Origin: Camelus dromedarius
Taxonomy: Eukaryota
NCBI RefSeq assembly: GCF_036321535.1
Contig: NC_087436.1
Location: 72,294,001 to 72,358,000, forward strand
Direction: 5' to 3'
DNA length: 64,000 nt
Within the stretch, counting starts at the first letter, position 1, and every line of letters starts with the position of its first letter. A program made the translations under genes and the position numbers. Positions 1-64,000 of this stretch are shown here, piece after piece. The notes beneath the pieces are model-generated. The model had not been told where the DNA came from and searched no databases. It was given only the letters and a program-made list of their open reading frames with translations.

Positions 1-326
1 AGTGCCAGAGTATTATCTAAACATCCACACCCACTTTGCATGTTAGGTGATGTTAATTCCATTATAGAGTTGTGGTAACCATCTCAGAAAGGTTAAGGAA
101 GCTCCCAAGGCCGGATTGTCAGGAGGTTGAGCAGATCAGTCGGACTTCCAGCTCCCAGCTCTTTCTTTCACTGTCCTGCCTTTCACACAGGCCAGCGGTA
201 TGTTAGCTAGTTTTTCAGAGAGGAACTAACCCATAAACCAGCTCTTAGAGGTGGAGTAGGAATTTGTCAGGGGGAAAAGGGAAGAATGAAACTGACACAT
301 GATAAAAAGTAGAAAGACATAAGGTC

Positions 327-1418
327 GTATGAACTGCTTATATATTCTGGAGATCAAGCCTTTGTCAGTTTCATCTTTTGCAAAAATTTTCTCCCATTCC
401 ATAGGTTGTTCTTTTGTTTTGTTTATGGCTTCCTTTGCTGTGCAGAAGCTTGAAAACAAACAACCCAATCCAAAAATGGGCAGAAGACCTAAACAAGCAA
501 TTTTCCAAGGAAGAAATGCAAATGATCAATAAGCACATTAAAAAATGCTCAATATCACTAATTATCAGAGAAATGCAAATCAAAACTACGATGAGCTATC
601 ACCTCACACCAGTCAGAATGGCCATCATTCAACAGTTCACAATTGACAAATGCTGGAGAGGCTGTGGGGAAAAGGGATCCCTTCTACACTGCTGGTGGGA
701 ATGCAGTTTGGTGCCACCACTGTGGAAAACAGTATGGAGATTCCTCAAAAGACTAGGAGTAGGCTTACCATATGACCCAGGAATCCCACTCCTGGACATA
801 TATCCAGAAGGAACCTTACATCAAAAAGACACCTGCACCCAATGTTCATAACAGCACTATTTACAGTAGCCAAGACATGGAAACAGCCTAAATGTCCATC
901 GACAAATGACTGGATAAAGAAGAGGTGGTATATTTATACAATGGAATACTATTCAGCCATAAAAATAGCGACATAACACCATTTGCAGCAACATGTGTGT
1001 CCCTGGAGAATGTCATTCTAAGTGAATTAAGCCAGAAAGAGAAAGAAAAATACCATATGAGATCGCTCATATGTGGAATCTGAAAAAAAAGAACAATACA
1101 AAACAGAAACAGACTCATAGACATAGAATACAAACTTGTGGTTGCCAGCGGGGAGGAGGGTGGAAGGGACAGACTGGGAGTTCGAAATTTATAGATACTG
1201 ACAGGCATATGTAGAATAGATAAACAAGATTATACTGTATAGCACAGGGAAAATATACAATCTTGTGGTAGCTCACAGTGAAAAAGAATGCAACGATGGA
1301 TATACATATGTTCATGTGTAACTGAAAAATTGTGCTCTATGCTGGAAATTGACACAGCATTGTAAACTGACTATAACTCAATAAAAAAAAATGTAAAATA
1401 AAAAAAAAGAAAAGAAAA
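327..1418 (+). mobile_element. 5'-truncated LINE-1 with inverted 5' segment (327-452 antisense, 453-1418 sense)
   Basis: ORF2 C-terminus ([34 protein letters not shown]), 3'UTR and A-rich tail at 1380-1418. The antisense piece reads [18 protein letters not shown]. Possible degenerate TSD agaaagacataaggtc/agagagacttaagttc. Confidence 0.92.
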
Positions 1419-3156
1419 GAGAGACTTAAGTTCAAGTCCTCAGCGCGTTGATCATTCTGCAGAACTAAGTGCCAATGAGGAAGGTAAATGATGGTCTCCC
1501 AACTAGTTTTCACTCATTTGGTGTTTTTCACTTTTGGTCCACCTTGTGCATCATCACCCAAATTATCTTCAAAGTCCAAAGTCCTTAGCATGGCACCCAA
1601 GGGTGTGCCACACTCACTTCCCCTCTGTGCCTTAGTTTCCTCATCTCTAAAATGGGGATGGGTGTCTACTTCATATATTACTGTGAGGACTAAATGGATG
1701 ATTTATGCAAAACACGTGGCATAGTTCCTCATACATAGTCTGTGTTTAAAAATCAGCAAGCATTAATTATTATTATTCTTTCAATATTGCTCTTAATCCA
1801 CAATCCCAGTCAGTTTGGAGTGTTGAGTCAGGCAGTTAACAGAGTAATCCTTGGTGATAAGTAGCCAATAAAAAGTTGTAATAACAATAAGTTTCTCAAA
1901 ACAAATAAGCTTTGAGAGAATACATTGGAAATGGGGTGTGGGTGGTACATACTTTTTTGCTTATATTCCTTTTACTTCCTGCTTCAAACAACATGCTTAG
2001 TTAGATTCAATAACTTGTAGGTATGACTCAAAAGGCCAAAGGACCTAAGCAAATTTTACAAAGTCTACCAATGCTGGTGACTTGTAAATCTTCCCTTCAG
2101 AATTAGCTCGGCTAACTAGCCTGAGAACTCTTTCAAGCTGCCGCCTTTATCAGCAACAGCATTTGGGAGAGGGTTTTCCTGCTGGGAAGAGTCTGCTGTA
2201 TAACATTCATGGAGTGATAAGGATTGAATGAGCTTGAACTTTTTTTTCTTTCCTTCTTTCTTTCTCTTTTTTTTTTTTTTCCTGGCTGGAAGTAGTCAGC
2301 AGAAAATGCCCACAAACAAGGCTTTTCCCGCATAGTCACAGGTCCTATCAACAGAACAAAACCACCAAAGGGTATTTTGCTCCCAGATGTCCTTCTGCAT
2401 TTTTAAAATGCTTGCTTTTTTTCCCCCTTATAAGGCCTTTGTGGTAAAAACAGTTTCCTCTTCAATGCATACAGCATTGAGGGCTTATTTTGTTATAAAA
2501 ATATTTTTATACTTTCTCTCATTCCAAAAGACAATGAATGCATGCTCATTATAGATAGCATAGTGATACAGAGGAAATAAGGAGGAAATTTTTAAAAAAC
2601 TGTAATTTCACTGCTCTAAAACGTTCTTTTTCTTTTTCAAAATATTGGTCACTTGATATAGTTATAAGGTGAACAGCTAATTTTCAATAAAATATCATTG
2701 TACACAGTCACCAAGGAACACAGTAATGACTTCATTGCACTGAAACTAGTTAGGGAGCATTCCTGTCCCAATTTTGGATAATAAGTTTTTCCTTGGGCAG
2801 AGAAATAGCATAAAACTCAAGTGCCCTAGCATCCACTTACACATTTGTAGATACTGTATATGTATGTATTGACTGTGCGGGTGTATGTATGTATTTAAAG
2901 ACACACACTGTTGCTGAAATATCAGCCCCCGTCGCTGACAAGCCAAATAACTCAGAGAGAGGGTCTTGGAGCTTACAAAAAAAGAGGCAGCTTTATTACT
3001 TTGCTGGGCAAAGGGGACTCACAGCAGGATAGTGCCTTTAAAGCTGTAAACCCCCCTTGGGGATGGGGCAGGGTGATTATATAGCCATAGCTCAAACAAT
3101 GAAGCATCAATGACAGTAACAGAATTATTTTCTCATCAGAAGACTTGGAGTGGCAC

Positions 3157-3796
3157 TGAGACAGGAAGGGGGCAGGGCACAGCCATTCAAGGAATGCTAC
3201 AGCGATTAACATCAAAATAGTGAAAGATTCAACCCCCAGTGGGCCTTGAGGCTCAAGATAGTGGGAGATTTGACTTCTAGTAGACCTTGAGCTTCATTAT
3301 AGGCCCATTGTAATGTATTAACATGGTGAATAACATGCCCACAGGTGCCATGACAGTCCCAAGGCTAGCCATAGAAGGTCAAAGAGTGGGAAATGGCCAA
3401 CTTCCTGGGAATCCCAGCCCCTTCCTCAGGCTAGTTAAATGGTCCTTTCACTTATTAGCTTCTCAAGCCACTGAGTCCATAAAAACCTGGCAACACAGCA
3501 CCTCATGGGGCCACCTCTCTCTCTCTCTCTCTCCATTCGGAGATGACCCACACTCTGTCTATGGAGTGTGTACCTACTTTTACTCTAATCTGAGCACCCA
3601 ACCCCTTACCTCACGGCTTTTCTCTTGCCTTTCAATGTATCTCTCTAAATAAATCTACCTTTACTCAACTGTGGCTCGCTCTTGAGGTCTTTCCTGTGCG
3701 AAGCTAAGGACTCACACTTGGCGGGGCACGTCCCAGGGGCTCAAATGAAGCCTGGGACACCGCACTCCTCACTCCCCACATCTGTTTCCGGCATCA
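3157..3796 (+). mobile_element. Solo LTR (family Y, copy 1) nested in X1
   Basis: TGAGACAGG..GCATCA ends, TATA-like cataaaaa near 3478, AATAAA near 3648. Homologous to the reverse complement of 8615-9239. Confidence 0.85.
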
Positions 3797-3922
3797 GTGT
3801 CATAATGTCTCCAGGTGACCAATTCTATAGAGGCTAACGGTTGTCACTTTTTCGATCTCTTTATCTCATAAGTGCCCAAGGTGTGGTCTTTTTGGTATTT
3901 AGCCTACTTTGCAAGGGTACAG

Positions 3923-4501
3923 TGAAGGAGGATTAATAAAATGGCTGCACTTAGGCTAACAGATTGCTTATTCTTATGCTCGCCCTTCGAACAGTCAACC
4001 CACCTGACTGATCGGTTGCTACTCACAGCTCCAGGCCCACTGCTAAAACTAAAGCGATTGATCTTACTGTTTCTACTATATTCCAGCAATCAAAAGCTAT
4101 AATTATGCTTCATCTCTGAGTCAATCTCCAGGGAGAAGGTCACAAGATCGTGACCTTACAAAATAGCCTGAATTACCAAGAAGACCACACCTTGAGTGCT
4201 TACAAGATAAAGAGATCTAACAGCTGGCCTCTATAGAATTGGTTGCCTGGAGGCATCATGTCGCTATTCTAAGTCTTCTGATGAGAAAATGATTCTGTTG
4301 CTTGTTATCAGTGCTTCATTGTTCGAGCTTGGCTATATAACCACCCCACCCCATCCCCAAAGTGGGGTCACAGTTTTGAAGACACTCGCCTGCTGTGAGT
4401 CCCCTTTGTTCAGCAAAGTAATAAAGCTCCCACTTTTCTTCTAAACTCCAAGACCTTGTCTCTGAGTTATTTGGCTCATCAGGGATGATCTTTCGGCAAC
4501 A
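3923..4501 (+). mobile_element. Solo ERV1-type LTR (family X, copy 2) inserted antisense into X1
   Basis: TGAAGGAGG..GGCAACA ends, perfect TSD acag (3919-3922/4502-4505), ctatataa near 4333, AATAAA near 4420. Confidence 0.9.
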
Positions 4502-4794
4502 ACAGTTCTGTGACTTTCTCCCTGGACGTAGACTCAGATAATGAGCATGATTATAGCTTTTGATTACTGGAACATAGTAGAGACAGTAAGATCAATAGCT
4601 TTAGTTTTCACAGTGGGCCTGGAACTGTGAGTAGCAACTGGCCAGTTAGGTCAGTTGACCGTTCTAAGGGCAAGTATAAGAACAAACAGTCTGTTAGTCT
4701 AAATGTGGCCATTTTATTAATCCTCCTTCAACACATCCCTAAAACAAGTTCATAATGCAATACTTGTACCTACTTTGTATGTTGTGTGTTTAAA

Positions 4795-5535
4795 TTAATT
4801 TTTTATTATAGTACAGTTGATTTACAATGTTGTGTTAGATTAGGTGCACAGCAAAGTGATTCAGTTATACATACGCATATATATGAAATGGAGCAGGATA
4901 CTGTGGGATCCTGCCTGGTACAGATAACTTCTGTGGCCTCCATTTCTTGTTAGTGAGGGATAGGCTTCATTCAGCCTCCTGGATCTTCCCTGAGTTCCAA
5001 AGGGCAGATTCAAACCTTTGCTAATCAGGGAAGGGAGGGAATGCAGGTGAAACAGTCAAAACACAATAGCACAGCCTCGGGGCAGGGTGCTGGTTCCTCC
5101 TCAAGGAATATACATACCAATACCTTTGAGTTCTCCTGTAGGAACTAAAGCCCCCACCAGGTGGAGGGTGGGAACTTCGGTGGCTGTGAAAGAGCCCTCG
5201 AGCACCGTCCTGTTACCTTAGCACCAGCCAGTTGAGAAGAAAGTCACACACCCGGCAGCCCTCGCCCCAAACTGTGCCTATAAAATCTTTTCCTGAAAAC
5301 CGTCGGGGAGTTCAGGCTTTCTGAGAATGTGCTGCCCATCCTCCTGGCTTGGCCCTGCAGTAAACCTTTCTCCAAACCACGACTTTTTGATTTGTTTGGC
5401 CTCACTGTGCATTGGGCACAGGAGCTTTTGTTTGGTAACATACGTGTGTAAGTATGTATTCTCCAGATTCCTTTCCGTTATAGGTTATCACAAGACATTG
5501 AACATAGTTTCTTGTGCTGTACAGTAGGCCTTTGC
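4795..5535 (-). mobile_element. L1 3'-end fragment split by LTR Z1
   Basis: L1 3'UTR antisense motifs (gatttacaatgttgtgttag..gcaaagtgattcagttatac) continue after 5440 (ccagattcctttccgttataggttatcacaag). Confidence 0.75.
4884..5440 (+). mobile_element. Solo LTR (family Z, copy 1)
   Basis: TGAAATGGAGCAGG..GGTAACA ends, cctataaaa near 5277. Clearly homologous to 6596-7191. Confidence 0.85.
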
Positions 5536-5753
5536 TTTTATGATGTGTTTTGATATTTTATTTCCTATACTGTCCTATCCTACTTCATCCACTTTTTAAG
5601 AAATGTTGGCTACAAGCTTATAAAGTGATTTCAAAACCCACTGATGAATCGTTACTTGTAGTTTAAAAACATTGTCTAGTTCTTTGAAGAGTCAAGTTTC
5701 AGCATTCCAACATAACATGTGGGAAGCCACACTCTAATTAGTGCTTCCCAAGA

Positions 5754-6584
5754 TGTTGGTGAGTCAGTAGGGGCAGGATGCATGTGACCAGCAGGACAGT
5801 TAAATCTTGCCTATAGTGCACCTTTAATTTCAATCTGCAGGCCCGACCTGGGCTGGGAGTCTTTGGGAACACCATTGAGGGGTAGCTTTTGAAGAGAAGA
5901 TGTAGCACCAAGTGTTAGAGCAGGCAGATAGCTAGACCTGAGCAGAGGAAGGGGAATGCAGGCCAAATGGCAGAAATTGGGCAGAAAGGAGAGACACAGG
6001 CCCAATGCAGGAAACCATACATCATGTAAACACCACGGGTCCCTGGGCAGAGAAAGAAAAGCAGGAACCTCTAGGCTGATAAGTGGTCACATTTTGGGGG
6101 GTGATAAGTGGCCCAGAGGCCAACAAAGAAAGGTGGGAAAAGGCAGGAATCTCCAGTGTCTGAATGTAACCTTTTGCTCATTATGCCCTCATTTCAATAA
6201 AATTAGCCTTGCAGATCAGAAGTACCCTTCATGCACCGATGCCATGACACTTCTGATCAAGACTAAATAATGACAAAAATCCCTCCTCTCTTTGGGAAGG
6301 TGGAGTTGGAAAGAAAATCAGAGAATATGACCCCAGACCCTTCCCTCTCTAATGGATATTCCACCCATTCACTTTTTCACCCTATGTAACCAACTTGCTG
6401 AAGAAACTGGGGCAGCCGCTCCCCTGAGCCTTCCCGCTCTCCCCTTGAGAGTGTACTATCCATCCTTTAATAATAAATTCTCACTTTATTTGTATTCCCA
6501 CTTATATTCACTGCCCATTCCACTTGAACCATGTGCGTCTTAGTTCGGGGTCTAATGTAAACTGAATTGAGAGCAAAAAGTACA
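5754..6584 (+). mobile_element. Solo LTR (family W), ends approximate
   Basis: TG start, LTR-like U3/R layout, AATAAA near 6472, CA end. No TSD found. Confidence 0.6.
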
Positions 6585-6595
6585 TTGCTTTCTTG

Positions 6596-7191
6596 TGAAA
6601 TGGAGCAGGACCCTGTGGGATTACCCCAGGTACAAATCCTTTCTGTGTCCCCCATTCCTTTTTTGTAGGAAATGGGCTTCACAGCCTCCTTGACCTTACC
6701 TGAGTTCCAAAAGGCAGATTCAAAGAGTTCGCTAATCAGAGAAGGGAGGGAATGCAGAAACAAGGGGGGAACAGTCAAGAAACAATAGCACAGCCTTGCG
6801 GCAGGGTCCTGGTTCCTCCTCAAGGAATATACATATCAATGTCTTTGAGTTCTTCTGCAGGAACTAAAGCCCACACTCGGGTGGAGGATGGTAACTTCCC
6901 GCTGAACACAAGGTTCCTGGAAGATTGTTACCTCAGCACAAACCAATCAGAAGAAAGTCACATATCCTGCAGATCTCTTCCTCCAGATTTTGCCTATAAA
7001 ATCTTCTCCCTGAAAGCCATCAGGGAGTTCAGTTTGGTTTTTTTTTTTTTTTTTTTTTTTTTTGGTGGAGGTGTACAAGCCATCTGTTCTCCTTGCTTGG
7101 CCCTGAAATAAACTTTCTCTGCTCCAAACCACGATGTTTTGGTTTGTTTGGCTTCACTGTGCATCGGGCATATGAACTTTGTTCAGTAGCA
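6596..7191 (+). mobile_element. Solo LTR (family Z, copy 2)
   Basis: Same termini and internal sequence as 4884-5440, with cctataaaa near 6994, AATAAA near 7107 and an expanded internal poly-T. Confidence 0.85.
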
Positions 7192-7877
7192 ATAGGAGCC
7201 AACGTGGGCCTGGCTCAGAATTGGAAACCAAAAAGCAGAAGTTACTTTCCTTCCCTGTCTCTGGAGCTTTAGCCCCAGAGCACATATCATTTCCAAACAG
7301 TGGTGGCCACAAGCCTCGAGCTAACAGGCAACCCATTAGGAACATGGCCAACAAGCTATTACTTCCTCTGCCCAGAGCTGCAGCCCAAAGCTTGGGTGCA
7401 GATAACTAGTTAATGTGGGGCCAACTGACATCCTTCAAAGTCCAACAACCCCCATCTCTGGGCTCTCAGATGTCTGCCTGCAACCCCTCAACAGATAAAG
7501 TACTTTCTTTCCTGGGTATTTTTCCTCTAGGGAATGCCAAATCTCACAATAGCTCAGGCTGGCTCATTTCAGCCCAACTTATCAGAGTCATAAACCCCAC
7601 TGCCCTTCATAGACCCTAAACCTCTTACCTCACCTACAACCAATCAGAGACTTGTGCACAAGCTGATCGGGCACCTTGTGAACCAACCTTATAAAACACC
7701 TCTACAACTGACTCGGGGCTCAAACAGGCCCCTCTCATCCCTGTGGCTCACTGTTGTCTATGGCGGCATACCCTAATAAATTCCTTTCCATTCTCATACT
7801 TTTATCTCTGGTAAATTCTTTTACCAACCTGCAAGTCACTGGCTCACCGATCAGCTGCCACGTTGTGTCCTACAACA
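7192..7877 (+). mobile_element. Solo LTR (family V) abutting Z2
   Basis: CCAAT near 7641, ttataaaa near 7689, AATAAA near 7775, ends ..cctacaaca. Confidence 0.7.
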
Positions 7878-8614
7878 GTTAAGAAAAAAAAGTTTAACCT
7901 GAGATACACAAGCTGTGTTTTCCCTCCCTGGTAACAAATAAAGGAAAATCAAACAACAAAACCACAAGATTTATCAACCCACATGTCTATAAGATTATAA
8001 AATCCACAGGACACCTGGTAATTGGGAGCCTGGCTTAACTGTCTAGCAAAGAAAACAAAGAAAGAAGATAAACTTTGCAAATAATCTTGTCAAATATTTA
8101 TTTCTTTGTTGAGGTAGACACTACATGGGATTGTGCTATTATTAGCCTGTGATGTGGTGAGAGGTAGTAAAACTTGAAAGCTGAGCAGTCTTCGAGCAGA
8201 GTTGGAACAATCAGCTCTTATCAGCTGTGTTGGAGGAACAGTCTTCTTTTCCTGGTAATTCTAGGAATGATGGCAGGATCTAATGATGCAAAAAGGATAA
8301 AGCAATTTATACAGGTCTCTATCAGAATAACAATTAGACTGCACTGTGATTATCTGTTTTCCCTCTTTAGATGAGGGAATAAAGGTCATGCCTATTAACC
8401 TCTCTTCATTCCCACTTCCAGAAAAATGCCTGATGGAGTAGGTGCTAAATAAATGTTTGTCAGATATTAACTATATGGAGGGAAACAATAATGCAGTTAG
8501 TCCTATTATGTACTGGTGCAGCTGGGTGCTGGATGAGGCATCTTGCTAACAGAAAGTTGTTTGAACTTTAAAGACTCTTTTCCCAACTCCTGACTTTGTT
8601 AAGCTCAGAGATTT

Positions 8615-9239
8615 TGACACAGGGCACGAGAGGATGGCCATGTCCCACGTCTCAGATGCGTCCCTGGCATGCACCCCATCAAGTGAGAGTCCTTGACTGT
8701 GAGCAGGAAAGAATTCAAGAGCGAGCCACAGTAGAGTAAAAGTAGGTGCACACTCCACAGACCGAGTGGAGGCCATCTCAGAAGGCCAGAGAGGCCACGA
8801 GGTGTGGAGGTGGTGTTTAAAGTAAAAGTAGACACACACTCTATAGATAGACTTCCAGCCGTCTCACTCAGAAGGGAGGGGGCCACGAGGTGTAGGGGGT
8901 GTTAGTTTTTATGAGCTTGGTTATTTCATATGTTAATAAGTGGGAGGATTGCTCCAACTGCTTTGGGAAAGGGGTGAGGATTCCCAGCACTGAGCTACTG
9001 CTTACTTTTGAGATTTTATGGTTAGCCTCAGAATAGCCATGGTGCCTGTGGGTGTGCCATTTACACACAATATTATATTACAATGAGCACGTAATGAAGC
9101 TCAAGGTCTACTGGAAGTCAAATCTCCTGCCATCTTGGGCCTCAAGGTCTACTGGGAGTTGACTTTTCCACCATCTTGGTGCTAACTGCTGTGTCATTCC
9201 TTTAATGGCTGTGCCCCGTCCCCTTTTCTTCCTGTTTCA
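8615..9239 (-). mobile_element. Solo LTR (family Y, copy 2)
   Basis: Reverse complement of 3157-3796, TSD attt/gttt, internal tandem duplications. Confidence 0.82.
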
Positions 9240-11664
9240 GTTTCACCAAATTATGCATACACACTGTAACACACTCATGCATTTGCCGCATCAGTGATTT
9301 ATATGATTTTTTTTGTTAGAGTCACATCTGTAACTATCATGGAATCTGCTAAGGGTTCCCCTCATCTGTCCATATACACCCTTCAATTACACATCAATGC
9401 TATAATGTGTGCTCATTAGACATTTGATCGTTGATATTTACATTTGATGTATAACATACATATAGGTAAAATACATAAAACAAAGCCATCCTTTCTCCAC
9501 TTCCACCATAATTTCCACCATATTTAATTGGATCTCATATTTCTTTACTATCATCATCCACTTCAGAAATAATAACCAATGAACTAGCTCAGTCATACAC
9601 TCCTTTGAAATAAGGTTCATTCAGAATCCTCTACCTCTAAGATTACCTGACTATATGGACACAGCCCAGAAGGGAAAAATAAAAACAAAAATATTTCTGG
9701 CCAAAAAATTGGAGAATAATGAGCATTGGAAAATACTGTGGACATTATGCTCAATATCAAGTTTTTATGACTCCTAATTTCCCTAGTTGAAATCTGTATT
9801 TTCTTGCTAAGCATTTTATTTTCCTTTGTGGTTATACATTCTTGTCAACTTCCTAAATTTTGTTTCCATAATACCGTGATGTCGTAATGATGTTTTCATT
9901 TCTAAAGCAAATCTCTTATGTGATTATTTCTAAGAGAAGTTTTTTCATTTCCTTTTCCTTTTGCAATTTTGGCAATCCCGTATTTCTTCTTGTTACACTA
10001 TATGATAATGATATCATTTATTTAGTTCATGCCACTTCCAGAAATTTCAGGAAATAATTTAAGAAAATAGAGATGAAAGGAAATGTATAAAAAAATTTAG
10101 AAACCAATAAACCACACACACACACAAAAAATCCTGACAAAATCTAATATATTGACTAGTTCTCAATGTTAACTGAATGATTTTAAGTATTTGTAGACTG
10201 ATCATATCAACAGATTGTCATGCCAGGAATAGAAAAATAAGTGATCTAGCATTGTAGAAGAAAGTAGGCACTCTGAAAAATAATCTTATGTGAGAAGTTG
10301 GACTTTATCCAACATTACACCTCCTATGACACCTATCACTGCCGTATAAACACAGATAATAATAAAGTATATGGAATGAATAGCTATCATCCTACCCAGA
10401 TCTTGTACATTTAACTACCTGGACCCTCCCATCTACTATCAGGCAGGTGGTCCATAAAGGCCAAATGTACTCCAGCTGCATTTGTGGTAATTAACCAGGA
10501 CCTCCTTTGCTTTATTCTTGACATTGCTCCCATTCTGTTCCAGATCTAGGCAGCACAGGCCCTTTGTTTTTGAATGTATTGATAGGTCCCACTTGTATTC
10601 TTTGGACTTGTCAGCAGACCTTTTCCAAGTCCTCAGAACTTTCTAGAGACTTGGTTCAGACTCATTTGTCTGGTTGCCTGAGGTAGGATACACCTCTCCA
10701 TCTCTTACACTCGAATTTGAAGTCTGGCCCCTCTGGGTTTGCCTATGTCCTCTGAGAGGTATTACCCAAATGCTGAGTGCTCAAAATAAGTAAAATAAAG
10801 TAAGGAAATCTAGGCTGTTGAATCCTTCAAGAATAGTTTCCTGGTGTCCCACCCTCAGGACACACTGGTTATGGAATAGTGGCCTGAAACCATTTATTCA
10901 TGCAATATTTCAATAAACATTTGTTGAATGCTTAGTATGAGTAAGAACCAGACTTACATTGGAGATAGAGATGGAAAGAGAAATAAGATGTGACAGCTGG
11001 CTTGCAGAGTGCATAATCCTGCATGAGGGTATGTAAACCAATGGTGCCCCACAATGTGCTCTGTATCCAAGGGCCAAGCTAAACACTTGGATGGAGTTAC
11101 GGGATTTCTGATGGAGGTGACATTTGAAATGGCTCCTCAGTGGCAAGGGAACTTCTGGTGTCTGGGCCATGCTTATCCTCCTGCTCTCTATGCCTAGCTG
11201 CCTTGATGCTAAACTCCAGGTTAAAGAAATAAACTGTTTATTTTTGTTCTCAAGTCATGCTGCACTGCCTTTGCTCATTTGGTCCTCTTTTTCAGGAATG
11301 GGTACCCTACCTACTCTCCTTAGGTAGTACCCTCCCCTCTAGCAAGTTTTCTCTGATAGCTCCCACCCTTCCAGGAAGAGAAGTCAGACGACCCCTCCTC
11401 TGAGGGGCTGTAAAACTCTGTAAATTGCTGAGTATCATGGGCCTCCAGACAATTTCATGTCTTTATGCCCTACTCCCATAGATTGTGAATTTGGTGGTGG
11501 CAGAGTCCTTTTTTTTTTGTAACCTATTTTAGAACCCAGTTTAGTTCTTAGCTTATAAGTGGTAGATAAATGTTGAAGAGATAAATGGATAGACAGATTA
11601 AATAGAGTAAATAGTTTTACCCTTGTTGGAAAGTTACTTGTAGCAGAAATGTGAAAGATGGATG

Positions 11665-12130
11665 GTGTTAAGCCAGGCTATTGGCAAGAGATGAACATCT
11701 AATTGAAATGGTCTTAAAAAAAAAAAAAAAAAGAAAATCTGTTGGCCTACATAGTGTTCATGAATAAATCAGAGTCACCTGGAGGGCACAGGTATTCAAA
11801 CAAGGTCCTTAGTCATTTATCTCATTTAATGTGCTTTCCTCTGGACCAATTTTATTCTTAGAAAGGCTCTTACCAAGCATTGGCTTACATCTAAGCCCCA
11901 TTTTAGCAGTTTAAAAATCCCAGGAAGAATTAAGAACTTCTTTTTCAATTGTTTCAATAAAAATTCTAGAGACTGTTTCTTATTGAGCCAGGCTTAGGTC
12001 ACGTTCCCATCTTTGAGTCAGTCAGTAGGGTAGGGGGTGGGCCTTGATAGGAAGGAACTGAGAGATGGGTCATCCCATCTGAACCTGATAGACTGAGAAC
12101 AGAGTAAATCTAGGGTGTTATCAGAATAAG
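11665..12130. mobile_element. Old MaLR (MLT1-like) LTR remnant
   Basis: Degenerate MLT1-like motifs (ggcttaggtcacgttcccatctttgagtcagtc). Boundaries approximate. Confidence 0.45.
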
Positions 12131-12190
12131 GAAAAAGGAGAGCCAGACATACAGTCTCTGGGGAGACTGAATAGAGGGGCTAACACTTGA

Positions 12191-12672
12191 TGTAGTTCAC
12201 GGCAGGATTCCACCCAATATTCCACTTTGGCATATTTATTATTTTGAATTAAAGTTACTTAAGAAACAACTGGTATAAGAAGGAAACTCTGACCCTCTGT
12301 TTTTCCCTTGAAAGCAGGAAATAAATGTGCCCTTCCTATACCAGGAGAAAAAGAGACATCCTTATCATCAGAGATAGATAATTTAGGGCCAAGAAGGCTA
12401 TACAAATGAATTTGTTACTTCTCCATTAATTTACTACCCCAAGCCCAAACTCCTTTGTCTTCTCATTTCTTCACAATTGTATTGCCATTTTGCCCTAATG
12501 GTAGAAAAGCTGCCTACTTTGGTCTTTTCTTTGAGTCTCATATTTTTATGGGGCTCCTTTATGAACAAAATTATATTTCTCTTTCTCCTGTTACTCTGTA
12601 TTATGCCAACTTCATTATTAGGCCAGCCAAACAATCAAGAAGGAAAGAGGGGAAACATTTTCTTCCCCTACA
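12191..12672 (+). mobile_element. Old ERV1-like solo LTR
   Basis: TGTAG..cttcccctACA ends with LTR-like interior. Confidence 0.55.
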
Positions 12673-14124
12673 CCCTGATGCTGGTGTACACTAATGCCAT
12701 TTGCCAGGAGCGATCGATGGATCTAAGAATTTAATGCCATGTTCAGATATCTTTGTTCTTCTTCCCTCGGAACTGGAGTCATTATATCAGGAGGGATATT
12801 GTAGGGGAAATAGAGATGAAGTTAAGATGTAGCAACTTCTTAAAACCAGCTAGGGGTAGGGAAAGCTACACTGCCCATTTCTGCCTGCCGGTCAGCACAG
12901 TTCATTCTCAGGATGGAGTAGTGTCTTAGCCAAGGCGTCCCCTCAAAAAGCAGTGCCTGAGTCATCGGCCTACAATGCAGGCAGCTTTATCTGGGGAAAT
13001 GTTCCCTATGTATAGAACTGAAAAAATGGGAAAAGTGAAATAAGAAAAAAAAATGTGGTTTGCTGGAGTTCAATCCTATTGGGTACCCTCTGAGAAGTCT
13101 AATAGAGTATCTGCCTAAAACATAAAAGAGGGGGAAAACATATATTGGTTACCTCCTGTTCCCTATTGGGCAAGAGATTTTCCATGGCAGTGATGAAGAA
13201 ACTTTGGTGCAGAAAGTATAGCTGAGATGAGGAGTTGTAAGTTTCCAGCTGCATGCAGCTGGTTGCTACAGCAAGTACTGGAGTGAAACTTTGGGTCTAC
13301 AAGATGTGAGCATCCTAGATTTTACTGTCAATTCTGAGTAATGATTTCAGGGAAAATGGAATTTCATCACCAAAGCTTCCATTTTTAAAGATTATTTCAT
13401 TACTTTAAGGATCATTGCTTGCATGAGTTTAAAGAGTGTGCTTAAAAACCTGGTCTTCAACTTTTGCAAAAGTAATTGGCTTAAAGAAGCACTTGCTCAA
13501 ACAAGAGAGTGAATTTGTTTATCGTACTAGACTAAACATTCCTTTGTTTATAAAACTTCTGTATTTTGGTTGATGAGGATGTCATGAATTTTAAGAGGCA
13601 TATGATGGAGAAAATAACAGCAAAAAAAGAAACCTTGGATTTTTACTTCATTTCCAAGAACAAGTGATTTTGATTGTCATCCTCAGGAGTCAAATTCTAT
13701 ACAATCTACAAATGTTGGCTACTTCTTAACTTCTTAATTACTTATTTATTTATTTATTTTGGCAGCTCTTGTAGATAAATTGGAGTTCCTCTCTCCCTGA
13801 ATAGTTTCATTTACATCAGTTTTGGGTTGGGTCTGGAGGCCATTAAAGCAAACACTTTCTGCTATTCATCAGTTACAAGAAATAGATGAGCAATTTGGAC
13901 AGCATGATTAATGGTGAAGACAAACTACTTAGGCCTATGAAAAATGATGAAGTGTCCAAAACCGGGCAGCAGATATGTTGGATTTTCATATTTCATGAAA
14001 TATGAAGTCAACAAAAATTTAATTCCCCTTCTAGGAAGCTACCAGATAAAGTAGTCATGTCCACTGATTTCCTTTTGGTGGTATTCTAAATTGCTTTAGA
14101 AAGAGAAACCGCCTAAAAACAGCT

Positions 14125-14690
14125 TTATTTTTTTAAATTTTGAAATAATTTTAAATTATGAAAGTTGCAAAGATATTACAATTCATATGTGTGCTTCACT
14201 CAATATCTCTTATTGTGACTGTTTTACATTACTACGGTACATTGGCCAAAGCTAAGAAAACAACATTGGCACGTCTACTGTTCAGGAAACTCCAGTTTGA
14301 ACTTCACCAGTTTTTCCATTTACTGTTCTCCTTCTATTCCAGGGTCCAATCCAGGTACCACATTGCAGTTGTCATGTCTCCGTACTTTCCTTTGGACTGT
14401 GACAGTTGCTTGGTCTTTCCCAGTTTTCATGATCTTGACAATTTTGGAGTGTTAGCCATTTAATATTCCTCAGTTTAGGTTTGAAGAATATTTTTCTCAT
14501 GGTTGGACTGGGGATATGAGCTTCTGGGAAGAATACCAAGGAGGTGAAGTGACCTTCTCATCACATCCCATCGGGGGTACATGATATCCACCGGACATCA
14601 CGTTGATGATACTAACCTTCATTATCATCATTTGGCTAAGGGAATGTTTGCCAAATTTCTCTATGATAAAGTTACTATTTTTCAGAATTG
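14125..14690 (-). mobile_element. Ancient L1M 3'UTR fragment
   Basis: T-rich start followed by L1MB/MC-like antisense motifs (ccagggtccaatccagg..cacattgca, gaggtgaagtgaccttctcatcacat). Confidence 0.6.
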
Positions 14691-14899
14691 ACTACTTCAA
14701 GAAAGTATAACAAATTATATCAATGCCACAGGAGAGAGTTATGCTGTTAGTGAAACCAAACTATGGAGGTATATGACCATTGTGTTTGCATTTTAGAATA
14801 AGTAAATTTGAAACAGTCAACTCGAGGAACAGCAAACAATTTTTTAAAAATCACTCCTCTCTGGAAATTTTAAATAATACATCACTGAGCACTGTTATC

Positions 14900-15115
14900 A
14901 TAGTACAATCGTTAAAAGCCATTCTCTCTGGGTTTGGGTCCCAGGCACAGTATCCGGTGACCTTAGGGAAGCTTCTTAACCTTTCTGCACCTCAGTTTCC
15001 TTATTTGTGAACTTAACGTATCACAAAGATAGCAATGGTAAGTAATTTCGCAAGGATGTTTGGACAACTAAATGAGTCAATATTTGTGTAACCCTTAGAA
15101 GAGAGCCTGGAATTT
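14900..15115 (+). mobile_element. MIR SINE remnant
   Basis: gtgaccttagggaagcttcttaacctttctgcacctcagtttcctt core. Confidence 0.65.
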
Positions 15116-17289
15116 AGCACAGAATCATTGTGCTGCATCGCAGGGTGGGTACAGAGGTTTAGTAACGTGCCTGTGGTATGTGGCAACTAAATAAAGGAAG
15201 TAGCCTCTTTCATATTTACTCAGCACCTTGTGTGCTCTTATAATTTATCAGCTATCATGTTTGTTGAAGAAAAAAGCAAATTTTCAGTGACCTGTTAAAG
15301 TTTGTTCCATAGACAAAAGTTAAGAAAGTTTAGAGGAAAAATAATCTCTGTATGCCTTTCTGACTTTTACAAGCTTTAGAAACCAAGCCTGTATCACAAT
15401 TAGAAAACAAAACAATGCATCTTTCAACTTTTAAAGACTGGCTTTTGTATTTCTGGGCCAGTTCGCCATGAAATCCCAGGAAACTCTGATAATGAGGGGA
15501 GAAATCACACAAACTCTCAATTATTCCTGAATTTGTCACCATATTTTACAGCCTTTAGATGATTTTTTATTTCCTGCTGCTTAACACAAATTTTAATCTT
15601 CCTTTAGTTTCCCAGGTTTTTCTCTCAGGAGCACACTGAAAAACACTAGAATATTTTTAAAAACAAGTCATTCATTTTGTAAATATCTGGCAATAGATAA
15701 TGTGGAGAGTCTTTAATTTAAGCTCCCTTCTAATAGATAAGTGATTGAGTAAGGCTGCAAAATAAATCCATGATAGATCTTGAGTTAAAAAAAAAAAAAT
15801 CCCATGTAAGTGCTTCTCCTAGTAGAGTGTAGCGGTGCCTTCCTTTTAGAAAGCCTGATATAGAAAGTTTTAAATGTGAAAAGAAAAATTGGGGAGTGAA
15901 CCTTTCCATTACCTTTTTCTTTCTTTCTTTATTATTATTTTTTTAATTTATAGAAGGATTCACAACAGGTGGAGTTTCTGTTTAGGCAATACTGGAAAAA
16001 GCTATTTCTATTTTATCTACTTAACAAACGTTTATAAGGCATTTGATCCCTGCTGGCTCCCACACACATTGACTCATTTCTCATAACCACCTTGGGATAG
16101 GCAAAGAAAAATTTAACAGTGTGCAAGTGATAGGTGGCAACTTAATGCAAGCGGCTTCGCTGCACGTCCGGAGCTGGCTGGCTGTGGAACGCAGCTTCTC
16201 ACTCACTGAGCTAGGCTGCCCAGAGCCCTGCCCCTAGACACCCATCCCTGGGCCAGAGGCCATTTCTTTCTCCTCTCTCCACTCCCATCATATTCTGCAT
16301 CTCCGAGAGTTCTCAATTCAACCTGGAGAATTACACTTAAACCTGCTATACTTAATATTGAGTCAAGCCAAGTTCTCTCAAACTTCTAGGGAAAAAATAG
16401 TAAAAGCATCAGGTCAAAAGACTGAAATTCCTGGTCAGAAAACAAAGACATGTCACTGTTTTAAGAGGAAGAAGGAACAACACTGAAGGTCACTCTTCAG
16501 TGAATGAAACAGGATTTTTATGTGTGATCCGGTAGTTCGTATTTTAACCACACACATCCAAGGGTGATTTGCAGCTGGTACCCACTCTCCAGTGTCCATG
16601 TAATACTCTGTCCAAGGATAGAACCAGAAGTGACCCCAACTAGCCCACCCACAGCTTCAAAGTGATCACCTGTGCCCTATTCATAGATCAACTCAGAACC
16701 CTTCATAAAGGGAAGAGGAGACCTGCGGGAATTTTGGAAGTTCCAATATTGCCCAGGAGGAAGGATGTTCAGCAGGACACAAACGCCAAGGGCATGTTAC
16801 AGTTCTCAACTTTCACTGAAATTAACCCTAGATTCAACTTTTGGTACTGATCCCAGTTCCCACCAAATGGAAAACATAACCAAGATATTCTAAGTGTGAC
16901 TTGAAGATACACAACAAGAGGAACAAGCTGGACATCCTTTTTTGGAATCCTAGATGATGGCTGTATTTTTGACAGAGAGCATACATTCCACACGTACGAA
17001 ATAGGCAAAATAGAAATTCAGAGAGACAGATAGAGGCTAAGCAAAATCTCCTCCTTTCCTATTCCTTTATTCCCCCAGGTCTGATCACTAAAGAGGTAAC
17101 TCTCCTGCTAAAATTGTCCGGTCACCACGAGGCGGGCAGGGGGTGTGGGGGGTGGAGGTGCATCTCACGGATCTGCCTCCAACACTTCCCCCTCTTCTTG
17201 CCCCGAGACCAGGGGTGATCGGGTGCTCACAGGCTCCTCTCAGGCGGTAGCCCCAGAGTGGTGACAGCTCACTCCCAAGCAGAGATTTG

Positions 17290-17480
17290 GGCACAAAGAC
17301 GTCACCCCCGGGTCCGCGGATTAGGCGGGAGTGGGGCGGGCGGGCCCGGGCCCCAGCGCTCTCCCCCCCGCGACGGGGCCGCGTCTTCCTTCCCGATCCG
17401 AGAACGACCCACATGTCCGGGAATTTCCCTGCCCCGGGCTGCGAGCTCCTGTCCCATCAGGATAAAAGGGGTTCCCTGGG
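17290..17480 (+). promoter_or_regulatory. GRO promoter in a CpG island: GC boxes, NF-kB site GGGAATTTCC (17419-17428), variant TATA GATAAAA (17461-17467)
   Basis: Motifs read directly. The spacing matches the known GRO/CXCL1-3 promoter layout. CRE-like GACGTCA at 17298-17304. Confidence 0.9.
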
Positions 17481-17549
17481 TTCGGGGAGCCACAGAGTCC
17501 GATCCGCCAGCTCAACCGCCGCAGACAGAGACCCTCCGAGCTGAGCCCC

Positions 17550-18872
17550 ATGGCCCGCACCGCGACCCCCGCCGCCCCCCGGCTCCTCCGCGCCGCGCTG
17601 CTGCTCCTGCTCCTGGTGGCCGCCGGCCGGCGCGCAGCAGGTGAGACGCGGCGCCCGGCATCGCCGGGGCGGGTGGGCGGGTGGCTGGGCGCCCATCCCC
17701 GGACGGCCCCCTAACCGAGTCTGCTCTCTCTGCAGGGGTGCCTGTGGTCACCGAACTGCGCTGCCACTGCTTGCAGACCTTGCAGGGAATTCACTTCAAG
17801 AACATCCAGAGCGTGAAGGTGACGGCCCCGGGACCCCACTGTGGCCAAACGGAAGTCATGTAAGTGCCGCCGCTGCTGCGGTCCTTTTCACCGCTACCCT
17901 CCCTGTCCCCCCACCCTGACCCCCAGCCTGACCTCCGGCCTCACGTGGTCTCCCCTCTCTCTGCAGAGCCACTCTCAAGAATGGCCAGGAAGCTTGTCTC
18001 AACCCCGCAGCCCCCATGGTTAAGAAAATAGTCGACAAGATGCTAAACAAGTGAGTTAAGGTTTCTTATTCACACGTGTGACTAGGGTCATTCTGCCTCC
18101 TGAAAACTGTATCAGAGAAACCCAGGGTTTAGCTGAAGGAATGGAAAATCATTATTTCACGATTAAATTTGCCATTAAGATCATTAATCTGCTCTGATGC
18201 CAAGATATTTTCAGTGCCTTCCATCCTGGCCCCTGACTCCATCCCAATTCAGATGAATGCAGTTTAAGCTGCTTTCATTAAAATTCTCACTGCGGTTGGC
18301 CAGTTATGCTAAAAAAAAACTGTATAAAAAACACAGGCACACCCCCCTCCCTACCCCCAACACATACACCTGCTCCAGTTCTTTCTGGGCTTCACACCTG
18401 AAAAGCAGAACCTTCGTTTTCTGCAACATAAGCTCTTAAAGCTTAGTGGTAAAGAGCAGGGACTTTGCAGCCAGTTGGTATTGGGTACAAATTTGGATTC
18501 CACCACCTATTAGCCATATGACTCAAGGACAATTATTTGGTTTATCTAAGACTTAGTATAACAGGGAAAACAATAGTAGCTACGCATGGGTTTACTGTGA
18601 GGCTTAAGCGAGGCCCAGTGTGACAGGTAGACAGTAATGGTTCTAGCCATTTGTAGCCAACACTGCAGTGGAGACCGCAGACCCTACCCCATTCCTGAAT
18701 AAGAATATCCAATAGCCTAGAGGTCTCTGCCACACAGCATAGCAGGTGCCAGGCTGGGAAGACTGGATTCAGAAATCTGGGGAGCAGGATAGGAGAAGAC
18801 TGTTGTGCAGCCAGTTTTCTGGAAGAGCTCCTAAGAAAATCCTTTTCTCATTACAGGGGCAGCTCCAGCTGA
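17550..18872 (+). CDS. CXCL1/2/3: ELR+ CXC chemokine, GRO family (CXCL1/2/3-like), 104 aa, 4 exons: 17550-17640, 17736-17859, 17967-18050, 18857-18872
   Basis: Spliced product [104 protein letters not shown]. It has a signal peptide, ELR-CXC, 4 Cys and GT-AG introns of 95/107/806 bp in phases 1/2/2. The exact paralog cannot be resolved by eye. Confidence 0.97.
18440..18645 (+). mobile_element. MIR remnant in GRO intron 3
   Basis: gcttagtggtaaagagcagggactttg..gggtacaaatttggattccaccacctattagc..gtgaggcttaag. Confidence 0.55.
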
Positions 18873-19022
18873 CCAGGGGCAAGAAGAAAGCCCCGTGATG
18901 GCTGTTCCCAAAGTAGGCCCTGCCCTTACAGGAATCAAAGAGGGAAAGGAGAAATCATCAGTACCTGGGGCCACCTGGACTGGACTTAATACGTTTGACC
19001 ATCTCTTGGGAGGATTCTTCCA

Positions 19023-19200
19023 CTTATTTATTTATTTATTAATTTGTGTGTTGGCTAGTTTTCAAAGACTCTGGGTTAATATTTACATGTAAAATAATTA
19101 AGGATGTAATGATTGAATCTACTTGTGCACTGGATTATTATTTTTATTATTTATTTTTTGAAAAAAATCAAGTTAATTATCTTGGTTCTTATTTAATTTG
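19023..19200 (+). promoter_or_regulatory. AU-rich mRNA destabilising elements in the GRO 3'UTR
   Basis: TTATTTATTTATTTATT at about 19024-19040 plus further ATTTA pentamers. Confidence 0.88.
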
Positions 19201-19582
19201 AAGTAGAAGATTTGCAAATATTCTCCAGTCATTAAACTGATATTTCTGGGGAGCCCACAGCTTGCTAGCCCCTGTGATACAGGCTGCTGGATCCAAATGA
19301 ATACTGAGGTCATTGTCACCATGGGGGAATGTATGTGTACAGCTATTTTTGTAAATTTTTAAAAGAATGTTAGTTGTTATTTACTGAAACGATTTCACAG
19401 TTTGTGGTCAACATTTCTCTTGTTGAAGCTTTAAGAACTACAATGTCCCAAATATCCTTTGGACATTTTATGTCTTTCTTGTAAGGCATAATGCCTTGTT
19501 TAATGTTAACTATGCAGTGCTTTTCTGTGTCTTAGAAAAGAGAAGTTTAAAAATTTATTGATATTTTTACAAAGAACGTGAA

Positions 19583-19588
19583 AATAAA
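19583..19588 (+). terminator. GRO polyadenylation signal AATAAA
   Basis: AATAAA about 710 nt after the stop, followed by a TG/T-rich tract (tgtttgtttcattttt). Confidence 0.82.
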
Positions 19589-19808
19589 GTATTTCAAACT
19601 AAACAATGTTTGTTTCATTTTTCTGAAGAAAAAAGGTTTATCTTTAGTAGATAATATGATTATTTACATCAATATTTCTCAACTTCTCTTTCTCCTCATG
19701 GACATTCAATTTGCTACACCAATAAATCAAACTATAAGTTATGCTTAATTTCATCTGGTGATAGCCATCACTCCTCTTGGCTCTCAAACCCAAGAATGTG
19801 CTTTTCCA

Positions 19809-21261
19809 CTTCAGATAATACTACAAAACTACAGTAATCAAAACAGCATGGTATTGGCACAAAAACAGATATATAACTTAATGGAACAGGAGAGAGAGCC
19901 CAGAAATAAACTCACACACCTGTGGTCAATTAATTTTTGACAAAGGAGGCAAGAATATACAATGGAAAAAAGACAGGATCTTGAGCATGTGGTGTTAGGA
20001 AAGCTGGACAGCTGCATGTAAATCAATGAAGTTAGAACACTCCCTCACACAAAAAAATTAACTCAAAATGGCTTAAAGATTTAAACATAAGTCTTTAATA
20101 TCATATTTCTCTGACATAAATCATCGTAATTTTTCCCTAGATAAGTCTCCCAAGGCAATAGAAATAGAAACAAAAGTGAACAAGTGAAATCTAATCAAAC
20201 TTACAAGCTTTTGCACAGTAAAGGAAATCATAAACAAAATGAAAAGAAAACTTATGAAGTGAGAGAAAATATTTGAAATGATGCAGCTGATTAAGAGCTT
20301 AATTTCCATAATATATAAAGAGCTCATACAACTCGATAACAAAAAAGATTCAATCAGAAAATAGGCAGAAGACCTAAACAGTCATTCGTCCAAAGAAGAC
20401 ATAAAGATGGCCAATAGGTACATGAAGTGATGATCAATGTCATTAATTATCAGAGAAATACAAATCAGAATTACAATGAGGTATCACCTCACACTAGTCA
20501 GAATGGCCATCATTAAAAAGTACACAGCAATAAATGCTGGAGAGTGTGGAGAAAAGGGAACCCTCCTACATTGTTGGTGGGAATGTAATTTGGTGCAGCT
20601 ATTATGGAAAATAGTATGGAGATTCCTTAAAAAACTGAAAATAGACTTACAATATGATCTAGTAATCCTACTGCTGGGCATATGTCTGGAGGAAAGTCTA
20701 ATTTGAGAAAATACATGCACCCTAATGTTCACAGAAGCACTATTTATAATAGCCAAAACATGAATCAATCTAAATGTCCATTGACAGATGATTGGATAAA
20801 GAAGTTGTATCTGATATATACAATGGAATACTACTCAGCCATAAAAACAATGAAATAATGCCATTTGTAGCAAAATGGATGGACCTAAAGATGATCATAC
20901 TAAGTGAAGTAAACCAAACAGAGAAAGACAAGTATCATGGTATCACTTATATGTAGAATCTGAAAAATGTTACAATGAATTTATTTACAGACCAGAAGAG
21001 ACTCAAAGACATAGAAAACAAATCTATGGTTGCTAAAGGGGAAAGGGGTGGAAATAAATTAGGGATTTGGGATTACCAGCTACAAACTATTATGTACAGA
21101 AAAGATAAACAAGTCATATTGTATAGCACAGGGAACTATATTCAATAACTTGCAATAACCTATAATGAAAAAGAATATATACATGTATAACTGAATCACC
21201 CCGCTGTGTACCAGAAATTAACACAACATTTTAAATCAACAATACTTCAATAAAAAAATAA
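19809..21261 (+). mobile_element. 5'-truncated older LINE-1 with 17-bp TSD
   Basis: Decayed ORF2 3' end, 3'UTR and A tail. TSD aagaatgtg(c/t)ttttcca at 19792-19808 and 21262-21278. Confidence 0.93.
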
Positions 21262-23703
21262 AAGAATGTGTTTTTCCAAACTGTGCACTGGCCCCTCCCC
21301 CTCAGTGCAAGAATAACTACAATAATATATTGCCTTTTATAAGGAGTGTCTTGCTACCTGGCTGCTCAAGTTTACCTCCTTAAAAACATTTGCATTCTTG
21401 TAGCTATCTTAAAAAGAACTCTCATTTCATTGCTTTTGCTAAAGGATTTTTTAAACTATTATTGATAATTTAATGAAGCTTACAGTGAAACTGCAGTAAA
21501 GAGGATTTTTTTTCTTCAAAACACAATTTGTCATTAATAGAAGGAGAAAACATGAGTGGCTAAGTAGTTAATTCATAAAAGGTCTAATGGATTTTGGGGT
21601 TCAATTTTCTAAGCTTTATTTATAAGTAGTTACCACTGAATCTAACATTATCCCAACTCTTTATACCAATTTATCAAAAATAGTAGAATGATTTTGAGAC
21701 TTGAATGCATTAGTTCTCACCCTTCCCAGTGTAATTTTTATGGAACTTGATGGATTGTTTGGCCTCAGAAAGCCCTCTGGAACTTGGTGTTCACACTGCC
21801 CCCGGATAACTGCTGCAAATCAGGTTTCCAAGACAGAAACAAAGTCGTTATGTCAAGGGAAGAAAGATCCCGATCATGTAGAAGAAACCACCCTCCAAAA
21901 CTGAAAAGGAAGAATATTTTTAGATGTTTGGGGTGTGTGTTCGTCTCTGATTCTGGACTCATTCAGGAAATCCGGAGCCCTAGAGAGAAGCTTGCCACAC
22001 AGGCAACAAAGTGAGGCTGGCATCCTGAACACTTGAGGTCAAGTTCAGGCTTGCTCCAAGGAGTTGGGTAAATAAGGGTTCTCAGGAGTGAGAAATAACT
22101 TCCATGAGCTTTGCTTCACACTGAAAAAGCTAAAAATGATAATCTTTTCATAACTCCAATATTACTGATAATGAGATGAGAAGGAAGAAACTTCATAAAA
22201 TGTACAAAAGTAAATAAATGCAAATCTTCTGGAAACTCCGTAAGTGCTAGCATTCACCCCAAGTCAGAGGACACAGGAAAATATTCACAAGTAGGACGCA
22301 GAGGGTTCAGTGAAGCTCTCACACCTAAGACCAGTCCTCACCCTCAAACACGGAGCTTGCTGTCCCGGCTGCTTAGCTCTTGTCAACACACAACATGGAG
22401 TTTCAAAAGGAGAAAGACCATTCTGTTCATACGGTGATTAAGACAAAGGTTTCAAAGAATCAGATTTACTTGGGAGTAAATTCCAACTCTATCCGTTGTT
22501 GACTGTGTGATCTTGGGCAAGTTTCTTGACTCAAATGTATTTTCCCTTCTATACAATGAAGGTAACAACAAGAGAATTACTGTCTAGTGTTCAATCTGGG
22601 ATAACTGAATGTTCATTGTATATCTTTCTCTGATGCCAAAAGGTAGAGTAACACAATTATAATACATGATTAAATGCAATAGTCCAGATACTTCTTTTTT
22701 CCTTTTCAAATAAATACCTGCTATATACCACCTCTTTCCCCACCAAAAAAGAAGAAGGAGGAAGTTGTTTTTAAAGCCAGCTCTTCAGGGAAGGAAAAAC
22801 AAAACAAAACAAAACTGAGGTCTAATAAAATTTTGTGTAGTACTTTAAAAAGTAGAAATCTCTGTTGCATGAATTAAATGTTATCGATGGCTTGAAATAT
22901 CTGCCATTTGTCCTCTGGCCAAACCCCTGGGTGTTGTCTCAGTCACAGTCCTTGATCAAGAGGATACGTAGTGTGTTTTCACACCAAAGTGCCCTGAAGA
23001 CTTTCCAAGTGCAAGGCAGTTCCCACTGGGAGTGTCAGGGCAGGAAGTGAAACACAGGAATGTAAGGTAGGGGTCAGGGATGAAAGAAGTAGGAAACGAA
23101 TATGATGTGTCACATCACAAATTTGAAAGGTCATCAGCAGGAAACAGCAAGGAGCAGTGACTGAGATTTCCTGAGCAATGTTACCAAAGGAGAGGAGAAC
23201 ACGTGGCTCACCCAGTCTTGTCATTGTGAGTCTTTCTTTGTGAGTTGTATTGCGATGTCTTCTCGGGACTTCTGGAAGTGACTGGGGAAACACTGGGAGA
23301 TGGCAGAGGTGGCAGACCTGCAAAGCGTAATGGGAACAGTCCAGAATGACAGATGATCTTATCTCTCTTTTCTCTGACTAGCCATACAAGTAATAAGGGG
23401 AAGGGCTTGTCCTATCTTCAATGTTGATACTCCACTCACATCCCCTCTGCTTACAATGAGTTCTGAAGTTGCAACGGGTGACATCTAAACACGCTGCTGG
23501 CTTCCCAACTCAAGCTCCCCTCTCCTGCTTCCTTTCTGGGAGTTTTCTCCATTTGAGGGCGGGGAGGGGGGATGGCAGAGGAGTTTGCTCAGCTGACAGG
23601 TGGGATGGCCTGCCATGGGACAACTCTCAGTGAGTGTCAGGAGTTAGTGGATGTGCATTCTATTTTTTAATCCCTCAATTGGACATTTCTAGAAGTTACA
23701 CTA

Positions 23704-23713
23704 CATATATATA

Positions 23714-23746
<33 letters not shown>

Positions 23747-23772
23747 GTATTTATATATATACACACACACAC
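23704..23772. repeat. Compound (TA)n/(TG)n/(CA)n microsatellite
   Basis: Read directly. Confidence 0.9.
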
Positions 23773-23939
23773 TTTCCACTTCTCTCTTCATTACAGTTGC
23801 ATTTCCTTTTAAATCCCTTAGCTTATTTATAATGGCTATCTTATTATTTTAAAATCCTTATCTAAGTCTATTATTCTGTTATTTCTGAGTTTATTTCTAT
23901 AGACTGAATTTTCCTCCTGGTTAGGGATTATGATTTTCT

Positions 23940-24036
23940 TTTTAAAAAATTTAAAAAAAAATTGTCCCCTTAACGGAGGCCCTGGGGATTGAACCCAGAA
24001 CCTCGTGGATGCCTAACACATGCTCTACCACTGACC
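23940..24036 (-). mobile_element. tRNA-derived SINE (camelid Vic-1-like)
   Basis: ggggattgaaccc (B box antisense), ctctaccactga (A box antisense), TSD tgattttct. Confidence 0.85.
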
Positions 24037-24857
24037 TGATTTTCTACTTCTTGGCATGTGTAGTAATTTTTGATTGGATGCAGGAAATTTTGAATACCAT
24101 GTTTTTGAGCATCAAGATTTTGTTTTCTTCTTTTGAAGTCTTAGTCTCTGTTCTGGTAGGCAGCTAAGCTACTGGAGCATCAGCCTGATCCTGTTGAGGC
24201 TTGTTTTTAAGCTTTGTTAGGGTGGTCTAGACAGAGAGATTTACCCCAGGGTTTGTTTAGCTGTACTGCTTCTGTGTCTCTACTAAATGCCCTGAGTGCT
24301 CACAAGTTCTCTCCACTCTAACAAGTCAGACTTCAAGTATCTCTCTACCCCACAGAAGTCTGAGAATTGCTCAGCCTGAACATCTATGCCCATTCTTTGC
24401 CTGACCCTATGGAGTTTCACCTGTACATATGTGGTTTAGTATGAACAAAGAGACTCAATGACAGTTCAATGCTGATTTCTGGAGCTCTATGTTCTTTAAC
24501 AAACTCCTTATTGACTGTCATGATGTCCTAAGCCTGTCTTTGAAGTTCTGGAAAGCTAAAGTATTTTGAGTTTTCAACATTTGATTATCTTATCTTTGTA
24601 TACTTCCTGATTATCACCCTAATATCTATACATGTTGATAACAGAATTTCGTGACCTCTTCTTGGTATAGAAGAAAAATGAGACTCAAAGAAATTAAAGT
24701 TGTGTCTGAATAATATTTCTAACTTATTTTCAGCATTTTGGTTTGTATAAAGGCCAGGATTTGACCAGTCAACTGAATGTTGTCAAGTTATTAACATTTA
24801 TTTTATTTTAAGATTGAACTAACTTTATTTCCCCCTTTCTCAACATGCCAAGACTGT

Positions 24858-25180
24858 TGTCTTAGTCCATATGGGCTGTTATAACAAAATACCACAGAAT
24901 GGGTGGCTTATAAACAGCAGATAGCTATTTTACACGGTTCTTAAAGCAGGAAGTCCAGAGCAGAAAGCCAGAATGGCTGGGTGAAGTCCCTCTTCTGAGT
25001 TGTATTCTCCCAGGGAACTCTCTGGAGTCTCTTTTATAAGGGCACTAATCCCATTCATGAGGGCACCACCCTCATAACCAATCACCTCTCAAAGACCCCC
25101 ACCTCCTAATACCATCACATTAGGGGGTAGGCTTCCAGCATGTGGGATTTTCGGGGAAACGTAAACATTCAGACCACATT
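24858..25180 (-). mobile_element. MaLR MLT1A-like LTR
   Basis: tgtcttagtccatatgggctgttataacaaaataccacag..aaacattcagacca. Confidence 0.8.
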
Positions 25181-25604
25181 AACTCTTCACAAAGCTATGC
25201 CTCTTTGTGCATTTCTCTGTCTCAAATGTTTGTCAGCCTTTTGTTATGCTGAGCTTCCTTTCATCCTTAACAACTCCAAGGTTACCTCCTCTGGAAAGTC
25301 TCCCCTGGCTCCCCGGGGGAGATTCTCCCACCTCTGTCCAAAGGTGTCTTGGGTAGATGTTGTATACTGCTCGGGTATAGCACAGATCACCATCTAGTTT
25401 AATGCACTTACAAGTTTGCTTCTCTACACAGTCTATGAATTTCTCAAGAGCAGAAACTCAGTTTTTACTCTTTATATACCCAATGTCCAGCAAAGGCCCT
25501 GGCAGGTAATAGATGTTGAATGAGAAACGGCAAAAGAAAAGACATTCTTATTATTTAGACTAGGTTTACTTTCAGAATACATCAGCCCTCAGTAATCACT
25601 GATT

Positions 25605-25998
25605 CTTCTGTGTTGAATTGTGTCCCCCACCTGCACCTCCACCCCCAAATTCATAGATTAAACTTCTAACCCCCAGTACTTCATTTGCAGATAGGGTCTT
25701 TACAGAGGTAGTCACACTAAAGCGAGGTGCGTTATCCAATATGACTTGTGTCCTCATGAAAAGGGAAGATGTGGAGACAGCCATGCACACGGGGAGAACA
25801 GCGTGTGGAGATGAAGATGATCTTCTACAAGTCAGAGAGTTGGATGGTTTCTTCCCTCACAGCTCTAAGAAAGAACCAACCTTGCCAACACTGTGATTTT
25901 GGGCTTCTGGCATCCAGAACTGTGAGACAAAACTTTTCCATTGTTTAAGCCACCCAGTCTGTGGTACTTTGTTATGGCTGTTCTAGGAAACTAGTAAA
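25605..25998 (+). mobile_element. MaLR MLT1B-like LTR
   Basis: gttgaattgtgtcccc..ccagaactgtgagac..gtttaagccacccagtctgtggtactttgttatggc. Confidence 0.8.
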
Positions 25999-26026
25999 AA
26001 TGCTTTGGTGTTGGGTTTACTAAAAC

Positions 26027-26060
<34 letters not shown>

Positions 26061-26202
26061 TGGTCAGCATAGGAGAATTCAAGTCACTTATAAAACTGCT
26101 TAAGAAAACAAACTAAAGCTCATAGTCCACTGTTAGTTAATCCAGCTACAAGTCCACTGAAACTGCTGCCTTCAAATCACAAGTAAACTGTAGTTTGCTG
26201 TT

Positions 26203-26398
26203 CTTTTTTATTTTTAACATTTTTATTGAGTTATAGTCATTTTACAATGTTGTGCCAAATTCCAGTGTAAAGCACAATTTTTCAGTTATACAAGAATGTA
26301 CATGCATTCATTGTCACATTTTTTTTCACTGTGAGCTATATATTTCCCTGTGTTATACAGTATAATCTTGTTTATCTATTCTGCATATTCCTGTCAGT
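26203..26398 (-). mobile_element. Short young L1 3' end
   Basis: Reverse complement of the L1 3'UTR at about 1195-1400. Confidence 0.85.
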
Positions 26399-26794
26399 AG
26401 ATCTTGACAGGACAAGGGCTGTTGTAATCTGAACTTCATTCAGATTCTTTGTAGGTTATCTATACTGTAAGTATAGTTAGAGCTTGAGAGTTTCTGTTAT
26501 AACCTTGAGTGGGATTATATAGATGGGCACAAAAGCCAAAAGCAAATACTGTCTAAGGAAAAGCATCTTGATTCCATACGTTCTACAAACACGACCTTTG
26601 GAAAGATGAATAGGCATTGTTATGACTCCTTTCTGTGAGTTACTAACTGCAACTGGCACTGCGCCCTTCACAATTAAGCAGTTTCACCCCTAGGAAATAA
26701 TGGGTTCATTTCTCTGTTCAACAAATTCATCTTATCCGTCCCCAAACACCCAACTAAAACAAAGCTTGAAAAACAGATCCAGCTTCCTTGTTGG

Positions 26795-26905
26795 CTTGCA
26801 AGTGACACACACGCCACTTGATAAGCTGTTCCTTTTATCCTTCAGTGGGAAAAGAGTGCAAGAACAACCAAGAATAGGAGGGTCACAGAGAGCACATAAA
26901 CGAGG
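26795..26905 (+). promoter_or_regulatory. Putative relic promoter of the CXCL15-like gene
   Basis: CATAAA at 26895-26900, inverted CAAGTG/CACTTG pair (26799-26804, 26815-26820) and GATAAG (26820-26825). Confidence 0.4.
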
Positions 26906-27849
26906 GCTGCAGCGTCGATTCCACCTTTCAGACAAGGATCAAGATCAGGCACAGACACGGCTGCTGAGAGCTCTCACATGCTTCTGCTGGCTGTCCCTGT
27001 CCTGGTATCTCTGGTGAGGCAATCGTGGCTTTTATCTTTTGCTTTTAGGCACTGAAAAAATTCAGAAAAGTTTCCATATCCCATGAAATTGAATCTGGTA
27101 TTAAGGCAAAATGTAGAAACTATAAAATTAAAACTTGAAAAGAACACATATTTAGATGGTCGAATATCAAAAAATTCTTATTGAGTTAAATTTTTAAAAT
27201 CTGTTGAACTTCCTACAAATATCTGAATATAAGGGCCTGAGCTTTCCTTATTAGAGACAGTGGAGCATTATTACAAATAGGTTTAGGGGGTGATGGTAGG
27301 TGGATAGAAACTGTCACATTCAGCTGATAGAATTCACATAAAATCTTTGTGTTTACAATGTTTTACTGACGGAAATCAAGTTGATTTAACCATTAAGTAA
27401 GTTGTCTTATTGACCATACATATTTTTAAGCAATAAATTATTCATCTAGAGTCCTTCCCCATTTCTCAAACACAGTAGATGCTTCATAGAAGTTCATTGA
27501 CCATAATACCAGATGATTAGAATTGTGTGACTGTCCCCCTAAATATTTCTAACAGCACTTGTTTTGTCAGTTGAGTGTCCTGCTGCACGATTTCAAACTT
27601 CAGTTAAAGAATTAAGCTTCATAGCTGTCTTTGTTCTTAGTGTTTGCTATATTTTTTTCTCACACAGCTGATATTGTGAGAGCTAAGATTTGTGATGTCA
27701 GTGTATTCAGACACATTCTGACTTTATTTCTCCCAAATTCAGCACAAATGTCCAGGTGATAGCTGAAGGTGGTTATTGTAACAGCAAAACAATCAGGTAA
27801 GTAATAAAGATGTGGGGGGAGAATGAAAGCTTCTAATACTGGGCTTTTC

Positions 27850-28955
27850 TTTTTTAAAAAACTTTCCCCCCAGTTTTATTGAAATATAATTGACATATAT
27901 CACTGTATAAGTTTAAGGTATACAGCATAATGGTTTGAATTACATGTATTGTGAAATGATTGCTGCAGTAAATTTAGTTAGCATCTATCATCTCTTATAG
28001 ATACAATAAAAAGAAAAAGCAAAAAATGAAAAATAATTTTCCTTGTGATGAGAACTCAAGATCTACTCTCTTAAAAGCTTTTATATATATCATACATCAG
28101 TGTTAACTGTATCATCGTTTTTTAAAATCTTTTTTTAATGGAGGTACTGGGGGCTGAACCCAAGACCTCCCATGTAGACTAAGCATGCACTCTACCACTG
28201 AGCTATGCCCTCCCCTCAGACAGTATATTCTCTGTACTTATTTACCTTATAACTGGATGTTTGTACCTTTTGATCAACTTTATCCAATTCCCTTACCCCC
28301 CCATTCCCTGCCTCTGGTAACCACATAAATGATTTCTTTCTCTATGACTTTTTTTTAATTAGATTCCATATATAAGTGAGATCATACAGTATTTGTCTTT
28401 CTTGGACTTATTTCACTTAGCATAATGCCCACAAGGTCAATTCCTGTTGTTGCAAATAGTGGAATTTCCTCGTTATTTATGGCTGAATAATATTCTACTG
28501 TATATACATTTACCATAACTTCTTTATTCATTGATCCCTGGCTGGACAGTTATTTTGTTTCATGTCTTGGCTATTGTAAATAACACTGCTGTGAATATGA
28601 AGGTTAGTTTTAAGTTAGTGTTTTCATTTCTTTAGGTTATATTCTCAGAAGTGGAATTGCTGGGTCAGATAGTACTTCTATTTTTAATATTTTGAGGATC
28701 CTTCATATACTGTTTTCCATAGGGGCTGCACCAATTTACATTCCCACCAAAAGTACACGAGGGTTCTCTTCTTCACATCCTTGCCAGCATTTGTTAGCTC
28801 TTATCTTTTTGATGATAGCCATTCTAACAGGTGATATCTCACTGTGGTTTTGATTTGCATTTCCCTAGTGACTAATGATGTTGAGCTTTTTTTCACGTAC
28901 CTGTGGACCATTTGTATATCTTCTTTAGAAAAATGTCTATTCAAATCTTTTGCAG
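27850..28955 (-). mobile_element. Antisense L1 3' fragment in CXCL15-like intron 2
   Basis: L1 3'UTR and ORF2 end on the minus strand, TSD tgggcttttc (27840-27849/28959-28968). Confidence 0.88.
28118..28217 (-). mobile_element. tRNA-derived SINE nested in L1
   Basis: atggaggtactgggggctgaaccc..ctctaccactgagctatgccc. Confidence 0.85.
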
Positions 28956-29409
28956 TCATGGGCTTTTCAAAGCTGGTGTTTTCTTATAAAATGTGCTAGA
29001 TTGAGAGTACAGGAGACCAGGGCTCTGAGCATTATCCCTGCACAGTATGGGAAGACAATTGCCCAGTGTTTACGCTCTCATTTCTGAAAATACCATGTAC
29101 CCTTCCAAAAAAAATAGGTCCTCAACTGGGAACATGGTTAGGAAGTGAATTCTGATTGAACCTTGAATTCAATGAACACATACAATAAACAAAGATATAT
29201 GATCCTTAGTAAAGAATCATGAGTAATTCTTGATTGTCTGGAAATCTCTCTATTACACACTTGGATATACAATAAGTTCAATATACCCTGGTGACTCCAG
29301 AGGCTGATGATAACTTTCTAAAGCATCAGCCTACAAATACAGAGCTTAGAATCTGTGGGGAACACTTTTGCATTTCATGGAAACTTTTTGTTGTGAACTC
29401 TATTATACA

Positions 29410-30225
29410 TACAGTTTTAGCTGTTCACTGTTAAGTAAAAAAAATCCCTGCAATTTAGTGGCTTAAAACAAACCTATTTATTATCTCATAGTTCTTTCTG
29501 TAGGTCAGCAGTACAGGTGGCTTGATGAGATTGTCTGCTTATGGTTCCTTTTTTTTCTTTTTTTAATTGAATATAATTGACATAAAACATTGTATAAGTT
29601 TAAGGTGTAGAACTTGTTGGTTTGATATGTTTATATTTTGCAATATGATTACCACCATGGCATTAGCAAACAACTCCATCCCATCACTTTATTATTATTG
29701 TTGTTGTTATTGTTTGTTTGTTTGTTTATTTATTGTAGTGAGGACTGCTTAGGGTTTCATAAGACTAAAGTTAAGGTGTCAGCTGGTCTGAAGTCTCACT
29801 TGGAGGCTTTAGGGAGGAATCCATTTCCAAGGTTACTTATGTTGTTGCCTGAATTCACTTCTTTGCAGCTGTAGGATTGACGTATCCACATTCTTACTGA
29901 CTGTTACTCTCAGCTCTGAGAGGTTTCTTTCATATCTGCTTTGCATTGAATGGATCTCATGCTTCAAATATCTCTGATTTTTTCTCTTCTGCTACGAGCA
30001 GAGAACATTCTCTGCTTTTAGGGACCATGCAATTACTTTAGGCCCACCTAAATAATTATTCTTTGGGTTAATTTAGTTAACTGATTAGTAACCTTAATTA
30101 TATCTATAAAATCCCTTTTGCCAAGTGATGTGACAATCATGGTTGTAATATCTCATCATATTCATACTCCTGGGGTTAGGGAGGGAAACTTGGTGAGCCT
30201 TTTTAGGATTCCACCTAGCATACAT
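29410..30225 (-). mobile_element. MLT1-like LTR interrupted by a short L1 3' end (about 29548-29750)
   Basis: tttagtggcttaaaaca..aaggtgtcagctggtctg..ggattccacctagca, with an intervening L1 tail. Confidence 0.6.
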
Positions 30226-30361
30226 ACAAAAGAGTATATGAATTCATATACATACCTATGACTTAAAGATTGGTAATAGAATAAATACCTGCTCACCTGC
30301 TTCCCAGGCAAAAATCTAGGATATAATTAGTACATCAAAAGCCTCCATATGTGAGATTCAT

Positions 30362-30742
30362 ATTATGAGCTGAATTGTCTTTCCTCAGTTCATGTGTTAA
30401 AGTCTTAACCTTCAATACCTCAGAACGTGACTGCAGGTAGGGTCTTTAAAGACCTAATTAAGGTTAAATGAGGTCATAAGGGGGGCTCTAATCCAATATG
30501 ACTGGTGTCCTTCTAAGAAGAGGGAGAGACACCAGGGATGTGCACACACAGAGAAAAGACCCTGTGAAGACAGTGAGAAGGTGGCCGTCTGTGAGTCAAG
30601 GCAAGAGGCCTCAGAAGAAACCAAATCTGCCAACACTTCGACCTTGAACCTCTCGCCTTATAACTGTAAGGCAATGAATTTCTGTTGTTTAAGCCATTCA
30701 GGCTATGGTATATTGTTACGGCCACCCTGGCAAACTAGCACA
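30362..30742 (+). mobile_element. MaLR MLT1B-like LTR
   Basis: tgagctgaattgtc..aggttaaatgaggtcataag..ctaatccaatatgactggtgtcctt..gcaaactagcaca. Confidence 0.82.
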
Positions 30743-30871
30743 CCTCCCAACTCATAGATCCACCCCCTCCAAGAAGTGACTATCATTTTAAACTGTGTTA
30801 TTTCTTGTATTTTAAAAATAGTTTTACCACCTATGTATGGAACCCAAAACAACTATTATTTATCTTGCCTG

Positions 30872-31209
30872 TGTTATGGACTGAATGTGTTCTTCCCCTT
30901 TAAATTCATATGTTGAAATCCTATTCCTCATTGTGTTGGGGCCTTTGGGAACTGATTAGTTGGAGCCCTCATCAATGGAATTTGTGCCCTTCTAAAAGAG
31001 ATCCCGGAGAGCTCCCTCCCATGTCTACCACGTGAGGACCCTGCAAGAAAACGGCCATCTATAAACCAGAAAGTGAGTCCTTGCCGGACACCAAGTGTGC
31101 CAACACTTTTTGATCTTCAAATTCCCAGTCTTCAAAACTGTGAGTGTTTGCTGTTTAAGTCACCAGCCTATGGTATCTAAGCTAGAGCAGCTGGAATGGA
31201 CTAGGACAG
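30872..31209 (+). mobile_element. MaLR MLT1A-like LTR
   Basis: tgttatggactgaatgtg..aattcatatgttgaaatcc..ggactaggaca. Confidence 0.8.
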
Positions 31210-32960
31210 TCTGCTTTTGAACTTCAGGTCAGTGGAATCATGCTAAATGTATTTTTCTGTGACTTGCTTCTGTTATTCGATATTATATTCTGCAACACAT
31301 GAATTTTGATGTGTTTAGCTATAGTCTATTCAATTTAGCTATAGTCTATTCAATTTAAGGAATACTAAATCAGTAAATATAATGTTTATTTATCTAAACC
31401 ATCATGGGTGCACATTTGGATTCCTTCCAGATTTTTGATATTATCAATGTTTGTTATCTGTCTCCTAGGTCATGTCTATGAAAGTTTCTCTAGGAATTAC
31501 TTGCTGGGTTTAGGGTTGCACATCCTCAGCCTTACTAGGTGATGCCATAGTCTATTACAAAGTAGTTGTACCAACTGACACTCCATTCTACGTGAAATTA
31601 TCTGTTGCTTCTCATACTGGCCAATACCTGGTATTGTTAATCTGAAGGGTATATAATGGTATCTTTTAATTTCCATTTCTCTATTATTAATGAGGTTGAA
31701 TTTTTTTCATGTATTTATAAGCATTTGTGTTTCCTCTTTTGTAAAATTCCCATTAATTTCTTTGCTTCTTTTCCTATTTGAATACTATTTTTCCCCCTGT
31801 TGCCTCACAGGTATTCTTTACATATTCTGGATATTAATCCCTCATCAGATTCATGGATAGCAAAACTCATTTTCCAACTTGTGGTTTATATTTTCATTCC
31901 TTCTGTGATGTCTTTTCAATTAATAGAAGCTTGTGCTTTTAATATACTTGAGATTAGCAATATGCTCTTTTCTAATTAGCACTGTTAGTTTCTTATTTCA
32001 AAAAAACTTTCCTTCACAGAATTCATAAAAAATATTCTTCTGTATTGTCTCCTAAAATTTTTATGCTTTTTCCCTCTGTATTTAAGGCTTTAATCCACAT
32101 GGAATTGATTTTTATATGTGATTTGAGGGAATTATCCAATTTTATTTTATTTTTCTATATGGTTCATCAATTGTTCAAACACTACATATTAAAATATCAC
32201 TTTCCCACTGGTCTACAATCCTACTTCTGCTGTAAACTGAGTTCCCCTCAATTTTTAGGGATTGTTCTGATCTCCCTATTCTGTCCCATTAATCAATTTG
32301 TCTATACTTGTATACCATCTTCATTATTTTTGTAATACTTCTTAACATAAGAAAAATTTCCCTATTTTCTTTAAAGTGGTTTTTCCTTCCTTGGACTTTT
32401 GCCCTTCCATATAAATCTTAGAAGCATCTTGCAATTTGCACTAGTTAAATTATAATTTTGTGTGGAATTTCTTTGAAATTATAGATTAATTTGTGAATTA
32501 CTGACATCTTTAGGATTCTGCGTTTTCTATTTCAAGATTATAGAAAGTTCCCAGTTTATTGAGACCTTATGTAATGTCTTCAAACAACCTCTTATAATTT
32601 TATCTATAAAGATCTTCCTTTTTTTAATTATAAAAACTCATTTATAGTCACTTTATTGTTTTGATGCTATTGTAAAGGATAGCATTATAGAATTTCATAT
32701 TCCAGCTGGCATTAACATTTAGACATAAAATTTTGTATAGATTTGTAACCATCAACCCTTCACTCACATAATCACATCATTTGGGAACAATGGCAGTTTA
32801 GTGTCCTCCTTTGGAAATCTTGTAACTCTTATCTTTCTAGTTTTGTTCATAGCAGGCACCCTTGTCTTGTATCTTCATCTAAAAGGAATATTTCAAGTTT
32901 TCACTATTATGCGTGATGTTCTGTGGCCATCCTTGTATTGATAATTTGCTAAGGAGTTAT
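31210..32960 (-). mobile_element. Ancient L1M(E) fragment, antisense
   Basis: T-rich decayed ORF2 3' end motifs (catattctggatattaatcc, ttaatccacatggaattgattttt). Confidence 0.7.
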
Positions 32961-33741
32961 TATTATGTTATCATTATAATTTTTATTATGATCTGTTCCT
33001 CATGTAATGAACTTCAAAGGAATGGAGCTTTGTGATTTTGTTAAGTGCAGTTGAAAACTACAGAATTAATTCAAATAAAGAATTTATGCTCTCCTTCTCT
33101 CTTCCAGTAGTAAATGAAGCTTTAATGAGATCCTGAAAGCTAACCAAATTAGCAGAGGTATAATGATAAAGAATATACAGTAAGTGATTGATAACTGGCA
33201 GCCTAGAAGATCCTCTCCATATACAGATTTTCTGGAATCTGTCAATATACATTATACATTGTAAGTCCAATAAATGTTCACTGATTGGTTGATTATCTCA
33301 AAAGACTCTAAGAAAAGATTTTTATCTTCTAGTTGATATTTTAAAAATTTGTCACATGCACTGATATGAGTAAAAGTTATATTCTAATAACATGATTATT
33401 GTAGTTTGAGAAATCTTTGTGTTCAAGCATATGAATTTCATGTTACAGAAATTTTAATGAATAAATGTAAAGTATTATTAAAATAAATACAGTTATTATT
33501 TAACCAAAATACTCTTTTCTTTTCAGTCACATTGAAAAGTGGAAAATTAATTTGTTTGTATCCTGAGGCCAAATGAGTGATTAACTATTACCAAAAAGAT
33601 TATGAGCAGGTATAATTAATTCCAAGGATTCTCATATTTATAGTGTCTCTCTTTTCTTTTAATTAAAGATATATTTAGAAATATATACAAACTCTGCTGT
33701 AGATTAGAATAAAATTACAATAAGGCTAGAATAAGCTTGTA

Positions 33742-33917
33742 CCAGGAAATCTGAAAGTGTGGTTCCAAGAGCAAGAGAATTATCCTTACCTAGCAACTTG
33801 TTAGAAATTCTAATTCTCAGGCCACACCTAAGAAACTCTGGGGATGGGCCCCAAAGTCTGTATTTTAACAAGCCCTCCAGGTGATTCTGATGCACTCCGC
33901 AGTTTGAGAACCATTGG
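33742..33917. mobile_element. MER5A-like hAT MITE in CXCL15-like intron 3
   Basis: ttttaacaagccctccaggtgattctgatgca..agtttgagaacca. Confidence 0.8.
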
Positions 33918-35799
33918 TTCAAATGTTCTATTTAACATGATATCCAAGTTGACCTACTTGTGAATATCCCCATTGGATAAAAAGGTGATTTAAAATTGCT
34001 AGATGCTGCCTTACACAGACCAGCAAGGCAGGAAACAGAGCCATTTGATGAAAGAAATTTTAAGAAAAAACTACCCCCCTTGAAAAAAAAATTGGGAGCA
34101 CAATATTTCTAGAAATTAAACTCCAAATAAAATTCAAAAATTGGTGAATGGAGAAGATACAATAAAGATAGGCAGGTGAAAAAGGGAGTGTATTTGGATT
34201 AACTTCTGAAAAAAACATAGTTTTTTTTTTTTTTTTAAGTCATTGCAGTGAGTAAGACCACTTACAATGGAAGAACTTAAAATGGTGATCACTTATAATG
34301 GAAAAACTAAATTCTGTAGATTTTTAATTAAAAAATAGAAAAGAAACAAAATGAAGGTATGTGGAGGCTATGATTCACCTGAGAGTCACCTTGGCAGTTG
34401 AGTGGTATAATGTTCTGGGAAGAGCTTGGGTTTTAATTCCTTGAGCTGTGGTTTAGTATTCCAGATCCATAGCTATGTCATTCTGGATAATTCACTTAAC
34501 ACTGGGGATTTACATGCTTCCATTTGTTCTTACTTTGTTCTATTAAGGGAGAAGTAGAGCTAATACATGTAATTAATAATGGCCATTATTAATTTTCAAC
34601 TTAACCAAATACATGGGCTTTTTCTTTATTCTTTAGGGGTTTTTTTCCTTACATGGGACCACAAGTGAGTAATCCTGTGTATCTGTATAGTTACATGTCA
34701 CTCTCCTTGTACTGTAGATCCCCTAACTGATGACCACACAAGGAACATCACATTCTATGAGTTTCAAGATGAGCCCTTGGTATCATCGTGAGCTCAGACA
34801 TCCTGCAGATTTTCCTTTGAAAATAGCACCTACTTATGCTAACTTAGGACTGGTATGAGATGCTTTCTCTACTTATTCTGGAGACTTAAGCATTGCATTC
34901 AGACAGGTGATTGGCTGCTTGTGCTGGGGATAATGAGGGGAGAGGTAATAAAATTTCCATTATGTAGGAAGGATTATCTCCTGAACTCATACAGTAGATG
35001 AGAGATTTCCCCGTTAGGCTCAGTATCTCTTCGCAGATTCTGCCTTCTCCACGATGTCGCCTGCCACCCTATAGTCCATTTAACTTCCTGGTTGACTTTG
35101 ACATTTGATCACTGTTTTTCTCTCTGCTTCTTCCTTTCATATCATCCTTAATGACATTAGTATATTTCTTTATTAACTTATCAGCACTCTGATCTCTTGA
35201 TTGCTCAACATTTTGCATCCCAAAGGCTTTAAATCTCCTCCCTATTTTTAGTCACCCACGACCTTGGATCTCAGCATAAAATAAGGCTGTTTATCTGTAG
35301 TCTTCAAAACTAAAATGCTTCTTTTAGGGAAATTTTCATTTATTATAAGATCTGAAGTAAGTATGCATTTAAGATGGAAATGGGATGTCATACAGTTGTA
35401 TAACAGAATCGTCTTAGATTGTAATAACTTACTTTAATATGTAGTTTAGTAGTAAGCAAATCTAATAGATCATCAGCTTAATTACATCAACCAAAAATTG
35501 AACTGAGTCAACCTAGGAAACTGTAAGGTTGTCCTGTGGGATGAGAAGAGGGAGGGAATTTAAGACCATTAAGATCCAGGGCAGATCACAAGAATGCTGC
35601 CTTGGAAAGATAAGGCAGAAAACACAGAACTAAAGCTATGTTGTAATCATTTATATCTTCTTGGTAGAATTTCTGCAGATGTAACACCAGAGTAAGTGGA
35701 TAAATATCCTTTTTTTTTTCTGTTTCTGAAGAAAAAAATGTGTTAACCAATGAATGATGTTCTCATGGAGCTAGTAAACAGAAATGCTGCTTCTGAAAG

Positions 35800-36126
35800 T
35801 GTCTTTGTCAGTTGGGGCTGCTATATTACAATAGACTGGGTGGCTAAACAACAACTCTGGAGACCAGGAGTCCAAGGTCAGGGTGCTAGCAAGGTCGGGT
35901 TTTTGGTGAAGACCCTCTTCCTGGTTTCCAGATGACCACCTTCTTGCTGTGTCGTCACATGGTGGAGAGAGCTAGCTCTCTGGCCTTTTCTTATAATTAC
36001 ATTCATAAAGTCTCCACCCTCATGACTTAATTACTTCCCAAAGGCCCCACCTTCAAATACCATCAAACTGGGATTAAGGTTTCAACATACAAATTTTCGA
36101 GGGACACAAACATTTAGTCCGTAGCA
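35800..36126 (-). mobile_element. MaLR MLT1A-like LTR
   Basis: tagactgggtggctaaaacaac..gggacacaaacatttagtccgtagca. Confidence 0.78.
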
Positions 36127-38689
36127 GAAAGGGACTGTTTATGGGCACTGGAACCCTCAGGACCCTCTCTTGTCATCTATAGTGTCTTTGCCTCTGTCTG
36201 CCTGCCTGAGGTTTCTCTCTTTCTTCCTCCTCTCTGCTATTCTGTCCTCAATGGCAAGTCATCCACTTACTTTTCCTCAGATCCCATTTCCAGTTTCTGA
36301 GAGAGAGGACCTTATTGGCTGTATTGGTTCAGGTCCAATGAACTGTGGCTAAGGGGCAGTGGTTACAACGCAGTGGTGCAAACAAGGCCATCTGGGACCC
36401 ATCACTGTTAAATGAAGGAACAGTTCTCAGTAAGATGAGAGTTTTTATGAATTGTCAGTTACCTCCAAAGGATTATATCACTGCATGTGTGTGTCTGCGT
36501 ATGTGAGAGGGAAAAACAAAGACAGGAAGAAAAAACACAATTCCTCAGAGGAATCTATTGTTCCTTAGAGCTGACCACACATATTGAAAGAGCCCTAGGC
36601 AAAAAGTCCAGAGGTCTGGGGGCTATGATTCTGAGCAAATATCTAAACTTCTCTATTCTCTGTTGTAAATGTGAAAACGTGGCAAAAACATAATAACAAA
36701 ACAAAGTATCTCCATCCCTCACAAAATAGTTGAGAGGAAATAATAGAAAGTAAGCATGAAACATCATAAAGTGTTATCCTTATTATTATTAACATTGTAG
36801 AATCATTTCCCAATTAGTATTTCATAAAGCCAATTTGAAGGTACCTATTCACATTGTCTTATCTACCATTATGTGGACCAAGCCTCTAAACTGTCCAAAG
36901 CAGATGGCACGTTTTGCTGCTATGGATCATGACAAAAATAACAATCATGTTATTAAGCTACGTACTAACAGTTAGCTCTGAGATGGAGCTCTGTAAAGGA
37001 ACTATATCAGGACCATGAGTACAAGACCAAGAGTAGTTTGCAATATAAAATTCCAAATTTCATGAGAAAGGGTCTAGTCGGCACAGTTTGAGTCAGGCAC
37101 CCACTCGTGATGGTCTCCCCACTATGGACAGGAATGTAGGAACACACCACAGAGACACGGCTGCCAGGAGCCACCCGGGATCTAGTTTCTTCTTCTGTAA
37201 AATGTCAACATTAATATCTACTTTAGAAGATGATTAAAAGGACTGAAGAAGTGAACGCCTTGCACCTATTTGTGCTCTAAAAGTCATACCAAATTACTAG
37301 TAGTCTTTCGGAAGGTATTCATTTCTTGGCTTAAAGCTTTCATTTAAACTGTTCCCTCTACTTGGGTCAGTTTCCCTTGCCCTGTCTCCTTACTCTTCAC
37401 TTAATCTAACATTCAAAGGAGCTAAAATCTGAAGAGTGATCTTAGTTTGTATGTCATTTCCTCCAGGATGCCTTCTCATACCCCTCAAAGCTGGGGTACT
37501 TGCTCCTTGTCCATCTAAGCTGTCAAAATTACAATTGCTTCGCGTTTCACCTCATTTCACAGAGGAAGCTTTTAAATCAACACAAATTTCTGTAACTGCC
37601 AACAATTGTAAAACCCAGCTAGTGGCAGAGCCAAGGAATGAAGCCAGGAATCTTGGTTTTTTAACCCCAATTATCACCATTACTTCCGTTTAAGCTGGCA
37701 GGACCAGCTCCACCCTGGTTACACCCAGATTCTGTGGGATGCTGAGACATACAACCTCCAGAAAGAGACCCTCTGTGCATTTCTGGGTGAGGTGCATTTC
37801 TTCCCAATGACACGGTAATTTATCAGGCTGTCTAAAACATCCTGACTGCTGCTTCTTGCCAGCTCTACCAACCTCCTTTCTGGTCTGGACTAATGCCTGT
37901 TTTCTGCATTTTCTTCTTTGTGCCAACAAAAATATGTTATCATTTTAATTTAGTCAAATCTCCTTCCAGAACTCATTACTCACACCAGGATTTTTCTCTT
38001 CCCTTGAGAATCGATCGTTGTCACTGTTGAAATGAATTGTCCCCCCACCTTTCATCATCACCCCCGACCCTGAAACACGCATTTACCCATGACTGTGCCC
38101 AAACTCATAGGCAAGGAGGTCAAAGAGGAGAAGGTGCATTCATTATCTTCCCCAAACCTGCTGTTTTTCTATTTTATTGCACTATATTTCATCCAGTTGT
38201 CTAAGCCAAGGAAGGGACCAAGGGTCATCACACACTGGCCTTCTCCCTCTGCATCCACTGGCATCTCCCTTTGCATCCAACCAGGCCCTAGGTGCTGCCA
38301 TTTCTACACCTGTTTCAACCCTCACTGAGCCCTCCTCTCTCTTCCCTCTGCCATTGCCTTAGTTTTGGCCATCTCAAAATTTCACCTGTATCCCTAAAAT
38401 ACCCTCCTAACTGGTCTCCATGTCTCCAGGCCGTCCCTGTCCCCATCAGCCTTATTCACTGCAAAGAGATTATTTTAAAATGCAAATCTCACTAGGTGGG
38501 ATGGAGCCCTCATCTATAAGGCAGGACAATAATTAAGAAAGAGCATTAACCAGATTATTTATGAAAATTATCAATTTTTCTTAACATTTTCCTCAAAACA
38601 CATTAAATGGGCATGGCTCCACTCCAGTTCTCTTGGAGTTACTCAAATTATGATGCTCCTAGGGCCATCTGGTCAAAAAAAAAAAGTCC

Positions 38690-39700
38690 ACATGTTTACT
38701 GTAACATCATTTTATTCAATTTGCTATTCCTTACCCACAGGCCAAAACTTACATCACAAATAAGTACACGTGTTAACATTTATTTAAAAAAAAAACATGC
38801 ACATGGTAACAATTCAAGCAGTGTAAGGAGTAATATAGTTTTTTTTTTAAGGGAAAAAATTATTTTTTAATTTCCATCCCTAGAAGTGATGATTTTAGTA
38901 ATTTTGGTGGGTGTATATCCCCAGAAATGTTCCCTGTATGCACCAGCACATTTGAACACAAAGTTGGAAACACTGTTTCATTTCAGTGCATCTATTTACT
39001 TATTTATTCTGGATAGGGAGGAGAGGCAGAATGTTTTATTGCAGGGATGTACCATAGTTAGTTTACTAATCCATTCTGATGGACAGTTAGGTGTTTCCAG
39101 ACTTAATTTTCTTAATAAAGTAAATCATGTTTGTGAACATTTTCAACATGTTCAACATAAAGTGAACATTTATGTATTTTTTGTGTATATGTATATGTTA
39201 TGCAAGTATATCTGTAGGATAAATTCAGAGAACGGGAAATTCTGAGTCAAAGGGTATGTGAATTTTACCTTTTGCTAAGCATTGCCAAATCATTTCCAAA
39301 GAATTTGCACTAGTTGAAACTCTCTCTATTAAACTATGAAAATGCTTAGTTCTCAACATACTGGTAATTGTGCTATGTATCAAACTTTTTGACTTTTGGC
39401 AGACTGACAGGTAAAAAGTGCCATTTCATTGTTTTGAGTCTGTATTTGTCTAATTCTGAGTAATACTGGACTTCTTTGAATTTTTTTCCTGGCCATTTAT
39501 ATTTTACTTTCTGGGAAGATTTTTGTATTGTTTATTGAGCTTATCATTTTTTTGTAAGAGATATTTATACATTGAGAAAATAAACATTTTTCTGAAAAAT
39601 ATTTATTTTGTACTTTCCATTTTATTTTGGTTTTTTTCTCATGGAAAAAGTATTATTTCTAGTATAGTTAATTAATTAAATGTTTCTCTAGTGATGTCTG
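38690..39700 (-). mobile_element. Ancient L1ME-like fragment
   Basis: gatggacagttaggtgtttcca, ctgagtcaaagggtatg motifs. Boundaries approximate. Confidence 0.55.
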
Positions 39701-40519
39701 TGTGTGTCTTTGTGTGTACATATATTTAGTAAAAACTATTTATGTAGTATTTTTATCTTATATATACAAGTACATATTTAATGCATATATATTTAAGACA
39801 AAAAATGCTGTATATGTACTTGTGTACCAAATATACTGTATATGTTTGAATATAAAAATGCTATATACATATATTTTTTTACTGAAAAACATATTTTAAC
39901 CACATTATAATACATTTTAGATAATAGATGAGAAAGTAATAACCCAAGTCTCACTATAGTAACATAATTGTGGCCATCATTTTAGTGTACCTCCTTTCAG
40001 CCCATTTTCCCATGTATATATATTTTAGTTATAAGTATAATGGCCCAAGTCATCTTTAATGGGCACTATAAAGGGGTCTCCTGCTAGATCAAGGAAACAA
40101 CAGCATAAAGAAACTGGGGGTATAGTTCCTTGGGAACAGAAGTTGGAGGAAGGGGTTCATAAGAAGTTGGGTGGGGCCTGTATCCCATCCCACTCTATCC
40201 CTCCATCAGGAAATGGAAATGTGCAGAGTATTTTGTGTGAATAGATCTGGGAAACCAACTAACATACCCATAAAAAGCTGACATGTATAGCCTGCTATAA
40301 TAAAATGCATAATCAGCCAGTGTCAGTCAGAAACAACTACAGACAGTACCAATTAAGCCAAAAAACCCCAAAAAAACCAAAAAAAAAAAATTCTTGCCTC
40401 TTCCTCTATATCCTTGTACCACTGTTCTGACCCTAGAAAATGCAGAAGCAGCAGAATGAGCAGAGGAAGAAGACAAAATTGAAAGCAGAGGAAAAAAAAA
40501 GGAAAAAAAGAAGACCGTG

Positions 40520-41930
40520 ATGACTTCATCCAGTCTCATGACTTTAAATGTCATGTAGGTGCCAATGACTCTCAGACTTATAACTCCACCCTTGAGCCTT
40601 CTCCTGAACTCCAGACTTGCATATCTAAATTCCTACTGAACATCTTCCCTTGAATATCTACTAGGCATCTCAAAATTAACATTCAAAACTGAATTTGATC
40701 ATCCCCAACAAACTGATCTACCTGCAACTCTTGGCGTTGTAGTCGATGGCAACTTCATCCTTCCACCTGTCAGAGCAAAACTCTCGGAGTTCTTCTTGAC
40801 TTCTCTTTACCCACACACTGCATTTTATTTTTATTTATTTATTTTTTTTTTTTGCCAGAAAATCCTGTAGAATCTACCTTTAAAATATGTATAGACTTTG
40901 ACCACTTCTCGCCCCCTCACTTACTCCCTCTCTGGTTGGACTAGTGTTATCTCACACCTGGAGACACCATGATCTCCAGATTAGCCTCCTGCTTCTCTCC
41001 TTGCCCTTCTCCACTCTCACAATCTATTTCAAAACAGCAGCCATAATGGTGTTTTAAAAAACGTAAATTGGATTGTCATTCTTTTACTCAAAACTTTCCA
41101 ATCATATTCCATCATTTCACTCAGAGAAAAGCCAAAGTTCTTTCAATGGCCAACAAGGCCTTATGTCATCTGCTCTCCACCATTCCCCCCACCTCATGCT
41201 GTCTTAGTTTGCCATAACAAAATACCATAGACTTGTGGCTGAAACAACAGGAATTTATTTTTTCATAGTTCTAGAGGCTGGGTCAGAGTGACAGCATGGT
41301 CAGGTTCTGGTGAGAGTGTTCTTCCCCAGCTTGCTGATGGCCACCTTCTTGCTGTGTCCTCACATGGCAGGAAGAGAGGGAGAGAGAAAAATGAGCTCTC
41401 TGGTGCCCCTTCTTATAAAGGTACTAGTCCTATTGGATCTGAGTCCTACCCTTATGACCTCAGTTAACTCTAATTACTTCTGTAAATGTACCATCTCCCA
41501 GTACAGTCACATTAGGGGTTGAGATTCAACATATGAATTTTGAGGGCATCCACACACATTCAGTCCATAATACCCTCCCTAACAATAAGACCTCATCTCC
41601 TACTAGGTACCCTCTGCCCTCTCTCCCTAGCCAGATCAACCTGCTTGATGATCCTTGAACAAGTCATACCTATGTCTGCCTTAGGACCTTTGCAGCAGCT
41701 GTGTCCTCTGACAGAAGTATACCACTTTCAGATAATCCCACAGATAATGCCCTCACTTCAAGTCTTTGTTCAAATGTCAGCTTCTTAGTTAAGCCTATCC
41801 ATCAGCCTATTTACAATGGCTACCCACCCTCGCCAGCACCCTGGGTACCCTTATCTTGCTCTCTCTTCTGTTGCTCCACACAGTCTTCAAAGATGCTTTA
41901 CAAGGAGCTGGACATACAGTGAGAACTCAG
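40520..41930 (+). mobile_element. L2 LINE remnant split by an MLT1 LTR (about 41199-41570, minus)
   Basis: catgactttaaatgtcatgtaggtgccaatgactctcag..cctgaactccagac (L2 RT end). MLT1 begins tgtcttagtttgccataacaaaataccatag. Confidence 0.72.
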
Positions 41931-43174
41931 AAAAATAGGGCAGGGGCAATGAGAGCCTGGCGAGAGTAGCTACAACTGACCAGAGAACCAGGACTAGGGC
42001 AGGGGGTGGGGTGGGGAAAGGTAGTTCAGAGAGGTGGCCATACAGGAGCTGAGACTTGAAAGGTATGTGAGAGCTTGAGGAAATGGGCCTTTACTAAGGA
42101 GTGGGCTTTGGAAACCAAATAAACCTTAATCTCCCCAGAATGAATAAAACAGTAGAATCAAAGGCATTGCGATAAGGTAATGGGGAAGCAATTTACAAGA
42201 AGGTAGAGAATTAGGGGGAAGGTTGACCTTTTTCTATTGAGCAGATGGGGTTCTGACTGGGAGCTGTATTTCATGAAGGTGTGTCTCCAGCTTATTTGTT
42301 TAAATAATAGGATGTCACGCCATCTGACTTTCCTATTGCCAACATCTCTCCTTTATACGGATTAAAATTTATCAATGTTTCTAATGGGAACTGAGTCTAA
42401 CAACCTGGAGTTACATTAAGACATGCAGCCTCAATGAGGGTGATTTTTCCCTTAAGACAAAGAACTGATGGTTGGAGGGTAGAATAGTCTTAGACATTAC
42501 ATTGGTTCATGACTTCCCAAAGGGCCTCAGTACATGAACAGATATATCTGTGGTTTTAAAATGTCATGAAGGAGTAGGGACTGACTAGGAAAATCATGTT
42601 TAAAAAGGTCTCTTTGCAGGGGAGAGGGTAATAATAATAATAACAGTAACATTGAGAAATACTGCTTTAAAACCTGGAAAATCAATACGCAATCAATATG
42701 CAACCCTCTGACAGCTGATTTACATCTTATAAATGCCAGTGCTGGACATCCCAGTAACCGTTCCCAGGGAGCTTGTGAGGGGAGACAGATTCACAAAGAA
42801 AGCACAAGTGCCTTGCCTCTAAAACCCCTGTTTTATCTTTACGTAAGATAGTGAAGACAAAAAAAGCAACCACCATAAAAAGCTCTTCCGCAGTTATACG
42901 GACACAACAGCTAGATGATGAAGAATGAAATGGATATAACAGAACATGTTCTTTTGACTCACGATTCTGGTAGACAGTACAGTAATTAGGATTAGCATAA
43001 TATGCCGGCAGCCTTTGCTTTGCGTGGTTCCAGTTCCAAGGCGCACAAACTTCAGTTAACATAGTTAGCTAAATAACTCCAATCCTCCAATACAGGGCAG
43101 ATTTCCATTATAGTAATGGCAATAGACGGCACTTATTGAATACGTGCTGTATGCCAGCCACCTCTATAACATTT

Positions 43175-43331
43175 GTTGTTGTTGTTGTTGTTTTGTCGGG
43201 GGAGGGGACAATTAGGTTTGCTGATTTATTTGTTTTTAATTTTTTTTTAATGGAGGTACTGGGGATTGAACCCAAGAACGCATGCATGTTAAGCCCGCAC
43301 TCTATCACTGACCTATTTCTTGCCCCCCCCG
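43175..43331 (-). mobile_element. tRNA-derived SINE, long-tail form
   Basis: atggaggtactggggattgaaccc, TSD taacattt. Confidence 0.85.
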
Positions 43332-43611
43332 TAACATTTTTTTCGTGTTAAGTGATTTAATCTCCACAACAATCTTATGAAGTAGGTATTGGTATTACGT
43401 CCACAAAGAGTTACAACAGGGTAAAGGGAAAATCACCTTGTTATGTGGAGTGAACAAAGAATTATTTTATTTACATTTAAGCAGTTTCCAAGGCCGAATT
43501 CTAGCAAATGAAGACCAAATAGAGTCTTTCACTGCCTTGGACCAAGCGAACTTGAAACCTATTAATGAATGGAAACTCCATTTCATGCAACCTAAGGGCC
43601 TCGTATATTTT

Positions 43612-44720
43612 TGTTCATTCATTCATTCATTTAATAAATCAACAGGTGTGTGTTGAATGCTTCCATTTACCTGGCCTATTTCTAGAAACTGAGGCTATAG
43701 CAAAGCTCTGTCTTCATGGAGCTTATGTCCTAGTGGGGGAGACAAGACAATAACAGATAAATTAATATATCATGTAATAGCTGGTTACATTAGGATATAC
43801 TCTGATATTTATATCAGAAAAATAAGATAGGGCAAGGAAGAAAAATAAATGGGCAAGGATGTTCCAGAAAGACTTTTCTGAGGAGAGAACATTTGAACAG
43901 AAAACTGAAAACTGAATAAAATGAGAGACCGTGTCATGTGACTATCTGGTGAGAGAACGTTCCCGGCAGAGCAGAACTTCTGAAATGAAACTTCAGTGGC
44001 ATGTTCTGGGAGAATAACCAAAAAAAAGTTTGAAATAGCGGAATAAATGGGAGGGAGGTGTCATGGAAATGAAGCTGAAGGGGTACCCAGGGACTAACAT
44101 AAAGGACTTGGCAGCCATGGAAAATATTCTAGATTTTCCATGTGGTGGAGGTGAAAAGCCACTGAAGGCCTGAGAGCAAGTGTGTGAAATATTTTGTTTC
44201 CTTGTAAAATACCACCCTGGCTAGAGTATAGAGAATGGACAGTGAGGATGGAGAGCAAGACTGGAGGCAGAGAGACAAGCTTGGAGGCCGTTACAGCCAG
44301 TGATGGTGGCTTGGACTGACGAGGTAACAGTAGGTGGAGAGAGAGACCTTGAATGAGTGGTACATTCTGAAGATAGAATTGATAGGATTTGCTGACGTAT
44401 TTGACCCAGGGTGTAAAAAAAGAAGTGAAGCATCGAAACAGGCATCATAGTTTTGGTCCTCATAACTGACTGAATGGTGGTGTCATTTACCAAACAAAGA
44501 TGAGGAGTAGGTAAGTTTGTGTCAGAGGGTAACTCAAGTTCTTTCTTGGACGTGCAAGATTTGCACACAAGTGGTAATTAAAGCTATGGAACTGGGTAGG
44601 TTAACCTAGGTCTTGATTGTAGATAAAACTGAGAAACAGTCACACAGGATGGACTTGGGGACATGCCAGCATTCAGGGGGTCAGAAAGTTGAAGCTGATC
44701 CAGCCATGGAGACTGAAGGA
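43612..44720 (-). mobile_element. L2 LINE remnant, antisense
   Basis: ttcattcattcattcatttaat tail, catggagcttatgtcctagtgggggagacaagac, gaatggtggtgtcatttacc. Confidence 0.75.
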
Positions 44721-45875
44721 AAGGAAAAACTTTGTATTTTTTTTTACTTGTATTTCAAAGGACTAATGGCTCTGGCTCCAACATGAATGCTCAAATATGT
44801 GACAGCTGACAATTGTCCAAATAATTGAGGGAAAATGGTCTGTCATACCCTCTGAGAAAAGTTGCTTTTTTGATTACAAATTCTCAAAGGACATTGATCC
44901 ATGATTAGTGTATTTTGAAGATAGAAAAATAGTACTCAAAACAGTACTATCAGAATAAGAGAAAATATTTCATGTCAGGAAAGATGTGTAATACAGGTAA
45001 AACTTTAAACTGGTTTTACTTAAATATTTACCCAGTATCTTAATTTGAGAAAATTACAAATGTAGGCAGATTCCTTATCATTAAAGTTACCAGCTTAAAA
45101 AAAGAAGTAATAGCTACAAGTAAAGTGTTAATTTATAGTGTCACCAACACACACACACACACAACTCACACCCTTACACATTCTGTTTCTGCATTCAGGT
45201 GGTCTTATTCTTACCAGCAACAAATAAAGTATATTGAACTTGCTGGTGGACACCACATGCTGCTCACTGCCTTTCTCCAAGCTGATTTGTGCTCCAAATT
45301 GCTACCAGTCCAGGACGACTTTACGTCTTAACATTTGAGGTTTAATATTACCTGGGCTTAATCATCCACTGTAAAATATGGTTGAGGGCTGGTATACTTG
45401 GTTCTTCTTCATCCTGTCTATGCAGTCTCCTGGGCTAGGAGCTTACTGAAGGCAGTCTCTATTAGACTGGCTTTATATGTAGGTGATCAAAATTCAAGTT
45501 TAGATTTGGGGAAATTAGTAAATCTCCTCAGGGACCAAGGTGTCTTTCATGCTCCATTTATTTATGAGTTCTGGATTTTCTTCAAATTTTGATCTAATGA
45601 TTTTTTTATGCTTCAACTTTTAAAAGATTTTTTTAAAAAAAATGTTTTATCTACGATTTTAGTTTATTTTCTGTGGGACTGTGTTCCAAGTAATCTAGCT
45701 TGCCATTACTGGAAATCAGAAGTCTCAATCCCATATCTACATGGGAAAAATTTTCCCAAGTTTTTAAAGCTCTGCCATTGCTTCCACAATGGTCTTCATG
45801 TCTCTGACCCTCTCTTACTCTCCCATTAGTCATGAGTGCATTCAATGGTTCTCTTTACATGTCATGTAGGTTCTT

Positions 45876-46090
45876 CTTTTTAAAAATTATACATATATAT
45901 TTTTAATGGAGGTCCTGGGGATTGAACCCAGGACCTCCTGCATGCTAAGCATGTGCTTTGCCACTAGGGCCATTACCCTCACCCTCCATCATGTAGATTC
46001 TTTTTTTTTTTAAGAGGAGATACTGGGGATTGAACCCAGGACCTTATGCATGCTAGGCATGTGCTCTACCACTGAGCTACACCCTCCCCC
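45876..46090 (-). mobile_element. Two tandem tRNA-derived SINEs sharing a triplicated target site
   Basis: Two ggggattgaacccaggacc units, with tcatgtag(g/a)ttctt at 45862, 45989 and 46095. Confidence 0.9.
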
Positions 46091-48990
46091 TCCATCATGT
46101 AGATTCTTAATGGCAGGTGGCATGGCTTATCCCCTGAAGCAACTAGTTCATGCTCTGCACAAAACAGACACTTCAGATTTATTTGATTAAAAAAGATTTC
46201 AAAGTATTACTTGAGAAACCAACCATAATACCTCAATTATTTCAGTTATTTCCCACATTTCTCAATTGCAACAAGCACTAGTCTTGAGCAATAAAAAAAG
46301 TTCCCAAGTCTTTTCCCTTACATTCCACTTAAGCAGAGTTTACATACAGTGATGTGACAGCCCCAGTTTACTCTCCGTCTAACAAGACCCAGCTGCTGGA
46401 ACATTCAATCACCATTAGTTCAACTTGTGATAACAAACAAGTTTCATCAGTCTACTTCACAGAACTTATTAAGTAGCCTTGGTTCACAGGGAAAGAAGGA
46501 ATTTGGCTCCCAAGGAGCATAATTCTATACAGATGGGGTCAAGCAAGAGGGAATGTCAAACTGCATGACAGTACATGAAATGATGTGGGAAAAGAACGTG
46601 AAACATGTGTTGTCATCATTGCTTGTGTATTTCAGGGAAAGACTGTTGTTGCCAAAAAATAATCTAAAGCTTGAAATCACACAACCCGGGGGACAAATTC
46701 TAGACTTGTCATTTACTAGCTACTTGTTGAATCTAAGATACCATGGATTATAAGACATCACTGCTGTATGTACCACTTAGAAAGGGAAAAATCAGTCAAA
46801 TAATCTACTTCCCATTAGTGGTAAGCATATTGTGATATCAGGATGTTAAAATGTGATACAAGATGCTTCTTAGAATCATTGAAATATAATACGGATCCTA
46901 ACATCTTTAAAGCTCTATTTTTTTCATTCAATAAAAAAATGGATATAAAATATTTTTTTCATGAATGTTAGTTTCCTTGTTATCCTTTATCAGTCTTCAT
47001 CCTGACCCAGGGGAGTCAAAATCTACAGCAACAGAATGAGTCACAGTATGGAGGATAAGAATCTGGCACCAAATCTACCCACAAAGAACAGATCACAGGA
47101 GGCTATTCTGGTTCAGCTCTAGGTTGTGCAGCTCAGGAAAAGCAGATATTTTACCTATAAGCTTGCTTATACCCCCTCATTATGCATCTATCTATGGGGA
47201 AGAAGAAGGGGTGTTGGAAAGTTAACTCATCTGATCTCTCTGCTTCAGAGAGAAAAACTGACATATTTAAATGGATGAGTTTCTAATAAATTAACAGGAT
47301 TTGTATAACATAACATCTCCCCCTCACCTTTCTCAGGGTAGCCACCTTCTCAGCACTCTGTTCTCTGCTGTATGTGAAATTTACCCCCCAGGGGATGGCT
47401 GAGATTTTTCATCCCAGCTTGTGACCGGGTAGGTACATCTGCCTGATTCTTGGATCAATGTTAGGAAGTTCATCTACACACGGTTATAAACCACAGTCTC
47501 TAATATCGGCTTTATTACGAGTAAAGGTGATACTTTGGTCTCTTATCTAATTTACATTTTCTTTTCTTAATTGGATCAAGACTCATAATTCAGGAAGTTA
47601 TAACAGGGGTACTATTTGTAAGTTCCCTAACAGAACAACTATCATACCTGCCTTTGGCTCTTATGAACAGGCAGGCCTGTGCACTAGAACACAGAAATGA
47701 CGACAAAGGCTGCCTGTTCAAAATGCTATTGGGAGGTTCAATTCATCATGTAACCACCCCTTTGTCACTCTGTTTGACACAGTCATGATTACAAGCCTAG
47801 ACCATCTCTGAGTGTGCTACTTCTTATCTGCTGAAAGGAGGACCACGCCTTTCTTTCTCTTCTCTGGCTTCTCTTAGCTTCCTCCCAGCAACAGTGCAGT
47901 CCCAAGCTATACCTCTAGCCTGTGATGAACTTGGCTGCCCTCCCTTTGCCACCAGCCAGCAGAAAAGCCACCCAGGCACTGATCCAAACCAACTAAAGGG
48001 CAGGCAGCTGCAGTCTATTGAGATGACAGGGTATTACCTAAAGGCTCAGCAAGGACCACATGTTGACTCACTGTGAGCCATCAAATTAGGGGAATGAGGA
48101 ACTTGACCAGTAACACCACAAGCTACTTTGCTTGGCCACATTCTCAGAGAAAAACAAGCTGGGACCAAAGGTAGCTCTGCAGGAATATAAAGAAGTGGGC
48201 TGTGAGGACAGCCAGAACACTGGACGGGGGGAATCTTGCCCAGCTCTGTGCTCATCTTACTTCCTAGTATATGTTCTGTATCAAAACAAGTAAATTATAA
48301 TTTTACCAGAAAAATTCAACCAGAATGCTTTTTGTGTGTGTGTTTTCACCAAGGGAAAATATCCCCATACATTTCCTGGACTTTCATATTACTTACCATA
48401 CTTTGTAATTATTTTACTAGGTTGTGTCTTGCCTCCCATGCCCTGGTCCACCCTCTACCCAGCCATTTATGTAGCAAACAGCTCTGTGCAGGTATAACCT
48501 GGCAGCACTTGGCCTTGACTATACACCATGTCTCTCTCTTTATGTCCTGGAACTTCTCTGACACAGGAGCACTCAGAAGTGAAAGGCACTTGGTGCTACT
48601 GGCAGATATTGGGGAATATAGGTGAGTAAATTCCCCCCACCTTCTTTTGCTAAGGGAGATAATTCTGAGGCACATCTACACTGAATACTAATACTGTCTC
48701 TGCACCTGGAACAAGTTGTAGAGGTCCCATCCCTGAAGATCAGAAAAAGTACGACAAAACATGGACTTCCTCAAAAGGGTAGAATAACATTTTGGGCTGG
48801 TGAATTTGGGACAATCAGAGGGAGATGATCAAACAAGTTTGTACTACACCTTGACCTGACATCTTTGCAAGAGAAAGGCACTGGCCCTAAAGGAAGGAGG
48901 TTGATAAAACTTTCTAACAGAAAGAGATTTTACAATCACCAGTTAGAAAGAGAGAAAGCGAATGCAGTTAAGAAGCAAAAGGAATACTCA

Positions 48991-51003
48991 GTCCATTTTG
49001 AGTTGATTTTTGTGTATGGTGTAAGGGAGTGTTCTAGCTTCATTGCTTTACATGCTGCTGTCCAGTTTTCCCAACACCATTTGCTGAAGAGACTGTCTTT
49101 ATTCCATTGTATATTCTTGACTCCTTTGTTGAAGATTAGTTGACCAAAAGTTTGTGGGTTCATTTCTGGGCTCTCTATTCTGTTCCATTGGTCCATATGT
49201 CTGTTTTGGTACCAATACCATGCTGTCTTGATGACTGTAGCTCTGTAGTATTGTCTGAAGTCTGGGACAGTTATTCCTCCAGCATCCTTCTTTTTCTTCA
49301 GTCATGCTTTGGCAATTCTAGGTCTTTTGTGGTTCCATATAAATTTTATTATTATTTGTTCTAGTTCTGTGAAATATGTCCTGGGTAATTTAATAGGGAT
49401 TGCGTTAAATCTGTAGATTGCCTTGGGCAGTGTGACCATTTTAACAATATTGATTCTTCCAATCCAGAGCATGGGATATCTGCATTTTTTTAAGTCTTCT
49501 TTAATTTCCTTCATCAGTATTTTATAGTTTTCCATGTATAAGTCTTTCACCTCCTTGGTTAGATTATTACTTTGGGTGCTGTTTTAAAGGGGATTGTTTC
49601 TTAACTTTCTGTTTCTGTTGATTCATCATTACTGTAAAGAAATGCAACTGATTTTTGAACGTTAATCTTGTAACCTGTTACCTTGCTGGATTATTTGATT
49701 ATTTCTAGTATTTTTTCTGTGGACCTTTTAGGGTTTTCTATATATATTATCATGTCATCTGTATATAGTGACACTTTTACCTCTTCATTTCCAATTTGGA
49801 AAGAGTTAAACATAAGACAAGATACAATAAACCTCCTAGAAGAAAATATAGGAAAAACATTATCTGACATACATCTCAAAAATGTTCTCCTAGGACAGTC
49901 TACCCAAGCAATAGAAATAAAAGCAAGAATAAACAAATGGGATCTAATTAAACTTACAAGCTTCTGCACAGCAAAGGAAACCAGAAGTAAAACAAAATGA
50001 CAACCTACAGAATGGGAGAAAATTTTTGCAAATGAAACTGACAAAGGCTTGATCTCCAGAATATATAAGCAGCTCATATGACTTAATAAAAGAAAAACAA
50101 ACAATCCAATCCAAAAATGGGCAGATGACCTAAACAAGCAATTCTCCAAGGAAGACATACAAATAATCAATAGGCACATGAAAAAATGCTCAATATCACT
50201 AATTATCAGAGAAATGGAAATCAAAACTACAATGAGGTATCACCTCACACCAGTCAGAATGGCCATCATTCAAAAGTCCACAAATGACAAATGCTGGAGA
50301 GGCTGTGGAGAAAATGGAACCCTCCTGCACTGCTGGTGGGAATGCAGTTTGGTGCAGCCACTGTGGAAAACAGTATGGAGATTCCTCAAAAGTCTAGGAA
50401 TAGACTTATCGTATGACCCAGGAATCCCGCTCCTGGGCATATATTCAGGAGGAACCCTACTTCAGGATGACACCTGCATCCCAATGTTCATAGCAGCACT
50501 ATTTACAATAGCCAAGACATGGAGACAGCCTAAATGTCCATTGACGGATGACTGGATAAAGAAGAGGTGGTATATTTATACAATGGAATACTACTCAGCC
50601 ATAAAAACCGACAACATAACGCCATTTGCAGCAACATGGATGCTCCTGGAGAATGTCATTCTAAGTGAAGTAAGCCAGAAAGAGAAATAAAAATACCATA
50701 TGAGATCGCTCATATGTGGAATCTAAAAAAAACCACAAAGCATAAATACAAAATAGAAATAGACTCATAGACATAGAATACAAACTTGTGGTTGCCAAGG
50801 GGGCAGGGGGTGGGAAGGGATAGACTGGGATTTAAAATTGTAGAATAGATAAACAAGATTATACTGTATAGCACAGGGAAATATATACAAGATCTTATGG
50901 TAGCTCACAGAGAAAAAAATGTTGACAATGAATATATGTATGTTCACATATAACTGAAAAATTGTAAAATGATTATAAATCAATAAAAAATGTTTAAAAA
51001 AAA
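48991..51003 (+). mobile_element. Young L1 with twin-priming inversion (48991-49800 antisense, 49801-51003 sense)
   Basis: Antisense ORF2 peptides ([29 protein letters not shown]), then the sense C-terminus (170-aa ORF 50178-50690), 3'UTR and poly-A. Confidence 0.95.
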
Positions 51004-53589
51004 GAAAAAAAGAACTATACAGAATTCAAAGGAATGTTCTGGTCATCATTCACTAGCATCGAGATCCCAGTTAACAGAAATCCTGGATTTCTCAATTAGT
51101 AGAATTTGCCTGGGTACTGTGCACCTCACTCTTGCTAATCATACTCCCCAGAGAAGAGTCTCAACTTGACAATATAAGCTTTGAATTGCATGACACTGTA
51201 TGAGTTACTAAATCCCTGTAAATCTGGTTTTTTGTTCTTCCAAGTAACATGGAAGAACAATGCTATTAGTGACTTCTCTACATGTTGTTGAGAGGATTAA
51301 ATAAGATAATGCGTGTTAAACACTTAGCACAACTCCTGAAAATTGTAAATATTCAGTAAGTGGCAGTTATGGCCCAAATTATTACTGTTAACTGTATTTC
51401 ATAACAAATTTTTATTGGGAGCCAACTATGTGCTGGGCAGTGCATTGGTGCTGATGAATAAGCAGGTGTGGTCCCTGTGCTCATGTTGCTTATAGCTAGT
51501 GAGGGAGAGAGACAAACAGCCACACAAGTAAGACTTCTAGCTGGTGCTGAGGTTTCTAAGAGAAAAGAGCTGAGTTATAAGTAGGATATATAAATGAAAA
51601 CCAGTTAGGTTGAGAGGCTCAGAAAGACTTCATGCTACGATCTGAACTACTGGTAGAATTAACTACTGGTAGAGAGGTGCTCTGGGGCACGTTAATTGGG
51701 AGTAATGGTTACTAAATAGACTAAAATTCAATTGCTAAACAAGACACAAGTTCATTTCTCTTTCACTTATCAGTCCCGGGTTGGTAGCCAGGCTCTGCTT
51801 TGTAAAGTCACGTGTGGATCCAGGCTAGAAGGGCAGCTCTGTCATTCTCCACTGTGACTTCTGCCATTGCTCCACCAACATCGTTTCCAGCCAGCAGGAA
51901 GGAAAGGGAGATGGACATCTAGGAAGAACTTGAAATAGATGACCTGAAAGTTGCACTTATCTGGGAAGGTCAGCTGGATCTTAGGCAGGCTATCATTGAA
52001 CTGACCTGCCTTGGTATGGTCATCATTATTCACTAGGACCTGGATCTCAATTCTAGAAATCCTAGAACAGTCTGGATTTTGTGCACCTGATTCTTGCAAA
52101 CCAAACTCCCAAGAGATATATAAGCATAGAGGAATATGCTTTAAAGTATATAAACTTGATTGACTGAGTTACTGAATCTTTCTAAGCCTATTTCTTCTTA
52201 GCGAAGTGGAATAATGATAATATTAACACCTTCTCTATATGTTGTTGAGGGTTAAATGTGATAATCCCTTAAGCTCATATGCTATTGATGTCAGATGGGT
52301 TTGTAATACTCATTAATAACTCCCAGCCTTTGGGATGCAACTGACATAGTGCAAAGAGCACAGGCTTTGGGATCAGGTAAACCTGAAATGAATACTTGTT
52401 CCTGTCATTTAAAGCAGTAGGAATGTGGGCATTTTTCTAAAACTAGGACCACCCTGTTTCTTCCTGCAAGAATACTTCCCATCTCAAAAGGCTGTTGTGA
52501 AGATCATAGGAAAAAATTTACACAGAGTAGCTAGACTGGTGCACAGTAAGCACCTAGTAGAAGTTGCATCCCCTGTCTTTTTTGGGCTCCCTTTCACATT
52601 TGCTGTGAGAGATGAAAAGTCACTCACCTGACCTCAGCATGGGTATGTCTAGCCTCAAAGACAGTCTTAATGAGAAGCCAGGCAGAAGACTAGGCACTGT
52701 TTTGGATCATGAGTTATGGGTTTCAGAGAAGAACAAAAATAGAATGAAACCAACCCAACCCCTTCTCTTGCCAGATCTCTTGCTGTCTGTCTCCCACTGA
52801 CACATAACCAAAATTAGCCACAGACCACCAATGGGCAGGTGAGCCACTGTGCAATGTTTTCAACTGGATAAAGCATGGAAAATAAGGAAACAAGGAAGTG
52901 CCAACAGACAGGACAGTTGGGAGTTGAAAGCATAAGGGATGACTATAATGGGTCTGGGGCAAAGGGTAGGATATACATTAATTTAGTGGGAGGTGATTTT
53001 TTTTTTTCACATCAAAACACAGAATTACATCATCTAAATAAATAAGGTCTCTTCATATTTAGAAAGTGTTATGGCATAGTGGTTGAGAAAGCTTGTTTAG
53101 GAACAGTGATTGTTGAGTTCAAACCCTGGCTCCACTGCTTGTGAGCAGTACAGCCTTGGGAAGGTCTTTAAAATTTCTGAGCTGCAGTTTCCTCAATGGT
53201 TCCTAAATCATTACATTAATGCAGTGATCAAATATCATCATCCCTGCAAAGCAAGTGAAAGAGTCTTGGCACAAAATACATATTCAAAAATATTAACTAT
53301 TGTAATTGTGATTCAAGTTTTTAGATAAGTCAACACAGCTCAAAACAAAGAAAGCAGAGGTCATTATCTATCTACTATAGGTGGTACCAATGACAAGATG
53401 AGTCAGACATCTACCTTGCAGCCAGAACGATGTAATTCCTTAGATTTACTCAGTATAGAATTAACCTAAAATTACTCTCCTAAAAATAACTTCTTTTCTT
53501 ACTAGATTCTATCTTCTTTCCCATTAAAAAATTATTTTTCTCAACTTCTGATATATGGAACTTGTCTGTTTCTTGAATAATTACTTTTA

Positions 53590-53739
53590 AAAACTATTGC
53601 TTTTTGGGTTTTGGGGGGAAGAGTGGAAGGTAATTAGGTTTTTAAAAATTAATTAATTATTTTTTAATGGAGGTATTGGAGATTGAACCCAAGACTTCAT
53701 GCACATGCACACACTCTACCAGTGAGCTCTCCCCTCTCC
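53590..53739 (-). mobile_element. tRNA-derived SINE, long-tail form
   Basis: SINE core with an 18-bp TSD cttga(a/g)taa(t/c)tactttta (53572-53589/53740-53757). Confidence 0.87.
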
Positions 53740-56700
53740 CTTGAGTAACTACTTTTATTAAATATTTTTATCAAGTGATTTGTTTCTTAAGTATCTTCAG
53801 GCTTGGCCATTGCTCACAGATCTTTTATGTAGTCATTTCTGCTCCTCCATGTGGATCTTACTGCCTTTCTTTCATTATAATCTAGATAATACCCCTTGGA
53901 GGCAACAAGGCTATTTTCACCTTCTAGCTTTATGACAGCATCATCTTTACTTGGAACGTGCCCTCCTGTTCTCTACTTAGCATTTGTCAAGGGCTGATTT
54001 TTGTGCCTGGAGTTGCACTAGGTACTCTTGAGTCTACAGGTCCAAAATATGGGTCTGTCTCCCAACAGTTTAGAATTTAATAAAAGAAACAAATCTCATA
54101 TGCATGAAATAACTAGAGAATAGAGGCAAGGCAGTTATGACAAAAGGGGGGATAATACAGTAAACACAGGACAGGGGCCCACCAGAGGAACGAGACTAGA
54201 TACATGTTGCTTTCTGGGAAACAGCTATCTCTCCAGCCGGGAAAGGGAGGGGACGCAGTGAAGAAATATTTCAGTTGGCTGGATGGCTGGCTGTCAGCAC
54301 GGCAGCTGGGGGCACCACATGTCTTGATCTACTGCAGCCCCTTCTTGACACACAATGTGCTTTCTTCTGTAGAGACTCATAAATAGCACTTCATTATTGA
54401 CCTGGTTTACAGAGGACAATCTACTCCAAAGAGAAGCTAAACCTTCGAGTACCAGAACATGTTAATAATGAACATTTTGTAGGATATCACAGTGTAAAAA
54501 GAACTTCTGCTTACCTTGCCTTACTTATGATTCACAACCAACCAACCTATAAGGATGTTATTATTTCCATCTTCAAATGAGTAAAACGGAATTAATAGAA
54601 ATTAAGCATGTTTCCTAAGGTCACTAATGTAGCCCATGACCACTGGGTTATTACCATGTTCTATCACCAAAACCTATGCTACAGCGTATTGCCTTGCATT
54701 TGGGATTAGAAAAAATATGGATTTGTGTGTGTGTATGTGTGTGTGTTGAGGGTGTGTCAGGACAGGGATTATTCTGTGAAGTAATTTATCATTCAGAACA
54801 TTATTTCTAGAGAAAAAACATTTCAAATACTAACAAACCAACTGGGTTAAATTTTTTAGGAAACAACCCATTTATATGTTGTAAACTGATGACACAAAAT
54901 GCAAACCTGGGCCTGCAGCCTAGTATTTGACTACCTTATTTCTCCTTCAAGCAAAAAGATGGGTCTTTCCTTTTCAGTATAGTTTTCCATGTACTGATTT
55001 ACTAGATCCTGGGAGATCTATTAATATAGGTCTATTTTTCTCTCTCACATTATAATAACAATTAATTACTATGCTTCACGTGAAAGGACTCCTTCTATCA
55101 AGGATAACATGCTTCTTTGGTAAGCTGTATAATGCAGAAGTTTTCAAGGAACTCACCACTATAATATCTCATGACAAAATGGGGTTTCTATCTTACTTAA
55201 CCTGTTTGGATTTAAATTGAAATAAATTCCTCATCTTATTCCATTTTATTTTCTAGTTTTCTTATCCAAGATCAAGTTTTTGGTCATAGATAATCAAGAC
55301 AAATTCAGTGAATTTGTAAGTCTTCCAAGCTCTCGTCTGTCTATCCCTAGAATACCCTGTTCCCTTTCCACCGTGTTCCCTGACCACTTGGGCTCCAAGC
55401 CAGGATACTTTCTTTATTAAGAAATTTCACTAATGATTAGAGATAAATGTTAAAAAGGGCTTTGAAAAAGACTGACTAGTTCCTTTACCATGGTTCCAAA
55501 AATCTGTCACCATATGGTTAACAAAATGAGTCTGTATTTTTCTCCTTTTGGGAAATGAATAATCTAAGAGATGCAATGTATCTTTATGAGGCTTTAATTT
55601 CTATTAATGCCTCTACCAGTTGGCCGAATTTTTAGAATGATTTCAACTGTTATAAGCTAGAATATAGCAACTATTTTTCCATTATTTCAAAAAAACTGTA
55701 AATATTAATATTAAAACATGCACACACTTAAAAGATGACATGAGCTGCAAACTGAACAGTGACTTACTTCTATTCCCACATCTTCTTCGGATGAAGAACT
55801 TTACCTGTATGGTTTGCTTTGTAATTTTTCTCATGGTTAGTACTTGTTATTATAATATAATTTCCCTCATAGTTAACACTTGCTACTGAGAAACAAAAGT
55901 TAAAGCAACTTGTCCAAATACATATGTCATCGTTAAGGGTAGGATTCGACTCCAGGTTTTCTGATTCTTACCTCCTAGTTCTGAGTCTGAGCCACAGGAT
56001 TCTATTCCCTCTGACCTCTATTTCTTTAAGTCAGTACCAACATCTCATCTAAACAGGAAGCTGTCAAGGACAATAGAGTTGGTCTCTAATGATCTTCTGC
56101 AGGCTCCCAAGGCCATCATCTTTGCAACCCATTGAGCTCTTCCTGGTCCTTTCATTAGAAAGTTGAGATTGTTTGCCAGCTGACTAACTTGTGTTGATCT
56201 CTCTTTTGTTTGCAGTGTGGATTTAGCACCAAGCATGCAATTAAAAATTGGAGCTTATCTCTTCATGGTGAACTTGTTAAGTGTTGCATTATGGTGTTGA
56301 GAATAATCATAGTCCTGCTAATATCCAGGATTTTGAATTATTCTCAAGGCATGCTAATGAGACACTTTGTGGGTTGGAAGATTTTCCCTTTTCCTGCTCC
56401 CGAGCCGTGTTATGTTACACAACAATTCCAAGTAGAAGCCTACACAGTACATGTATTTTCTTAATTATATGAATGTTTTTAAAATAAGACTTTAACATAA
56501 TTTTAAAACATTCATATGTAAGTAGTTTATGGCCTGGAGTATTTCACCTTCTGAGTCATCATTTTATTGGGATATGGAAATACTGTGGTTGTTCAGAAAT
56601 GTGTTTTTATATTCCAACAGGGACATGGAATAGTTTGAAAAGCCCGTAATTTCCTTTAGACTTTTACTCTTCAGTAATACAAAATGACACTCATTTAAAG

Positions 56701-57574
56701 ATGCAATTACCTATGCTAATAGCTGCCAATAAACATCGCCTTTCAAATAAGCATGCAACTATTTTTAGAGAGTAATTTTGATTGCTATTTGTAAGAAGTG
56801 CTAATGTTTTTATCTCTTTCTTCTTGCAGAACTCTTCATGGGTCTTACATAACTGAAATAAATGTTAGTCAAATATTGATTCTGATACTATAGTAGAAAG
56901 ATTGAGGACAGGGAGAATAATATCATATAAAACAACTATTACAGATTTCATATTCAAATGTTCCAAAATTAATGCATCACCCTCCTGAGAACTTCAAAGG
57001 AAGAGGTTATGTAGGTAGGAATATTATACATTATAAAGCATCAATTTTACATTCTAAAGTGAATGCTCAGAGATAATGGACTTAGACAGTCCTGCACATT
57101 TGAGCAAAGCATTCTGATTTCTAGGAGATGACTGGAGGCAAGTCAAGTTGACTGTAAGGTTATAAGTTTGTAAATAAAGACAATATCATATTAAATCTAA
57201 ACACCAGTTTCCTGACAATCTAAAGATGCATGTCCAACCACTAGTAAATGAAAAGAAAAAAGGAAAATACTGAGGGTAAGCCACAGGTAGGTTAATGACT
57301 ACTCTGGAAGGGGAGATGTGTATATTTATTCTGTTAAGAAAAATATGGTGTAAGGTCTGAGCCAGATAGAAGCTTAAAGAGAGGTCATATATTATGCAAA
57401 GACTTCTGTTGGAAGAATATTCATCAGGAACTGAGGGATAAACTTGAGCTCCCTAAAGCCAAGGATGACCTAGGACTTTCTGGTCTTTTTAAAACATGGT
57501 CTTAAAATTAGCCTGGAGATAATCAGATCACCTGTTTAGATTTCTGGGAGATCAGCATAGGTTTTGTAAAGACA

Positions 57575-58580
57575 ACAAAGGCTTGATCTCGAGAATATAT
57601 AAGCAGCTCATATGACTTAATAAGAAAAAAACAAACAACCCAATCCAAAAATGGGCAGATGACCTAAACAAGCAATTCTCCAAGGAAGACATACAAATGA
57701 TCAACAGGCACATGAAAAAATGCTCAATATCACTAATTATCAGAGAAATGCAAATCAAAACTACAATGAGGTATCACCTCACACCAGTCAGAACGGCCAT
57801 CACTCAAAAGTCCACAAATGACAAATGCTGGAGAGGCTGTGGAGAAAATGGAACCCTCCTGCACTGCTGGTGGGAATGCAGTTTGGTGCAGCCACTGTGG
57901 AAAACAGTATGGAGATTCCTCAAAAGTCTAGGAATAGACTTATCGTATGACCCAGGAATCCCACTCCTGGGCATATTTCAGGAGGAACCCTACTTCAGGA
58001 TGACACCTGCATCCCAATGTTCATAGCAGCACTATTTACAATAGCCAAGACATGGAGACAGCCTAAATGTCCATTGATGGATGACTGGATAAAGAAGAGG
58101 TGGTATATTTATACAATGGAATACTACTCAGCCATAAAAACCGACAACATAACGCCATTTGCAGCAACATGGATGCTCCTGGAGAATGTCATTCTAAGTG
58201 AGGTAAGCCAGAAAGAGAAATAAAAATACCATATGGGATCGCTCATATGTGGAATCTGAAAAAAAAAAAAACAACACAAAGAATAAATACAAAACAGAAA
58301 TAGACTCATAGACATAGAATGTAAACTTGTGGTTGCCAAGGGGGTGGGGGGTGGGAAGGGACAGACCGGGATTTCAAAATGTAGAATAGATAAACAAGAT
58401 TATACTGTATAGCACAGGGAAATATATACAAGATCTTATGGTAGCTCACAGAGAAAAAAATGTGACAATGAATATATGTATGTTCATGTATAACTGAAAA
58501 ATTGTGCTCTACAATGGAATTTGACACAACATTGTAAAATGATTATAAATCAATAAAAAATGTTAAAAAAAAAAAAAAAA
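57575..58580 (+). mobile_element. Young 5'-truncated L1
   Basis: Very similar to 50040-51003, with a long pure poly-A and TSD aaagacaa. Confidence 0.95.
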
Positions 58581-58869
58581 AGACAATTCCAGGCTGTCTG
58601 AGAGGTCAGAACGTTTCACAACATTAAAATGTTGTTAACCTTTCCCTATCCCTGACTCTTTCTGCATGTGTGGTGCAAGTTTCCGAAGAATATGTGATGT
58701 GTGATGATGTCATTGCTCTGGGATGGCTAATGAAATATGAGTTGTTATTTTAATACTTCTGTTTTAACTTCTAATATAGTAATTATCAATGGTTATAATT
58801 CATATTTTAAAGAAAACTCTTTAGGGACCTCAATAATTTTTAAGAGTTTAAAAGTATCTCATTCAGCAA

Positions 58870-59008
58870 CCTCTAGACACACATGACTGTTGAGCACCTA
58901 AAATGTGCTAGTGGCTAGTGAGACTGAGGAACTGAGCTTTAAATGTTTAGTTTAAATTTAAATGTAAATACCCCTGTGGATGATGACTACCACGTTGGTC
59001 AGTGCAGA
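58870..59008. mobile_element. MER3/MER33-like hAT MITE fragment
   Basis: cacatgactgttgagcacctaaaatgtgctagt..gactgaggaactga..ttggtcagtgcag. Confidence 0.65.
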
Positions 59009-59284
59009 CCCAGACTCTCCTTGTCCTCACTCTTCATTCAATACTTTCCTCAATCTTTTACACAGCTTCTTTACAGTTAGAAAGATATTTTTCTTCTGCT
59101 AACTATTTAATTCTTGGCTTGGTTTGTGTAGTGTACGAGGAAGTGTTTAACAACAAACATGCAATAAGAGAATTTTTGTGTGCAGCTCCAAAATATGAAT
59201 AAATTCCATATCAAATCTTTGACTCAAAAAAGAAAAAAAAAAACACAAAAAAATCTTGTAGTTGACCCTTTAAGAGTTATACAG

Positions 59285-59897
59285 AATATACCACATCTTC
59301 TTTATCCAATCATCTGTTGATGGACATTTAGACTGTTTCCATGTCTTGGCTATTGTAAATAGTGCTGCTATGAACATTGGGGTGCAGGTGTCATTTTGGA
59401 GTAGGGTTTATACCGTGGAATACTATTCAACCATAAAAACTGACAACATAATGCCATTTGTAGCAACATGGATGTTCCTGGAGAATGTCATTCTAAGTGG
59501 AGTAAGCCAGAAAGAGAAATAAAAATACCATATGAGATTGCTCATATGAGGAATCTGAAAAAAAAAAAAAAACATAAATACAAAACAGAAACAGACTCAG
59601 ACATAGAATACAAACTTGTGGTTGCCAAGGGGGTGGGGGGTGGGAAGGGATAGACTGGGATTTCAAAATGTAGAGTAGATAAACAAGATTGTACTGTGTA
59701 GCACAGGGAAATATATACAAGATCTTATGGTAGCTCACAGAGAAAAAAATGTGACAATGAATATATATATGTTCATGTGTAACTGAAAAATTATGCTCTA
59801 CACTGGAATTTGACACAACATTGTAAAATGATTATAAATCAATAAAAATTGTTAAAAAAATAAAATAAAACTCACAAACCTTAAAAAAAAAAAAAAA
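59285..59897 (+). mobile_element. Short young L1 with inverted 5' segment (59285-59408 antisense)
   Basis: Antisense and sense parts are contiguous in the L1 at 50450-50600. Bipartite A tail and short TSD acagaat. Confidence 0.9.
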
Positions 59898-60599
59898 GAC
59901 AGAATTCACTGGTACTACAGTCAGATGAAATCAAGTAAAGGAAGAGTGAAGGAAAATAAATTTCCCCAAAGGAGGATTCCACATGAAAACACAACTGCTG
60001 GCTGCTGCAGAGCCTCACTCCTTCCACATGTTACCTGACATGTAACACATGTACACACAGGCAGAGAAAGACAGGACCTGGGTTCTGTGGAGCAGCTAAG
60101 GGAATGTGGGTAATGTCTGAAGGAATGCACATCATTTATTAGCGTTGGCTTAATTTTCAATCAAAATATCAATTCAGTAACACAATTTATGATGAAATGA
60201 ATGAAAATTTCAGTCTATCATCACAGGTATACAAGAAATTGTCCCTACGCTTCTGTGGTTCTACTCAATTCCTACTAAGTCCTACTCTCCACGGAAAGTG
60301 GGCAAACAATCTTACTTGATATTTGATTCTTTCTTTTTCTAAGGATTGTTTCTAAATTAGGAGATAGATACAGAGCTGAGGTTGTAGGGTTTAGTAAATT
60401 CTGACAGATGGTTTTTCTTTTTTGTAATGCAAGTGCCTGGTTTATGCTTTGGTTGCCCAAGTATCCACTTTAAAGATGCATCACTTCATCCTTCATCCTG
60501 TTTTAGAGATCTCAGTTGTTTTGATAGTTGACCATTCAGGCTCTTTGTTTTCTCTCTTTCCAAGCTTAAAATTCCTGATCTTTGGTTTTAAATTCATCA

Positions 60600-60873
60600 A
60601 TAGAGATGAAGCAGCAAAACCTTATGCCCCCACCCTTGACCCAATAAAAGCAGAACCCCAGGCCCACACTATCTCACTCCCTCTACCTACGATCTCATTG
60701 TGTGGCCCCACATGTGCCATGTAATTTCCAGGACTTGTAAGTAATAAACCATTTATTTTTCAAAGTTTACTGATGGTTAATTGCTGAGGGTGTTTTGCGA
60801 TCATACTAAGAACCACAAGGGTTTGTCTCTCCATAACACCAGTTATCAGCAGGCTGAGACGGACACACAACAC
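60600..60873 (+). mobile_element. Partial old LTR (3' half)
   Basis: ccaataaaag TATA-like motif, AATAAA near 60743, ends ..cacacaaca. Confidence 0.45.
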
Positions 60874-61274
60874 AGGAGTACCCCTCTACCAATCACTGCC
60901 TTTTTTCTACTTGGCATCTACAGTTATGTACACATTCTCTATCTGTCTGAATTCATGGCTGTCTCCATAACTCCTGGGACAGAATCAAGAGGAGATGAAT
61001 CATTATGTTTCTTCCAGGCCATTGTTCTGGGATAACATATACTATATGAGGCCATCTGAAGCTTCCTCTGCCCAGGCTTCTTTAGTAAACTGCTTTTTAA
61101 TCAGACTCCATGAATCTGTATTGGGTTTTACCACTTTTCCAACACTCTTCTGGGAGAGAGGGCGCAGGGTCCCTCTCTCCAGAACATACCAGTATCTACA
61201 CTGTCATGATCCCCCCAAACCCCCTTCAATCCATGTCACTCTTATACCAGAAAAAGCTTTTCTTGTCTCTAGAA

Positions 61275-61507
61275 CAGGGTTTCTCAACCCAAGCACGGTT
61301 CATATTTTGGACCAGACAGTTCTTTGCTGTTAGAAGCTGTCTTGTTCATTGTATGTTATTTAGCAGCATCCCTGGCCTCTACTCTATAGATACCAACAAC
61401 ACCCTTTTCCCAAAGTCATGACAATCAAAGATGTCTCTGGACTCTGCCGAATCCTCTGTGGGATGGGGTGGGGGGAGGGGGGGAGTCATCCCAGTCGAGA
61501 ACCACTA
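61275..61507 (+). mobile_element. MER20-like hAT MITE
   Basis: TIRs cagggtttctc../..gagaaccacta and a perfect 8-bp TSD ctctagaa (61267-61274/61508-61515). Confidence 0.9.
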
Positions 61508-63199
61508 CTCTAGAAGAAGCCCCCTTTTCAAGCCTCAATTATTTCAAATATTTTGTCTAAGCTCTAAATCCCCTAAATGCCCTATGGGTTTATCCTACCA
61601 TATCAGGGCTGAGAGCAGGGGAACAATGCATGAAAGAAGAAAAAAAAATGGTATATTAAAAAGAACAAGTAATATAGCACCTATTCTTGATCATGTAATA
61701 ATTCCTTCCTGTTAAGTAAATGAATAAAAGAACTTGCATGAAATCTCTCTGCAAGAACTGTTGTATTGTTTTACTGATTACCATTTGCAGGTGGGTGTAG
61801 AGCTAATGAGACATCTTCAGTAGTGACAGGTAAATAGTCATGAAGAAGTACATAATCTTTCCTTCTTTTCCAATTGAGTAACTTAAAAATTAAGTTATAA
61901 AGTATTTTGGAAACTCAGAACAATGTAAAAATAATCCAATAAATAATTGTTTGTCTACCATTCACTTTAAGAACTAAAAATTACTACTGCAGTTGATGCC
62001 CCCATGAAGTTACCCTGATTGCATGCATCTCCAGAGGTAGCCCCTATTTTGAATTTGATGATGAAATGTGCACAATCAGAGGGAAGTTCTCCTGTTGGAT
62101 AATGATGACCTTTATAGCTGCTCCAGTATTCAATGCTTTGGTTCTGGGTATTGGTGGCAGAAATTTTCAAAAAAAAAATTCAGGGAGAATGAGTATAACA
62201 AATTTTGGCTTATTCAAAGTGGAAAAAATCTGCTAATGTTCTGATAAAACAGAGAATGACAACTAAAAATAGCCACTCAAATGTCTAGATGTTTCTTTGA
62301 GATCAAGCCAATTTCAGTTCCTTCTCTTAATCTTGTTTACAACTTTTTCTTCCCCCATTATTCCAGTTGCCCCCGAAAGGAAGAAAACATCTTAGATTGA
62401 GAGATGAGGGTCACATAGCCTTCAATTCTGTCTCTGTTTTCTTCCTTCCCATTGCTTTCCCACAATATAAATCATTTTGTTCTTTGTAATAAAATGCAAA
62501 AACCTCTTCACACTGTGGCTTTAATCTAAGCTCTTGTTAATGAAGAGAAATGTGATAGCTCAGGAATAGTCACTCCTTATGAATAATCAGTCCCATCTAT
62601 GTTTTTATAAGATTAGAAATACTACCAACTAATTACATGTTTTTTAAATCAGCTATCAGTAAAGTGATGCAGTTTCTGAGGAACAAAAGCACATAGAGTT
62701 TGCAGTGGTGTAGCCCATGTTCTTTTGGACATGATAAGATCAAATAGTCACTACTCTAATGAATGCTTTGAGGGGATGTTCAATGGTGACCTACAGAAAG
62801 ATATGACACTGAAATGAAGATGTGTTTCTAGCTTGGACTCCAAATAGGAACTGACACTGCTAGCATTTCCTATATTGTGAGGCAATGCCGAGAGTTCTCA
62901 TTGTGGCAGAGCCCTCCTTCCCCAAAGAGAACACAGAGAGTTTGGGTTAGAGAAAGAGATGCAAAATCATGCAACTATTTTCCAAGACAATAAGCCTTGC
63001 GCAGTATTTGGCAGACCATGTTGAAGGAAAGCAAAACTTTCCAAGGATATGGAATGATAAAGACAACTCAATAATTGAAGTTTTATTTTTTAAATAAATG
63101 TATAACCATAGAATAAGAATTATCAGGATTTAATAATACAGGCACTAAAACAGGGCACAGACATTCCTGCAGAGACAGTGTGAGACAGAAGCAGCAGGG

Positions 63200-63812
63200 A
63201 TCAAACAATGGCCATTATATGGTGCTAGAATACATACACAGATCTGGGAGATGAGGGGTACCAGTAGTAGTGACCTCTCTAATCACCACATCCAGCTACA
63301 CACTTGCAGGTTTTGTGCTTCCGGAACTCATGATGCTAAACTCTGACAGCTCAAAGATTCTGGTTCTAAGGAGAAAAACATTGGTACCAGGACACACAGA
63401 ATGTATTCCACTGAATCTAAAACAATTGCTACCTGGTCACCTTGAGCTCCTCATGCTTGTGGACCATCAGATAAATGAAGGAGTTACCATCCTCATTGAA
63501 ATAACTGACCCTAATTATCATGAGGAGTTAGACTTGCTGATACTTACAGGGACTTATGATGATTCTATGCCACGGGAGAATGAGAAATGGGCAATTTCTG
63601 AATTGCTAGATAAGGGAGAGGTAAGGGAAAAACAGCCAAAAGCTCAAGCCCCTCAGGGATGAAGGGTCTAGCTGGGTTCCACCACCAGGTAAGCAAATGA
63701 AATCAGCTCAATTTCTAACCAAGGATAATGAGACTCTAGAATGAATGTGAAGGAGGGAGGTGACTAATATCAATGATGACCTAGGACCAGTTGCAGTCGT
63801 GGGGTGTGCAGT
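63200..63812 (+). mobile_element. ERV-L-class internal relic: integrase C-terminus plus dUTPase
   Basis: ORF 63270-63662 (LVPGHTECIPLNLKQLLPGHLELLMLVDHQINEGVTILIEITDPNYHEELDLL) resembles the recalled ERV-L dUTPase region. Downstream pieces (PSGMK.., PPGK, DQLQ) follow in shifted frames. Confidence 0.78.
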
Positions 63813-64000
63813 GTGTTCCAATGGGACTCAGTGATCAAGCAAACTCAGTATGGAGCCCCAGTGAATCTGAGTGGTACAAAGGGCAGTCTCCAACATGCAT
63901 TTATTGCTTCCCCCATCACATTCCCCAAACGTTCCTCTGATTTCAGTCACAACAGTGGAGAAGGGATCCTTACAATCTCAGATGCACGTTGCACTGGTAA

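Follow-up and report, generated by a model that had tools for sequence, protein, structure and literature searches.

CXCL15 (lungkine/WECHE) occurs in rodents, rabbit, cow and platypus and is a pseudogene in human, according to the accessible portions of PMC3749542 and PMC3568907. The former also gives the gene order of the GRO cluster and states that mouse lungkine is sometimes mislabelled IL-8. PMC7318773, in its accessible portions, reports CXCL15 in cattle and a non-functional gene in water buffalo. These portions of the three papers hold nothing on the origin of the mouse protein's tail. Two described processes come closest to what is set out below. Andreatta et al. (2015; PMC4494051, available portions) described de novo C-termini that arose from the 3'UTR by stop-codon loss in yeast and fly. 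Biba et al. (2022; PMC8935012, available portions) described compensatory frameshift pairs, found in poorly conserved segments and associated with relaxed selection; CXCL15 is not named in its main text. The corresponding portions of PMC11674266, PMC6679226, PMC9444341 and bioRxiv 10.1101/2025.07.27.667088 contain nothing on the CXCL15 tail. No account of its origin was found in a literature search that was thin on subscription journals, including the 1999 lungkine paper and a study of bovine CXCL15 (PMID 31855743).

The window analysed here is a 64,000-nt stretch of the Camelus dromedarius genome (GCF_036321535.1, NC_087436.1, forward strand, 72,294,001-72,358,000). It carries a four-exon CXCL15 pseudogene on the plus strand, approximately 8 kb downstream of a four-exon GRO-type CXC chemokine gene on the same strand (17550-18872), which has no stops in the exons read and is the only GRO-cluster neighbour within the window. 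As the two genes lie side by side, the locus is syntenic with the GRO cluster. Like CXCL15 as described elsewhere (in the portions cited), it is a four-exon CXC gene beside GRO, collinear with mouse Cxcl15 mRNA, and gene loss is already known from human and water buffalo; the camel copy differs in carrying seven lesions.

The coding part of exon 1 (26957-27013, plus strand, aligned to mouse mRNA) has ACG as its start codon (26957-26959) and lacks approximately one base near 27003. Exon 2 (27668-27796, plus strand), which retains the CXC motif, is approximately one base short near its start and contains an in-frame TAA at 27684 and a TGA at 27693. A 7-base insertion was considered as the exon 2 lesion and was ruled out by the alignment, which shows a short deletion and the two stops. 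In exon 3 (33527-33609, plus strand), TGA at 33574 replaces the conserved Trp and is followed by a 1-base frameshift; read by eye, the acceptor on offer is out of phase with exon 2. A SINE near 28140 is presumably of the camelid type. With its ACG start, three stops and frameshifts, the copy does not encode a functional ELR+ CXC chemokine, and the gene is dead. The lesion load suggests that its inactivation is old, and the locus would add a further CXCL15 loss to those in human and water buffalo.

With bat CXCL15 as the query, tblastn finds both exon 2 (P0006, E 5e-12) and exon 3, and mouse mRNA bases 23-146 match 26890-27010 (blastn, E 3e-09). In an unindexed protein search, the closest intact proteins to exon 2 were CXCL15-like, with 59-66% identity, and three of the ten matches were unrelated repetitive proteins; a word-indexed protein search with the exon-2 piece gave no match. 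Judged by these protein matches, its position in the GRO cluster and the homology of its UTRs to the mouse transcript, the pseudogene is the CXCL15 orthologue. Between the two genes, positions 23620-23703 share 61% identity with 28 residues of a chimeric otter model (P0047), with a stop in the window; this segment is possibly a cryptic exon or a repeat fragment.

A pyrimidine-rich run and an AG acceptor (34700-34717, plus strand; AG at 34716-34717) precede the last exon, which begins at 34718, where mouse mRNA base 364 onward aligns. Use of this acceptor in camel is predicted. Exon 3 ends in AG at 33609, directly before a GT donor, and the last exon is therefore read in phase 2 as R-S-P-N followed by TGA-TGA (34728-34733). 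From the mouse alignment and the orthologue ends, the ancestral coding part of this exon is 34718-34730 (plus strand), comprising the split codon, S-P-N and TGA. The neighbouring GRO gene, whose last-exon acceptor ends at 18856, terminates similarly in K-G-S-S-S-stop. Removing one C shifts the last exon into a frame that runs for 23 residues to a stop at 34789. The tract, the acceptor, the phase-2 reading, the resemblance to the GRO end and the text of the shifted frame had all been given in a preliminary description of this DNA, and the letters of the window confirm each of them. In the window, frame 0 runs into stops at 34758/34770 and frame 1 into one at 34789; frame 2 is open from 34727 to 34855.

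Which protein end is ancestral was assessed from 59 of 80 stored CXCL15-like proteins; ten were left out by identifier (chimeras, fish, platypus and one alternative isoform) and a further 11 because the anchor motif was missing. The tabulated proteins, mostly predicted gene models and with near-duplicates within species and genera, come from bats, carnivores, pangolin, ruminants, hedgehog, lagomorphs and rodents; dipodids, spalacids, nesomyids and gerbils are absent from the set, and rat stands outside the computations. Lineages were placed by taxonomy look-ups and general mammal phylogeny. The number of residues that follow the conserved Trp is 6-14 in 40 non-muroid proteins, hare, rabbit and squirrels among them, 20 in beaver and 42-87 in each of the 18 muroid proteins. 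No intact non-rodent orthologue among those tabulated shares the long rodent frame. Exactly three residues past the split codon is where 24 of the 59 proteins end, all of them among the 40 short non-muroid ones, and 15 of the 24 end in A-P-N (cats, suricate, raccoon dog, two bats, hare and rabbit). Five further orthologues end in R-Y-N, which fits run-on into intron 3; the window's intron reads likewise, and these five are uninformative on exon 4. The remaining short proteins, from squirrels and ruminants, stop at or near the end of exon 3. Zhu et al. reportedly worked on bovine CXCL15 and may compare protein ends.

The grey seal read-through model P0048 corresponds to the window's shifted frame, with equal spacing around acceptor and stop. 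Together with the 24 short intact ends, this spacing shows that the short end is ancestral and that the window copy gained no base, in keeping with the initial proposal that ancestral CXCL15 was of normal chemokine length. The preliminary description had also offered the reverse, that the long tail is ancestral and the camel pseudogene gained a base after its death. The copy is indeed heavily decayed, with several indels in exons 1-3, but carnivore, bat and lagomorph proteins that are intact end at the same codon and the seal spacing is identical, which refutes a base gain and leaves it with a negligible probability.

The ruminant and squirrel models P0016, P0018, P0019, P0024, P0028, P0064 and P0066, which end at or near the exon 3 end, have 89-93 residues, and the CXCL15 end has thus also been shortened more than once. 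Among database proteins P0047-P0050 and P0010, predicted isoforms from otter, grey seal and elephant seal link GRO exons with CXCL15 exon 3, and a rabbit model links CXCL15 with a GRO exon 3. These chimeras may be read-through transcripts of neighbouring genes or annotation artefacts.

The only rodent DNA used was a 2147-base mouse Cxcl15 transcript (L001) from metagenome contigs, which is 100% identical to the 167-residue mouse protein. That a complete transcript (L001:1-2147) is present among metagenome contigs indicates host RNA in those records. Blocks of its 5' and 3'UTRs are collinear with the window (blastn, E 2e-14 to 8e-09); in the 3'UTR, three blocks lie within 35080-36274 on the plus strand (35080-35360, 35539-35771 and 36166-36274; E 2e-14, 8e-09 and 1e-09). 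With the alignment anchored at 34718, the scores are 9.4 bits for mouse bases 364-385 and 12.2 bits for 364-463, values that none of 300 other AG-anchored window sites reaches; the nucleotide alignment to the rodent last exon that was initially called for thus exists for mouse. The mouse protein tail alone is weaker, its score being reached by five of 300 null sites. In unanchored local DNA alignment, the score was reached by 2/500 null windows for the first 100 bases, 21/500 for the distal 132 bases and 17/500 for the whole tail. Tail residues thus align downstream of the outgroup stop, strongly for the first 100 bases and weakly for the distal 132. On the mouse alignment and the protein frame calls, the plus-strand segment 34731-34820 would be ancestral 3'UTR that muroids translate as a common tail part of 31-33 residues, and a low-confidence alignment makes 34821-34956 (plus strand) the candidate 3'UTR counterpart of a distal tail seen only in Mus.

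A different account of the same junction is that muroids moved to a cryptic acceptor, the AG at 34808-34809 some 92 bases further on, or lost the sequence in between. By eye, a G-M-x-x-L-Y look-alike does stand at a fitting spacing from this AG. The cryptic site, however, scored below the 34718 acceptor in 9/9 queries (mouse DNA, -8.8 versus 12.2 bits), and the offset between window and mouse mRNA shifts by only 14 bases from the exon start to the 3'UTR match. The mouse mRNA alignment rejects this site, and such a move is very improbable.

Between acceptor and old stop, mouse has one base fewer than the window, lost within 34719-34724 under 4/4 gap penalties. The old TGA is retained out of frame, with mouse bases 373-375 on 34728-34730 (posterior at least 0.99 in 3/3 gap settings). 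With one template base removed, the fit improves by 2.3-4.3 bits in 5/5 murine queries, and cat, hare and bat fit less well. The best alignment has mouse in the shifted frame for five codons (12/15 bases identical); a gain of approximately 4 bases then puts it back into the ancestral frame at Q-K-E, and losses of approximately 6 and 5 bases take it into the third frame, in which mouse K-P-L-Y aligns to 34799-34810 (posterior 0.87-0.98). In mouse DNA against the window, the -1 and the following gain of approximately 4 bases would be a pair of frame-restoring indels; placement after the first is loose (posterior 0.3-0.6) and the exact sizes are uncertain.

These frames bear on the proposal that a single 1-base deletion made the rodent tail and that the tail follows the window's shifted frame from end to end. 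Mouse does have the -1 shift where the exon begins, and Peromyscus leucopus and Phodopus read 34775-34786 in the shifted frame. That frame nevertheless stops after 23 residues in the window, and its stop in the seal model is at the corresponding point; mouse quits it after five codons, which refutes the proposal for mouse, and squirrels and beaver do not have it. A single deletion as the whole cause is accordingly highly improbable. The central inference of the preliminary description stands, namely a normal-length ancestor, a mouse tail derived from its 3'UTR and a net 1-base loss in mouse. The shifted frame matches the mouse tail over the first five codons; beyond these the protein alignment of that description is out of register, as it had paired K-P-L-Y with E-P-L-V-S-S near 34771-34788 and not with 34799-34810.

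Nor does the extension belong to rodents at large, as first claimed. Squirrels are short, with 86-89 residues from the conserved start. In beaver (P0027), of the Castorimorpha, six residues were added separately; they match the ancestral frame (a score reached by 7/300 null sites) after an in-frame loss of approximately 12 bases spanning the stops, relative to window positions 34740-34760. All long forms are from Muroidea, and tails of at least 31 residues occur in muroids only. Six murine proteins share the mouse register; their stops correspond to in-frame sense codons of mouse, and the resulting lengths are 123, 127, 150, 153 and 167 residues. Most muroid CXCL15 proteins have 122-128 residues, Mus pahari and M. 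caroli 150-153, and M. musculus and M. spicilegus 167; rat CXCL15 has approximately 128 (PMC3749542, the portion of its supplement available). Stepwise lengthening would be the simplest reading of these lengths, the alternative being lineage-specific shortening.

It is proposed that ancestral CXCL15 was a chemokine of normal length and that the mouse tail was drawn from its 3'UTR through frameshifts, an explanation to which a probability of roughly 85% is assigned. The ancestral placental protein would have had approximately 95 residues, with a last exon coding for the split codon and three residues only, and the camel window keeps such a short-coding last exon in a dead gene. In murines, a net loss of one base just upstream of the stop would have put TGA out of frame and carried translation into the 3'UTR; the loss is seen in mouse DNA and is probable for five other murines, whose proteins are in the same register. 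Later indels in mouse of approximately +4, -6 and -5 bases, for which the frames are clear and the sizes uncertain, would have switched the frame again and led into the single frame that is open for approximately 43 codons. Losses of in-frame stops would then have lengthened the tail in steps, the lengths being observed and the direction probable.

Hamsters and deer mice complicate this history. Cricetid frames were derived from proteins; in a frame-calling control on exon 2, 33/33 residues were placed in the true frame for 5/5 proteins. The tails of hamsters and deer mice score 12.8-25.4 bits against the window UTR, with 0/300 null sites reaching each score. Against the mouse DNA template they score low (-13 to +3.6 bits), and they share little with one another (identity 0.16-0.23, compared with 0.62-0.70 for the core). 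Where the tail begins, the favoured shift is -1 for Phodopus and -2 or -1 for Mesocricetus (with a preference for -2); deer mice favour the ancestral frame or -1, the ancestral frame being as good or better (shift-0 posterior 0.38-0.99). Over 34746-34756, the calls are frame 2 for hamsters (0.96) and frame 0 for deer mice (0.80-0.95). Over 34794-34808, 8/8 muroid tails tested favour frame 2, strongly in cricetids and, at loose settings, weakly in murines; for the mouse protein alone, the terminal-frame call drops to 0.34 at the loosest setting. On these protein-based calls, sister muroid lineages appear to read the same former UTR DNA in different frames.

Such a pattern can be read in two ways. 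The tail may have arisen once, in the muroid ancestor, its middle being later scrambled in hamsters and deer mice by compensated frameshifts, and this is the favoured reading, held with some reserve. An extended end is found in 18/18 muroid proteins as against 1/41 others, removing one base improves the fit of Phodopus by 1.5 to 3.0 bits and of two of three deer-mouse proteins by 0.2 to 0.7 bits, and cricetid tails end within one or two residues of one another, at 122-124 residues from the conserved start. Alternatively, tails would have come from the same 3'UTR two or three times, through a -1 shift ahead of the stop in murines, a -1 or -2 shift in hamsters and direct stop loss in deer mice; their ends would resemble one another since no more than one frame stays open over such a length. 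The differing frame calls at the tail starts speak for repeated origins, as do the low tail identity among murines, hamsters and deer mice (0.16-0.35, against 0.55-0.70 in the core), the single long open frame in the window and the separate extension in beaver. Weighed against the shared muroid occurrence, the gain on base removal and the near-identical cricetid ends, repeated origin is the less probable course, though one to be taken seriously.

In either case, the cases of PMC4494051, as far as its available portions describe them, are alike in that non-coding sequence was co-opted into the C-terminus of an old protein; they differ in being still polymorphic, whereas the CXCL15 tail is fixed in a mammalian clade, has 31-76 residues and would have grown in steps. 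The pairs of PMC8935012 (available portions), in which two indels restore the frame, may have a counterpart in CXCL15; the difference would be that the CXCL15 indels lie in translated former UTR, DNA which sister lineages appear to read in different frames. The mechanism that turns 3'UTR into a tail is thus known in general, and CXCL15 is a further example, one not found described for this gene.

The tail would most likely be tolerated as a weakly constrained addition to a chemokine core that remains intact. Mouse mRNA encodes it, and among six murines whole-tail identity is 0.69, compared with 0.70 in the core. Conservation is highest at residues 106-122 (mean identity 80%, core 70%), an excess that was not significant (Fisher p 0.43, for a stretch picked after looking); no significant signal of selection on the tail was thus obtained in the six murines. 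The rough neutral chance of finding neither stop nor frameshift across them is 0.008-0.06, using an assumed indel rate, and 0.25 for stops alone. AlphaFold models mouse residues 106-122 as a two-strand hairpin (pLDDT 72-85, from a 33-row alignment) and the Peromyscus tail as disordered (pLDDT below 50). The mouse core has an ordinary CXC fold (best Z 7.7, rmsd 1.9, 64 aligned) in a fold comparison whose matches were all chemokine cores. From this conservation and these models, it is conceivable but doubtful that murine lungkine now makes functional use of the former UTR, with a folded motif at residues 106-122. If it does, muroids would first have retained the tail for its length or its end point while compensated frameshifts recurred, and a folded motif would later have become fixed in one subfamily.

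Approximately half of mature mouse CXCL15 (73/142 residues) would be recent former UTR that is absent from other mammals, and mouse lungkine would therefore be a poor stand-in for the CXCL15 of cattle, cat or bat. The locus offers a dated, stepwise mammalian case of non-coding DNA becoming protein, and its natural length variants (95, 101, 122-128, 150-153 and 167 residues) make the function of the tail directly testable.
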